Shown: positions 1 through 37,101 of the stretch, piece after piece
How positions within the stretch are numbered: position 1 is the first letter of the stretch
Layout of the letters: every line of letters starts with the position of its first letter
Source: Clostridia bacterium
Lineage (GTDB): Bacteria > Bacillota > Clostridia > Christensenellales > CAG-138
Length of the DNA: 37,101 bases
Direction of reading: 5' to 3'
NCBI GenBank assembly: GCA_045576895.1
Contig: JAZNHI010000015.1
Location: 1 to 37,101 of the forward strand
Notes under the pieces: generated by a model
Seen by the model: the letters and a program-made list of their open reading frames with translations, nothing else
What the model was told of the DNA's origin: nothing
The model's database searches: none
Translations under genes and position numbers: made by a program

Positions 1-875
1 CGGAAATGGTCGATGCGGATCACGTCAAACCGATCGGCAACTGCCTTCACGCGGCGGCGCCACCACTGGAACCCGTCGGCTTCGTGCTTTGCCCAATCGT
101 AGATCGGGTTGCCCCAAAGCTGGCCGAGCTCGGAGAAGTAATCCGGCGGCACTCCGGCAACGAGCGACGGATTGTGCCGTTCATCCATCAGGAACAGATC
201 CGGATCCGCCCAGACGTCTGCGCTGTCATGCGGGACATAAATCGGGATATCGCCGATCAGCTTGACACCGTTTTTGCCCGCATAGGCGTGCAGCGGTTTC
301 CATTGCCTGTCAAATTCATATTGAATGAAGCACTGGAAATCCACTTCGTCTTTCAGCAGCTCGGTGTATTTTGCAACGGCTTCCGGATTGCGATCGCGGA
401 TCTCCGGATCGGGCCAGGCATACCATGCCGCATTGTTGAAATGTGATTTCACGGCGCAGAACAATGCATAGGTATCGAGCCACCAGGCGTTTTCACGAAC
501 GAAGTCCGCCATTTCCGACCGGTCAAACCGTGCAAACGCCTTGCGCAGAACGGTAAAACGGTTTTCCCAAAGCTTACCGTAGTCCACACGCGTCGGATCG
601 CTGCCCCAATCCAGATCGCATTCTTCTTCGGTCAGGAGTCCTTCTTCGATCAGCTTGTCCAGATCGACAAGATACGGATTGCCCGCATAGGTGGAACTGC
701 TCTGATACGGGGAGTCCGCATATCCCGTCGGGTTGACGGGCAGCATCTGCCAGTAGGTCTGACCGGACGCTTTCAGAAAATCAATAAAGGCATACGCTTC
801 TTTCCCGAGCGTGCCGACGCCGAATCGGCTCGGCAGCGAGGTCACATGCATCAGAATACCGCAAGCACGTTTCAT
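1..875 (-). CDS. malQ: 4-alpha-glucanotransferase (amylomaltase, GH77); N-terminal ~291 aa, 3' end runs off the window
   Basis: Absent from the ORF track because the frame is open at the left edge. Hand translation of the reverse strand from the ATG (complement of 873-875) gives MKRACGILMHVTSLPSRFGVGTLGKEAYAFIDFLKASGQTYWQMLPVNPTGYADSPYQS...GDIPIYV...WGNPIYDW. This is the canonical MalQ N-terminus and motifs. Confidence 0.9.
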   Translation of the reverse strand, partial: MKRACGILMHVTSLPSRFGVGTLGKEAYAFIDFLKASGQTYWQMLPVNPTGYADSPYQSSSTYAGNPYLVDLDKLIEEGLLTEEECDLDWGSDPTRVDYGKLWENRFTVLRKAFARFDRSEMADFVRENAWWLDTYALFCAVKSHFNNAAWYAWPDPEIRDRNPEAVAKYTELLKDEVDFQCFIQYEFDRQWKPLHAYAGKNGVKLIGDIPIYVPHDSADVWADPDLFLMDERHNPSLVAGVPPDYFSELGQLWGNPIYDWAKHEADGFQWWRRRVKAVADRFDVIRIDHF

Positions 876-998
876 GACTGTTTCCCTTCTTTCTTGTTTG
901 TGGAAAATTGTGTTTCTATTTTATCACATCTGTGTTATAATACAAGACGAAAATACGGAAGAAGTCGAAAAAATATATATTTAAGGAACAGGAGCGTT

Positions 999-1910
999 AT
1001 GGAACAGAATCATCTCGTTATGTTATCTCCGGAAGTGGAAGAAGCGATCCGGAAAGGACTTCCGATCGTTGCAATGGAAAGCACGATCATTTCGCACGGC
1101 ATGCCCTATCCGCAAAATGTGGAGACCGCATTGAACTGTCAGCGCATCTGCCGGGAAAACGGCGCCGTCCCCGCGACATGCGCGGTCATCGGAGGGAAAC
1201 TCTGCGCGGGACTGACGGACGAGCAGATCGATTACCTCGGCAGGGAAGGACACAATGTGACAAAAGCAAGCCGAAGGGATCTCCCGATGCTGATCGCCAA
1301 GGGAATGGACGGCGCAACGACCGTTGCGGCAACCATGATCGTGGCGGCTGCTGCAGGCATCCGCGTATTTGCAACCGGCGGGGTCGGCGGCGTACATCGC
1401 GGCGCGGAAACGACAATGGATATTTCCGCAGACCTTGAAGAGCTTGCGGAGACGCCTGTCTGCGTGGTGTGTGCAGGCGCCAAGAGCATTCTTGACCTGA
1501 ACCTTACGATGGAGTATCTGGAAACCAAGGGCGTTCCCGTGATCGGCTTCGGTACGGACGAGCTTCCTGCGTTCTATACCCGCAGAAGCGGGATCAACGT
1601 GCCGTGGCGCAGCGACGATCCGAATGAAATCGCCGGCGCGATCAATGCCTCGAAGGAACTCGGCTATCCCGGCGGCATGCTCGTCGTGAATCCGATTCCC
1701 GAGGCGTATTCGATGGACGCCGACGTCATCAACAAAGCGATCGACGATGCGATCGAGGAAGCAAAGGCGCAGGGGATCAAAGGCAAGGAAACGACGCCGT
1801 TCCTCCTTGCAAAGATCAAGGACATCACCGGCGGGTCGAGTCTTGCCGCGAACATTCAGCTTGTATACAATAATGTCCGACTTGCGGCAAAGATCGCGGC
1901 AAATCTGTAA
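999..1910 (+). CDS. psuG: pseudouridine-5'-phosphate glycosidase
   Basis: MEQNHLVMLSPEVEEAIRKGLPIVAMESTIISHGMPYPQN... is PsuG/IndA-like over its full length (303 aa). The ATG at 999 is preceded by AGGAACAGGAG. The track's upstream extension from 846 has no RBS or family similarity. Confidence 0.9.
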   Translation: MEQNHLVMLSPEVEEAIRKGLPIVAMESTIISHGMPYPQNVETALNCQRICRENGAVPATCAVIGGKLCAGLTDEQIDYLGREGHNVTKASRRDLPMLIAKGMDGATTVAATMIVAAAAGIRVFATGGVGGVHRGAETTMDISADLEELAETPVCVVCAGAKSILDLNLTMEYLETKGVPVIGFGTDELPAFYTRRSGINVPWRSDDPNEIAGAINASKELGYPGGMLVVNPIPEAYSMDADVINKAIDDAIEEAKAQGIKGKETTPFLLAKIKDITGGSSLAANIQLVYNNVRLAAKIAANL

Positions 1911-1948
1911 AACAACCGAATTTCTCCCGTTTTCGGCGGATTCGGCAC

Positions 1949-1977
1949 TTGCGGATCCTGCTGAAATAGGGTATAAT
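1949..1977 (+). promoter_or_regulatory. sigma-A-type promoter for the dockerin/NlpC-P60 gene
   Basis: TTGCGG (1949-1954), 17-nt spacer, TATAAT (1972-1977), about 30 nt upstream of the start codon. Confidence 0.5.
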
Positions 1978-2007
1978 ACCGTGTAGCATGGAATGAACGG
2001 AGGTATT

Positions 2008-2853
2008 ATGAGGAAACGGATTCTTGCGCTGCTGCTGTGTGTATGCATGGCGGTCACGTGTTTCGCATATTCTGCTGCCGATGCTTTCTTGAGCGGCGAC
2101 GCAAACGGTGACGGAAAGGTTTCCGCCGCCGATGCTGCGCTTGCCCTTCGTTATATTGTCGGATTGGATCACAGGATGACCACTCACGGCAAGATGCAGG
2201 CGGATATCGATCTTAACGGATCGATCGATGCGGACGATGCTGCAGCGATCCTGAGACACGTCGCAAGGCTGCAGACGATCGGAACGGTTGAAACGGATGC
2301 AGAACTTCTGCAGCGCCTGAATCAAAAATCCATGTTGGATGACCGAAATATGACGGAATGGGTCGCGCGTTTTATTCAAGCCCTTCCCTCGAACAGCCCG
2401 TATCGGACGATTCTGTATGAGGGCGCAAAGTACCTCGGCAGACCGTACAGCGAGTTTACATGCGATCAATTTGTTTCGGCGGCTTACAATGATGCGGGGA
2501 TTCCAAAGACGGTTTACCCGCAGCTGAGCAGCAACAACACGCTGGATTGGTTCCGGGAGAAGGATCGTAAAATACAAGATCCGGACCAAAAGTATCTTCA
2601 GCCGGTCGTTATCAAGGGATACGATTCGGGAACGAACAAGCCGATCTTCGATACAAGTAAATGGAAACCGGGCTGCGTTTTGCTTTATACAAACCCGAGT
2701 AACAACCGCGGCAACCATCTGGCGCTTTACGTCGGATGTATTGACGACACCGATATTATCATGGATTCCGGGACAAGCGATGGCGTTCGCCTGATTGAAC
2801 TGTGGGAATACTCGAATTGGAAACTGTCGTATTATATTGATCCGTTGAAATGA
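2008..2853 (+). CDS. secreted dockerin-containing NlpC/P60 (C40) family cell-wall hydrolase
   Basis: Signal peptide MRKRILALLLCVCMAVTCFA. Two dockerin Ca-binding repeats (GDANGDGKVSAADAALALRYIVG; DIDLNGSIDADDAAAILRHV). C-terminal NlpC/P60-like core (FTCDQFVSAAY...GNHLALYVG). GGAGG lies before the ATG at 2008. Confidence 0.75.
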   Translation: MRKRILALLLCVCMAVTCFAYSAADAFLSGDANGDGKVSAADAALALRYIVGLDHRMTTHGKMQADIDLNGSIDADDAAAILRHVARLQTIGTVETDAELLQRLNQKSMLDDRNMTEWVARFIQALPSNSPYRTILYEGAKYLGRPYSEFTCDQFVSAAYNDAGIPKTVYPQLSSNNTLDWFREKDRKIQDPDQKYLQPVVIKGYDSGTNKPIFDTSKWKPGCVLLYTNPSNNRGNHLALYVGCIDDTDIIMDSGTSDGVRLIELWEYSNWKLSYYIDPLK

Positions 2854-2861
2854 AAACAAAT

Positions 2862-2888
2862 AGCAGGCCGGTTGACCTGCTGTTTTTC
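2862..2888. terminator. intrinsic terminator between convergent genes
   Basis: AGCAGG...CCTGCT stem followed by GTTTTTC, with an A-rich tract on the other side. It sits between the stops at 2853 (+) and 2901 (-). Confidence 0.6.
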
Positions 2889-2900
2889 TGTGTTGTTTTA

Positions 2901-3638
2901 TCAGTGTCGGTTGATAAATTCCGCGTTCAGATGATCCAGAACGCCGCCGTAGGGTAGCGCACCGTTGATTGCACGGGCAGTACAGCGGTTCAGATCGACA
3001 AGTTTCAACGTGGAGAATCCGTTCAGTACAATGCGGTACGGATGCGTCGTGTTGCCGACGCTTTCACGACCGCCGATCGTAAAACCGAGATGCGGAATCT
3101 CGGACACAAACGCGTCGCATGCTTCCTCGGACACAAACGCCATCGTCAGATGAATGCGGCGTACAAGGTTCAGATCGCCGTCCCTGTGCTGAACGGATTT
3201 GATGTATGCAGCGTTTTCGACGGACTGCAGCTTTGCATCGTCTGGAAAGAGCAAGCAATAATACGTAGCGTAATCCGGTTCCGCAACGTGTCCGCAGGTA
3301 ACGCGCAGCTTCGTTTCCGCGCGGCAGATGGCTGACACCCGATGGATCAGAGCATCGTCGGATGTATAAAAGTAGAACTGGATCAGGTCTTTCATGCCGA
3401 TGCCGCCGACGAAGATCGCGGCGTCTTCGATCTGTTCGGCAAGAAGATGCTGCAGCGCGTTTGCACGGCGCTCCTCCGCGCGAGAGAATGCGATCGCTTC
3501 CGGTTCATGCGGGGCAACGCTGACAAACACGAGCTGCGAGTATGCCAAAGTGGGAAGCAGCTCCCAGTATTGCATATCAACCTGAAAAACCGCTTCCCGC
3601 TCGTTCCACTCCCATTCGTATTTCAGCCAATCAGTCAT
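2901..3638 (-). CDS. DUF695 / RraB-like (regulator of ribonuclease activity B family) two-domain protein
   Basis: N-terminal half fits the DUF695 pattern (W..Y...VD......L.FV.V...E....L...IED.A.FVG......FYFY). C-terminal half is RraB-like (DGDLNLVRRIHLTMAFVSEEACDAFVSEI..LGFTI...YGGVLD). Its start codon overlaps the alaS stop by 8 nt. Confidence 0.6.
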   Translation of the reverse strand: MTDWLKYEWEWNEREAVFQVDMQYWELLPTLAYSQLVFVSVAPHEPEAIAFSRAEERRANALQHLLAEQIEDAAIFVGGIGMKDLIQFYFYTSDDALIHRVSAICRAETKLRVTCGHVAEPDYATYYCLLFPDDAKLQSVENAAYIKSVQHRDGDLNLVRRIHLTMAFVSEEACDAFVSEIPHLGFTIGGRESVGNTTHPYRIVLNGFSTLKLVDLNRCTARAINGALPYGGVLDHLNAEFINRH

Positions 3639-5427
3639 GGATCAGCACAGCTTTGATTCGGCGAACGCCGCTTGACGAGGCTTCTTCCTTTTTGATCTCA
3701 AAGCGTCCGAGATCGCCGGTATTCTTTGCGTGCGGACCGCCGCAGATCTCCTTTGAGTACTTACCCATCGTATAGACCTTGACTTTTTCGCCGTACTTGC
3801 TTTCAAAGAGACCGATCGCGCCTTGCGCCTTCGCTTCTTCGACGGTCATTTCCTCGCAGGTGATCGGGACCTTCGCCGCAATCGCTTCGTTCACAAGGCG
3901 TTCGACTTCCTTCAGCTCCTCCGGCGTAACCTTTCTGCCGAAGCTGAAATCGAAGCGCAGACGCTCCGCGGTGATGTTGCTGCCCTTCTGCGAGACCGTG
4001 TCGTCGTTCAGAACCTTCCGAAGCGCCGCCTGCAGAAGATGCGTTGCGGAATGCAGCGCTGCAGTCGCTTCGCTGTTGTCCGCCAGGCCGCCCTTAAAGC
4101 GCTGTTCGGCGCCCGCTTGGGATTTCTTCTGATGCTCCTCAAACGCGGCGGCAAAGCCCTTCTCGTCAACCGTAACGCCCTTTTCCTTCGCAAGTTCCAC
4201 GGTGAGCTCGATCGGGAAGCCGTAGGTGTCATAGAGGTGGAAGGCAGATACGCCGTCGATCGCCTGACCGTCGAGGTTCGCAATCAGCTTGTTGAATTCC
4301 TTCAAGCCCTTCTTCAGCGTGTCGGCGAAGCGGTTTTCCTCCTTGCGAAGCTCGGAGAGGATCTTTTCACGGTTGTCAATGAGCTCGCTGTAGACCTCGC
4401 CGTACTGGTCGATGATCTTTTCCGCGATCGTGCAGAGCGCATAGCGCGGCATGTTAAGCTGCGACGCAAAGCGGATGCTGCGGCGGATGAGGCGGCGGAG
4501 GATATAGCCCTGGTCGACGTTCGACGGGGTCACGCCGCGCTGATCGCCGAGGATGAACACGATGCAGCGGGTATGGTCCGCAATGATGCGGAACGCGCGT
4601 GTCGTTTCGGGATCGTCTTTATAGCCCTTGTGCGAAAGCTCCGCGATGAGCGCGATGATGCCGGAGAACGCGTCGGTGTCAAACACGCTTTCGACGCCCT
4701 GCAGCGTGGCGACCGTGCGGTCGAGGCCCATGCCGGTGTCGACGTTCTTCTGCTCGAGCGGTTCAAAGACACCGTCCGCGACCTTGTTGTACTCCATGAA
4801 GACGTTGTTCCAGATTTCGAGGTACTTGCCGCAGTCGCAGCCTGCCTTGCAGTCGGGACCGCATGCGGGTCTTCCGGTGTCGTAGAAGATCTCGGTGTCC
4901 GGACCGCACGGACCGGTTTGTCCCGCGGGACCCCACCAGTTGTGCTTCTTCGGAAGATAGACGATATGCGAGGGATCCACGCCCATTTCGACCCAGCGGT
5001 CGTGTGCCACTGTGTCGCGCGGCGCGTCCTTGTCACCCTCAAAGCAGGTGAAATACAGCTTGTCCTTCGGAATACCGAGCCATTTTTCGTCGGTCAGGAA
5101 TTCCCACGAAAACGCAATGCTTTCTTTCTTGAAATAGTCGCCGAGCGACCAGTTCCCGAGCATTTCAAAGAACGTGCAGTGCGAGGAATCGCCGACTTCG
5201 TCGATGTCGCCGGTGCGGACGCATTTCTGCACGTCGCAAAGCCTTTTGCCCTCCGGGTGTTTTTCGCCCATCAGATACGGTACGAGCGGATGCATACCCG
5301 CCGTCGTAAAGAGCACGGTCGGGTCATTTTCGGGGATCAGGGAGGCGGAGGAGATGACCGCGTGTCCCTTGGACCGGAAGAAGTCCAGATACAATTGACG
5401 CAATTCTTTTGCGGTTAATGAACGCAT
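3631..5427 (-). CDS. alaS: alanine--tRNA ligase, short form (598 aa) lacking the C-terminal C-Ala domain
   Basis: MRSLTAKELRQLYLDFFRSKGHAVISSASLIPENDPTVLFTTAGM... is a class II AlaRS catalytic core. The editing domain is present (HSATHLL, CGGPH) and ends at ...GVRRIKAVLIHD*. AAAGGAA RBS lies before the ATG at 5427. Confidence 0.85.
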   Translation of the reverse strand: MRSLTAKELRQLYLDFFRSKGHAVISSASLIPENDPTVLFTTAGMHPLVPYLMGEKHPEGKRLCDVQKCVRTGDIDEVGDSSHCTFFEMLGNWSLGDYFKKESIAFSWEFLTDEKWLGIPKDKLYFTCFEGDKDAPRDTVAHDRWVEMGVDPSHIVYLPKKHNWWGPAGQTGPCGPDTEIFYDTGRPACGPDCKAGCDCGKYLEIWNNVFMEYNKVADGVFEPLEQKNVDTGMGLDRTVATLQGVESVFDTDAFSGIIALIAELSHKGYKDDPETTRAFRIIADHTRCIVFILGDQRGVTPSNVDQGYILRRLIRRSIRFASQLNMPRYALCTIAEKIIDQYGEVYSELIDNREKILSELRKEENRFADTLKKGLKEFNKLIANLDGQAIDGVSAFHLYDTYGFPIELTVELAKEKGVTVDEKGFAAAFEEHQKKSQAGAEQRFKGGLADNSEATAALHSATHLLQAALRKVLNDDTVSQKGSNITAERLRFDFSFGRKVTPEELKEVERLVNEAIAAKVPITCEEMTVEEAKAQGAIGLFESKYGEKVKVYTMGKYSKEICGGPHAKNTGDLGRFEIKKEEASSSGVRRIKAVLIHD

Positions 5428-5464
5428 GATACATATTCCTTTCGTAAAAAAACGATCAAAACTA

Positions 5465-5493
5465 ATTGTATGAAAAATCCTGCAATTTGTCAA
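5465..5493 (-). promoter_or_regulatory. sigma-A-type promoter for alaS
   Basis: Reverse strand: TTGACA (5493-5488), 17-nt spacer, TACAAT (5470-5465), leaving a leader of about 35 nt. Confidence 0.6.
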
Positions 5494-5495
5494 TG

Positions 5496-5522
5496 AAAAA
5501 CCGCCCTGTTTACACAGAGCGG
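5496..5522 (-). terminator. intrinsic terminator after ansA
   Basis: Reverse strand CCGCTCTG-tgtaaa-CAGGGCGG (8 bp including one G.U) followed by TTTTTC. Confidence 0.55.
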
Positions 5523-5536
5523 CGAAAGATTTTTAC

Positions 5537-6556
5537 TTATTCCGCCTCGGTATACAGGATATCGTGGCTCAGCGGCGTATAGAAACGCTCGCGCACGCGG
5601 TCCGGATCGCGCGTTTCGCCCATGATCCACATGAGCTTCGCAACCGCCGCTTCGGTCGTCATATCGTATGCTTCAATGATGTTCTGCTGCTTCAAGGCGT
5701 GTCCGACTTGATAGACGGTCAGATTGCTGCCTTCGTTCTGGACCTGCGTGGTGATGACGATCAGCTTGCCTTCCGAAACGCCCTTGTCGATCGCCGCGCG
5801 GAAGCAGCCGTTCGTGCCCTCGGGCAGTCCGCCGACGCCGAAGCTTTCGATGATGACGGCGTCGTATCGATCGAGTGCATAGGAGAGCATACCCGCGTCG
5901 GAGCCGGGGATCAGCTTGACAAGCCCAACGCTGCCGTTCAGTGTGTGCGAGAACTTCGCGCGCTCACGGTAGCCGAGGTCGATGTAATGCAGTACGCGTC
6001 CGTCCTGCAGCACGGCAAGCTCAGGATAGTTGATGCTCGCAAACGCCGAAAAGCTCTTGCTCCGCACCTTCTTTGCACGCGTGCCGAGGATGACGCTGCC
6101 GTTGAACACGATCGAAACGCCGCAGGCGCGGTCGTCGCAGGCATAGGTGAATGCGTCCAGAAGATTCTGTTTCGAGTCGGTCACGTCCATGCTGATGGGC
6201 TTTTGCGCGCCGGTGAGCACGATTGGCTTTTTCGAGCGCCGTGCAAGGTAGGAGAGCGCGGCGGCTGTGTACGCCATCGTGTCCGTGCCGTGACTGACCA
6301 CAAAGCCGTCATACGAATCGTAATATGATTCGATGCACGACGCGATTGTGAGCCAGTTTTCAGGCGTCATGTTCGTGCTGTCCACGCTCATGAGCTGCAT
6401 GCACTCCACGTCGCAGATCTCGCTGACGCGGGGGATGTAATTCAAAAGCTGATTCGAGCCGAGCTTCGGCGCAAGCCCGTCGGCTGTCATTTCAGAGGCG
6501 ATCGTACCGCCCGTTCCGATCAATAATATCTTTTTCATGCTTTCAGTATAGTCCAT
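5537..6556 (-). CDS. ansA: type I L-asparaginase
   Basis: MKKILLIGTGGTIAS...VVSHGTDTMAYTAAALSYL carries the asparaginase threonine-motif signatures. The true start may be the internal ATG at 6538 (MKKILL). Confidence 0.85.
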   Translation of the reverse strand: MDYTESMKKILLIGTGGTIASEMTADGLAPKLGSNQLLNYIPRVSEICDVECMQLMSVDSTNMTPENWLTIASCIESYYDSYDGFVVSHGTDTMAYTAAALSYLARRSKKPIVLTGAQKPISMDVTDSKQNLLDAFTYACDDRACGVSIVFNGSVILGTRAKKVRSKSFSAFASINYPELAVLQDGRVLHYIDLGYRERAKFSHTLNGSVGLVKLIPGSDAGMLSYALDRYDAVIIESFGVGGLPEGTNGCFRAAIDKGVSEGKLIVITTQVQNEGSNLTVYQVGHALKQQNIIEAYDMTTEAAVAKLMWIMGETRDPDRVRERFYTPLSHDILYTEAE

Positions 6557-6575
6557 TTATACCGAAAAAGCAATA

Positions 6576-6604
6576 CAAAAACAGAGCCGCAAACGCGACT
6601 CTGT
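6576..6604 (-). terminator. intrinsic terminator after rpmE
   Basis: Reverse strand ACAGAGTCGC-GTTT-GCGGCTCTGT (10 bp including one G.U) followed by TTTTTG. Confidence 0.7.
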
Positions 6605-6629
6605 GTTTTGTTGGAGTTCAAAGTTGTTC

Positions 6630-6827
6630 TTACAGACCGTAGCGCTTCTTGAAGCGATCTACTCGTCCGCCGCTGTCGACCAGCTTCTGACGGCCCGTGA
6701 AGAACGGGTGGCACTTGCTGCAGATTTCGACCTTCAGCTCGCCCTTGGTGGAGCCGGTAAGGAAGGTCTCGCCGCAGGCACAGCGCACGACCGCTTCGCC
6801 GTAAGACGGATGAATATTTTTCTTCAT
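6630..6827 (-). CDS. rpmE: 50S ribosomal protein L31 (Cys-containing, Zn-ribbon type)
   Basis: [65 protein letters not shown] is full-length L31. AAGGAG RBS. Confidence 0.95.
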
Positions 6828-6868
6828 GTATTATCACTCCTTCGTCGTGTAATGCATTACCATCGGCT

Positions 6869-6896
6869 ATTATACCATGCCGTCCGAAAAAAGCAA
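6869..6896 (-). promoter_or_regulatory. candidate promoter for rpmE
   Basis: Reverse strand TTGCTT, 16-nt spacer, TGgTATAAT (extended -10). Confidence 0.5.
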
Positions 6897-6933
6897 GAAA
6901 AATTTTGCTGTTTTCATAACATTTTTTCGGAAG

Positions 6934-6980
6934 TCCTCCATTGCGCAAATCACAACATTCCTCCATTGCGCAAATCACAA
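6934..6980. repeat. tandem 22-nt direct repeat (period 25) carrying the TTGCGCAA palindrome plus an ATCAC tag
   Basis: TCCTCCATTGCGCAAATCACAA occurs at 6934-6955 and again at 6959-6980. Confidence 0.9.
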
Positions 6981-6987
6981 AATATGC

Positions 6988-7016
6988 TTGCATATCGGTA
7001 CAAATTGTGCTAAACT
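6988..7016 (+). promoter_or_regulatory. candidate promoter for the LRR-protein leader
   Basis: TTGCAT (6988-6993), 17-nt spacer, TGcTAAACT (extended -10, 7011-7016). This implies a leader of about 200 nt. Confidence 0.45.
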
Positions 7017-7149
7017 AAATATGGTATGCGACACGAATCGAATACATAATCCGGCTGAACAGCACTCATGTAGGTATATGCGAATTGCCCTTGGCAAAAG
7101 CGTACGGCTCCATGAGCACGCCTATCTGAGTTGTGTGTTCGATTTGTGT

Positions 7150-7207
7150 CGCAGCAAAGGAGCTTGCGTTTTTCGTGCGCGGCTCCCGCTGCGCACTTTT
7201 AATTTTT
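7150..7207 (+). promoter_or_regulatory. leader attenuator: two tandem intrinsic-terminator-like hairpins just upstream of the RBS
   Basis: CGCAGC-aaagga-GCT(T)GCG + TTTTT (7150-7173). Then GTGCGCGGC-tccc-GCTGCGCAC + TTTTAATTTTT (7175-7207). The GGAGG RBS follows at 7209. Confidence 0.45.
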
Positions 7208-7222
7208 GGAGGAGGAAGCAAG

Positions 7223-9631
7223 ATGAAAAGGAGAATCTGGATCCCGATCGTGTGTCTGATCCTGATGTTCGCGCTGATCACTTCGGCGGCGGCGGAGGGC
7301 AACGTGTATGAGCTCGTGACGGACGTCTCGCAACTTGCCTCGGGCGATACGATCACGATCGTCAGCGACGACGGGGCGAACTATTTCGCGTTCGGACCGG
7401 ACTTTTCCGGCGTACAGATCAGGATCTCCGACGGAACCGTCAGCGAAAAGGACGGAATGGTGCGGATCACGCCGGAAGAAACGAACGGCGGTTGGCTGCT
7501 CAAAACGGAGAACGGCTATTTCGCAGTCGTGACGGGGACGCTTTCGTATGTTTCCGACCGTGCGGACGCCACGGTCTTTTCGATCTCCGTCACATCGAGC
7601 GGCGACGCGCACATCACCTGCGACGCGGGACAGCTCGCATATGCCGAGGTCGACGGCGCGTACCGCTTCGTCTGCGGCGCGGGCAACGAGGTCCGGATCT
7701 ACAGCGCGTCCTTTGCGCACGTGTTCGGCGACAACCTGTTCTGGAAATATGAAAACGGCAAGCTGACGATCGGCGGCGAAGGCGAGATGCCCTCCGACAC
7801 GCCTTGGTGGGACAGAGACGTCCGGGAAGCAGTCATCCTTGACGGCGTCACAAGCGTTGCGGACAATGCGTTTAACTGGAGCAGAGACCTCAGCAAAGTA
7901 ACGCTTTCAAACACCGTAGAGACGATCGGCTACAGAGCGTTCAGCTACTGCGACAAGCTGAAAGAGATCACGATCCCGGACAGCGTCGTTTCGATCGGCG
8001 CATACGCTTTTGAAGGCAGTTCGAACCTTGCCGAGATCCATATCGGAAGCGGCGTCAGATCCGTATACGGCTTGGGCAGCTGGCTAAGGAACTCGTTCTA
8101 TGATACTGCCTGGTTGAACGCACAGCCGGACGGGCCGGTTTATCTCGATTATGTTTTTCTCGGTTACAAAGGCACTGCCGCGCAGATCGTCAGACCGAAG
8201 GCAGGTACGACTGTGATCGCAAACTACGCGTTTTTCCAGGAGCCGATCGAAAAAGCGGTTCTTCCCGACAGCGTGGAGTATATCGGCGGCAGTGCGTTCG
8301 GACACTGCAGTGAACTGAAGGACGTTTCATTTGGACAGAACGTCGTCAGCATCGGGGAAAATGCGTTCTATGCAGATGCAAAGCTGACGTCGATCACGAT
8401 CCCGGACAGTGTGACAAGCATCGGACAGAACGCTTTCGCCGAATGTACCGGGCTGACGGACGTTACGCTTCCGTGCAATCTCGAGGTCATCGAATCCAGC
8501 CTGTTTTACGGCTGTACCGGTCTGACGGAGATCACCGTTCCGGACAAGGTGACGCGCATCGGGGTCACTGCGTTCGCAAAGTGCAGCGGATTGACGACGG
8601 TCTATCTCAGCCGCAGCGTTGCGGCGATCGAATGGAAGGCGTTCGAGGATTGCGATCTTTTGACGGACGTATATTATGACGGAACCAGATCCGACCGCGA
8701 ACGGCTGCTGACGATCGCTGAGAGTTCGAATCCCGATCTCATGAACGCGACATGGCATTATCTGACCGCTTCGGTTGAGGGAACGGTCGAATGGAACGCC
8801 GAGGACGTCAAGTACAAGGGTACGACCGCATACGTGATCGCAAACGGCAGCGCGCAGACGCCGCGGTTTACCGTAAAGGATGCGGATGGCGTCGTGATCG
8901 ATCCGGCATACTACGATTACGAGTACCGCGAAAACACCAACGCGGGCACCGGCTACGTGATCGTAACCTTCAAGGGCGATTATGAGGGAACCTGCCGCGG
9001 CGTGTTCAAGATCTATCTGCCCGCGACGACGACCACGACGGTCGAAAACGTATCGAACGGCATCAAGCTTACATGGAGCGCGGTCGCCGGCGCGGACGGC
9101 TACGTCATCTATCGCCGCGCATGGAGCAGCACGACGAACGGCTGGACGGACTTTGTGCGCTGGAACAACACGACGGCGTTGAACTGGACGGATACGAAGG
9201 TCTACGCCGGTACGCGCTACCAGTACGGGATCAAGGCGTACTTCAACCGCAGAGTCGATCCGGTTTCCGGCGCGACGATCGGCGGCAACGTCGGAGATAA
9301 TTACAACCTCGGCGAGGTCGGACCTTTGAAGACGACCGTACGCATCACCACGCGTACGCTGAACAGTGTGACCGCGGGCAAAAAGCAGATGACCGTCAAG
9401 TGGAGCGCGAGCAGCGTCTTTACGGGCTATCAGATCCAGTATGCCACGAACAGCGCGTTTACGCAGAACGCAAAGGCGATCAAGATCACAGACCCGAAGA
9501 CGGCGCAGACCGTGATCAAGAACCTGACGAAGGGCAAGACCTATTATGTGCGCATCCGTTCGTATCATGAGTTCAACGGCATGACGTACTTCGGCGAATG
9601 GTCGAATGTGAAAAGCTGCAAGGTGAAGTAA
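7223..9631 (+). CDS. secreted BspA-type leucine-rich-repeat surface protein with C-terminal Ig/Fn3-like domains
   Basis: Signal peptide MKRRIWIPIVCLILMFALITSAAAEG. Many LRR_5-type repeats (IPDSVTSIGQNAFAECTGLTDVTLP and similar). C-terminal Fn3-like modules (GYVIYRR..., GYQIQYATNSAF...YYVRIRSY). GGAGGAGG RBS before the ATG at 7223. Confidence 0.8.
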   Translation: MKRRIWIPIVCLILMFALITSAAAEGNVYELVTDVSQLASGDTITIVSDDGANYFAFGPDFSGVQIRISDGTVSEKDGMVRITPEETNGGWLLKTENGYFAVVTGTLSYVSDRADATVFSISVTSSGDAHITCDAGQLAYAEVDGAYRFVCGAGNEVRIYSASFAHVFGDNLFWKYENGKLTIGGEGEMPSDTPWWDRDVREAVILDGVTSVADNAFNWSRDLSKVTLSNTVETIGYRAFSYCDKLKEITIPDSVVSIGAYAFEGSSNLAEIHIGSGVRSVYGLGSWLRNSFYDTAWLNAQPDGPVYLDYVFLGYKGTAAQIVRPKAGTTVIANYAFFQEPIEKAVLPDSVEYIGGSAFGHCSELKDVSFGQNVVSIGENAFYADAKLTSITIPDSVTSIGQNAFAECTGLTDVTLPCNLEVIESSLFYGCTGLTEITVPDKVTRIGVTAFAKCSGLTTVYLSRSVAAIEWKAFEDCDLLTDVYYDGTRSDRERLLTIAESSNPDLMNATWHYLTASVEGTVEWNAEDVKYKGTTAYVIANGSAQTPRFTVKDADGVVIDPAYYDYEYRENTNAGTGYVIVTFKGDYEGTCRGVFKIYLPATTTTTVENVSNGIKLTWSAVAGADGYVIYRRAWSSTTNGWTDFVRWNNTTALNWTDTKVYAGTRYQYGIKAYFNRRVDPVSGATIGGNVGDNYNLGEVGPLKTTVRITTRTLNSVTAGKKQMTVKWSASSVFTGYQIQYATNSAFTQNAKAIKITDPKTAQTVIKNLTKGKTYYVRIRSYHEFNGMTYFGEWSNVKSCKVK

Positions 9632-9646
9632 GCATGAAAACAAACA

Positions 9647-9678
9647 CGGGAGAGCGGATCGCTCTCCCGTTTCCTTTT
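9647..9678. terminator. bidirectional intrinsic terminator
   Basis: CGGGAGAGCG-gat-CGCTCTCCCG perfect 10-bp stem. TTTCCTTTT follows on the + strand and TGTTTGTTTT on the - strand. Confidence 0.75.
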
Positions 9679-9680
9679 GC

Positions 9681-9856
9681 GCGGCGAAAGCCGCATATCG
9701 TATTTGAATGTCAAATATATCGTGCTTGCGTAGGCAAGTATCTCGTTCTGCTTCAGCAGAATATCGCTGTATGATGCCGGGCAGCGGCGATATGCCCTGC
9801 AGGCGTGATATACCTTCGGCACGATATACCTTCGGCACGATATGCCCTGCGGGCAT
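9681..9856. repeat. array of about 9 short hairpin modules tagged ATATCG / CGATAT (two converging half-arrays)
   Basis: Unit coordinates are given in the finding for this region. It includes an identical 16-mer, GATATACCTTCGGCAC, at 9807-9822 and 9823-9838. Confidence 0.85.
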
Positions 9857-9861
9857 GCGCT

Positions 9862-11583
9862 TTACTGTCCGTAGCGGTTCTGCTGGACCTGCTTCGAGGT
9901 GAAGCCCTCCTTTTCGAAGATGCGGACCCATTCCTTCAGACGGACGAGGAATTCCTCGTTGTTCGGCGTCTTGTCCATCATGGAGACAAGGTTTTCCGTG
10001 ACGTCGCCGGTGCCACCGTTTGCAAGCATCCGACGCAGCATGCGTACACCGTCGAGCTCGGTTTTCGTGAGCAGCAGATCGTCGCGGCGCGTGCCAGACT
10101 TATAGACGTCGATCGCGGGGAAGATGCGCTTTTCGGAGAGCTTGCGATCCAGATGGATCCCCATATTGCCGGTGCCCTTGAATTCCTCGTAGACGATGTC
10201 GTCCATGCGGCTGCCGGTTTCTACGAGTGCAGTTGCGATCACGGTCAGACTACCGCCGTTTTCGATGTTGCGCGCGGCGCCAAAAAAACGCTTGGGCTTG
10301 TGCAGCGCGCCCGGATCCATACCGCCGGAAAGCGTGCGGCCGGTCGGCGGGATCACGAGGTTATAGGCGCGCGTGAGACGGGTGAGGGAGTCCAAAAGGA
10401 TCACGACGTCGCGTCCGTCCTCGACCAGACGCATGGCGCGCTCCTGTACCATTTCCGCAATGCGCGTGTGATGCTCGGGAAGCTCGTCGAACGTAGAAGC
10501 AACAACCTCGCCTTTGATGCTGCGGCGCATGTCAGTGACCTCCTCGGGACGCTCGTCGATCAGCAGGACGATGAGATGCGTGTCGGGATAGTTTTCGGTA
10601 ATGCCGTTTGCAATCTGCTTCAGAAGTGTCGTTTTGCCTGCCTTCGGCTGCGAAACTATCATGGCGCGCTGACCCTTGCCGATCGGTGCGATCAGGTCGA
10701 TCAGCCGCACGGAGAGGTTGTTGACACGTCCCGGCGTTTCGAGCGTATAGCGCTCGTTCGGGAAGATGGGAACGAGATCCTCGTAATTGACGCGGTTCAC
10801 GGCATTCTCATCCGGATCCTTACCGTTCACGCGATCGACGTACAACAGCGCTTCGTATTTGTCGCCTTCACGGCGCGCGCGGGTGCGTCCTTCGACGAAA
10901 TCGCCGTTTTTCAGATTGCAGCGGCGGATCTGCGCGTTTGCGACATAGACGTCGTTGGGACCGGAATCGTAGTTCGAAACGCGAAGAAAGCCGTAGCCCT
11001 CCATGATCTCCAGAACGCCGGCTGCCGTGCCGGTTTCGGGAAGCTGTATAGGTTCTGCGAGCTTTTGTTCGCCGTCCGGCGCATGATACTGCGGACGGTT
11101 GTTTCCCTGACGGAAATTGCGGTTCCGGTTTTGCGGACCGTTTTGCTGACGGTGGTTATTCCGCGAATACTGCTGACGCTGTTCGACGTTCGTGTGCTCC
11201 TGCTGTTTCTCGGCTTCAGACGTTGACAGATCGGTCGCAGAGATCGGTTGAGATGCTTCGGCATGCGGCAGTTCTGGAGACTGTTCGAGTGCAAGAACAG
11301 GGGCCTCCGGCGCAGATTCCTTCTGCACGGGACCGGTCTGCTGCATTTCGTCCGTTTTTGCCGGCCTGCCGCGCTTTCGCTGCTGCGGCGCTTTCGCTTC
11401 GGATGCAGGCGTATCGGTTTTCTCTTTTGCCGGTCTGCCGCGCTTTTTCTTTTCTGGCGCAGGCGCCTGCAGCATCTCGATGAGCTGCGCTTTTTTATAT
11501 TTGCGGTAAGAGGGAATACCGTGCTGTTTTGCAAGATTATACAGCTCGGCGATCGTCAGTGTTTCCAGTTCGGTTTGATTCAC
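9862..11583 (-). CDS. rho: transcription termination factor Rho with a long N-terminal insertion domain
   Basis: Rho_N ([29 protein letters not shown]), CSD-like RNA-binding domain, and a RecA-type ATPase ([18 protein letters not shown]). GTG start at 11583 is preceded by GGAGG with a 6-nt spacer. The track's ATG at 11700 adds non-homologous sequence. Confidence 0.9.
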
Positions 11584-11659
11584 AAATAGCCTCCGATATA
11601 GAATTGATTGCCTTGGGATTGCAGTAAAAGGATATTGAAATGCGGATTTGCTGATACCT

Positions 11660-11688
11660 ATTTTATGGGTGAAAAACCGACTTGTCAA
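11660..11688 (-). promoter_or_regulatory. sigma-A-type promoter for rho
   Basis: Reverse strand TTGACA (11688-11683), 17-nt spacer, TAAAAT (11665-11660). Confidence 0.55.
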
Positions 11689-11782
11689 GCGCTTCGACAA
11701 AAATAGCGAAGTTTCGTTTCCGATTTTAGCGTAGGAACAGAATGCGGTGCATACAATGCATCAAAGACAGGGAGGTGTCTCT

Positions 11783-12067
11783 ATGGAAAAGCATGAAAAG
11801 GAACTGATGCAGCCTTCCGCACACAGCGTATTGATCGAAGGACGCAGACGAATGCGGATCACCGGCGTTGTAGACGTCGAAAGTTTTCAGGAAGACGAAA
11901 TGACCGTAGTCACACAAGCGGGCACACTGACGATTTGGGGCGACGGATTGAAGCTCGGCAAGCTGAACCCGGAGGACGGACAGGTCCTTTTGGAGGGGAA
12001 TATCGCTTCGATCGAGTACGAACAGCCGGAACCGGAACGCCGTCCGTTCTTCTTCAAGCGCAAATGA
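11783..12067 (+). CDS. yabP: sporulation protein YabP
   Basis: HSVLIEGRRRMRITGVVDVESFQEDEMTVVTQAGTLTIWGDGLKLGKLNPEDGQVLLEGNIASIEY is YabP family. GGGAGG RBS. A CATACAAT box (11750-11757) resembles a sigma-E -10 element. Confidence 0.85.
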   Translation: MEKHEKELMQPSAHSVLIEGRRRMRITGVVDVESFQEDEMTVVTQAGTLTIWGDGLKLGKLNPEDGQVLLEGNIASIEYEQPEPERRPFFFKRK

Positions 12068-12369
12068 TCGACGTCACTGCACAGCCGTATGAAGCGCTGC
12101 TGCTGTTTCACGGAGGAGCTGTTGCAGGACTCTGTTATCTGCTGCTGCGGGTTGTCCGGAACCGATGCGGTTCGAGACTTGTGACGCATCTCTGCGATGC
12201 GGTATTCGTCGTCGTGCTGTTCGTTTTGCTTGCCGGATACCTGTATACGGCGAATTACGGCATGGTGCGCGGCTTTCTTCTTGCGTCGTTTGTGCTCGGT
12301 TTTGCGGCATTCTATATGCTGTTTGCACCGATGTTTGCACGAATATCACAAAAAATACGCAAAAAATAG
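12064..12369 (+). CDS. yabQ: spore cortex biosynthesis membrane protein YabQ
   Basis: Small multi-TM protein immediately after yabP, with an ATGA start/stop overlap. Position and topology are typical of yabQ. Confidence 0.75.
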   Translation: MIDVTAQPYEALLLFHGGAVAGLCYLLLRVVRNRCGSRLVTHLCDAVFVVVLFVLLAGYLYTANYGMVRGFLLASFVLGFAAFYMLFAPMFARISQKIRKK

Positions 12370-12405
12370 GTTCCGTTTTGGTAAATCATCTGTTATACTG
12401 TAGCT

Positions 12406-12726
12406 ATGGAAAGTTCGCCGAAAAGAATCGTCAGAACGATTCGATTCAAATTGATACATTTTATTCTTGTTCTGATCGCATGCGTGATCATTTTGTTTGT
12501 CGTACTGATCCCGCAGCGGCTGCGGGTCCGTTCGGCAAGAGATGAGTATAACGCACGCGTGGAAGAGCTGAATCAAACCAAGCGAACCTATGCGCAGGAG
12601 CGTGAGAATCTGCAGTTTATGCGCACGGACACATACAAGATTCAGCAGGGCATGATCAAATACGGCTGGCATTATCAGGAGGATAAGATGATCCTCGATG
12701 AAAGCGCCGCATCGGTGACAGAATGA
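12406..12726 (+). CDS. divIC: septum formation initiator (DivIC/FtsB family)
   Basis: Single N-terminal TM followed by a coiled coil (RDEYNARVEELNQTKRTYAQERENLQ). Conserved position after yabP-yabQ. Confidence 0.7.
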   Translation: MESSPKRIVRTIRFKLIHFILVLIACVIILFVVLIPQRLRVRSARDEYNARVEELNQTKRTYAQERENLQFMRTDTYKIQQGMIKYGWHYQEDKMILDESAASVTE

Positions 12727-13616
12727 ATCCCTCGATTGCAGTGATTGATATCGGCAGCAACTCCGTTCGGCTGATGATCGCCGGAACGGAGAACGGACGC
12801 GTACGCCGGATTTCAAAGAACCTCTGTACGACGCGTCTTGCCAAGGGAATCGATGCAACGGGCTGCCTTGCGCCGGACCGCATGAGGGACACCGTCGAGG
12901 CGATCGATACCTTCTGTCGATCGGCGAAAACACTTGACGTTCCGATCATCACATACGCGACAAGCGCTGTACGCGACGCCGAAAACAGGGAAACATTTGT
13001 TTCGCTTGTGCGGAAAAAGAGCGGGATAGACGTACGCGTTCTGTCCGGAGAGGAGGAAGGCGCTTACGCGTTTTCCGCCGTAACGGGCGGCGAGGGAACG
13101 GTATTCGATATCGGCGGAGGCAGCTTTCAGATCGTGACCGAAAAACGTGCGCTGAGCTTCCCGTGCGGCTGTGTCCGCGCAAAGGAACAGTGCGATGCAA
13201 GCGATCCGCAAATCCTGTCGGACAAGCTGTCAGACTGGATCGACGCCCGCGCAGAGGTCCCGTCCGCCGTACCGCAGCCGGTATACGGCGTCGGCGGAAC
13301 GATCACGACGATCGGCGCGCTTTTGGCAAAGCAGGATCGATTCGATCCGTCCGGATTGCACAGGATCACATGCGACGAACTCGATCGGCTGCTGCAGGTC
13401 CTTTCGGGAATTCCCGAACCGCTGCGGATGAAGCTGCCGCTTCTGACGCGGAGAGGCGACGTCATTCTGCAGGGCATGACGATCCTGCGGTACCTGATGG
13501 AACGGACGCATACGGACTGCGTGATTCCGTCGGACAGGGACGGAATGGAAGGGATCGCCGAAGCATACCTGAACGGCAGTCGTGCCGAACGGACCGATGG
13601 GAGGAATATCGGATGA
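12723..13616 (+). CDS. Ppx/GppA family phosphatase (exopolyphosphatase-like)
   Basis: IAVIDIGSNSVRLMIA...LSGEEEGAYAF...VFDIGGGSFQIV are the ASKHA-fold Ppx/GppA motifs. ATGA overlap with divIC. Confidence 0.85.
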   Translation: MNPSIAVIDIGSNSVRLMIAGTENGRVRRISKNLCTTRLAKGIDATGCLAPDRMRDTVEAIDTFCRSAKTLDVPIITYATSAVRDAENRETFVSLVRKKSGIDVRVLSGEEEGAYAFSAVTGGEGTVFDIGGGSFQIVTEKRALSFPCGCVRAKEQCDASDPQILSDKLSDWIDARAEVPSAVPQPVYGVGGTITTIGALLAKQDRFDPSGLHRITCDELDRLLQVLSGIPEPLRMKLPLLTRRGDVILQGMTILRYLMERTHTDCVIPSDRDGMEGIAEAYLNGSRAERTDGRNIG

Positions 13617-13921
13617 AGAACAACGAAAAATTCTGGAAGATTGCCGAGATCGTTCTCGGCGCGATCGGCGCAGCGCTGCTGATCCTGATCCTTGTTCTGC
13701 GGATCATGGAAAAGGATGTATCGACGCTGTCATATGCGATCGTCGGCATTGTGATCCTGTTTCTGATCGCCGATGAGTTTGCACGATCGATCCGCAGACG
13801 GCGTGAAAAGGAAGAGGCTGCACACGAGAAAGCGGAGCATCCCGATGAAGGGACGCCGGAAACAGCGCTTCCAAAGGACGCGTTTGAATTTGAACAGGAA
13901 CAGGATCAAAAGAACCCGTGA
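13613..13921 (+). CDS. small membrane protein, unknown function
   Basis: MKNNEKFWKIAEIVLGAIGAALLILILVL...IVGIVILFLIADEF has two TM segments and an acidic tail. ATGA overlap upstream and GTGA overlap downstream. Confidence 0.6.
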   Translation: MKNNEKFWKIAEIVLGAIGAALLILILVLRIMEKDVSTLSYAIVGIVILFLIADEFARSIRRRREKEEAAHEKAEHPDEGTPETALPKDAFEFEQEQDQKNP

Positions 13922-14730
13922 GTGCCGAGAAGTTTTCCACCCACACAGAGCTTCTGCGCTGTCCCGCGTGCGGGGCGGCGTTTTCGCGCTGCGGTTCTTC
14001 GCTTCGCTGCGAAAAAGGTCATACGTTCGATCCTTCGAAGAAGGGCTGGATCAACTTCGCACCGAACGCAGCGCCGTCGCGATACGGATCGGCGCTGTTT
14101 GAGGCACGTCGAAGAATTCTGGAAGGCGGGTTTTACGATACAGTTCTTTGCGCGATCCGCAGCGCCATGCCGGAACACCCTGGAACCGTTCTGGATGCGG
14201 GCTGCGGCGACGGTACGTTTACAAAAGCGCTGCAAGGCGATACGACGATCGGGCTGGATCTTTCCAAGGATGCGATCCGGCTTGCCGCATACGGCGGAGG
14301 TCCGATCCTCTGGACGGTCGGCGATCTGACAAGGCTCCCGCTGAAAAACGCATCCGTCGATGTGATCCTGAATCTGTTTTCGCCTGCGCATTACGCGGAG
14401 TTTGCGCGCGTGCTGAAACCGGGCGGAAAGCTCCTGAAGCTTGTGCCGCAGGAAGGATATCTCCGGGAGATCCGTGCATTGATGGCGGATCGGCTGCACC
14501 GTGAAGCCTATTCAAACGATGCGGTCGTTTCACATCTTTCCGCGCAGTTTCACGTAGCGGATCGCATTCGTATTTCCGAGTGCTATTCGCTCACGGAGGA
14601 GCAGGCGAGGGATTTTCTTTTCATGACGCCGCTGACCTTCGGCACGGATCCGGGGATGCTTGACGCTAGTCTGCTCAAAGAGATCACGATCGACGTCGAG
14701 CTGCTGATCGCCGACAGACCGGATGAATAA
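13918..14730 (+). CDS. RlmA-like 23S rRNA (guanine-N1)-methyltransferase, class I SAM MTase with N-terminal Zn finger
   Basis: LRCPACGAAFSRCGSSLRCEKGHTFDPSKKGWINF is the RlmA Zn-ribbon. VLDAGCGDGTF is the SAM motif I. GTG start. Confidence 0.75.
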   Translation: MSAEKFSTHTELLRCPACGAAFSRCGSSLRCEKGHTFDPSKKGWINFAPNAAPSRYGSALFEARRRILEGGFYDTVLCAIRSAMPEHPGTVLDAGCGDGTFTKALQGDTTIGLDLSKDAIRLAAYGGGPILWTVGDLTRLPLKNASVDVILNLFSPAHYAEFARVLKPGGKLLKLVPQEGYLREIRALMADRLHREAYSNDAVVSHLSAQFHVADRIRISECYSLTEEQARDFLFMTPLTFGTDPGMLDASLLKEITIDVELLIADRPDE

Positions 14731-14737
14731 CGAAGTA

Positions 14738-15196
14738 TTACACCTGCGAATCGGAATCCGCGCTTTGCTGCAGTGCATGCAGCTGCGCGGTCATTTTTTT
14801 GGATTCCGACACCTGACCGAGCCACATCATGAGCACGGCGAGAACGTAGATCACCAACACGGTACCGCCGATGAGAAGGATCAATTCGGGACGTTTCGTG
14901 TCAATGGAAGGGCTCATAAACGATATCAGCATCATCACGCCTTCGATCAGAACAAGCTGGATCGCGTGCCGAATCAGTACCTGCTTCACCGACAGCTTTT
15001 TTCTCGAGTAGGTCACAACGGTCGGCAGCGTACACAGCCCCGCCACATATAGCGGACTCAGCAGATCAATGTAACGGATGTGCAGCAATACGCCCGGTTC
15101 TGCAACGGTTCCGACGATGCTCTGTGCAAGCAGGATCATCACGGTCAGGAAAAAGAACAGCCGGATTCTTGAAACAATAAAATCTTTAACGGTCAT
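14738..15196 (-). CDS. DUF3021-type four-TM membrane protein (partner of the LytTR regulator)
   Basis: Small polytopic protein overlapping the LytTR gene stop by 11 nt. This is the typical LytTR+DUF3021 pairing. Confidence 0.7.
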   Translation of the reverse strand: MTVKDFIVSRIRLFFFLTVMILLAQSIVGTVAEPGVLLHIRYIDLLSPLYVAGLCTLPTVVTYSRKKLSVKQVLIRHAIQLVLIEGVMMLISFMSPSIDTKRPELILLIGGTVLVIYVLAVLMMWLGQVSESKKMTAQLHALQQSADSDSQV

Positions 15197-15641
15197 ATTC
15201 CGTATCTCCCTTCAGCGCCCGCTTCAGATCGGGAACATATTTTCTCGTAATGATCACCTGCTCGCCGGACCGCAGCATCGCAGAGAATCTGCCGTTCAGC
15301 GCAGGACGTATGGATTCGACCTTCATCAGGTTCAGAAGCATGGATTTTGAGATGCGCAGATAATGCTTCGCTTTCAGAACCGATTCGAATTCATAGATCT
15401 TCTGCTTCGTTTCGTATACCTTGTCTTTGGTGTACAGAAACACCTTGTTGTCGACCGATTCAATGTAAAAGATATCGGTCAGAGGGACTTCGTACTGCCG
15501 ATCGTCGATCGAACCGGTGAGCTTTCCCTGCCGGGATTTCACGAATGCGACGATCTCGCGCACTTCGTCTGTGACGGCGTAGCAGAAGATCTCCACACGC
15601 TCGGGATCGCCGCGTTCGATTTTGGTAAGTTTTGTCAGCAT
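15186..15641 (-). CDS. stand-alone LytTR-domain DNA-binding regulator (no receiver domain)
   Basis: LTDIFYIESVDNKVFLYTKDKVYETKQKIYEFESVL..KHYLRISKSMLLNLMKVESI...ITRKYVPDLKRAL is a LytTR domain. Confidence 0.85.
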   Translation of the reverse strand: MLTKLTKIERGDPERVEIFCYAVTDEVREIVAFVKSRQGKLTGSIDDRQYEVPLTDIFYIESVDNKVFLYTKDKVYETKQKIYEFESVLKAKHYLRISKSMLLNLMKVESIRPALNGRFSAMLRSGEQVIITRKYVPDLKRALKGDTEYDR

Positions 15642-15644
15642 GAT

Positions 15645-16997
15645 TCAGTATTCCGCCCGGATGTCGAGCGTGCCGATTCCTTTCAGATAGAAGTCAAACC
15701 AGCGCAGAACGAGACCGTTCAAACGGTACATAAACGCTTCGTGATCGATGTCATTCGAGCCGAGCATGGAGGCAAGAAACGGGGAGAAAAGAGGCAGATC
15801 GGTGAAATCCATGTGCTCGCAGTCTCCGAGCAGCACCTGCTTTCCGTCTTTTGCATGCTCGATCACGTATCGATTCACATGAGCGGATTCAAGTTCGTCC
15901 TTTGCTTGTTCGATTTCACTATAATCCGATTTCTTTCCAAAATCAAGCACCGGAACCGAATACGGTTCTTCATTGAACAGGCAAACGCCGTTTTCAAGCC
16001 CTGTGATCTCACCGAGCATTGTTCCGTCGAGGACAATCACAGCGTCGACGTCGCTGCGTACTCTGCCGATATTGACCGCTGTTGCACCGCCCATCGAATG
16101 CCCGATGACGCCGATGCGGTCCGTGTCGGTCATCTTCAGCACGGAGAGGATCTCCGCTCCGTTTTCGGTATGCCACGCCGCATCCAATGCACCGGCTGTT
16201 TTTGCCGTCCCGATCGTATCGAGCACAAAGTTGACGTCTCCGGTCCGGATCGACATCCACTTTTCGAAGAGCACATACGTGTCTTCCGTACTCAAAACAC
16301 CGTTTGTTACATCGATTGCCTCCGAGAGAAATCCGGTGTCTACGGTCACAAGTTCACCGCGGCTGTTCTTTGTAAAGAACGCGTGATGCGGATGATCGAG
16401 TGCAGCAACGACATAACCGTGACTGACCAGCTCGGCATAGGTGGAGTAATTGCTCTGATAGTAGCCGAACGCGCCGTGCGAAAAGACGATCAGCGGGAAG
16501 TCGCCCTCCGCATCCGGATAGTAGAAATGAACGGGCACTTCGCGGTTCGAGCCTTCGCCCTCAAATGGGTCGATCCGGTTCGCATCCGTAAGGACGACGC
16601 TGCTTTCCCGCACAGCATAATCGCCGGTCGTTTTGAGCCCGCCGTAATTCGTGAAAACAAACGCGGGAACAAGCGCGAATCCGATCATGAAAACGGACAG
16701 CAGTCCGCTTGTGATCACACGCGCCTTTTTTGCGCCGCCGTTCACTTTTCTGCGCTTGATCAGCCAGCACAGAGCGGCGATCAGAAGCAAAATATCGATC
16801 AGGATCAATGCGCCGACATAACGCCATTTCATGTGCGTCAGAGGAAGAAGAATGACACCGAGCAGCAGTACGAATTCGATCGCTCTTGTCAGAGCGCGGT
16901 TACGGAGCCACAATGCTTTTTCGTTCTGCTTTGCAAGCGTCAGCACGATGAGTGCGGTTTCGAGACAGATCGTAAGAATGATGAAGATGAGTTGCAT
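15645..16997 (-). CDS. membrane-anchored alpha/beta hydrolase (lipase / PAF-acetylhydrolase-like)
   Basis: About 4 N-terminal TM helices, then FPLIVFSHGAFG...GVIGHSMGGATAV (GxSxG nucleophile elbow). Only 3 nt separate it from the LytTR gene. Confidence 0.8.
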   Translation of the reverse strand: MQLIFIILTICLETALIVLTLAKQNEKALWLRNRALTRAIEFVLLLGVILLPLTHMKWRYVGALILIDILLLIAALCWLIKRRKVNGGAKKARVITSGLLSVFMIGFALVPAFVFTNYGGLKTTGDYAVRESSVVLTDANRIDPFEGEGSNREVPVHFYYPDAEGDFPLIVFSHGAFGYYQSNYSTYAELVSHGYVVAALDHPHHAFFTKNSRGELVTVDTGFLSEAIDVTNGVLSTEDTYVLFEKWMSIRTGDVNFVLDTIGTAKTAGALDAAWHTENGAEILSVLKMTDTDRIGVIGHSMGGATAVNIGRVRSDVDAVIVLDGTMLGEITGLENGVCLFNEEPYSVPVLDFGKKSDYSEIEQAKDELESAHVNRYVIEHAKDGKQVLLGDCEHMDFTDLPLFSPFLASMLGSNDIDHEAFMYRLNGLVLRWFDFYLKGIGTLDIRAEY

Positions 16998-17032
16998 AAG
17001 AATACTCGCCTTTCCTGTTTGATTTCGAGGCG

Positions 17033-17061
17033 AGTATACGGGACGTATTCGAAATTAGCAA
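17033..17061 (-). promoter_or_regulatory. promoter of the hydrolase-LytTR-DUF3021 operon
   Basis: Reverse strand TTGCTA (17061-17056), 17-nt spacer, TATACT (17038-17033). Confidence 0.55.
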
Positions 17062-17074
17062 GAGATTCGGAGGT

Positions 17075-17106
17075 AAGATGCAAAAAGCCGCGGCAAGATG
17101 CAAAAA
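17075..17106 (-). promoter_or_regulatory. phased 12-nt direct repeats, candidate LytTR binding site
   Basis: AAGATGCAAAAA occurs at 17075-17086 and 17095-17106 (period 20), 13 nt upstream of the -35 box. Confidence 0.5.
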
Positions 17107-17123
17107 CGATCGCTTTCGGACGC

Positions 17124-17852
17124 TCAAGCGCCTGCTTTGCGGACGTTTGCCGCATGCTCGGCATCGGGAAGCCCGAGCACGTGCGAAAGGCTGTCTTTGA
17201 AATAAACACAGGCGCGGTTTTCGCCGTTCCATTGCAGTGATGCGGCAATCCATTGTCCGTCGAGTTCAAACAGAACAGCGCATTTATAGAAGCTGTTTGT
17301 GCTGCCGAGCCAATTTGTGAGCATGGAGACTGCGGCGCTGCGATCGGGATCCTGCAGCGGAAGCGACATTTCCGCGTGGTTTTCTCCCGCATCGAACAAA
17401 AGCGTCAGATCCTCCCCGGTTGCCGCATTCCGGATCCTGTAAGCGGTGCCTTCCGTGAGCATCGGACGGATCGTGTTCCAAGAGATTGAATTGCCTTTTT
17501 GCGTGATCGATCCCTGCGCGGAGAAGCTCAGCGGAACCCAGGCATGAAAATCGATGCGTTTCGCGTTACGCGTGAAAAGCGAGTCGGCAGTTTCGCGACC
17601 GACGCTTCCGTCGTTCATCAATCCGGATGCAGCCTGATAGGACATTACAGCGGCTCTTGTGACGGTGCGGTAGCTTCCGGTCGGTTTATAGGTATAGAAA
17701 CCAAGGTCGAACAGCCGTGTTTGAATACGCACGACGTCTTCGCCCGTGTCGCCCTGTCGGATCAGTTTCTCGCCTTCATCTGCCCGGACGCCGAATACCG
17801 GCAGCAGGAGCAGGATCAGCAGGAAGGGAAGGATACGTTTCATATTTCGCAT
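17124..17852 (-). CDS. secreted peptidoglycan-binding (PG_binding_1) domain protein
   Basis: Signal peptide MRNMKRILPFLLILLLLPVFGVRA, then LIRQGDTGEDVVRIQTRLFDLGFY...VMSYQAASGLMNDGSVG. The C-terminal domain is unassigned. Confidence 0.75.
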   Translation of the reverse strand: MRNMKRILPFLLILLLLPVFGVRADEGEKLIRQGDTGEDVVRIQTRLFDLGFYTYKPTGSYRTVTRAAVMSYQAASGLMNDGSVGRETADSLFTRNAKRIDFHAWVPLSFSAQGSITQKGNSISWNTIRPMLTEGTAYRIRNAATGEDLTLLFDAGENHAEMSLPLQDPDRSAAVSMLTNWLGSTNSFYKCAVLFELDGQWIAASLQWNGENRACVYFKDSLSHVLGLPDAEHAANVRKAGA

Positions 17853-17872
17853 TATAACATACCTCAGTACGC

Positions 17873-17901
17873 TTGAAAAGTCCGGATTTCGGTGATACAA
17901 T
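17873..17901 (+). promoter_or_regulatory. sigma-A-type promoter for the small Cys-rich gene
   Basis: TTGAAA (17873-17878), 17-nt spacer, TACAAT (17896-17901). Confidence 0.6.
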
Positions 17902-17919
17902 CAGCAGGGAGGTGATTCT

Positions 17920-18129
17920 ATGCGCTGCAGCTGTCAACGGTGCGGAACCTACATGGTGCAGGATGAAAAAGGCGTGCAGAGCCGCTGCATCTGTCCCGAG
18001 TGCTTTTTTGTCTGTTCCGCTTGCATCGGAACATCCGGCGGACAGCCTCTTGATGTGGAATCCCTGCGCATGCTTGCGCTGCTGCGGGAGGCACAGGGCG
18101 ACGGGCATATCGATGACGATGACGAGTAA
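17920..18129 (+). CDS. small cysteine-rich (8 Cys) putative zinc-ribbon protein with an acidic tail
   Basis: MRCSCQRCGTYMV...CICPECFFVCSACIG...DGHIDDDDE. GGGAGGTG RBS and a near-consensus promoter support expression. Confidence 0.65.
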   Translation: MRCSCQRCGTYMVQDEKGVQSRCICPECFFVCSACIGTSGGQPLDVESLRMLALLREAQGDGHIDDDDE

Positions 18130-18134
18130 CAGAC

Positions 18135-18665
18135 CTATACATCTACGGTAAACAAAACGCTCGGATTCGAAACATTCAGCGTGGAAAACCCTGCAGACCT
18201 GATCTCTACAAAGCCGTCCGCCGGAACGACCGTCCCGTTTACGACGGTTTCCGAGGGACAGTAAAGAAAGATAAACGCATGCAGCGTCAGGGCGTGATCG
18301 CCGATCGGCAGGATCCGCATCTCGCCGCGCGCGCCTTTCAGCATCAGATTGAGATCCCGACCGCTTCCGCGGCAAAGAATGTCCTCTTCACCGGAAAAAC
18401 AGAGGACGTCGCCCTTCGGCAGAAAACGCCAGTGACCGTTTCGCTTCAGATAAAACCCTTCGCAGAGCGGCGTCAGATAGCGCGTAACGCCGTCGAGCCT
18501 TGTAAAGCGGGACTCAGGCAGATCGACGCTTGCGGAGCTGATGCGGAACTGGAAACGCCGATCCGCATAGGAACCGTCGGAGGGATAGAGGTACAGCTCG
18601 GTGGTCTTTCCGCCGCTCCATTGCATTGTACGAAATGCCGCAGGATGATAAACATGAATATCCAT
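18135..18665 (-). CDS. HutD/Ves family protein
   Basis: TMQWSGGKTTELYLYP...FQFRISSASVDLPESRFTRLDGVTRYLTPL is HutD-like. The ATG at 18665 has a GAGG RBS. The upstream ATGs at 18683 and 18680 abut the preceding terminator. Confidence 0.7.
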   Translation of the reverse strand: MDIHVYHPAAFRTMQWSGGKTTELYLYPSDGSYADRRFQFRISSASVDLPESRFTRLDGVTRYLTPLCEGFYLKRNGHWRFLPKGDVLCFSGEEDILCRGSGRDLNLMLKGARGEMRILPIGDHALTLHAFIFLYCPSETVVNGTVVPADGFVEIRSAGFSTLNVSNPSVLFTVDV

Positions 18666-18690
18666 AATTGCCTCATTCATCATTTTCTGT

Positions 18691-18721
18691 GAAAAAAGGG
18701 ACTGCCGAACATGGCAGTCCC
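18691..18721 (-). terminator. intrinsic terminator after the VanW-family gene
   Basis: Reverse strand GGGACTGCC-atgttc-GGCAGTCCC (perfect 9 bp) followed by TTTTTTC. Confidence 0.8.
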
Positions 18722-18727
18722 ACTGCG

Positions 18728-20485
18728 TTATCCTTCACCATCGTCGCTTGGCTGCGGCGTTTCCGGTTTCGGCGTATCGGGCTTGGGCGTTTCAGGCGCA
18801 GGCGTATCCGGCTTCGGCGTATCGGGTTCCGGCGTATCGGGTTCCGGCGTATCGGGCGCGGGCGTATGGGGCGCAGGGGTCGTCGGATCGGGATCATCCG
18901 ATCCATGCGAGGTCGGCGTAGGCGTCGGGTCGGACGGTCCGCTTGTTGCGGAGCCGGAAGGGCTCGGCGAAGCGTCGGGACCGACGATATAGACCGCGGA
19001 GAATGCTTTATACGTGGAGGTATCCAGCTTCTTGCGCTCCACAAGTTCACCGTTCAGATAGTATTCCACATAACTCTGCCAGACGGAACCCTTCTGATTT
19101 TTGACGAGCTGCTTCTTGTAGCCCGGCTTTTTGCTTTCATCGACGCGGTATTCCACTTCACCGGTCGGACTCAGCGTTTTGATCTTTTTGGGATCCGGGA
19201 TACGGATCTCGTCATACTGTCCGTTCGAATCCTCAATGATCGGGATGCCCCAAATCTCCATCGTCAGCTTGCCGGCTTTCTTATAATCCGAATTGTCGAC
19301 GTACGAGATAATGATAATATCGGACTTACTGCTGTTTTGGAATTTGAAGTCGATGATATTGCCGATCGAGTTGATGGTCGCGTCGCGTCCCTTCGAAACA
19401 TAATCGACGGGCATCGAGTGATTGCGTCGTTCAACGATCTTCATGTCCGCCATGACCGCTGCATTATAGAGCGTGCTGGAAAGCTGACAAACGCCGCCGC
19501 CGTATTGCTTTTCATGTGCACCGGCAACGTAAGCGGTTGCGACCTTCCATCCGTTCGCCTTATTGCGGACACCGAGCGTGCCGTTTGCAGAGAACGTTTC
19601 GCCGGGATGCAGGATGGTACCGCTGATCAGTCCTGCCCCTTTGAAGATGTTATACTTACGATTGTTGATGCTCTTGTGATAATCGGTCGTCATCGTGCCG
19701 CGCAGGACATATTTGTTCTGAATATCTTCGAGCTTGACTTCTGCGGGGGATTCCTTGATCGGCGCGGAGATCGTATCGCCGGGTTTTGCATCCATCAGCG
19801 AGGCGAAGAGCTGCTCGCGATCGACGGCACGCCCCGGAACATCGCTGATAAAATCGATCTTGTTTTCGTCTTTGTTATAGGAAACAGAGGCGTCGATGGG
19901 CTTCGTATCGTTTGCATCTGCAAAAACGTTTATCTTCTCACGGAGCGAAGCTTCATCGAATGTCAAAAGAACGGGGAAATCCTGTCCGGACGTTCTGATC
20001 CGTTCCACTTCGGCAGAAACCGCCTCGAAGCCGTTGTCCTCGCGAACAAGCGCAAATGCTTCGTTAAGCGCATCGTCGAGATTGTCGATCGTTGCGATCG
20101 TTTCGCCGGAGAACGATTCGGACACTTCGCCGAATGAAACCTCAACGCGCATGTTCTGCCTTGCCTGCTCGAGCGTGGAAAGCACAGCACTGCGTGCTTG
20201 ATCAAGCGTCATACCGCCGACGGGTACTCCGTTGACGGTAACGCCTTCCAGCATGGTAGTGCGCTTCAGAATCGCGTTGAGCTCTTCGCGGTGCGGATCG
20301 GGTTCCGGCGTCACGATAGAGATCTCTTCGGACCCGCCGTGCACGGGTTGGTTCGGATCGACCAGCTCGCCGGTGCGGGGGTTGTAATCCACGTTCGTTT
20401 TGTCGTCCGTCTTTCCGCATGCAAGGCAGAGAATCAGCATCAAAGCGATCAGCGGAAACAGCCAGAAATAATGATTCTTCTTCAT
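18728..20485 (-). CDS. VanW-domain lipoprotein with G5 domain and Pro/Thr/Asp-rich C-terminal repeat tail
   Basis: Lipobox (LILCLACG). VanW core (PGETFSANG...YGGGVCQLSSTLYNA...RNHSMPVDYV). G5-like segment (EVEYRVDESKKPGY...). Tail of (PDTPx)n. Confidence 0.85.
   Translation of the reverse strand: MKKNHYFWLFPLIALMLILCLACGKTDDKTNVDYNPRTGELVDPNQPVHGGSEEISIVTPEPDPHREELNAILKRTTMLEGVTVNGVPVGGMTLDQARSAVLSTLEQARQNMRVEVSFGEVSESFSGETIATIDNLDDALNEAFALVREDNGFEAVSAEVERIRTSGQDFPVLLTFDEASLREKINVFADANDTKPIDASVSYNKDENKIDFISDVPGRAVDREQLFASLMDAKPGDTISAPIKESPAEVKLEDIQNKYVLRGTMTTDYHKSINNRKYNIFKGAGLISGTILHPGETFSANGTLGVRNKANGWKVATAYVAGAHEKQYGGGVCQLSSTLYNAAVMADMKIVERRNHSMPVDYVSKGRDATINSIGNIIDFKFQNSSKSDIIIISYVDNSDYKKAGKLTMEIWGIPIIEDSNGQYDEIRIPDPKKIKTLSPTGEVEYRVDESKKPGYKKQLVKNQKGSVWQSYVEYYLNGELVERKKLDTSTYKAFSAVYIVGPDASPSPSGSATSGPSDPTPTPTSHGSDDPDPTTPAPHTPAPDTPEPDTPEPDTPKPDTPAPETPKPDTPKPETPQPSDDGEG
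18756..18880 (-). repeat. in-frame 15-nt tandem repeat (about 8 units) encoding the PDTPx pentapeptide tail
   Basis: GGCGTATCGGGTTCC-type units repeat with period 15, and two units are identical. They translate to PDTPEPDTPEPDTPKPDTPAPETPKPDTPKPETP. Confidence 0.9.
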
Positions 20486-20573
20486 ACAGTTCTTTTCCTT
20501 CTTCATTGATGATATCATTGTACACGCTTTTTTTTAAAAAACCATCCCTTTTGAAAAGCATTTACTAATAAGT

Positions 20574-20615
20574 TACATTTCAGGCACATCTTTTATACAT
20601 TTCAGGTGCATCTTT
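20574..20615. repeat. tandem 20-nt direct repeat (period 22) in the divergent intergenic region
   Basis: TACATTTCAGGCACATCTTT (20574-20593) and TACATTTCAGGTGCATCTTT (20596-20615), 18 of 20 identical. Confidence 0.85.
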
Positions 20616-20836
20616 CACCGAAATCCGGATCCGGAGAAGGTTTTTTCACGATCTCTCATATAATAAGACGCATGAAATGCGAAAAAAGTTGCAGTAAAAA
20701 TCAGATCCCGATCTCATTTTCATTTGTCATATTTTTACAAGGAGTCCCGGCGTTCTGTATCGGAAAAAAAGATGGGCAAACGCAGAGAAATGTGTTATAA
20801 TATTAAAATAAGTCTATTGTAAGGAAAGGATTCCGA

Positions 20837-21895
20837 ATGAAACTTACAAAGCATTTCCTCGTTCTGTTGCTTGTTTTGCTGCTTGCCTGCTGTGCGCAGC
20901 CGGAACCGGAGGCGGAACCGAAGGAACAAATTGCAGAAAGCACCGAAGTACCGACGGCTGTGCCGACGACAGCGACGCCCGCACCGACAGCGACGCCCGC
21001 ACCGACGGCGACCGCAGTACCGACGCCGGCGCCTACTGTAACGCCGGAGCCGACTCCCTTCGGGATCCTGTGGCTTCCGGATACACAGACGCTTTCCTAT
21101 TATTTCCCCGAAAAGCTTGAAACGCTCGGTAAGGAAATTGTCGCATTGCGCGATCGGGAGAATCTGATCGCTGCCGTTCATACCGGCGATATCGTAGACA
21201 ACGGAACGAAGAGCTATCAGTGGGATAATTTTGATCTGTGCCTGAATGCGTTTATCGATCGGATTCCGTTTTACGCGGTTGCAGGTAATCATGATATTGC
21301 AAAACCGGATTCAAGCACGTTGCCGCCGGGAGATTATTCCGGATATCTGGAACAGCCGTTTCTGAAACGCTTTCCGCAGGAACAGCTTTACGAGGGCGGC
21401 AAGATGCTTTACGGTATCCTGAACGAAGGGACCGACCCGATCCTGCTGCTTTGCGTCGGTTTTGAAATGGGAAAGGAGCCGGAACAGCTTGCGTGGATCG
21501 ATGAAGTGATCCGATCGCATGCGGACATGCCCTGCATTCTGGCGGTACACGGATATCAGTCGAAACCGGAATGGATCATCCCGTACTGCAGATATATCGA
21601 GAACGATGTGGTATCAAAGTATCCGAGCATTCGATATGTGCTGTGCGGACATGCACGCGGTTTCTTCCATGACACGGCCTTGTATGACGACGACGGAGAC
21701 GGAGAACAGGAGCGTACGGTACATGTATTGATGTTCAACGATCAGGAAGGCGCTTTTCTGTACCGTGTTCTGCGCGTGGATATGATTAAGAACACGATTG
21801 CAGTGAAGACTTTTGAGATTGGTACGGACAGAAAGATCCCGGACGATCCCATATTCAGGCAACCGGCGGACTTTACGATCGAGAATGCGTTCTGA
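20837..21895 (+). CDS. metallophosphoesterase (calcineurin-like) lipoprotein with Thr/Pro linker
   Basis: Lipobox LLLACC. TP-rich linker. Motifs DTQ..., HTGDIVDNG, VAGNHD, LAVHGY and CGHA. Confidence 0.8.
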   Translation: MKLTKHFLVLLLVLLLACCAQPEPEAEPKEQIAESTEVPTAVPTTATPAPTATPAPTATAVPTPAPTVTPEPTPFGILWLPDTQTLSYYFPEKLETLGKEIVALRDRENLIAAVHTGDIVDNGTKSYQWDNFDLCLNAFIDRIPFYAVAGNHDIAKPDSSTLPPGDYSGYLEQPFLKRFPQEQLYEGGKMLYGILNEGTDPILLLCVGFEMGKEPEQLAWIDEVIRSHADMPCILAVHGYQSKPEWIIPYCRYIENDVVSKYPSIRYVLCGHARGFFHDTALYDDDGDGEQERTVHVLMFNDQEGAFLYRVLRVDMIKNTIAVKTFEIGTDRKIPDDPIFRQPADFTIENAF

Positions 21896-21913
21896 GACGG
21901 TAAGGAGATTGAT

Positions 21914-22408
21914 ATGAAGCAGCGGGAACAGAAATCGCTTTCACCGATGGAGTATGCGATGAAATACCTGACGGTCAAAGACCGTACGGTGTCAGAAATG
22001 CAGGCATACCTTGACACGAAGGAATTCGGAGAGGCGGACGTAGATGCAACGGTCGAGCGACTCAAAGAACTCGGCTTGCTGAACGATGCGCGGTACGCAC
22101 AGCGATTTGCGGAAACGCGTTTGGCGTCGAAGCCGATCAGCAGGCGGCGTTTGTGGGAGCAGATGAAAGGACACGGCCTGTCCGACGCGGATATCGAAGC
22201 AGCTCTGGGTACCGTCGGCGATGACGCCGAGGAGGAGAACGCAAACGCGATTGCACAAAAGTTTGTGCGGCAGTTTCATGCTTTGGAGCCGGAAAAGCGC
22301 AGAGAACGCGTTTTGTCCCGACTGATCGCGCGCGGCTTTTCATACGACGTCGCGAGAAAAGCATTGGAATCCGCGCTTTCGACGGAGGACGCATGGAGCG
22401 AGTCATAA
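21914..22408 (+). CDS. recX: recombination regulator RecX
   Basis: AMKYLTVKDRTVSEMQAYL...VERLKELGLLNDARYAQRFAETR shows the RecX helical repeats. Confidence 0.85.
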   Translation: MKQREQKSLSPMEYAMKYLTVKDRTVSEMQAYLDTKEFGEADVDATVERLKELGLLNDARYAQRFAETRLASKPISRRRLWEQMKGHGLSDADIEAALGTVGDDAEEENANAIAQKFVRQFHALEPEKRRERVLSRLIARGFSYDVARKALESALSTEDAWSES

Positions 22409-23838
22409 CCGCAAAAGAAGCAAAAGCGAAGGACGCCGAAGCGATCGCTTCCGGGATTCCGTCCCGTACCTTGATGCGGATTGCCGCGGAGGGGATCGCC
22501 GAGGCGGTCAAATCCCGTTGCCCGAAAGGAAGCATGGTCACGGCAATCTGCGGAACCGGGAACAACGGCGGCGACGGGATCGCTGCCGCACTGTTGCTGC
22601 ACAAAGACGGCTTCAATGCACGGATCGTTCTGAGCGGGGATGAAGATAGATGTACGCCGGACGCCGCTTATTATCTCGACGCCGCAAAACGTGCGGGCGT
22701 CGCGGTATCGACCGAATGGGATCCCGAGGAAGGCGAGCTGCTGATCGACGCGCTGTTCGGCGTCGGACTGAATCGTCCGATCGAAGGCGAGACAAAGGAC
22801 CTGATTGTGCGCATGAACGAAAGCGGAAAGACGATCGTGTCCGCCGATCTTCCGTCCGGGCTGCATGCCGACGTCGGAACGGTTCTCGGCGCGGCGGTGC
22901 ATACAGACTGTACGGTCACGATGCAGGCAAGGAAAGCCGGTATGCTGTTGGGACAGGGCCGCGCGCTTTGCGGTGAAGTGATCGTTCAGCCGCTGTACGG
23001 GGATGATTCGGTACCGGAACTGTTTTTACAGGAAGAAGCGGATGCTGCTGCACTGTTGCCGAAACGTCCGTTCGATTCACATAAGCGAAAGAACGGACAT
23101 GCGCTTTTGTGCGTCGGTTCAAAAACCTATCCGGGCGCGGCATTGCTTTCCGCAAAAGCTGCTCTGCGCGGCGGCGCCGGCTTGTTGACCGCCTGCATTC
23201 CGGATCCGGTCCGACCGTTTTTTTCCGCGCTTCCGGAAGCGATCACGGTTCCGACGGGAACGGAAGATTGGGGCAAAGCCGCTGCTGAGACTGCAAAACA
23301 AGCCATGATCGGCAAGCAGTCGATCGGAATCGGCTGTGGCGTCGGCAAGGGAGATATCACGGCGGTGATTGAAGCGGCGCTGCGTTCGGGAACAAAGCTT
23401 GTTTTGGACGCGGACGCGCTGAATCAGATGGCGAAGCACAGGGAACTTCTTTCCCTGCTGCATGAGAACGTTGTCCTGACGCCGCATGTCGGTGAAATGG
23501 CAAGGCTGCTCGAAACAGACGTCGGATCGGTGCTTTCGGATCCGATCGACGCAGTTCGGTCGTTTCCCTGCACAACGCTGCTGAAAGGCGCAACCACGCT
23601 GATCTGCAGCGATAACAGGATCGCTTTTTCAACGTTCGGCAATCCCGGGCTTGCAAAAGGCGGCAGCGGAGATGTGCTGACCGGGCTGATCACGGCGCTG
23701 CTTGCGCAGGGATTGGAACCGTTCGATGCGGCACGGGCGGGTGCATACCTGCTCGGAACGAGCGCGGACCGCGCAATGCGGATGCTCGGCGAACGCGCAT
23801 TGCTTGCAAGCGATGTGATCGATATGGTAGAATGCTGA
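22393..23838 (+). CDS. nnr: bifunctional NAD(P)H-hydrate repair enzyme (epimerase / ADP-dependent dehydratase)
   Basis: YjeF-N (ICGTGNNGGDGIAAALLL) plus the carbohydrate-kinase-like YjeF-C (GPGLAKGGSGDVLTG-type motif NPGLAKGGSGDVLTGLI). Confidence 0.9.
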   Translation: MERVITAKEAKAKDAEAIASGIPSRTLMRIAAEGIAEAVKSRCPKGSMVTAICGTGNNGGDGIAAALLLHKDGFNARIVLSGDEDRCTPDAAYYLDAAKRAGVAVSTEWDPEEGELLIDALFGVGLNRPIEGETKDLIVRMNESGKTIVSADLPSGLHADVGTVLGAAVHTDCTVTMQARKAGMLLGQGRALCGEVIVQPLYGDDSVPELFLQEEADAAALLPKRPFDSHKRKNGHALLCVGSKTYPGAALLSAKAALRGGAGLLTACIPDPVRPFFSALPEAITVPTGTEDWGKAAAETAKQAMIGKQSIGIGCGVGKGDITAVIEAALRSGTKLVLDADALNQMAKHRELLSLLHENVVLTPHVGEMARLLETDVGSVLSDPIDAVRSFPCTTLLKGATTLICSDNRIAFSTFGNPGLAKGGSGDVLTGLITALLAQGLEPFDAARAGAYLLGTSADRAMRMLGERALLASDVIDMVEC

Positions 23839-25628
23839 TTATGGAAGAAAGAGTCATACACGGAAACGTCGCGGGGATCCGCGATACCATTCTGAATGAG
23901 ATGCAAACGCTGTACGAGGAAACACAGCCGAGCGGCGTGTTTGCTTCGTATGCGCTTTTGGAAAAGCTTGCGGATTATACCGGACGAATCGGACGCGAGA
24001 TCTCGGTTTATCTCTCGCGCAGCGGCGCGGTAAAGGACGTCTCAATAGGCGACGCATCGACGGTTTCCATGCCGGATATGCGCCTCGTGCGAAATGCGGA
24101 CCGGCTGGCGGGCGTTCGCTGTATCCATACGCATCCGAACGGAAGCGGCTACCTTTCCGATGTAGACCTAGGAACACTGAACTCCATGCGGCTCGACGCA
24201 ATGGCGGCGGTCGGCGTCAGAGACGGGCAGCCGACTTCGGTCTATGTCGCATTTGTCGGCGAAATGGAGGGGGAAGAACGGAAACCGCTGATCTACGGTC
24301 CGATGCGTGCGGACCGTCTTCCGCAGGATGCGCTTCTGAATGCGCTGATCGAAGCGGACAATCGGCTGAAAGCGCCGGCATACGCCGTCACACAGGCGGA
24401 GCCGGAACGTGCGGTGCTGGTCGGGATCGACAACGACGACGGTTACGATACGCTGGAAGAACTGCGTGCGCTTGCGGACACGGCAGGCGTCAATGTCGTG
24501 CATATGGAGCGGCAGCGCAAACGTGCGATTGACAACGGAACATATGTCGGCTCCGGCAAAGCGGACGAGCTGCGTCTGATCGGCAGCGCAACGGAAGCGG
24601 ACGTGTTTATCTTCGACGATGAGCTGTCCGCGATCCAGATCCGGAATCTCGAAAGCATCCTCGGCACGCCGGTCATCGACCGAACGATGCTGATCCTCGA
24701 TATCTTTGCAACCCGTGCCACCACGCGCGAAGGCAAGCTTCAGGTCGAGCTTTCTCAGCTGAAATACCGCCTGCCCCGCTTGCTCGGCGTCGGCGTTGCA
24801 ATGTCGCGCCAGGGCGCGTCCGGCGTCGGCATGCGCGGTCCGGGCGAGAAAAAGCTCGAGATCGATCGACGCCGCATCCGGCGCAGGATCTATGAGCTTG
24901 AGCAGGAGTTGAAGGAGGTTGAAAAGCAGAGGGGCGTTCGCCGTGCCGTTCGCAGAAAAAGCGATACGCCGGTCGTTGCCCTTGTCGGATACACGAACGC
25001 GGGAAAGAGCACACTTCTGAACGCGCTCTCGGACAGCGATGTGCTTGCCGAAGACAAGCTGTTTGCGACGCTCGATCCCGTGGTGCGAAGCATCGCACTG
25101 CCGGACGGAACACCCTGCCTTATAAGCGATACGGTCGGATTCATCAACAAGCTTCCGCACGATCTTGTGCAGGCGTTTCGCTCGACGCTGGAGGAGGTGC
25201 GCGACGCAGATCTGATCCTGCATGTGGTCGATGCGGGCTGCCCGTATTACGACGTGCAGATGCGCGTGACAAAGCAGGTGCTGGACAGCCTCGGCGCGGG
25301 AAATACGACCTGTATCGAAGTATTCAACAAATGCGATCTGCCGGAAGCGATCCCCGGCAAAAGAGAAAACGCAGTCGCAATCAGCGCAAAGACCGGAGAA
25401 GGGCTTGACCGGCTGCTTGCGCGGATCGAAACGGAGCTCAACCGTACGCAGCAGCGCGTGGAGCTTGTGATTCCGTATGACCGATACGAGGCGATCCGCG
25501 TGCTGCACGAGATCGGCAAGATCCTTTCGGAGTCGCATGAGGCGGACGGAACGCATGTCGTTGCGATGCTGGAAGGAAGCAAGCTGTACCGGCTGAAAAA
25601 CGCGCTGGAAGGACGTTCCGACAGCTGA
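23832..25628 (+). CDS. hflX: GTPase HflX with an extra ~190-aa N-terminal JAB/MPN-like domain
   Basis: HflX N-domain (GSGKADELR...TREGKLQVELSQLKYRLPRL). G domain (VALVGYTNAGKSTLLN, DTVGF, NKCD). The N-terminal extension contains HTHPNGSGYLSDVD. Confidence 0.9.
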   Translation: MLIMEERVIHGNVAGIRDTILNEMQTLYEETQPSGVFASYALLEKLADYTGRIGREISVYLSRSGAVKDVSIGDASTVSMPDMRLVRNADRLAGVRCIHTHPNGSGYLSDVDLGTLNSMRLDAMAAVGVRDGQPTSVYVAFVGEMEGEERKPLIYGPMRADRLPQDALLNALIEADNRLKAPAYAVTQAEPERAVLVGIDNDDGYDTLEELRALADTAGVNVVHMERQRKRAIDNGTYVGSGKADELRLIGSATEADVFIFDDELSAIQIRNLESILGTPVIDRTMLILDIFATRATTREGKLQVELSQLKYRLPRLLGVGVAMSRQGASGVGMRGPGEKKLEIDRRRIRRRIYELEQELKEVEKQRGVRRAVRRKSDTPVVALVGYTNAGKSTLLNALSDSDVLAEDKLFATLDPVVRSIALPDGTPCLISDTVGFINKLPHDLVQAFRSTLEEVRDADLILHVVDAGCPYYDVQMRVTKQVLDSLGAGNTTCIEVFNKCDLPEAIPGKRENAVAISAKTGEGLDRLLARIETELNRTQQRVELVIPYDRYEAIRVLHEIGKILSESHEADGTHVVAMLEGSKLYRLKNALEGRSDS

Positions 25629-25744
25629 ACGGGACGTTTCGGGGAATTATTTACAATCGTCTTACATATATTTTGCGAATGCGATCCGGTCGCGCCTTTT
25701 CAAATAGGGCATACCGTGGTATACTGTAACGGTAGGAGTTCGAC

Positions 25745-27781
25745 ATGAAGCGTTATTTATCTATCTTTCTTGCGGCGGTCATGCTGCTTGCGGTTTTTCC
25801 GCACAGTGCCGTCTGCGAGACAGAACAATCGCATATCATTGAAGCGGATCAGGTGCTCGTGTACAACCCGCTGCCTTATAACGAGACGGGGAATATGCTG
25901 TTTTCCGGCACGTTTCCGAAACCGGAAGACAAAGAACCGGACAAGGGCGATCCGCTGTTTGCCGCAGGACTGCACCGAACGGGCAAGGACCGCTCGACGG
26001 AAACGAAAGATGCGGGCATGCGTGATTTCTGGATCTGCACGGATCTGATGACATACCGATATGACAAGTGTACCTTCCGGCTTGCAAAAGAAGGCGAACA
26101 CTGCTGCATCTGGACATTGGAAAACGATACCGTTTCCTTCACGGAGGAACAAACGGATGCGATGCTGGATCAGTTTGAACGCATCATCTATCCGAGCAAC
26201 ACATCCCGGTTCGGCGGTTTCCGCGATCTTTCCGGGGATGGGAAGCTGCATATCCTGACCTATGCGATGAACAGCACGTCCGTGTGCGGCTTTTTCGATT
26301 CTTACGACCTCTATACGCAGGATGAGATCAAGGAGATCGACCCAGACGATTACGAGAGCTACAACTACCTTCCGATCATCAATGTCAATTCCCGTATGGC
26401 AAATCGGGATGCGATCGTGTACGGCACGCTTGCGCACGAATTCCAGCATCTGATTCTGCGCAGTGCGGTGCTGGAAGCGCCTGCGAACCGCGATCGCCTC
26501 GGGCATGAGCGATCCGTCGGCGTATGGCTGAACGAAGGCTTCTCCATGGCTGCGGAAGAATTTGCGTATCCGGGATCCGTTGCGGAGCAGGGGTATTTAG
26601 ACGCATACGGTCGATCCGAAAAGGTCCTGCTCGGGATGAGCTATCAGAACTTCGACGCATCGTCAAACGACGTCGGCGCCTACGGTCAATCGTTCCTGTT
26701 TGCCGAGTATCTTCGCGCGCAGTGCGGCGACGACGTTTTCCGCAGCGTTCTGGATTATTGGCGCAGTGCCGCGTCGATCTCCGGACTGACCGAAGGAGCG
26801 GCGATCCGTATGCAACTTGCGGATGAGCAGATCCGTTCGCTGCAGTCGCTTTGCATATTTACCGACGCCGTCCGGGAAAAGCTCGGAACCGAGGACGAGA
26901 TTTTGCTTTCCTCTTTTGCGCTGGCGTTCCGCCTTGCAATTCTGTTGAAGGAAGAAAACGGATTGTACGCAATCGGCCCTTCCGACCCATCCATGCCCGT
27001 GTATTCGGGCAAAGGTCGGAAAATCGAAGGCGGCGGCGCGCTGATGCTTCTGTGCGAAGGCAGCTTTACGGTCCCTGCGGATGCGGACAGCGGTCTCATC
27101 TTTGTCGGGATCAAAGACGGATCCGTTACGGAGTGTTATTCGGTTCCGGAACCGGAGGAAGGGTTTTATGTGATCGCAGCGCAGTACGGCGACACATGGT
27201 ATGCCGTTCCGGCGACGCCTTCTTCCGATCGGATCCTGAAAGCGATTCCGGTCACGCCGAATGACGACGGAACGATCGATGCAAAGAATGCTTCCGGAGC
27301 GATCTTCTTTGCGGAACGTGCAGAAGACGGATATCGGTTTTTATGCGATGACAGGAACGGACGCTGCAGCCTGAACCGTACCGGCGCGAGTCGGCAGACG
27401 CTGAACGTTTCCGCAGATACCTGTGTATTCTCCTGGTCGCATTTTTCAGACGGAACCGACCGCTTGCAAGCGGACGGATACTACGGACGCGCGATCCTTT
27501 ACGGAGATTATCAGGGCGGCTTCGGATACTTTGCTGCAGGTTATTTCGATAACGAGTCTTTCGCAAAACCGCAGCTTTTGCGCGTCACATTCCTACGGGG
27601 AGATGCGAATCTGGACGGAAAACTGACGGCAGCGGACGCAGCTTTGGTTCTGCGCACGGTCGTCGGATTGTCTTATATGAATGCGCCGATGCGCAAAACC
27701 GGCGATCTTGACGGCGACGGAGAGATCACGGCGGCGGACGCAGCAAAGATCCTGCGTCTCATCGTACAAATTGACAATTGA
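25745..27781 (+). CDS. secreted HExxH zinc metallopeptidase (M30/hyicolysin-like) with C-terminal dockerin
   Basis: Signal peptide. HEFQH at nt 26435-26449. C-terminal dockerin repeats (GDANLDGKLTAADAALVLRTVVG; GDLDGDGEITAADAAKILRLIV). The M30 assignment is from memory of the HEFQH motif. Confidence 0.7.
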   Translation: MKRYLSIFLAAVMLLAVFPHSAVCETEQSHIIEADQVLVYNPLPYNETGNMLFSGTFPKPEDKEPDKGDPLFAAGLHRTGKDRSTETKDAGMRDFWICTDLMTYRYDKCTFRLAKEGEHCCIWTLENDTVSFTEEQTDAMLDQFERIIYPSNTSRFGGFRDLSGDGKLHILTYAMNSTSVCGFFDSYDLYTQDEIKEIDPDDYESYNYLPIINVNSRMANRDAIVYGTLAHEFQHLILRSAVLEAPANRDRLGHERSVGVWLNEGFSMAAEEFAYPGSVAEQGYLDAYGRSEKVLLGMSYQNFDASSNDVGAYGQSFLFAEYLRAQCGDDVFRSVLDYWRSAASISGLTEGAAIRMQLADEQIRSLQSLCIFTDAVREKLGTEDEILLSSFALAFRLAILLKEENGLYAIGPSDPSMPVYSGKGRKIEGGGALMLLCEGSFTVPADADSGLIFVGIKDGSVTECYSVPEPEEGFYVIAAQYGDTWYAVPATPSSDRILKAIPVTPNDDGTIDAKNASGAIFFAERAEDGYRFLCDDRNGRCSLNRTGASRQTLNVSADTCVFSWSHFSDGTDRLQADGYYGRAILYGDYQGGFGYFAAGYFDNESFAKPQLLRVTFLRGDANLDGKLTAADAALVLRTVVGLSYMNAPMRKTGDLDGDGEITAADAAKILRLIVQIDN

Positions 27782-27795
27782 TCGGAGGATCGGAT

Positions 27796-30700
27796 ATGCG
27801 GTCTAAACTATGGAAAAGAATACTTGCGTGTCTGCTGACCGTCTGCACGGTGATTTCGATGGTCGGCTGCGGCACAACGGATCCCGAGAAATCAACGAAG
27901 GGGATCGTGATCAGCGAAGTCGTGTCCAGCAACGGACAAAGTTATCGTCACGATTTTTACGGCTCACCGGACTGGATCGAGCTGCACAATGAATCGGATC
28001 ATCCCATCGATCTGTTTGGATGGGGGATCACCGACAATGTGAAAAACGCAGAAAAAGCGTTGACGCTTCCGGAAATTATCCTGCCTGCGGATGGGTATCT
28101 GCTGCTGCTTGCAACCAAACAGGAAAAGACCGATACGTTCACATGGGACGGAAAAAGCCCGATCTGTCTCGGCTTTTCGCTGAAGGCGGCCGGGGAAGAG
28201 CTGGTTCTGATCAACGCAAATCTGCAGTCGGTCGACGAGGTTGCCGTTCCGCAACTGAACCGCGATATTTCCTACGCACGCCGCAGCAACGGCACGTTCG
28301 GGTACTGCGAGGAGCCGACGCCCGGCAAAGCAAACACAACGAAGATTTCCGATACGCAGCCGGCGGCGAAGGAGCCGGAAACGCCCGAACCGATAACGGG
28401 CGTGGAGATCACCGAGGTTTCCTCACGGAACACGCTGCTTTCCTGCGGCGGATGCCCGAAGTGCGATTGGGTGGAACTGCACAACACGACGAACACCGAC
28501 ATCACGCTCGACGGTTTTACGCTGTGCGACGAGCCGCGCGATTTTGACGACGCCAATCTGCACGGCGTCTTGCCTGCAAACGGATACGTGATCGTTTTCT
28601 GCTGTGAAAAAGACTGCAGCACAAAGGACAGCCATCTGTGCATCAATCTCGGCGTCAGCCGTTACGGTGACACGCTGTATCTGTTCGATCCGAACGGGTT
28701 TGAACTGGAAACGGTGAACGTTCCGGAAATGCCGTATAAGGATGTGACGTATGCGCGCCGTTCCGACGGGACCTTCGGCTACTGCGATGCGCCGACGCCC
28801 GGGCAGTCGAACACAACGGACATCACAAACGATCCGCCGTATCATCCGGAGGAGACGCAGGAGCCGGAGAAAAAGGATGACAAGAACGATGACGAACCGG
28901 TGGATCCGACGCTGCACGCAAAGCGGCCAAAGGATGTTCGCATCAGCGAAGCGCTTGCAAAGAATGCGTACAGTATTACCGATCGGGAAGGCGAGCGCTG
29001 CGACTGGGTCGAGCTGTTCAACACCACCGGTGAGACGATTTCTCTCTCCGGCTGGTATCTGTCCGACAATCCGAGGAATTTGCTGAAATGGGCGCTGCCC
29101 GACTCCGCATTGATCACTGCAAACGGCTATCTGATCGTGTTCCTTTCCGGCAAAACGAACATCGCCGGGGAACTGCATGCGAACTTCTCGCTCGGAACGG
29201 GGGAGACGCTGTTCCTTTACAACGAGAAGACCGGCGAACTGGATTGGGTCACGATCCCGGAGCTGCCGGACAACGTCTCGGTCGGACTTGACGAAAACAA
29301 TGAACAGGTTTACTACCGCTATCCGACGCCGGGCGAACCGAACGGACACGCCGATAAGAATGCGGAGGCGATCGGTTTTTTTCAACCTGACGGCGTATAC
29401 ATCTCCGAGGTATGCGCCATTCACGATCGGGGAAGCAAGGAAAAGGACTGGATCGAGCTCTATAACGGCGCAAACATCGAGACCGTACTCGACGGCTGGT
29501 ATCTGAGCGATTCGCTGAAGGAGCCGAAAAAATACCGGATTTCGTCACTGACGCTGGAGGCAAACGGTTACGGCGTGATCGAAACGACGACCTCGCAGGT
29601 GAATCGCAGCGACGGCGACGCATCCTTCGGCATCAGTCCAAGCGGCGAAACGCTGTACCTGTCCGATCCGAACGGCGTGATCCGCGATGCGTTCCAGACC
29701 GGCGTGCAGCGAAACGGCATGTCCAGCGGCAGGATCGAAGGCGACAATCATACCAGACGCGTCTTTTTTTCGAAAAAGACCAAGGGTGCTCCGAACAGCG
29801 ATTCCCGCTATACCGGATATACGAGTCAGCCGATGTTCTCGGAAACCGACTTGTATCCGGGCGGTGCGTTCAATCTGACGCTGACCTGCGCTGATCCGAA
29901 TGCGGTCATTCGCTATACCACTAACGGAAGCGAACCGACGGAGAAGAGCAAACAGTATACGGAGCCGATCAAGATCTCCAACAATACAGTCATACGAGCG
30001 ATCGCTTATTCGGACGGTCTTTTGAAGAGCGAAGTCGTGACCTTCCATTATCTGTTCGACGAGCCGCATCAGGTGCCGGTCGTCTGCATGGCGATCGCGC
30101 CGGAGGATTTCAAAAAGGTCTATAACGTCAAAAAACATAGGGATCTGAAGGGAACGGACCGCAAAGCGCAGTTCAATTATTACGAAGCCGACGGCAAGAT
30201 CGGAACGACGTTCCCGGCGGATGTGCGCTGCAAGGGACAGGGAACACTTGTCTACAGCCAGAAGTCGTTTTCACTGCATCTGCGCGGACAGTACGGCATG
30301 AGCAAGCTCGAGTACCCGCTGTTTCCGGATTATCCGTACACGACGTTCGGCGCACTCGTTCTGCGCAACGGCGGACAGGAAAACGGACGCGCCCGCCTTG
30401 TTGATTCCTTTGTGTCGCGCATGAGCATCGGCATGAATGTGGAAGTTGCGGATTCCAGACCGACGGCGCTGTATATCAACGGTGAATATTACGGACTCTA
30501 TGAGCTCGGTGAGGATCTGAACGCCGACTTTCTTGAAACACATTACGGCGCGGATCAGGATCTGGTCGATCTCGTTCGTTACAACGGCGACGTCGCGACA
30601 CAGGGCTCCAGCAAGGACTGGGTCGCGCTGCGCGATTATGCGAAGAAGGCAAAGCTTACGGACGATGACGATTACGCGGCATATCTCGAAAAGATCGACG

Positions 30701-31239
30701 AGGCGTATTTCATTGACTATCTGATCGCGCGTACCTATGCGTGCGATTCGGATATGATCAATCAGAAGTACTGGCGCGTGCGCGGATCGATCAAGTGGCG
30801 TCCGCTGCTGTTTGACCTCGATCTATCCCTGCGCAGTCCGAAACGAAACGACGTCATGGACAAGTATTTTTCCAAGAATCCGGTCGTTTCTCCGCATGGA
30901 TATCAGTCGGTCTTCTATGTGTTTGCCGTGCTGAAGACCAATAAAGGCTTTTGTGAAAAATTTGTCGATCGCTATGTGCAGATCCTGTATACGCAGTACG
31001 ATACCGATCGCCTTCTGAAGCTGCTCGACGAAATGATTGCCGAGTATGAAACAGAAATGCCGCGGCAGATCAAGCGGTGGGGAAATCCCGGATCCATGTC
31101 GAAATGGAAAGATTATCTCGACGATGTCCGTACATTCATCAAGGGCAGGCGTGAAGTGATGATCGATAAGCTAAAAAAGACATTCAAGATTTCCGACAGT
31201 GAAATGGACGCCCTGATCGCCAAGTATCAAAATTCGTGA
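27796..31239 (+). CDS. large lipoprotein: four lamin-tail (LTD) domains + Fn3-associated/CHB_HEX_C-like module + CotH kinase-family domain
   Basis: Lipobox VISMVGCG. Repeated LTD signature (ISEV.....DWIELHN....I.L.GW.LSD). CotH-like C-terminus (FSLHLRGQYG...LVLRNGGQ...YINGEYYGLYEL...DYLIARTY). GGAGG RBS before the ATG at 27796. Confidence 0.8.
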   Translation: MRSKLWKRILACLLTVCTVISMVGCGTTDPEKSTKGIVISEVVSSNGQSYRHDFYGSPDWIELHNESDHPIDLFGWGITDNVKNAEKALTLPEIILPADGYLLLLATKQEKTDTFTWDGKSPICLGFSLKAAGEELVLINANLQSVDEVAVPQLNRDISYARRSNGTFGYCEEPTPGKANTTKISDTQPAAKEPETPEPITGVEITEVSSRNTLLSCGGCPKCDWVELHNTTNTDITLDGFTLCDEPRDFDDANLHGVLPANGYVIVFCCEKDCSTKDSHLCINLGVSRYGDTLYLFDPNGFELETVNVPEMPYKDVTYARRSDGTFGYCDAPTPGQSNTTDITNDPPYHPEETQEPEKKDDKNDDEPVDPTLHAKRPKDVRISEALAKNAYSITDREGERCDWVELFNTTGETISLSGWYLSDNPRNLLKWALPDSALITANGYLIVFLSGKTNIAGELHANFSLGTGETLFLYNEKTGELDWVTIPELPDNVSVGLDENNEQVYYRYPTPGEPNGHADKNAEAIGFFQPDGVYISEVCAIHDRGSKEKDWIELYNGANIETVLDGWYLSDSLKEPKKYRISSLTLEANGYGVIETTTSQVNRSDGDASFGISPSGETLYLSDPNGVIRDAFQTGVQRNGMSSGRIEGDNHTRRVFFSKKTKGAPNSDSRYTGYTSQPMFSETDLYPGGAFNLTLTCADPNAVIRYTTNGSEPTEKSKQYTEPIKISNNTVIRAIAYSDGLLKSEVVTFHYLFDEPHQVPVVCMAIAPEDFKKVYNVKKHRDLKGTDRKAQFNYYEADGKIGTTFPADVRCKGQGTLVYSQKSFSLHLRGQYGMSKLEYPLFPDYPYTTFGALVLRNGGQENGRARLVDSFVSRMSIGMNVEVADSRPTALYINGEYYGLYELGEDLNADFLETHYGADQDLVDLVRYNGDVATQGSSKDWVALRDYAKKAKLTDDDDYAAYLEKIDEAYFIDYLIARTYACDSDMINQKYWRVRGSIKWRPLLFDLDLSLRSPKRNDVMDKYFSKNPVVSPHGYQSVFYVFAVLKTNKGFCEKFVDRYVQILYTQYDTDRLLKLLDEMIAEYETEMPRQIKRWGNPGSMSKWKDYLDDVRTFIKGRREVMIDKLKKTFKISDSEMDALIAKYQNS

Positions 31240-31274
31240 CCGTTTACAACAGAGAAAAACAGAAAGGCATAAAC

Positions 31275-32201
31275 ATGAAGGCAGAACCTTTCAACACGCC
31301 GGATCCTACCGAAGCCGACAGCATCCTGATCAGCGACGGGATCACAAAGAAATATAAGGAAACGACGGCAAACAACCATATCTCCGTTGCAATTCCGCGC
31401 GGAAAGATCGTCGGATTCGTAGGAGAGAATGGCAGCGGCAAAACGACGTTTCTGCGGATCATAACCGGTCTGATCTACCCGAATTCCGGCACGTTCCGGT
31501 TCAATACGCCGGGCGGAAAATGTCGGATCGGCGCCATCGTGGAATCGCCGGCATACCACCCGGGCATGTCTGCAAAGGACAATCTGCGCTTTCAGGCACG
31601 GCTGTGCGGCGCGGATGAGAAAGGGATCGATGAGATTTTGAAAATGGTCGGTCTTGCGGACACCGGAAAGAAAGCCGCGAAGCATTTCTCGCTGGGCATG
31701 CGTCAGCGCCTCGGGATCGCGATCGCGCTGCTTTCCGATCCGGAACTGCTCATTCTTGATGAACCGACGAACGGACTCGATCCGCAGGGGATCATCGAAC
31801 TGCGCGAATTTCTGAAATCACTGTGCGAAAAGCGTCGGATGACGCTGCTCATCTCCTCGCATATCCTCAGCGAGCTGTCACTTCTGGCGGAGCATTATCT
31901 GTTCATTCACAAAGGCGTCATCTTGAAATCAGTCTCTGCTGACGAACTGTTTGCCCATTCCGATAAACGCATGATCTTCAAATGCAGCGGTGATCCGTCT
32001 GCCTTCCTGAAGGATGCGGTATCCAACGGCTGGGCAGAGGAAACAGAGGTCAGGGATGACTGCTGTATTCTCCACGGACCGAAACACTACCCTGCGATTC
32101 TGAAAGCACTGTCCGATCTGGATGTGACGGCGCTCGAAACGAAGGAGGAAACCTTGGAGACGCGCTATCTGTCTCTGATGGAGAGGGGGGAACAGCAATG
32201 A
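31275..32201 (+). CDS. ABC transporter ATP-binding protein
   Basis: Walker A GENGSGKTT, signature-like FSLGMRQRL, Walker B LLILDEPTNGLD. Confidence 0.85.
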   Translation: MKAEPFNTPDPTEADSILISDGITKKYKETTANNHISVAIPRGKIVGFVGENGSGKTTFLRIITGLIYPNSGTFRFNTPGGKCRIGAIVESPAYHPGMSAKDNLRFQARLCGADEKGIDEILKMVGLADTGKKAAKHFSLGMRQRLGIAIALLSDPELLILDEPTNGLDPQGIIELREFLKSLCEKRRMTLLISSHILSELSLLAEHYLFIHKGVILKSVSADELFAHSDKRMIFKCSGDPSAFLKDAVSNGWAEETEVRDDCCILHGPKHYPAILKALSDLDVTALETKEETLETRYLSLMERGEQQ

Positions 32202-33016
32202 AAAGAGTTCTGTCTGCGGATTTCTTCGACCTGCGCAAATCCAGAATGGTTTATCTGCTGCCGCTGTTTGCCGTTCTGCTCGGCGTTCTGATGCCGATGA
32301 TGTATTACGGTATCTATGTGCTGTTCAAATACATCGGAAGCTTGGACGCGCTGAAGGATAATGCCTCGTTTCAATCACTGACCGGGATGCTGGACATTCT
32401 GAATGCACGTACGGTTTTCTACGGCTCGCTGCCGCTGTCGCAGGGATTCGGACTGATGATGACGGCGATGGTCGGATTTCGCGCAGCGCGGCCGTTCGGA
32501 ACGGGAACCTATCGGAATAAAGTCATTGCCGGAATCCCGCGTCCCGCGGTCTATCTGTCACAGTCTTTGATCTGCCTGCAGCTTTCCATAGTCGGTGCTG
32601 TGCTGTATACGCTGTCCGCGGCGCTCACAAGCCGATGGACCTTCGGCGCACTGGATCTGTCCGGAAAGGAGATCCTGAGCATAGCGGTGTTTTCCTTCGG
32701 AATCTATCTTGTGTATACGGCAATTCCGGTGTTCAGCGCGTTTCTTACCCGCAGCGTACCGCTGACGCTGATTATCTCCATGGTGCTGCCGATCCTGATG
32801 CAGACAGTGATCTCGCTTGTCAGTCCCATGATGATCTCCGCACCGGACGCGATCCTGTATGTCCTTGCAGTGTTCCCGTCGTTTCAGGGCGTCTATATGA
32901 CAAGCTCGGACCCCGCGACCGCAATTCTGCTCATAGCGCTTGCCGCGGATATTGTATGGGCTGCGCTGCTGACGGTTATCGGCATTCTTCGATTCAAAAA
33001 AGCCGACATGAAATAA
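32198..33016 (+). CDS. ABC-2 type transporter permease
   Basis: Six predicted TM segments. ATGA overlap with the ATPase gene. Confidence 0.7.
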   Translation: MKRVLSADFFDLRKSRMVYLLPLFAVLLGVLMPMMYYGIYVLFKYIGSLDALKDNASFQSLTGMLDILNARTVFYGSLPLSQGFGLMMTAMVGFRAARPFGTGTYRNKVIAGIPRPAVYLSQSLICLQLSIVGAVLYTLSAALTSRWTFGALDLSGKEILSIAVFSFGIYLVYTAIPVFSAFLTRSVPLTLIISMVLPILMQTVISLVSPMMISAPDAILYVLAVFPSFQGVYMTSSDPATAILLIALAADIVWAALLTVIGILRFKKADMK

Positions 33017-33030
33017 GAACGAGCATGAAT

Positions 33031-33067
33031 AAGCCCGATCCGGAACTATGCCGGGTCGGGCTTTTGC
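33031..33067. terminator. intrinsic terminator between convergent genes
   Basis: AAGCCCGATCCGG-aactat-GCCGGGTCGGGCTT stem with one mismatch, followed by TTTG. Confidence 0.7.
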
Positions 33068-33081
33068 GTACATAAGGACGG

Positions 33082-33297
33082 TCAGTATTCGTCCGGATCG
33101 TATTCAAGGAGATCGCCGGGCTGGCAGTGCAACGCTTCACAGATTGCAATCAAGGTCGAAAATCGGATCGCACTGATGTGACCGTTCTTCAGCTTGGACA
33201 GGTTGACGTTTGCAACGCCAACCTTGTCGGAAAGCTCCTTGAGACTCATTTTGCGGTCCGCCATGACGCGGTCAAGTCTTAGAATGATTTTGCCCAT
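33082..33297 (-). CDS. XRE-family helix-turn-helix regulator (YozG-like)
   Basis: RLDRVMADRKMSLKELSDKVGVANVNLSKLKNGHISAIRFSTLIAICEALHCQPGDLLEY is a 71-aa stand-alone HTH_26-type protein. Confidence 0.85.
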   Translation of the reverse strand: MGKIILRLDRVMADRKMSLKELSDKVGVANVNLSKLKNGHISAIRFSTLIAICEALHCQPGDLLEYDPDEY

Positions 33298-33305
33298 CGT
33301 TCACC

Positions 33306-34034
33306 TCAAAGCGTTTCGTCGGATTCTTTCTGCAGCTGTGCACCGTAACGGAAGATCACGGTCAGGAACAAAACGAGCAGTGCGATCAGGATCGGCGCAA
33401 AGCTGAACGAGACCTCCAGACCGGTATTCATATTCGCGGGATTCAGCGAGAAGGAGAGGTCGATGGAACGCCGGATCATCGCGTTTCCGACGGCTTCCGC
33501 AATACTCGACAGAACGGCACAGCCCATCAGCACCCAAGCGAATACGGTCATACGGCGGATCACGTCGTCCGCAAACGGCGTTTCGCAGGAGCGGAACGCA
33601 TCGCAAAGCCGTTTCAGAAATACGAATACGACAAGCAGCGCCGCGCAATAGACGAACCCGGAAAACGCTGCGGTTGCAAGTCGCGTCAACCGAAACTCAG
33701 ACCGCTCCGAGGATGCGTAAAGCGTCAGTCCGCTGTCCGTTTTTTCCATTGTGATGTCGTTGTATTCCGTACCGTTGACGCCGAGCTTTGCGTTCAGCTC
33801 CGTGGGATCATCGGGAATTTTATACATCCATTTGCCGATCAGGCTCTTGCCGACATGGATATCCATCTCGCCTTTGACGCCGATCGTGGCTGCATCTTTC
33901 GGCAGGGCAGCAAGCGTAATACCGCCGGAGAGGCATGCAAAGCAGGCGACGGACATCAAAACGATCAGTATGATCGTAACGATCTGACCGACAAGGCCGA
34001 CACGGTTGACTTTTCTTTTGATTGTGTTTTCCAT
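33306..34034 (-). CDS. DUF2975-type membrane protein (usual partner of the YozG-like HTH)
   Basis: Multi-TM protein directly upstream of the small HTH gene. GGAGG RBS. Confidence 0.7.
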   Translation of the reverse strand: MENTIKRKVNRVGLVGQIVTIILIVLMSVACFACLSGGITLAALPKDAATIGVKGEMDIHVGKSLIGKWMYKIPDDPTELNAKLGVNGTEYNDITMEKTDSGLTLYASSERSEFRLTRLATAAFSGFVYCAALLVVFVFLKRLCDAFRSCETPFADDVIRRMTVFAWVLMGCAVLSSIAEAVGNAMIRRSIDLSFSLNPANMNTGLEVSFSFAPILIALLVLFLTVIFRYGAQLQKESDETL

Positions 34035-34089
34035 TTTAGATTCCTCCGATTCGTTAAATTATTTACGTTTCTCGTAAACTCCTGAACAG

Positions 34090-34127
34090 AGGATAACACA
34101 ACAATTTATGTTTGTCAAGCATAAATT
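34090..34127 (-). promoter_or_regulatory. promoter with overlapping inverted-repeat operator for the DUF2975-HTH operon
   Basis: Reverse strand TTGACA (34118-34113), 17-nt spacer, TGtTATCCT (34095-34090). The inverted repeat AATTTATG (34103-34110) / CATAAATT (34120-34127) brackets the -35 box. Confidence 0.5.
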
Positions 34128-34173
34128 AACGTAAAACGTAAAAATATTTATGAAACGTGAAATAACGCTACGG

Positions 34174-34836
34174 TCAACAATCGAGACGCTTGAATGCATT
34201 CCGACACCAAAGGAACACGGAGGAGAACGCTTCGTCAAAATCGGAATCATCGGTGATTCCTGCAAGGTCGAGCATGGCGCGGTCTTCGTCCGAAACGACA
34301 GAATACAGATCCCGTTTTGCAAGCACAAATGTGCCTGTTTCCAGATAGTGCAGATTCTGAATCAGGAAGAACAGGTCCTTTGAACGGGCGCGCAGCTTTT
34401 CGATATTTCTCGGTTGATCCGAATGGATATAGCGGTGGCACAGGGCGTGGTACAGATTCCCGAGACTCAGCTTGCAGTAATTGATCTCATCCGCGCGTGT
34501 CGCTTCCGGCAGATAATCGGACAGCGTTCCGAACAGATCCTTTGTCGTATGCTTGATCTGGCAGATTTCAAGCGGGTTCCAACGCAGCATTTCTTCACGT
34601 CCGCAGATAAAACCGCAGGACAGCTCGAAATGTCCGATCCGTTTCAGAATGGATCGGTATACGTCCATATCCGCAACGCCGAACCGATCCAAAAGGACCA
34701 TCACGTCGATATCGCTGCGTTCATGTGCCTCTCCGCGGAGCCAGCTTCCCTGCAGACCGATATACAGGAGACGATCGGAAAATGCCTCCTTGCACGCAGC
34801 GATCAGTTCATACAAATATTTGTTCAGATCAATCAT
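34174..34836 (-). CDS. nucleotidyltransferase-domain protein (Pol-beta superfamily, ANT-like) with helical C-terminal domain
   Basis: GLQGSWLRGEAHERSDIDVMVLL matches the G[SG]-x10-DxD nucleotidyltransferase motif. Confidence 0.75.
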   Translation of the reverse strand: MIDLNKYLYELIAACKEAFSDRLLYIGLQGSWLRGEAHERSDIDVMVLLDRFGVADMDVYRSILKRIGHFELSCGFICGREEMLRWNPLEICQIKHTTKDLFGTLSDYLPEATRADEINYCKLSLGNLYHALCHRYIHSDQPRNIEKLRARSKDLFFLIQNLHYLETGTFVLAKRDLYSVVSDEDRAMLDLAGITDDSDFDEAFSSVFLWCRNAFKRLDC

Positions 34837-35288
34837 AATTGCCTCAGATTCATAACAAGCTCGATTTCGTCTTCGTCCTCGACGCCGGTAGCGGAAAACC
34901 CTTTGCGCTCATAGAGCCTTCTTGCTGCGGAATTGTTTTTGTTGCAGGTCAAAGCAACCCGGTCCGAATCACCGAACGGTTTTGTGCGGATATACGCAAT
35001 CACACGGTCCAAAGCTTCGCTGCCGTAGCCGCGTCCCTGTTCCGATGCGTCGATCATCATATGCCAGATATCGTATTCAGGAATATCATAATCATAAATC
35101 ACCATGACGTACCCGACCATTCTTCCCGCCGCATAGATGCCGAACGGCTGACACTGATTTCTGTAAACGTACGCCTGCGCAAGGCTTCGTATCGGATGAG
35201 AAACGAACTGATCCTGTTCAGGCGCAAGCCTGAGATTGAACGCATCTATGAAGTTTTCTTCCGTGATTGGTCTTAACTCTGTTTTCAT
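34833..35288 (-). CDS. GNAT family N-acetyltransferase
   Basis: MIDASEQGRGYGSEALDRVIAYI...NSAARRLYERKGF is the acetyl-CoA binding motif A. ATGA overlap with the nucleotidyltransferase gene. Confidence 0.85.
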   Translation of the reverse strand: MKTELRPITEENFIDAFNLRLAPEQDQFVSHPIRSLAQAYVYRNQCQPFGIYAAGRMVGYVMVIYDYDIPEYDIWHMMIDASEQGRGYGSEALDRVIAYIRTKPFGDSDRVALTCNKNNSAARRLYERKGFSATGVEDEDEIELVMNLRQL

Positions 35289-35322
35289 GACCAGATCCTC
35301 ATATAAGTAACTGATTGAGATG

Positions 35323-35351
35323 ATTATACCCGAATACTACGTATTTTTCAA
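35323..35351 (-). promoter_or_regulatory. sigma-A-type promoter for the GNAT-nucleotidyltransferase pair
   Basis: Reverse strand TTGAAA (35351-35346), 17-nt spacer, TATAAT (35328-35323). Confidence 0.6.
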
Positions 35352-35382
35352 TCATTCAGAGCAATAAAACGCCTTCTGGGAA

Positions 35383-35560
35383 AAGTGTTATTTGCACTGT
35401 CGGCGCAAGTGATATTTTTGTCGCAATCGGCAGAAGTGATGTTTCTCCCTGCGGTCACAGTGATGAAAAGTGTTCCGCTCACGCACGAATTGCACATCAC
35501 TTGCGAAGCAAACATCACGCCGAAAGGCGCATCACGTTCCGCAGGAGCGGATCACATCGT
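35383..35560. repeat. array of hairpin+ATCAC modules: 3x AGTGAT then 4x ATCAC (diverging half-arrays)
   Basis: GTGAT at 35409, 35436 and 35460. ATCAC at 35496, 35514, 35531 and 35551. Adjacent small hairpins include TTGC-GAA-GCAA, GCC-GAAA-GGC, TCCGC-AGGA-GCGGA and TGTCG-CAAT-CGGCA. Confidence 0.85.
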
Positions 35561-35562
35561 TG

Positions 35563-35602
35563 AAAAAAGCGTCTTTTGTCTATCGACAAAAGACGCTTTT
35601 TT
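35563..35602. terminator. strong bidirectional intrinsic terminator (serves the methyltransferase gene on the - strand)
   Basis: AAAAAA-GCGTCTTTTGTC-tatc-GACAAAAGACGC-TTTTTT, a perfect 12-bp stem with flanking A and T tracts. Confidence 0.85.
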
Positions 35603-35652
35603 CATGTAAAAGTACACTAAACCATAGAAAGAACGCGTAAAAGGCATTCCGG

Positions 35653-36249
35653 TCATTCTGCCCGGCAAAGCACATTGATCCAGCGTTCATCCGCCCTGTC
35701 AGGCCGAGCGTCGCCGGTTATCCACAGATCGATCTCATGAAAACCGCCTGTTTCCTCGAGCAAACTGCGGAGCGATGTTTCCGTAAAGTCCGAAAAGACT
35801 CTGCCGTTCCTGTCTCTTTCAGTCTCCCCATATTTGAAGGACGCATAAAAAACACCGTCCGTTTTCAGAGCGCGGCGGATCAAGCGCAGTACCTGGGGCA
35901 GTTCGGCCTTTCTTGTATGCAGGATAGAAGCGCAAGCCCAGACGCCGTCGAAAGTGTCCACGTAGTCCAATTCCTCAAAACGCAGGCAGCGGACGGGACA
36001 GCCGACTCGCTTATGGGTATAATCGCACAATTCCGGGCATCCATCCACAGCAAGCACGCAATTACCCTGCTGTGCAAAATAGAGGGACGCGCCGCCTGCC
36101 CCGCAGCCGAGATCCAGGATGTTGCCGCCGGAGGGCACATAGGTCAGGAATTTGCGGTAAAGGTCCGACATATCCACGGTCTCTGTTCGTTCAATAAACG
36201 CCTCCGCGTTTTCTTGATACCAATGCAGCGTATCATTGGGATTGGGCAT
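35653..36249 (-). CDS. class I SAM-dependent methyltransferase (Methyltransf_11/25-like)
   Basis: ILDLGCGAGGASLYFA is motif I, with GVFYASF downstream. AAGGAGGAG RBS. Confidence 0.85.
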   Translation of the reverse strand: MPNPNDTLHWYQENAEAFIERTETVDMSDLYRKFLTYVPSGGNILDLGCGAGGASLYFAQQGNCVLAVDGCPELCDYTHKRVGCPVRCLRFEELDYVDTFDGVWACASILHTRKAELPQVLRLIRRALKTDGVFYASFKYGETERDRNGRVFSDFTETSLRSLLEETGGFHEIDLWITGDARPDRADERWINVLCRAE

Positions 36250-36283
36250 AGCGTCTCCTCCTTGGTCCTGATCCTATGGGATG

Positions 36284-36312
36284 ATTATACACTAATTACG
36301 CTGCGAAAGCAA
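36284..36312 (-). promoter_or_regulatory. candidate promoter for the methyltransferase gene
   Basis: Reverse strand TTGCTT (36312-36307), 17-nt spacer, TATAAT (36289-36284). Confidence 0.5.
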
Positions 36313-36349
36313 CAAAAAACCTCTCTTGCACTGGTAGACAAAAGAGGTT
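36313..36349 (-). terminator. intrinsic terminator after tRNA-Trp
   Basis: Reverse strand AACCTCTTTTG-loop-CAAGAGAGGTT (11 bp including one G.U) followed by TTTTTTG. Confidence 0.7.
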
Positions 36350-36356
36350 TCTTTGA

Positions 36357-36430
36357 TGGCAGGGGCAGAAGGACTCGAACCCTCAAGAACGGTTTTGGAG
36401 ACCGCTATGTTACCATTACATCATGCCCCT
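36357..36430 (-). tRNA. trnW: tRNA-Trp (anticodon CCA), 3' CCA encoded
   Basis: Reverse strand AGGGGCATGATGTAATGGTAACATAGCGGTCTCCAAAACCGTTCTTGAGGGTTCGAGTCCTTCTGCCCCTGCCA. The 7-bp acceptor stem is AGGGGCA/TGCCCCT. The anticodon loop is CTCCAAA. The T-loop is GGTTCGAGTCC. Confidence 0.9.
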
Positions 36431-36460
36431 AAAGTGCGGTTTTTTCGGTTCGCAATGCGT

Positions 36461-36489
36461 ATCATACCACAGCCGGAAACAAATTGCAA
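36461..36489 (-). promoter_or_regulatory. candidate promoter for tRNA-Trp
   Basis: Reverse strand TTGCAA (36489-36484), 17-nt spacer, TGgTATGAT (36466-36461). Leader of about 24 nt. Confidence 0.5.
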
Positions 36490-36506
36490 GTGTTTTTTAT
36501 GATCCG

Positions 36507-37001
36507 TCAGCCGATAAAGCGCCATTCTCCAGAATCACGCGCGGAGAGGTATTTCTGCAGGATCTCCTCCTCATCGTATTCATCAAGGACCGGTTCCTGG
36601 ATCGGCTCGTTGCACAGCCACGCATAATAGTCTGCGACCGCTTCGATCAAAGAAGACAGGATCTCTTCGATCGTCCAACGCGCCGTACATACCGGCAAAC
36701 GAATCATCGGAACGTCGTCCGGATTGTCAAACACCGGATAGGAGTCGAAATCTGCCCAATAGAACAGATATCCGACGCGTTTTCCTTTTCGTGTGACAAG
36801 ATAGTGTTTATATTCAAAATCAATCCACAGTGTGATCGGAAAACGGTATTCCGTTTCCAGCCAACGAAGGAAGGAATGCAATTCATGTTTCGTTTCCTTT
36901 GGAATTTTACTGTCGAAACAATAATTGAATCCCGGTTCAATGGCGTCTGAAACTTCAATCGAAACGCTCTGCGCTCTGTCCCATACGTTACCCTTTGTCA
37001 T
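36507..37001 (-). CDS. hypothetical acidic protein, no family recognised
   Basis: 164-aa ORF with a GGAAGTGG RBS. Composition is ordinary for coding sequence. I recognise no motif. Confidence 0.55.
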   Translation of the reverse strand: MTKGNVWDRAQSVSIEVSDAIEPGFNYCFDSKIPKETKHELHSFLRWLETEYRFPITLWIDFEYKHYLVTRKGKRVGYLFYWADFDSYPVFDNPDDVPMIRLPVCTARWTIEEILSSLIEAVADYYAWLCNEPIQEPVLDEYDEEEILQKYLSARDSGEWRFIG

Positions 37002-37017
37002 GCCTGAACCACTTCCT

Positions 37018-37101
37018 TACACAAACTGCACGATATAGTCATGCAGATTGCGGTAGGCGATGCGCTCGACCTCGGCGGGCGTGAAGCCCTCTTGTAAAAG
37101 C
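37018..37101 (-). CDS. 3' end of an upstream gene (C-terminus ...LLQEGFTPAEVERIAYRNLHDYIVQFV*), family undetermined
   Basis: Hand translation of the reverse strand ends at TAA (complement of 37018-37020). The tail resembles C-termini of amidohydrolase or dipeptidase-type enzymes but is too short to assign. Confidence 0.35.

Follow-up and report, generated by a model that had tools for sequence, protein, structure and literature searches.

Gut-1 (Rfam RF01706) is an orphan RNA motif from gut metagenomes, which was described as a single arm, confined to the human gut and with no known host (Weinberg et al., 2010, Genome Biol 11:R31, PMC2864571). It was rated "RNA: Y" from covariation alone, and 18 covarying positions were recorded (Weinberg et al., 2010, PMC2864571). 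The Rfam model, which covers one arm only and has a gathering score of 50 bits, has the consensus UGAAAU-hp-GUGAAAU-hp-GUGAAAU-hp-GUGAAAU (hp, hairpin). Published seeds contain the tags GUGAUAU and GCGAUAU, and in the seed flanks a mirrored arm with AUAUCAC four times stands right after a terminator. We derived two further features from the seeds that are not part of the Rfam model. In canonical Gut-1 an intrinsic terminator immediately precedes the sense arm, which opens with the junction UUUUUUCAACGAAAU, and a long-range helix of 10-13 bp, formed by tag 1 and the 5' arm of hairpin 1 with the centre, is present in 11/11 two-armed seeds. Gut-1 elements are extragenic modules adjoining an intrinsic terminator, in which an arm consists of four units of a UGAWAU-type tag plus a short hairpin, and the two arms usually stand in mirror orientation.

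Other described systems resemble such arrays in part. REP/BIME elements of enterobacteria and pseudomonads are likewise hairpins outside genes that have a short conserved flank; they often occur as inverted pairs or clusters after genes and are patchy among strains. They stabilise upstream mRNA and affect termination. Unlike the arrays, however, REP hairpins are near-identical within a genome, carry GTAG and are tied to RAYT transposases. CsrB/RsmZ-type sponge RNAs also repeat a short motif on a hairpin scaffold, in their case an invariant GGA located in loops. Finally, clusters of hairpins have been put forward as intrinsic termination signals (Gupta and Pal, 2021, Sci Rep 11:16194, PMC8355165). 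These are hairpin runs past stop codons in inter-operon regions, as in the arrays, but the concept as set out there comes without a conserved linker tag, two-armed symmetry or family-level homology.

The window, which is the whole stretch of 37,101 nucleotides that was analysed, contains two arrays. Array 1 (176 bases, window positions 9681-9856) is a two-armed array of short hairpins with a repeated 6-base tag. The features of both loci are as follows.

7223-9631, + strand: gene for a BspA-type leucine-rich-repeat/Fn3 surface protein (Pfam), convergent with rho
9646-9670, both strands: intrinsic terminator stem-loop, 11 bp with 8 G-C pairs, T-rich tail on each strand
9681-9766, no strand given: left arm of array 1, four hairpins with 5-7 bp stems
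9681-9694: left-arm hairpin 1, GCGGC-GAAA-GCCGC
9701-9717: left-arm hairpin 2, TATTTGA-ATG-TCAAATA
9723-9740: left-arm hairpin 3, TGCTTGC-GTAG-GCAAGTA
9746-9761: left-arm hairpin 4, TTCTGC-TTCA-GCAGAA
Starts 9695, 9717 and 9761: left-arm tags ATATCG
Start 9741: left-arm tag TCTCG
9767-9787: centre of array 1, 21 nt
9776-9788: centre hairpin GCCG-GGCAG-CGGC, its final base overlapping the first right-arm tag
9788-9856, Gut-1-sense on the + strand: right arm of array 1
Starts 9788, 9822 and 9838: right-arm tags CGATAT
Start 9806: right-arm tag TGATAT
9807-9843: perfect 16-nt tandem duplication of GATATACCTTCGGCAC, 2.3 copies (TRF, 100% matches)
9862-11583, - strand: rho, 573 aa, product on record, GTG start with GGAGG before it (Pfam Rho_N, Rho_RNA_bind, ATP-synt_ab)
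35385-35555, same contig: array 2, canonical Gut-1 layout, tag unlike array 1
35556-35602: junction ATCGTTG (CAACGAT on the - strand) and bidirectional terminator of a methyltransferase gene

When the coordinates were re-read from the sequence, all units and tags that the sequence-only reading had described within 9681-9856 were found in place. Four hairpins, each with (A)TATCG or TCTCG after it, lead to the centre hairpin, and four units follow in which CGATAT or TGATAT precedes the hairpin. The left-arm tags come in the order ATATCG, (A)TATCG, TCTCG, (A)TATCG, and on the - strand this arm reads as CGAUAU or CGAGAU plus hairpin, four times. In the right arm the order is CGATAT, (G)TGATAT, CGATAT, CGATAT, and one hairpin follows each tag, namely GCCCTGCAGGC, ACCTTCGGCA twice and GCCCTGCGGGCAT. 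The GATATACCTTCGGCAC repeat is a duplicated tag-plus-hairpin unit. The two ACCTTCGGCA units are very weak as hairpins on the + strand (2 bp and a UUCG loop) and better on the - strand, where a G·U pair takes part. The eight to nine stems of array 1 all differ.

Because rho is encoded on the minus strand (9862-11583), array 1 begins 5 nt past the rho stop codon, and it sits between rho and the bidirectional terminator. This terminator had been placed near 9647-9678; it is present, with coordinates 9646-9670, and scores on both strands. On the + strand it closes the BspA-like gene, and on the - strand rho has no other terminator available. A terminator scan from the rho stop codon to 9646 returned nothing besides the hairpin at 9646-9670, and inside 9681-9856 no array unit passed as a G+C-rich hairpin with a U-tract. 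Since rho transcripts must cross the whole block to reach the sole terminator (9670-9646), array 1 would be the rho 3' UTR, and the earlier proposal that the array is carried in this UTR up to the terminator fits the layout.

The same grammar had been claimed for two other places in the window. At 35383-35560 an array is indeed present, but its tag is a different one, GTGAT(G) three to four times and then (C)ATCAC four times. The tags of this array 2 are GTGTTAT, GTGATAT, GTGATG and GTGATG, then after the centre CATCAC three times and GATCAC. Canonical Gut-1 elements start with the conserved sequence TTTTTTCAACGA, which array 2 has as its junction, and arrays 1 and 2 have no unit in common. 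At 6934-6980 there is instead a 22-nt direct repeat with exact copies, located upstream of the gene for the BspA-like protein; TTGCGCAA within it is a loopless 8-mer palindrome.

A detector for chains of a 5-mer that converge with chains of its reverse complement found only 2 loci in the 37-kb window. On 2.44 Mb of related DNA it returned 14 loci vs 2-7 per Markov shuffle, more than chance would give; only 4/14 are true arrays, and the remaining loci inspected are repeats within genes. A tag-regex census of 2.46 Mb of relatives gave 4 arrays only. This census was used instead of a custom covariance model; in the MAFFT seed alignments A2-A4, hairpin 1 was not aligned consistently with its structure. 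Folding of the array 1 region beats shuffles with z = -3.7 on the + strand and z = -3.2 on the - strand. Four further detectors were discarded. A generic search for hairpin arrays (minimum stem 4 bp, maximum linker 9 nt) gave 30 hits vs 9-11 shuffled, missed array 1 and was too noisy; a one-mismatch tag detector (real 3406 vs 4181, no excess) and a nested-helix "ladder" detector (real 1546 vs about 1290, not distinct) were uninformative; and a half-array detector with spanning hairpins gave 108 hits vs 44-58, the extras being coding repeats on inspection.

The sequence-only reading had assigned array 1 to no named family. However, its grammar of four tags and 3-4 hairpins is that of Gut-1 (RF01706). 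Both have four UGAWAU-type tags around 3-4 short hairpins and share CUUCGG and CUGCGG loops; both are intergenic, adjoin an intrinsic terminator and occur in gut-type anaerobes, and the seed flanks with the mirrored arm give the same 4+4 arrangement. On the + strand the right arm of array 1 carries the four tags CGAUAU, GUGAUAU, CGAUAU and CGAUAU with hairpins between them. We compared the window arms with 11 seed arms by summed local alignment and obtained z scores of 12.3, 9.8, 6.1 and 4.0, with reverse-complement controls of 3.0, -0.9, 3.6 and 1.8, respectively. The right arm of array 1 accounts for the highest value (12.3; reverse complement 3.0), and its left arm is weakly similar (4.0-4.2; reverse complement 1.8 for the z of 4.0). 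As judged from these alignments, the similarity of array 1 to the seeds exceeds a composition effect.

Scores against the Rfam model form a graded series from L101 over L167 and array 2 to array 1 (L-labels denote contigs from other genomes). L101, from another genome, matches at 14991-15064 with 64.3 bits, above the threshold of 50, and at 14878-14971 with 47.8 bits. L167, a homologue of array 2, reaches 36.6 bits (E 6.8e-6), which is significant but below the 50-bit threshold, and array 2 itself 21.6 bits at 35489-35562 on the - strand (E 0.043), again below it. Array 1 matches at 9785-9848 on the + strand with 16.4 bits (E 0.83), far below the threshold and with its right arm only, which together with the weakly seed-like left arm speaks against membership. 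Array 1 also differs from Gut-1 in its tag (CGAUAU/AUAUCG) and in the opposite order of its arms, which by tag sequence stand back-to-back and not face-to-face. Its sense side abuts a stop codon and not a terminator. The CAACGA junction ("UUUUUUCAACGA" of canonical copies) is absent from array 1, whose sense arms read away from the centre, whereas array 2 and L167 have the junction TTTTTTCAACGAT and share TTTTTTCAACGA with the seeds. Likewise, the long-range helix is 9 bp in L101, 11 bp in L167 and has one mismatch in array 2 (8/9), and in array 1 it comes to 4-5 bp at most, the same as in shuffles. We conclude that array 1 belongs to the Gut-1 family as a divergent copy that has been rearranged.

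Rho queries of genome and metagenome collections gave best identities of 89% and 82% and no copy of this species, and the population sample for array 1 is therefore limited to L170-L172. Searches for proteins identical to Rho (with either of two start codons) or to the BspA-like protein found no match, and the close strains were reached via homologues. In L170, with a Rho that is 98% identical, array 1 is unchanged and the 802-aa BspA-like gene is present. In L171 and L172, whose Rho is also 98% identical, rpmE follows directly after rho and the BspA-like gene is absent. Array 1 is accessory and lies within a strain-variable insertion of about 2.9 kb between rho and rpmE, which comprises array 1, the terminator, the BspA-like gene and its promoter. 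Relatives show rho followed by rpmE or by a plain terminator, in agreement with the earlier view that the block is modular and not a conserved rho 3' UTR; the idea of an extragenic family also held, the family recurring elsewhere on the contig and in further genomes. L168 and L169 lack array 2 despite an identical flanking protein, and L061, L095 and L096 lack that of L101. Between array 2 and L167, GCC-UUUC-GGC is replaced by GUCC-UUC-GGAC and one unit is swapped, with the 4+4 tags still present, so that units of the Gut-1 type turn over while the structure is kept. Array 1 offers no covariation, because its only two copies, in the window and in L170, are identical.

Evidence on the level of selection came from internal stem mismatches. 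In 14 canonical arrays the proximal arms have 26 G·U vs 1 A·C on the sense strand, and the distal arms, on the same sense strand, 3 G·U vs 19 A·C; the corresponding control counts were 132 to 130 across the genome and 449 to 272 in shuffles matched for composition. In canonical arrays the hairpins are hence kept at the RNA level, each arm being optimised on its inward-reading strand, and the same probably applies to array 1. In array 1 alone the G·U signal is too sparse to call: the left arm has only one such pair (hairpin 3), which favours the + strand, and in the right arm one favours + and that of the duplicated unit, read by eye, favours -. Folded as RNA, the left arm reaches -33.7 kcal/mol on the + strand vs -22.7 on the - strand (z -4.9 vs -2.3). 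For the canonical arms the G·U and A·C counts replaced a strand asymmetry in folding energy (14/14 and 12/14) that was lost with DNA parameters and, more importantly, after composition-controlled shuffling. A DNA-level role via d(GCGAAGC)-type mini-hairpins on the purine-loop strand was also considered; here the G·U data point the opposite way.

Taken as a whole, the explanation that we hold to be probable, if only just, is that array 1 is a copy of the Gut-1 family that acts as an accessory, RNA-level, 3'-end module beside a terminator. From the layout, rho transcripts would run through array 1 to the terminator at 9670-9646. The weakest step is the assignment of array 1 as a terminator-zone 3'-end module: the run of stable hairpins might cap or insulate transcripts arriving from either side, as in REP/BIME clusters of enterobacteria, and the complementary tags of both arms could zip the array into a branched rod. 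A role at the 3' end or as an insulator is suggested by analogy rather than by any result, and leaves the conservation of the tags unexplained. A wider generalisation is more doubtful, and we offer it tentatively. Gut-1 would then be a class of two-armed, self-complementary RNA modules whose tag pairing co-varies by copy (five pairs), with an undescribed canonical long-range helix of 10-13 bp, and would form a strain-variable cassette boundary with a terminator in Christensenellales-type gut and rumen Clostridia. Array 1 would represent a second, swapped-arm topology, and arm complementarity, not tag sequence, would be under selection.

The pairing of the arms might also be the function itself. 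In a single transcript (or a single DNA strand), the four tags of each arm could pair with their complements in the opposite arm and form four stacked short helices, from which the variable hairpins branch sideways in a four-way-junction ladder; this could serve as a scaffold or as a regulatory RNA. Tags vary by array and yet match between the arms of each array (GUGAAAU/AUUUCAC, GUGAUAU/AUAUCAC, AUGAAAU/AUUUCAU, GUGAUG/CAUCAC and CGAUAU/AUAUCG), two different pairs occur within one contig, and most arrays are 4+4. Pairing in the nested register extends beyond the tag (9, 10 and 7 bp in array 1; 9 bp in array 2, in the window and L167), minimum-free-energy folds use long-range tag pairs in 7/8 strand folds, and in array 1 the polarity of the tags is swapped with complementarity retained. 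Against this, any inverted duplication gives arm complementarity automatically, single-armed copies exist, and mixed arrays such as BAAZ01000130 match in only 2/4 rungs. The canonical long-range helix is topologically incompatible with the nested ladder. The G·U and A·C counts indicate that the arms are optimised on different strands, and any one transcript therefore contains one arm from the "wrong" strand. We consider such a ladder unlikely.

Strain variability would suit selfish repeated DNA, a non-autonomous REP/BIME- or MITE-like element with its own terminator that is amplified as DNA and whose hairpin-plus-tag units are recognition sites of a recombinase or transposase. Strains whose Rho is 98% identical, or whose flanking proteins are identical, differ in whether they have an array; arrays lie at synteny breaks, beside tRNA genes and bordering an inserted gene, and two copies occur in 37 kb. 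Among the published seeds are four tandem copies with a 240-nt period that includes the terminator, a unit is perfectly duplicated within array 1, and two related assemblies have contig ends 143 nt past rho, in rpmE. Nevertheless, Pfam found no Y1 (RAYT/IS200-type) transposase in 18 scanned window ORFs of at least 150 aa, nor did the existing Pfam annotation of the related contigs examined list a RAYT (Y1), and no other transposase was seen in either set. The hairpins are not copies of a conserved master element, and no target-site duplications or terminal repeats were identified. Near-identical palindromes of the REP type with a GTAG head were not seen, the stems all being different and the arrays rare (4 in 2.46 Mb of relatives). 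In contrast to REP, the stem differs per unit and the tag per array; the REP/BIME label given earlier is thus an analogy only, with hairpins that are not conserved copies, a tag other than GTAG and no Y1 in the 18 scanned ORFs. The G·U bias indicates that RNA, not DNA, is under selection. We regard amplification as selfish DNA as improbable.

Single-stranded UGAWAU tags between the hairpins could alternatively be repeated binding or cleavage sites on a multi-site RNA platform, for example a sponge for an RNA-binding protein or a series of endoribonuclease sites. All tags fit a loose family consensus, N-U/C-G-A-W-A/G-U, even in single-armed copies without a partner arm, and four evenly spaced sites per arm would resemble the design of known sponge RNAs. 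In the arrays, however, unlike in CsrB/RsmZ, the motif is the linker and varies between arrays. The occurrence of different tags in the two arrays of one contig (CGAUAU and GUGAUG) is hard to square with a single tag-reading protein, as had been proposed, and the strands of array 1 preferred by folding energy carry the complement AUAUCG. No candidate protein was linked to the arrays at any locus examined, and this reading is in our view decidedly unlikely. Among known motifs, CRP/FNR half-sites (TGTGA), DnaA boxes, Omega/ribbon-helix-helix heptads (WATCACW), box C/D or kink-turn (GUGAUGA), integron attC and transposon footprints were rejected, none fitting all arrays with their varying tags.

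That the arrays have no function and are by-products of palindrome-generating mutation (template switching, slippage) near terminators would account for the perfect tandem duplication in array 1 and for a terminator hairpin replaced by an unrelated one between array 2 and L167 with unchanged flanks, but is very improbable and already disfavoured by family-wide conservation, given that architecture, junction sequence and long-range helix recur across unrelated gut and rumen genomes, that 18 covarying positions were recorded by Weinberg et al. (PMC2864571) and that G·U stands to A·C as 26 to 1.

Gut-1 itself was already known, and what is new here is array 1 as a variant of it. Since 2010 Gut-1 has been an orphan with a one-arm model. 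Our analysis places it in Clostridia MAGs of the rumen and human gut, of which some carry the label Christensenellales or Christensenellaceae, and shows that the usual unit is a two-armed 4+4 array welded to a terminator. Canonical copies contain a strongly co-varying long-range helix that is missing from the Rfam model, and the G·U bias points to selection on the RNA of both strands. At the population level, the Gut-1-type element comes and goes among strains at the edges of inserted genes. For the rho locus the effect would be modest, in that the rho mRNA would, judging by the layout, have a 230-nt structured 3' UTR in some strains and not in others. It thereby becomes a testable question whether Gut-1 is a portable "terminator plus hairpin array" that insulates newly inserted genes, or a selfish RNA-structured repeat.

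The array of tagged hairpins reported beside rho is real and was well described: every unit listed in the sequence-only reading was recovered at its position. The block, array 1, occupies 9681-9856 between two convergent genes.

7223-9631, + strand: gene for a BspA-type leucine-rich-repeat/Fn3 protein, convergent with rho
9646-9670, scoring on both strands: terminator with a strong stem-loop
9681-9766: left arm of array 1, four hairpins with stems of 5-7 bp, tags after each (ATATCG, (A)TATCG, TCTCG, (A)TATCG)
between the arms: centre of 21 nt, containing a small hairpin
9788-9856: right arm, tags CGATAT, TGATAT, CGATAT and CGATAT, with a hairpin behind each
9807-9843: perfect 16-nt tandem duplication inside the right arm
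9862-11583, - strand: rho, GTG start preceded by GGAGG (Pfam Rho_N, Rho_RNA_bind, ATP-synt_ab)

In the interval between the BspA-like gene and rho, the terminator scan returned 9646-9670 as the sole terminator. Array 1 begins 10 nt past the end of its stem at 9670, and its last base lies 5 nt from the rho stop codon. Hairpins from the duplicated ACCTTCGGCA units are poor when read on the + strand; the - strand, with its G·U pair, gives better ones. In Rho itself, a long low-complexity N-terminal insertion that contains KKRGRPAK repeats and matches an AT-hook precedes the RNA-binding domain.

The array 1 region folds better than dinucleotide shuffles on both strands (z -3.7 and -3.2). Chains of 5-mers followed by chains of their reverse complements occurred within the window only at array 1 and at 35383-35560. 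In related DNA, a strict detector gave 4 matches in 1.29 Mb versus 0-1 in shuffles, and a tolerant detector gave 14 loci in 2.44 Mb versus 2-7 matches per shuffle; 4 of the 14 were true arrays, and the remaining ones inspected were coding repeats. The proposed recurrence at 35383-35560 (array 2, 35385-35555, beside a methyltransferase gene) held for the grammar but not for the tag, which reads GTGAT(G) three to four times and then (C)ATCAC four times. The other proposed recurrence, at 6934-6980, proved to be another thing, namely an exact 22-nt direct repeat (TCCTCCATTGCGCAAATCACAA twice, 25-nt period) with no hairpin or tag array. A likely promoter for the BspA-like gene (TTGCAT ... TAAACT) follows 9 nt downstream of this repeat, which looks like a putative transcription factor binding site. 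Elsewhere, at 18750-18872, the ORF of a PG_binding_4/VanW protein contains 8.2 tandem copies of a 15-nt unit (GGCTCCGGCGTATCG, 78% matches).

The sequence-only reading knew of no named family with this pattern. An Rfam scan of the array regions with relaxed thresholds, however, identified the grammar as that of Gut-1 (RF01706), a named orphan family, whose model consensus (UGAAAU-hairpin-GUGAAAU-hairpin-GUGAAAU-hairpin-GUGAAAU) corresponds to a single arm. A third array came from human gut: contig L101, which is Christensenellaceae-like, carries it at 14876-15070, with GTGAAAT four times, then ATATCAC and three ATTTCAC. It adjoins the terminator behind tRNA-Gly and tRNA-Cys, and is missing in three close relatives that retain both tRNAs. 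Upstream of it, at 14655-14755, a direct repeat of about 51 nt (GACGAGTGACGGTTCYGACTCGTCGGTAAAATAAAAAGTGACCGAGCGAAG twice) lies in a region that is also missing in close relatives.

Matches to Gut-1 in the relaxed Rfam scan (gathering score 50 bits)
L101 14991-15064, - strand: 64.3 bits, E 7e-13
L101 14878-14971, + strand: 47.8 bits, E 1.1e-8
L167 (a relative at the array 2 locus), proximal arm, + strand: 36.6 bits, E 6.8e-6
window 35489-35562 (array 2), - strand: 21.6 bits, E 0.043
window 9785-9848 (array 1), + strand: 16.4 bits, E 0.83

Aligned to the arms of 11 published Gut-1 seeds, the window arms scored far above shuffles (z 12.3, 9.8, 6.1 and 4.0; reverse-complement controls 3.0, -0.9, 3.6 and 1.8), and the distal seed arms gave the complementary picture. 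In a tag-regex census of 2.46 Mb, bona fide arrays were confined to the window, L170 (a strain with 98% identical Rho), L101 and L167. We conclude that array 1, which very probably belongs to the Gut-1 family, is a divergent, rearranged member and no new kind of element. Gut-1 was first described by Weinberg et al. (2010), who rated it a likely non-coding RNA known "only in human gut" sequences, with host and function unassigned (PMC2864571). A literature search for later work on Gut-1 found none.

The seed alignment with flanks (supplementary file 95 of PMC2864571) holds features beyond the coverage of the Rfam model. In the seeds, the motif directly follows an intrinsic terminator behind a protein or tRNA gene, and the junction (UUUUUUCAACGAAAU) is conserved; the form TTTTTTCAACGAT is common to array 2 and L167. 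Since most seeds read have a mirrored arm in the 3' flank, with four AUWUCAC tags and longer hairpins, the usual Gut-1 form is a two-armed 4+4 array; a few seeds are single-armed. Some seeds carry GUGAUAU or GCGAUAU tags, and one seed contig holds four tandem copies with a 240-nt period and a terminator in each copy. The flanks also revealed a long-range helix that is missing from the Rfam model and competes with hairpin 1: tag 1 and the 5' arm of hairpin 1 pair perfectly, over 9-13 bp, with a segment just behind hairpin 4. It is perfect in 11/11 two-armed seeds, in L101 (14985-15068) and in L167 (10687-10790), and it co-varies over at least 6 different sequences; shuffles equalled the observed length in at most 1/300 trials per array. 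In array 2 the helix contains a single mismatch; in array 1 it was looked for and found absent.

By raw folding energy, each arm appeared stabler on its inward-reading strand. This asymmetry was discarded as evidence, as it was gone with DNA parameters and after composition control. We therefore rely on a symmetric count of non-Watson-Crick positions within the stems of 14 canonical arrays. On the Gut-1-sense strand, proximal arms had 26 G·U versus 1 A·C, and distal arms 3 G·U versus 19 A·C, that is, 19 versus 3 on the opposite strand; controls gave 132 versus 130 across the window and 449 versus 272 in composition-matched shuffles. This is the signature of RNA hairpins selected in each arm on its own inward-facing strand. 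The canonical relatives of array 1 are thus constrained as RNA on both strands, and a role at the RNA level seems rather probable.

Array 1 departs from this plan. By tags and seed similarity, its Gut-1 sense lies on the + strand in the right arm and on the - strand in the left, so that its arms stand back-to-back, whereas canonical arms are face-to-face. Its folding-energy preference is nevertheless inward in both arms, as in canonical arrays: the + strand is favored in the left arm (-33.7 versus -22.7 kcal/mol; z -4.9 versus -2.3) and, slightly, the - strand in the right arm. G·U positions inside array 1 are too sparse to point to either strand. Because arm order, junction (CAACGA is lacking) and long-range helix all differ from regular Gut-1 members, we place array 1 in the family as a structural variant.

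The window spans an entire MAG contig of 37,101 bp. Relatives by rho were uncultured Clostridia MAGs, chiefly from ruminant gut samples, some more distant ones labeled Christensenellales or Christensenellaceae; the best Rho identity was 89% among species representatives and 82% in JGI metagenomes. In most of them rpmE directly follows rho. Rho converges on a BspA-like gene in four relatives, three with a plain terminator alone between the genes and the fourth (L003) with an unrelated multi-hairpin region. Three contigs of strains with 98% identical Rho were recovered. In L170, the BspA-like gene is present together with an unchanged copy of array 1 and one SNP beside the terminator, whereas in L171 and L172 rpmE stands directly behind rho. 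The insertion that varies between these strains therefore measures about 2.9 kb (window ~6880-9861): it comprises the BspA-like gene with its promoter, the terminator and array 1, fills the interval from the rpmE promoter to the stop codon of rho, and is absent in L171 and L172. Three close-strain assemblies (L171, L172 and a 28,543-bp contig of GCA_016648615.1) break 143-177 nt past the rho stop, in L171 and L172 inside rpmE, which suggests that this junction is variable or repeated in their samples. The rpmE gene and leader downstream of rho are near-identical DNA in L001, L002, L004, L007-L010, L016, L018 and L055, with Rho only 75-89% identical to that of the window. Further multi-hairpin extragenic elements (L003 11770-11980, L011 11780-11960, L008 6840-7171) show no relation to the tag grammar of array 1; one type is bounded by CCTCATC...GATGAGG, another by GTCATCCTGAG...CTCAGGATGAC with AGCGAAGGATCTTG repeats inside.

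Array 2 is strain-variable as well: L167, L168 and L169 encode an identical methyltransferase beside the locus, yet of the three L167 alone carries the array, and each of the four contigs has different downstream genes. Relative to the window, L167 has one stem changed from GCC-UUUC-GGC to GUCC-UUC-GGAC, a compensated insertion, and an unrelated perfect hairpin in place of one unit; its tag count is still 4 + 4. The terminator stem after the methyltransferase gene (window 35563-35602, L167 10660-10687) has likewise been exchanged for an unrelated one, and both contigs retain CAACGAT downstream as well as the T-run and A-run.

Array 1 is thus an accessory, strain-variable Gut-1-type module abutting a bidirectional terminator. 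From this layout, rho transcripts would have to traverse the entire array before meeting their terminator at 9670-9646, and transcripts of the BspA-like gene that read through would come in from the opposite side. REP/BIME clusters cap 3' ends and limit read-through. By analogy, a stable hairpin run in the terminator zone where two genes converge would serve to cap 3' ends and curb read-through both ways; such a function is also proposed for "hairpin clusters" (PMC8355165). That array 1 is a 3'-end module is a tentative reading, which leaves the conserved tags unexplained.

Three main rivals stand beside it. The array may form a branched rod within a single transcript, joined by tag pairing. 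The tag pairs co-vary between arms, array by array (GUGAAAU/AUUUCAC, GUGAUAU/AUAUCAC, AUGAAAU/AUUUCAU, GUGAUG/CAUCAC, CGAUAU/AUAUCG), which argues for a constraint on arm-to-arm complementarity, although an inverted arrangement of like units would yield complementarity free. It may also be a selfish repeat with its own terminator aboard. Or it may be a platform for a tag-binding factor; the tag pairs vary and the window contig alone holds two different ones, which argues against one tag-reading protein. What this locus and its relatives add to the picture of Gut-1 is its host clade, its two-armed form, its long-range helix, a constraint at the RNA level that covers both strands, and its gain and loss between strains.

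Follow-up and report, generated by a model that had tools for sequence, protein, structure and literature searches.

REP elements have stems that are conserved among units. The BOX elements of Streptococcus pneumoniae and the Correia elements of Neisseria are built from conserved modules of 45-60 nt, Correia with terminal inverted repeats and target duplications, and both have effects on neighbouring transcription. Integron attC sites are active as one folded DNA strand. The Gut-1 motif (Rfam RF01706) was reported from human-gut sequences only, with no sequenced organism, and its authors judged it by covariation to be certainly RNA (Weinberg et al. 2010, PMC2864571). The Gut-1 model consists of three variable hairpins linked by GUGAAAU. 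A literature search returned no later work on Gut-1 and none on hairpin arrays in Firmicutes, and the motif has been an orphan since 2010.

The window (the whole stretch of DNA that was analysed, 37,101 nt) carries at 35383-35560 an array of short tags and mini-hairpins. That this array is a sub-threshold relative of Gut-1, and that it is a worn, degenerate copy of a dispersed element of about 180 nt, are both well supported. GTGAT occurs on the plus strand at 35409, 35436 and 35460 by string count, and its complement ATCAC at 35496, 35514, 35531 and 35551. These are the seven positions given in the original prediction, and the small hairpins that it placed beside the tags were all found as well, including TGTCG-CAAT-CGGCA, which contains a G·T pair. 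The seven tags lie within 147 nt, as against 105 over the 37,101 nt (both strands counted). Three tags followed by four reverse-complement tags are found twice in the window, in this array and at 9681-9856, and a mean of 0.0075 such patterns per window is expected by chance (400 first-order Markov simulations); a looser pattern of three plus three is common by chance, at 0.2 per simulated window. A k-mer scan of the window returned no third array. A further cluster, near 18750, is a tandem repeat in coding sequence.

The two halves had been described as diverging; they actually converge, with GTGAT before ATCAC on either strand. The fourth ATCAC, at 35551, is present but is a change specific to the window and not a feature of the family. 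The window has T at position 35552, where the 22 other aligned copies and most metagenome contigs have A, and this T both produces an A·A mismatch in the conserved anchor hairpin and creates the fourth ATCAC.

The array lies where foreseen, with the terminator of the methyltransferase on one side and the promoter of GNAT on the other (Table 1). The terminator itself had been set outside the array, but in homologues it is part of the repeated unit. The membership of the 38-nt box in the element is uncertain.

Table 1. Features of the array, its modules and its neighbours in the window
Feature	Position	Strand	Remarks
tRNA-Trp	36360-36430	-	Own terminator follows, then methyltransferase, then terminator and array
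SAM-dependent methyltransferase gene	35653-36249	-	One side of array
38-nt box	35606..35643	-	From methyltransferase stop codon to terminator; separate dispersed repeat
Bidirectional intrinsic terminator	35561..35604	both	First module; 20-bp perfect stem including A-run and T-run, inverted repeat; stem differs in homologues, always directly before AACGATG
Entry linker CAACGATGTG	35553..35562	-	First tag-like segment; nearly invariant across 23 aligned copies
Anchor hairpin	35536..35553	-	GATCCGC-TCCT-GCGGAAC here, canonical GTTCCGC...GCGGAAC
Hairpin TCCGC-AGGA-GCGGA	35539-35552		
First-half modules	35496..35535	-	Tags alternate with hpA and hpB
First-half tags GTGAT	35535-35531, 35518-35514, 35500-35496	-	
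hpA GCGCC-TTTC-GGCG		-	First half, between first two tags
Hairpin (C)GCC-GAAA-GGC(G)	35518-35529		
hpB TTGC-TTC-GCAA		-	First half, between tags 2 and 3; GCGAAGC on plus strand
Hairpin TTGC-GAA-GCAA	35501-35511		
hpC GTGCAATTCGTGCG	35482..35495	-	Degenerate; canonical TGCGC-TTC-GCGCG, one pair lost
Centre TGAGCGGAACACTTTTC	35465..35481	-	Second copy of anchor 3' arm GCGGAAC
Second half	35385..35464	-	ATCAC tags with hpD, hpE and hpF
Second-half tags	ATCAC 35464-35460; ATCAC 35440-35436; ATATCAC 35415-35409	-	
hpD TGTGACCGCAGGGAGAA		-	Between second-half tags 1 and 2; tandem G·A type
hpE		-	Between ATCAC 35440-35436 and ATATCAC; two C·A mismatches on minus strand
hpF TTGC...GCAA	35408-35392	-	
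Last tag ATAACAC	35391-35385	-	Degenerate; element end at about 35385
GNAT promoter TTGAAA-17-TATAAT	35351-35323	-	Sigma-70-like, 11 of 12 consensus matches; outside repeat
GNAT acetyltransferase gene	34833-35288	-	Other side of array
Distantly related array	9681..9856		Between BspA-LRR gene terminator and rho 3' end

The original prediction depended on further copies, and these are plentiful. The exact 23-mer ATCACTTGCGAAGCAAACATCAC, which spans hpB, occurs at 55 genome loci in about 45 species-level MAGs with one to three copies per genome, often at contig ends, and an independent motif, the centre GCGGAACACATCACATCAC, identified 48 metagenome loci. The carrier MAGs are labelled Oscillospiraceae, Faecousia, Flemingiibacterium, 'Ruminococcaceae' or Clostridia, and come mostly from the ruminant gut (goat, sheep, buffalo, cattle). 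A metagenome scan with the left half specific to the window gave no match. Viral contigs searched with two linker patterns returned 217 chains, almost all of them coding tandem repeats or chance; three of these passed the hairpin filter and two look genuine, so the arrays are not phage-typical.

The copies share the conserved half-array architecture and length that had been proposed as a check, with a canonical element of 176-186 nt in a constant module order. The order is read here on the strand that has GTGAT first, which is the minus strand of the window and the strand of the upstream genes. An intrinsic terminator with a variable stem is followed by the linker (G/C)AACGATGTG, the anchor hairpin GTTCCGC-loop-GCGGAAC and three modules of GTGATG(T) plus mini-hairpin. 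The centre, TGAGGAT GCGGAAC AC, repeats the 3' arm of the anchor and leads into ATCAC ATCAC and then three hairpins with (T/A)ACATCAC between them, giving three to four ATCAC-plus-hairpin modules. A TTTACA or TTGAAA -35 box, or the next promoter, often stands at the end. Over 30 copies, identity reaches 0.78 for the first half (leaving out the 23-mer) and 0.72 for the second, compared with 0.55 for the terminator and 0.48 for the 80 nt of downstream flank. The 140 unique modules between GTGAT linkers have stems that are unrelated between adjacent modules. One-directional arrays of at least nine modules also exist (L042, L056).

Compared with this plan, the window copy has lost several features. 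Its entry linker CAACGATGTG is complementary to the ACATC of the canonical centre. After its own centre the canonical ACATCAC has decayed to ACTTTTC, and one centre tag is gone. The A·A mismatch of the anchor hairpin lies at 35552/35537; this is pair 11-26, where 22 copies have UA and the window has AA. In the second half, identity to the other copies falls to 0.55. With several disruptive changes, the window copy may be inactive.

Gut-1 is the best Rfam match of both arrays of the window among 4227 families, setting aside terminator matches. The scores (21.6 bits for 35489-35562 on the minus strand, 15.5 bits for 35383-35474 on the plus strand and 16.4 bits for 9785-9848) are far below the cutoff of 50, and an Rfam search of the window at the gathering threshold returned only the tRNA. 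In the cmscan alignment the three window hairpins and the GUGAU linkers fall on the three stems and the linkers of the model, which has the same grammar as the array but covers one half only. Like Gut-1, the array has at least three hairpins with a linker of the GUGA(A/U)AU type, in the window GUGAU(G/C/A), and its stems are backed by compensatory changes. Genuine Gut-1 matches of 50-59 bits are present in the contigs L020, L049, L050 and L223. Those in L020 form an inverted pair directly beside a terminator, and share with the GTGATG family an anchor hairpin (TCGTTCC/GGAACGA) and a centre copy of GGAACGA; the odd hairpin of L020, ATTGCGACCAACGGGAGCAAT (GCGACC..GGGAGC), corresponds to TGTGACCGCAGGGAGAA of the window. 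The shared anchor, centre and odd hairpin place the window array in a divergent subfamily of a wider Gut-1 superfamily. The published Gut-1 Stockholm file, read with its flanks, has the same succession of stop codon or tRNA, terminator, three to four units of GUGAUAU plus hairpin and four of hairpin plus AUAUCAC.

The array at 9681-9856 had been assigned to the same element family. In its favour are Gut-1 as best match, the inverted halves of linker plus hairpin and a linker of the GTGATAT type. However, its ATATCG half comes first and its CGATAT half second, whereas the C-free linker half is first in 28 of 28 strictly detected bipartite arrays, and it has neither an anchor hairpin nor a centre. 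Because of the opposite half order and the missing anchor, the two arrays are taken as distant relatives only. Other linker families with the same plan occur in the same genomes, namely TATGGAAT/ATTCCATA, TAATGAAGTC/GACTTCATTA, TGATAT/ATATCA and GTGAAAT/ATTTCAC. In every bipartite array (four linker families, and more by eye) the second-half linker is the reverse complement of the first-half linker.

Every canonical copy begins right after a strong A-run/T-run terminator, and a promoter often follows the element. A tRNA or tmRNA gene on the same strand lies just upstream in 26 of 58 genome matches and 24 of 48 metagenome matches, with at least 14 tRNA species represented. Neither this association nor the resemblance to a named Rfam motif was part of the original prediction. 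The genes downstream are varied small accessory genes, encoding GNAT, nucleotidyltransferase, kinase and four-helix-bundle proteins. The element sits at the junctions of variable gene cassettes.

An exact-protein look-up of the GNAT and Rho proteins gave no record, and relatives of the locus were therefore taken from the methyltransferase alone. An identical methyltransferase is encoded on three contigs (L001, L002, L003). In L001 it is accompanied by a homologous array after a terminator of different stem, with a compensatory hairpin change (GCGCC-TTTC-GGCG versus GCGTCC-TTCG-GACG). In L002 and L003 the identical methyltransferase is followed by a different terminator and different genes, and the array is absent. 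The comparison of related strains that had been suggested thus does reveal a presence/absence polymorphism. In L002 and L003 the tRNA-Trp terminator is repeated after the methyltransferase, which makes this gene look like an inserted cassette. Contigs of ruminant-gut metagenomes (85-95% identity) match only 35479-35572 and 35606-35643 and have unrelated flanks, indicating that both pieces are dispersed repeats.

A block of about 700 nt, with terminator, array, promoter and a four-helix-bundle gene, follows tRNA-Gln in L006 and tRNA-Lys in L007 and L016. Its homology starts exactly past the tRNA CCA, and in other pairs the homology ends 20-25 nt beyond the last linker. The boundaries in L006, L007 and L043 have no terminal inverted repeat beyond the linkers and no visible duplication, as judged without a clean pair of empty and filled sites, and no transposase, integrase or recombinase was seen beside the intact or truncated copies inspected. 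In its turnover the unit behaves like a movable or recombining module, and it marks the tRNA-proximal edge of variable small-gene cassettes.

Compensatory double changes affect 9 of the 45 predicted pairs in 23 copies, for example UA in 12 and GC in 9, or CG in 17 and GC in 5. Oriented by linker, the pairs give 544 Watson-Crick, 4 G·T and 9 A·C, which is no bias, and this orientation is misleading. Oriented by the sense strand of the element, they give 510 Watson-Crick, 9 G·T and 3 A·C, with two of these three A·C pairs in the window's own decayed hairpin. The independent set collected with the centre motif has 628 Watson-Crick, 10 G·T and 1 A·C pairs on the sense strand (binomial p ~0.006), or about 8 G·T versus 1 A·C when shared ancestry is discounted. 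The tandem G·A/A·G inside hpD is kept on the sense strand in about one third of copies. Together, the G·T excess and the G·A pairs of hpD indicate that folding is kept on the strand co-directional with the upstream gene, and they speak against an antisense RNA. A mutation bias that differs between the strands could contribute to the excess of G·T but would hardly produce a ratio of 10:1 alone.

Other features of the stems are more ambiguous. Only 1.6% of the pairs in stems are G·U, a low share for a functional RNA, and the changes of pair are in many cases flips by transversion (CG to GC, UA to GC), for which no wobble intermediate is possible. This pattern fits strong selection on very short stems, and it also fits a DNA-level template-switch correction of quasipalindromes (PMC7202029). 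The loops are polar, being TTC, TTT and TGC on the GTGAT strand, and GAA, AAA, GCA and GTA, closed by C-G, on the ATCAC strand, which is the d(GCGAAGC) mini-hairpin type. RNAalifold predicts pairing between the linkers of the two halves. Single-base linker variants (GAGAT in five copies, ATCTC in three) are not compensated in the other half, and with otherwise invariant linkers they give no support to the predicted pairing.

Contigs from RNA libraries, which are unstranded, have a depth of 5-40 over the array and of hundreds to thousands over the neighbouring tRNA (about 1-10%), a level at which DNA carry-over is possible. A few of them join the tRNA, the terminator and the start of the array, and one chicken-gut metatranscriptome contig, also unstranded, spans a whole array. 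The only metatranscriptome that holds the window's methyltransferase has the allele without the array.

An insulator, a protein-binding platform and a recombination scar had been offered as speculative roles. The reading preferred here, tentatively and at somewhat less than even confidence, is that the array is a cis-acting folded boundary element, REP/BIME-like, which supports the terminator or protects the 3' end whichever way it is read. Its sense strand would act in cis, as a folded single strand at the border of two transcription units. The folding molecule may be RNA made when polymerases run past the terminator, or single-stranded DNA of that strand in replication, and it would collapse into a row of very stable mini-hairpins of 4-8 bp. 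Since the linkers of one half are complementary to those of the other, the same compact block is proposed to form in either reading direction. Such a block would reinforce or insulate the terminator and protect the 3' end upstream of it, a role that has reportedly been proposed for REP/BIME in enterobacteria. The terminators look strong, so that little read-through RNA is expected, which counts against a boundary element, and a purely structural role leaves the sequence-conserved linkers and first half without an account.

Folding without any role in transcription would be expected if the array were a single-stranded DNA site of a mobile or recombination system, similar to REP/RAYT, IS200/IS605 ends or integron attC, in which the linker-plus-hairpin modules are recognised in the folded lagging-strand template, either selfishly or at cassette junctions. 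This is possible, though on the unlikely side. The presence/absence polymorphism fits it, as do the near-identical copies that a single MAG carries in different contexts (L009/L012, L028/L047/L051), the breaks of homology, first exactly at the CCA end of the tRNA and then 20-25 nt past the last linker, with different accessory genes following, the almost perfectly palindromic stems, the C-GAA-G and C-GNA-G loops of d(GCGAAGC) type on one strand (PMC13037366) and the several linker families per genome, which resemble REP families. However, a transposase or recombinase was not seen beside any copy inspected, nor were terminal inverted repeats or target duplications, the hairpin sequence varies from module to module, unlike in REPs, and the GNA loop is present in only half of the modules on either strand. 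A more specific and decidedly improbable version is that Gut-1-type arrays are the junction sites of an undescribed gene-cassette system in gut Oscillospiraceae and not sRNA genes. The folded strand, with terminator, anchor and modules, would then be the site at which small promoter-bearing cassettes are inserted or exchanged after tRNA or tmRNA genes, with GNAT, nucleotidyltransferase, methyltransferase, four-helix-bundle and other genes as cargo, by analogy to attC but with a different grammar. Of similar standing, if slightly less improbable, is an independently transcribed small RNA gene, which is the Rfam type of Gut-1, whose single-stranded GUGAU linkers would bind or sponge a protein or RNA. 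The rating as certainly RNA by the Gut-1 authors, the sense-strand G·T bias and the metatranscriptome contig across one array speak for it, and the sequence-conserved linkers suggest a specific binding partner. Yet a strong terminator precedes the unit and the next promoter follows it, no promoter of the unit's own is conserved, a sponge needs no second half of complementary linkers, and the RNA depth is low. An antisense sRNA that ends at the bidirectional terminator is disfavoured by the 10:1 sense-strand bias of G·T to A·C.

The short linker, repeated directly and then inverted, and the proximity to tRNA genes, where integrative elements insert, would also suit a duplex-DNA platform of direct and inverted binding sites, such as iterons, integrase arm-type sites or sites of a nucleoid protein. 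This is very unlikely. Linker spacing is irregular and out of helical phase (17-27 nt in the window, 18-26 nt in canonical copies), a variation that favours a folded single strand over a duplex platform for protein binding. Compensatory changes that preserve hairpins would be pointless in a duplex, and the array follows many different tRNAs with its boundary at the CCA end, not inside the tRNA. Chance or a decayed coding gene has a negligible probability. A 74-aa ORF (35385-35609) spans the array, and the canonical first half has a period of 18 nt, or six codons. But the ORFs overlapping the array have no Pfam match, the window spacings of 20, 17 and 18 nt break the frame, and homologues differ by indels of 1, 2 and 4 nt and by compensatory stem changes, which rules out the coding reading and agrees with the view of the array as a repeated non-coding element that had been put forward. 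The simulated 0.0075 patterns per window and the more than 100 homologous copies likewise rule out a chance cluster of pentamers.

For Gut-1, these results provide named carriers (Oscillospiraceae/Clostridia MAGs of the ruminant gut), a full bipartite unit that includes the preceding terminator and of which the Rfam model is only half, a placement rule (directly after terminators, especially those of tRNA and tmRNA genes) and evidence on which strand folds. With hosts, full unit, placement and strand in hand, the function of this orphan becomes testable, and a motif curated as an 'sRNA' may possibly be a DNA element instead, of REP-like or cassette-junction type. In annotation, the arrays account for spurious short ORFs and for breaks in the assemblies of carrier genomes.

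Among known systems, CRISPR arrays have repeats of 23-50 nt and non-palindromic spacers, whereas this array has repeats of 5-7 nt, palindromic 'spacers' of 11-19 nt and two inverted halves. BOX and Correia are likewise modular repeats that lie between genes, contain internal modules in varying number and are predicted to fold strongly, but they have no grammar of linker plus mini-hairpin. Like integron attC sites, the array lies on the 3' side of gene cassettes, keeps structure over sequence and has complementary short boxes in two arms. Unlike them, it lacks the R''/R' cores (RYYYAAC/GTTRRRY), has many perfect mini-hairpins versus one bulged hairpin and cassettes with their own promoters, and no integrase was seen nearby. 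The d(GCGAAGC)/GNA mini-hairpins of DNA (PMC13037366) recur in hpB, which is GCGAAGC on the plus strand, and C-GAA-G, C-GCA-G and C-GTA-G triloops dominate the ATCAC-bearing strand; theirs is a physical motif and not a genetic element, however, and the opposite strand of the modules reads C-UUC-G.

The REP/BIME/REPIN elements of proteobacteria resemble the array in being extragenic, at gene 3' ends, with small palindromes and a short conserved tag in both orientations, and in being multi-copy, variable between strains and of several families per genome. They differ in that the stems of the array change from unit to unit, without the conserved unit sequence of a REP, and in that its units are much shorter (11-19 nt), fixed in order and anchored to a terminator; no RAYT (Y1 HUH) gene was noticed beside the array copies inspected. 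Gut-1 shares the variable mini-hairpins, the conserved linker of GUGA(A/U)AU type, the origin from gut metagenomes and the plan of terminator, first half and inverted half. The array differs from it in the linker, GUGAUG(U), and in being found in Oscillospiraceae MAGs of ruminant and chicken gut, tied to terminators and to tRNA and tmRNA genes.

The methyltransferase appears to be part of an inserted unit. Two contigs that encode an identical methyltransferase lack the GTGATG-type array (the hairpin-array family of window 35383-35560), and both carry a second copy of the tRNA-Trp terminator downstream of the gene (L002 1000-1060; L003 770-830). Since this terminator is repeated in the array-less strains, the promoter and methyltransferase (window 35653-36300), together with the adjoining 38-nt box, resemble a cassette that has gone in behind the tRNA gene. 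The 38-nt box also occurs in a different gene context in contig L051 (213-243), and many metagenome contigs have copies of it with differing flanks. A related motif, GGTGTACTTTTT...GTTCTTAG, lies upstream of the terminator in contig L015. In L001, the array-bearing contig with the identical methyltransferase, a 25-mer, GACA(A/G)AGGACCCGAACGCCGCGGCG, has two intergenic copies, one after the array (3879-3903) and one after the next terminator (4527-4551).

A block of ~700 nt that starts at the terminator and comprises terminator, array, promoter and a gene for a four-helix-bundle protein is common to L006, L007 and L016. It lies behind tRNA-Gln in one MAG and behind tRNA-Lys in two others, and the left edge of homology is exactly the tRNA CCA end. 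The gene that follows the block in L016 is similar to spoIVA. In contig L040 (about 100-1950) the array is cut short after hpD, a hairpin of the second half, and gives way to unrelated DNA, as if foreign sequence had been inserted into it. Encoded there are a 243-aa protein and a PIN-domain toxin-like protein, the latter with a small partner gene upstream.

The second array of the window has neither the GTTCC anchor nor the centre of the GTGATG type, and sits between the convergent BspA-LRR and rho genes. The Rho protein (window 9862-11700, minus strand) has 612 aa and a long N-terminal extension, in which an AT-hook match precedes the Rho_N and RNA-binding domains. The tandem repeat at 18750-18880 was rejected as a hairpin array, being a coding low-complexity repeat. 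Contigs bearing GTGATG-type arrays also hold bipartite hairpin arrays with other linkers, namely TATGGAAT/ATTCCATA, TAATGAAGTC/GACTTCATTA, GATAT and TGATG. Several of these adjoin terminators, and one in L005 comes after a partial duplicate of tRNA-Trp, taken from its 3' end.

Coordinates of terminator, box, repeat and additional hairpin arrays
Feature	Contig	Position	Strand	Description
tRNA-Trp terminator	window	36305-36352		CATCAAAGAAACCTCTTTTGTCTACC...GAGAGGTTTTT
38-nt box	window	35606-35643	minus	GCGTTCTTTCTATGGTTTAGTGTACTTTTAC; between methyltransferase stop codon and terminator
Tandem repeat	window	18750-18880		GGCGTATCGGGTTCC-like units; within 596-aa ORF 18728-20518, minus
Second array	window	9681-9856		ATATCG x4, then CGATAT/GTGATAT x4; half order opposite to 35383-35560 array
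Bipartite array, other linker	L005	6478-6643
Bipartite array, other linker	L024	2190-2380
Bipartite array, other linker	L054	4278-4370
Bipartite array, other linker	L027	4417-4522
Bipartite arrays, other linkers	L050	1272-1484, 2539-2705, 4017-4237
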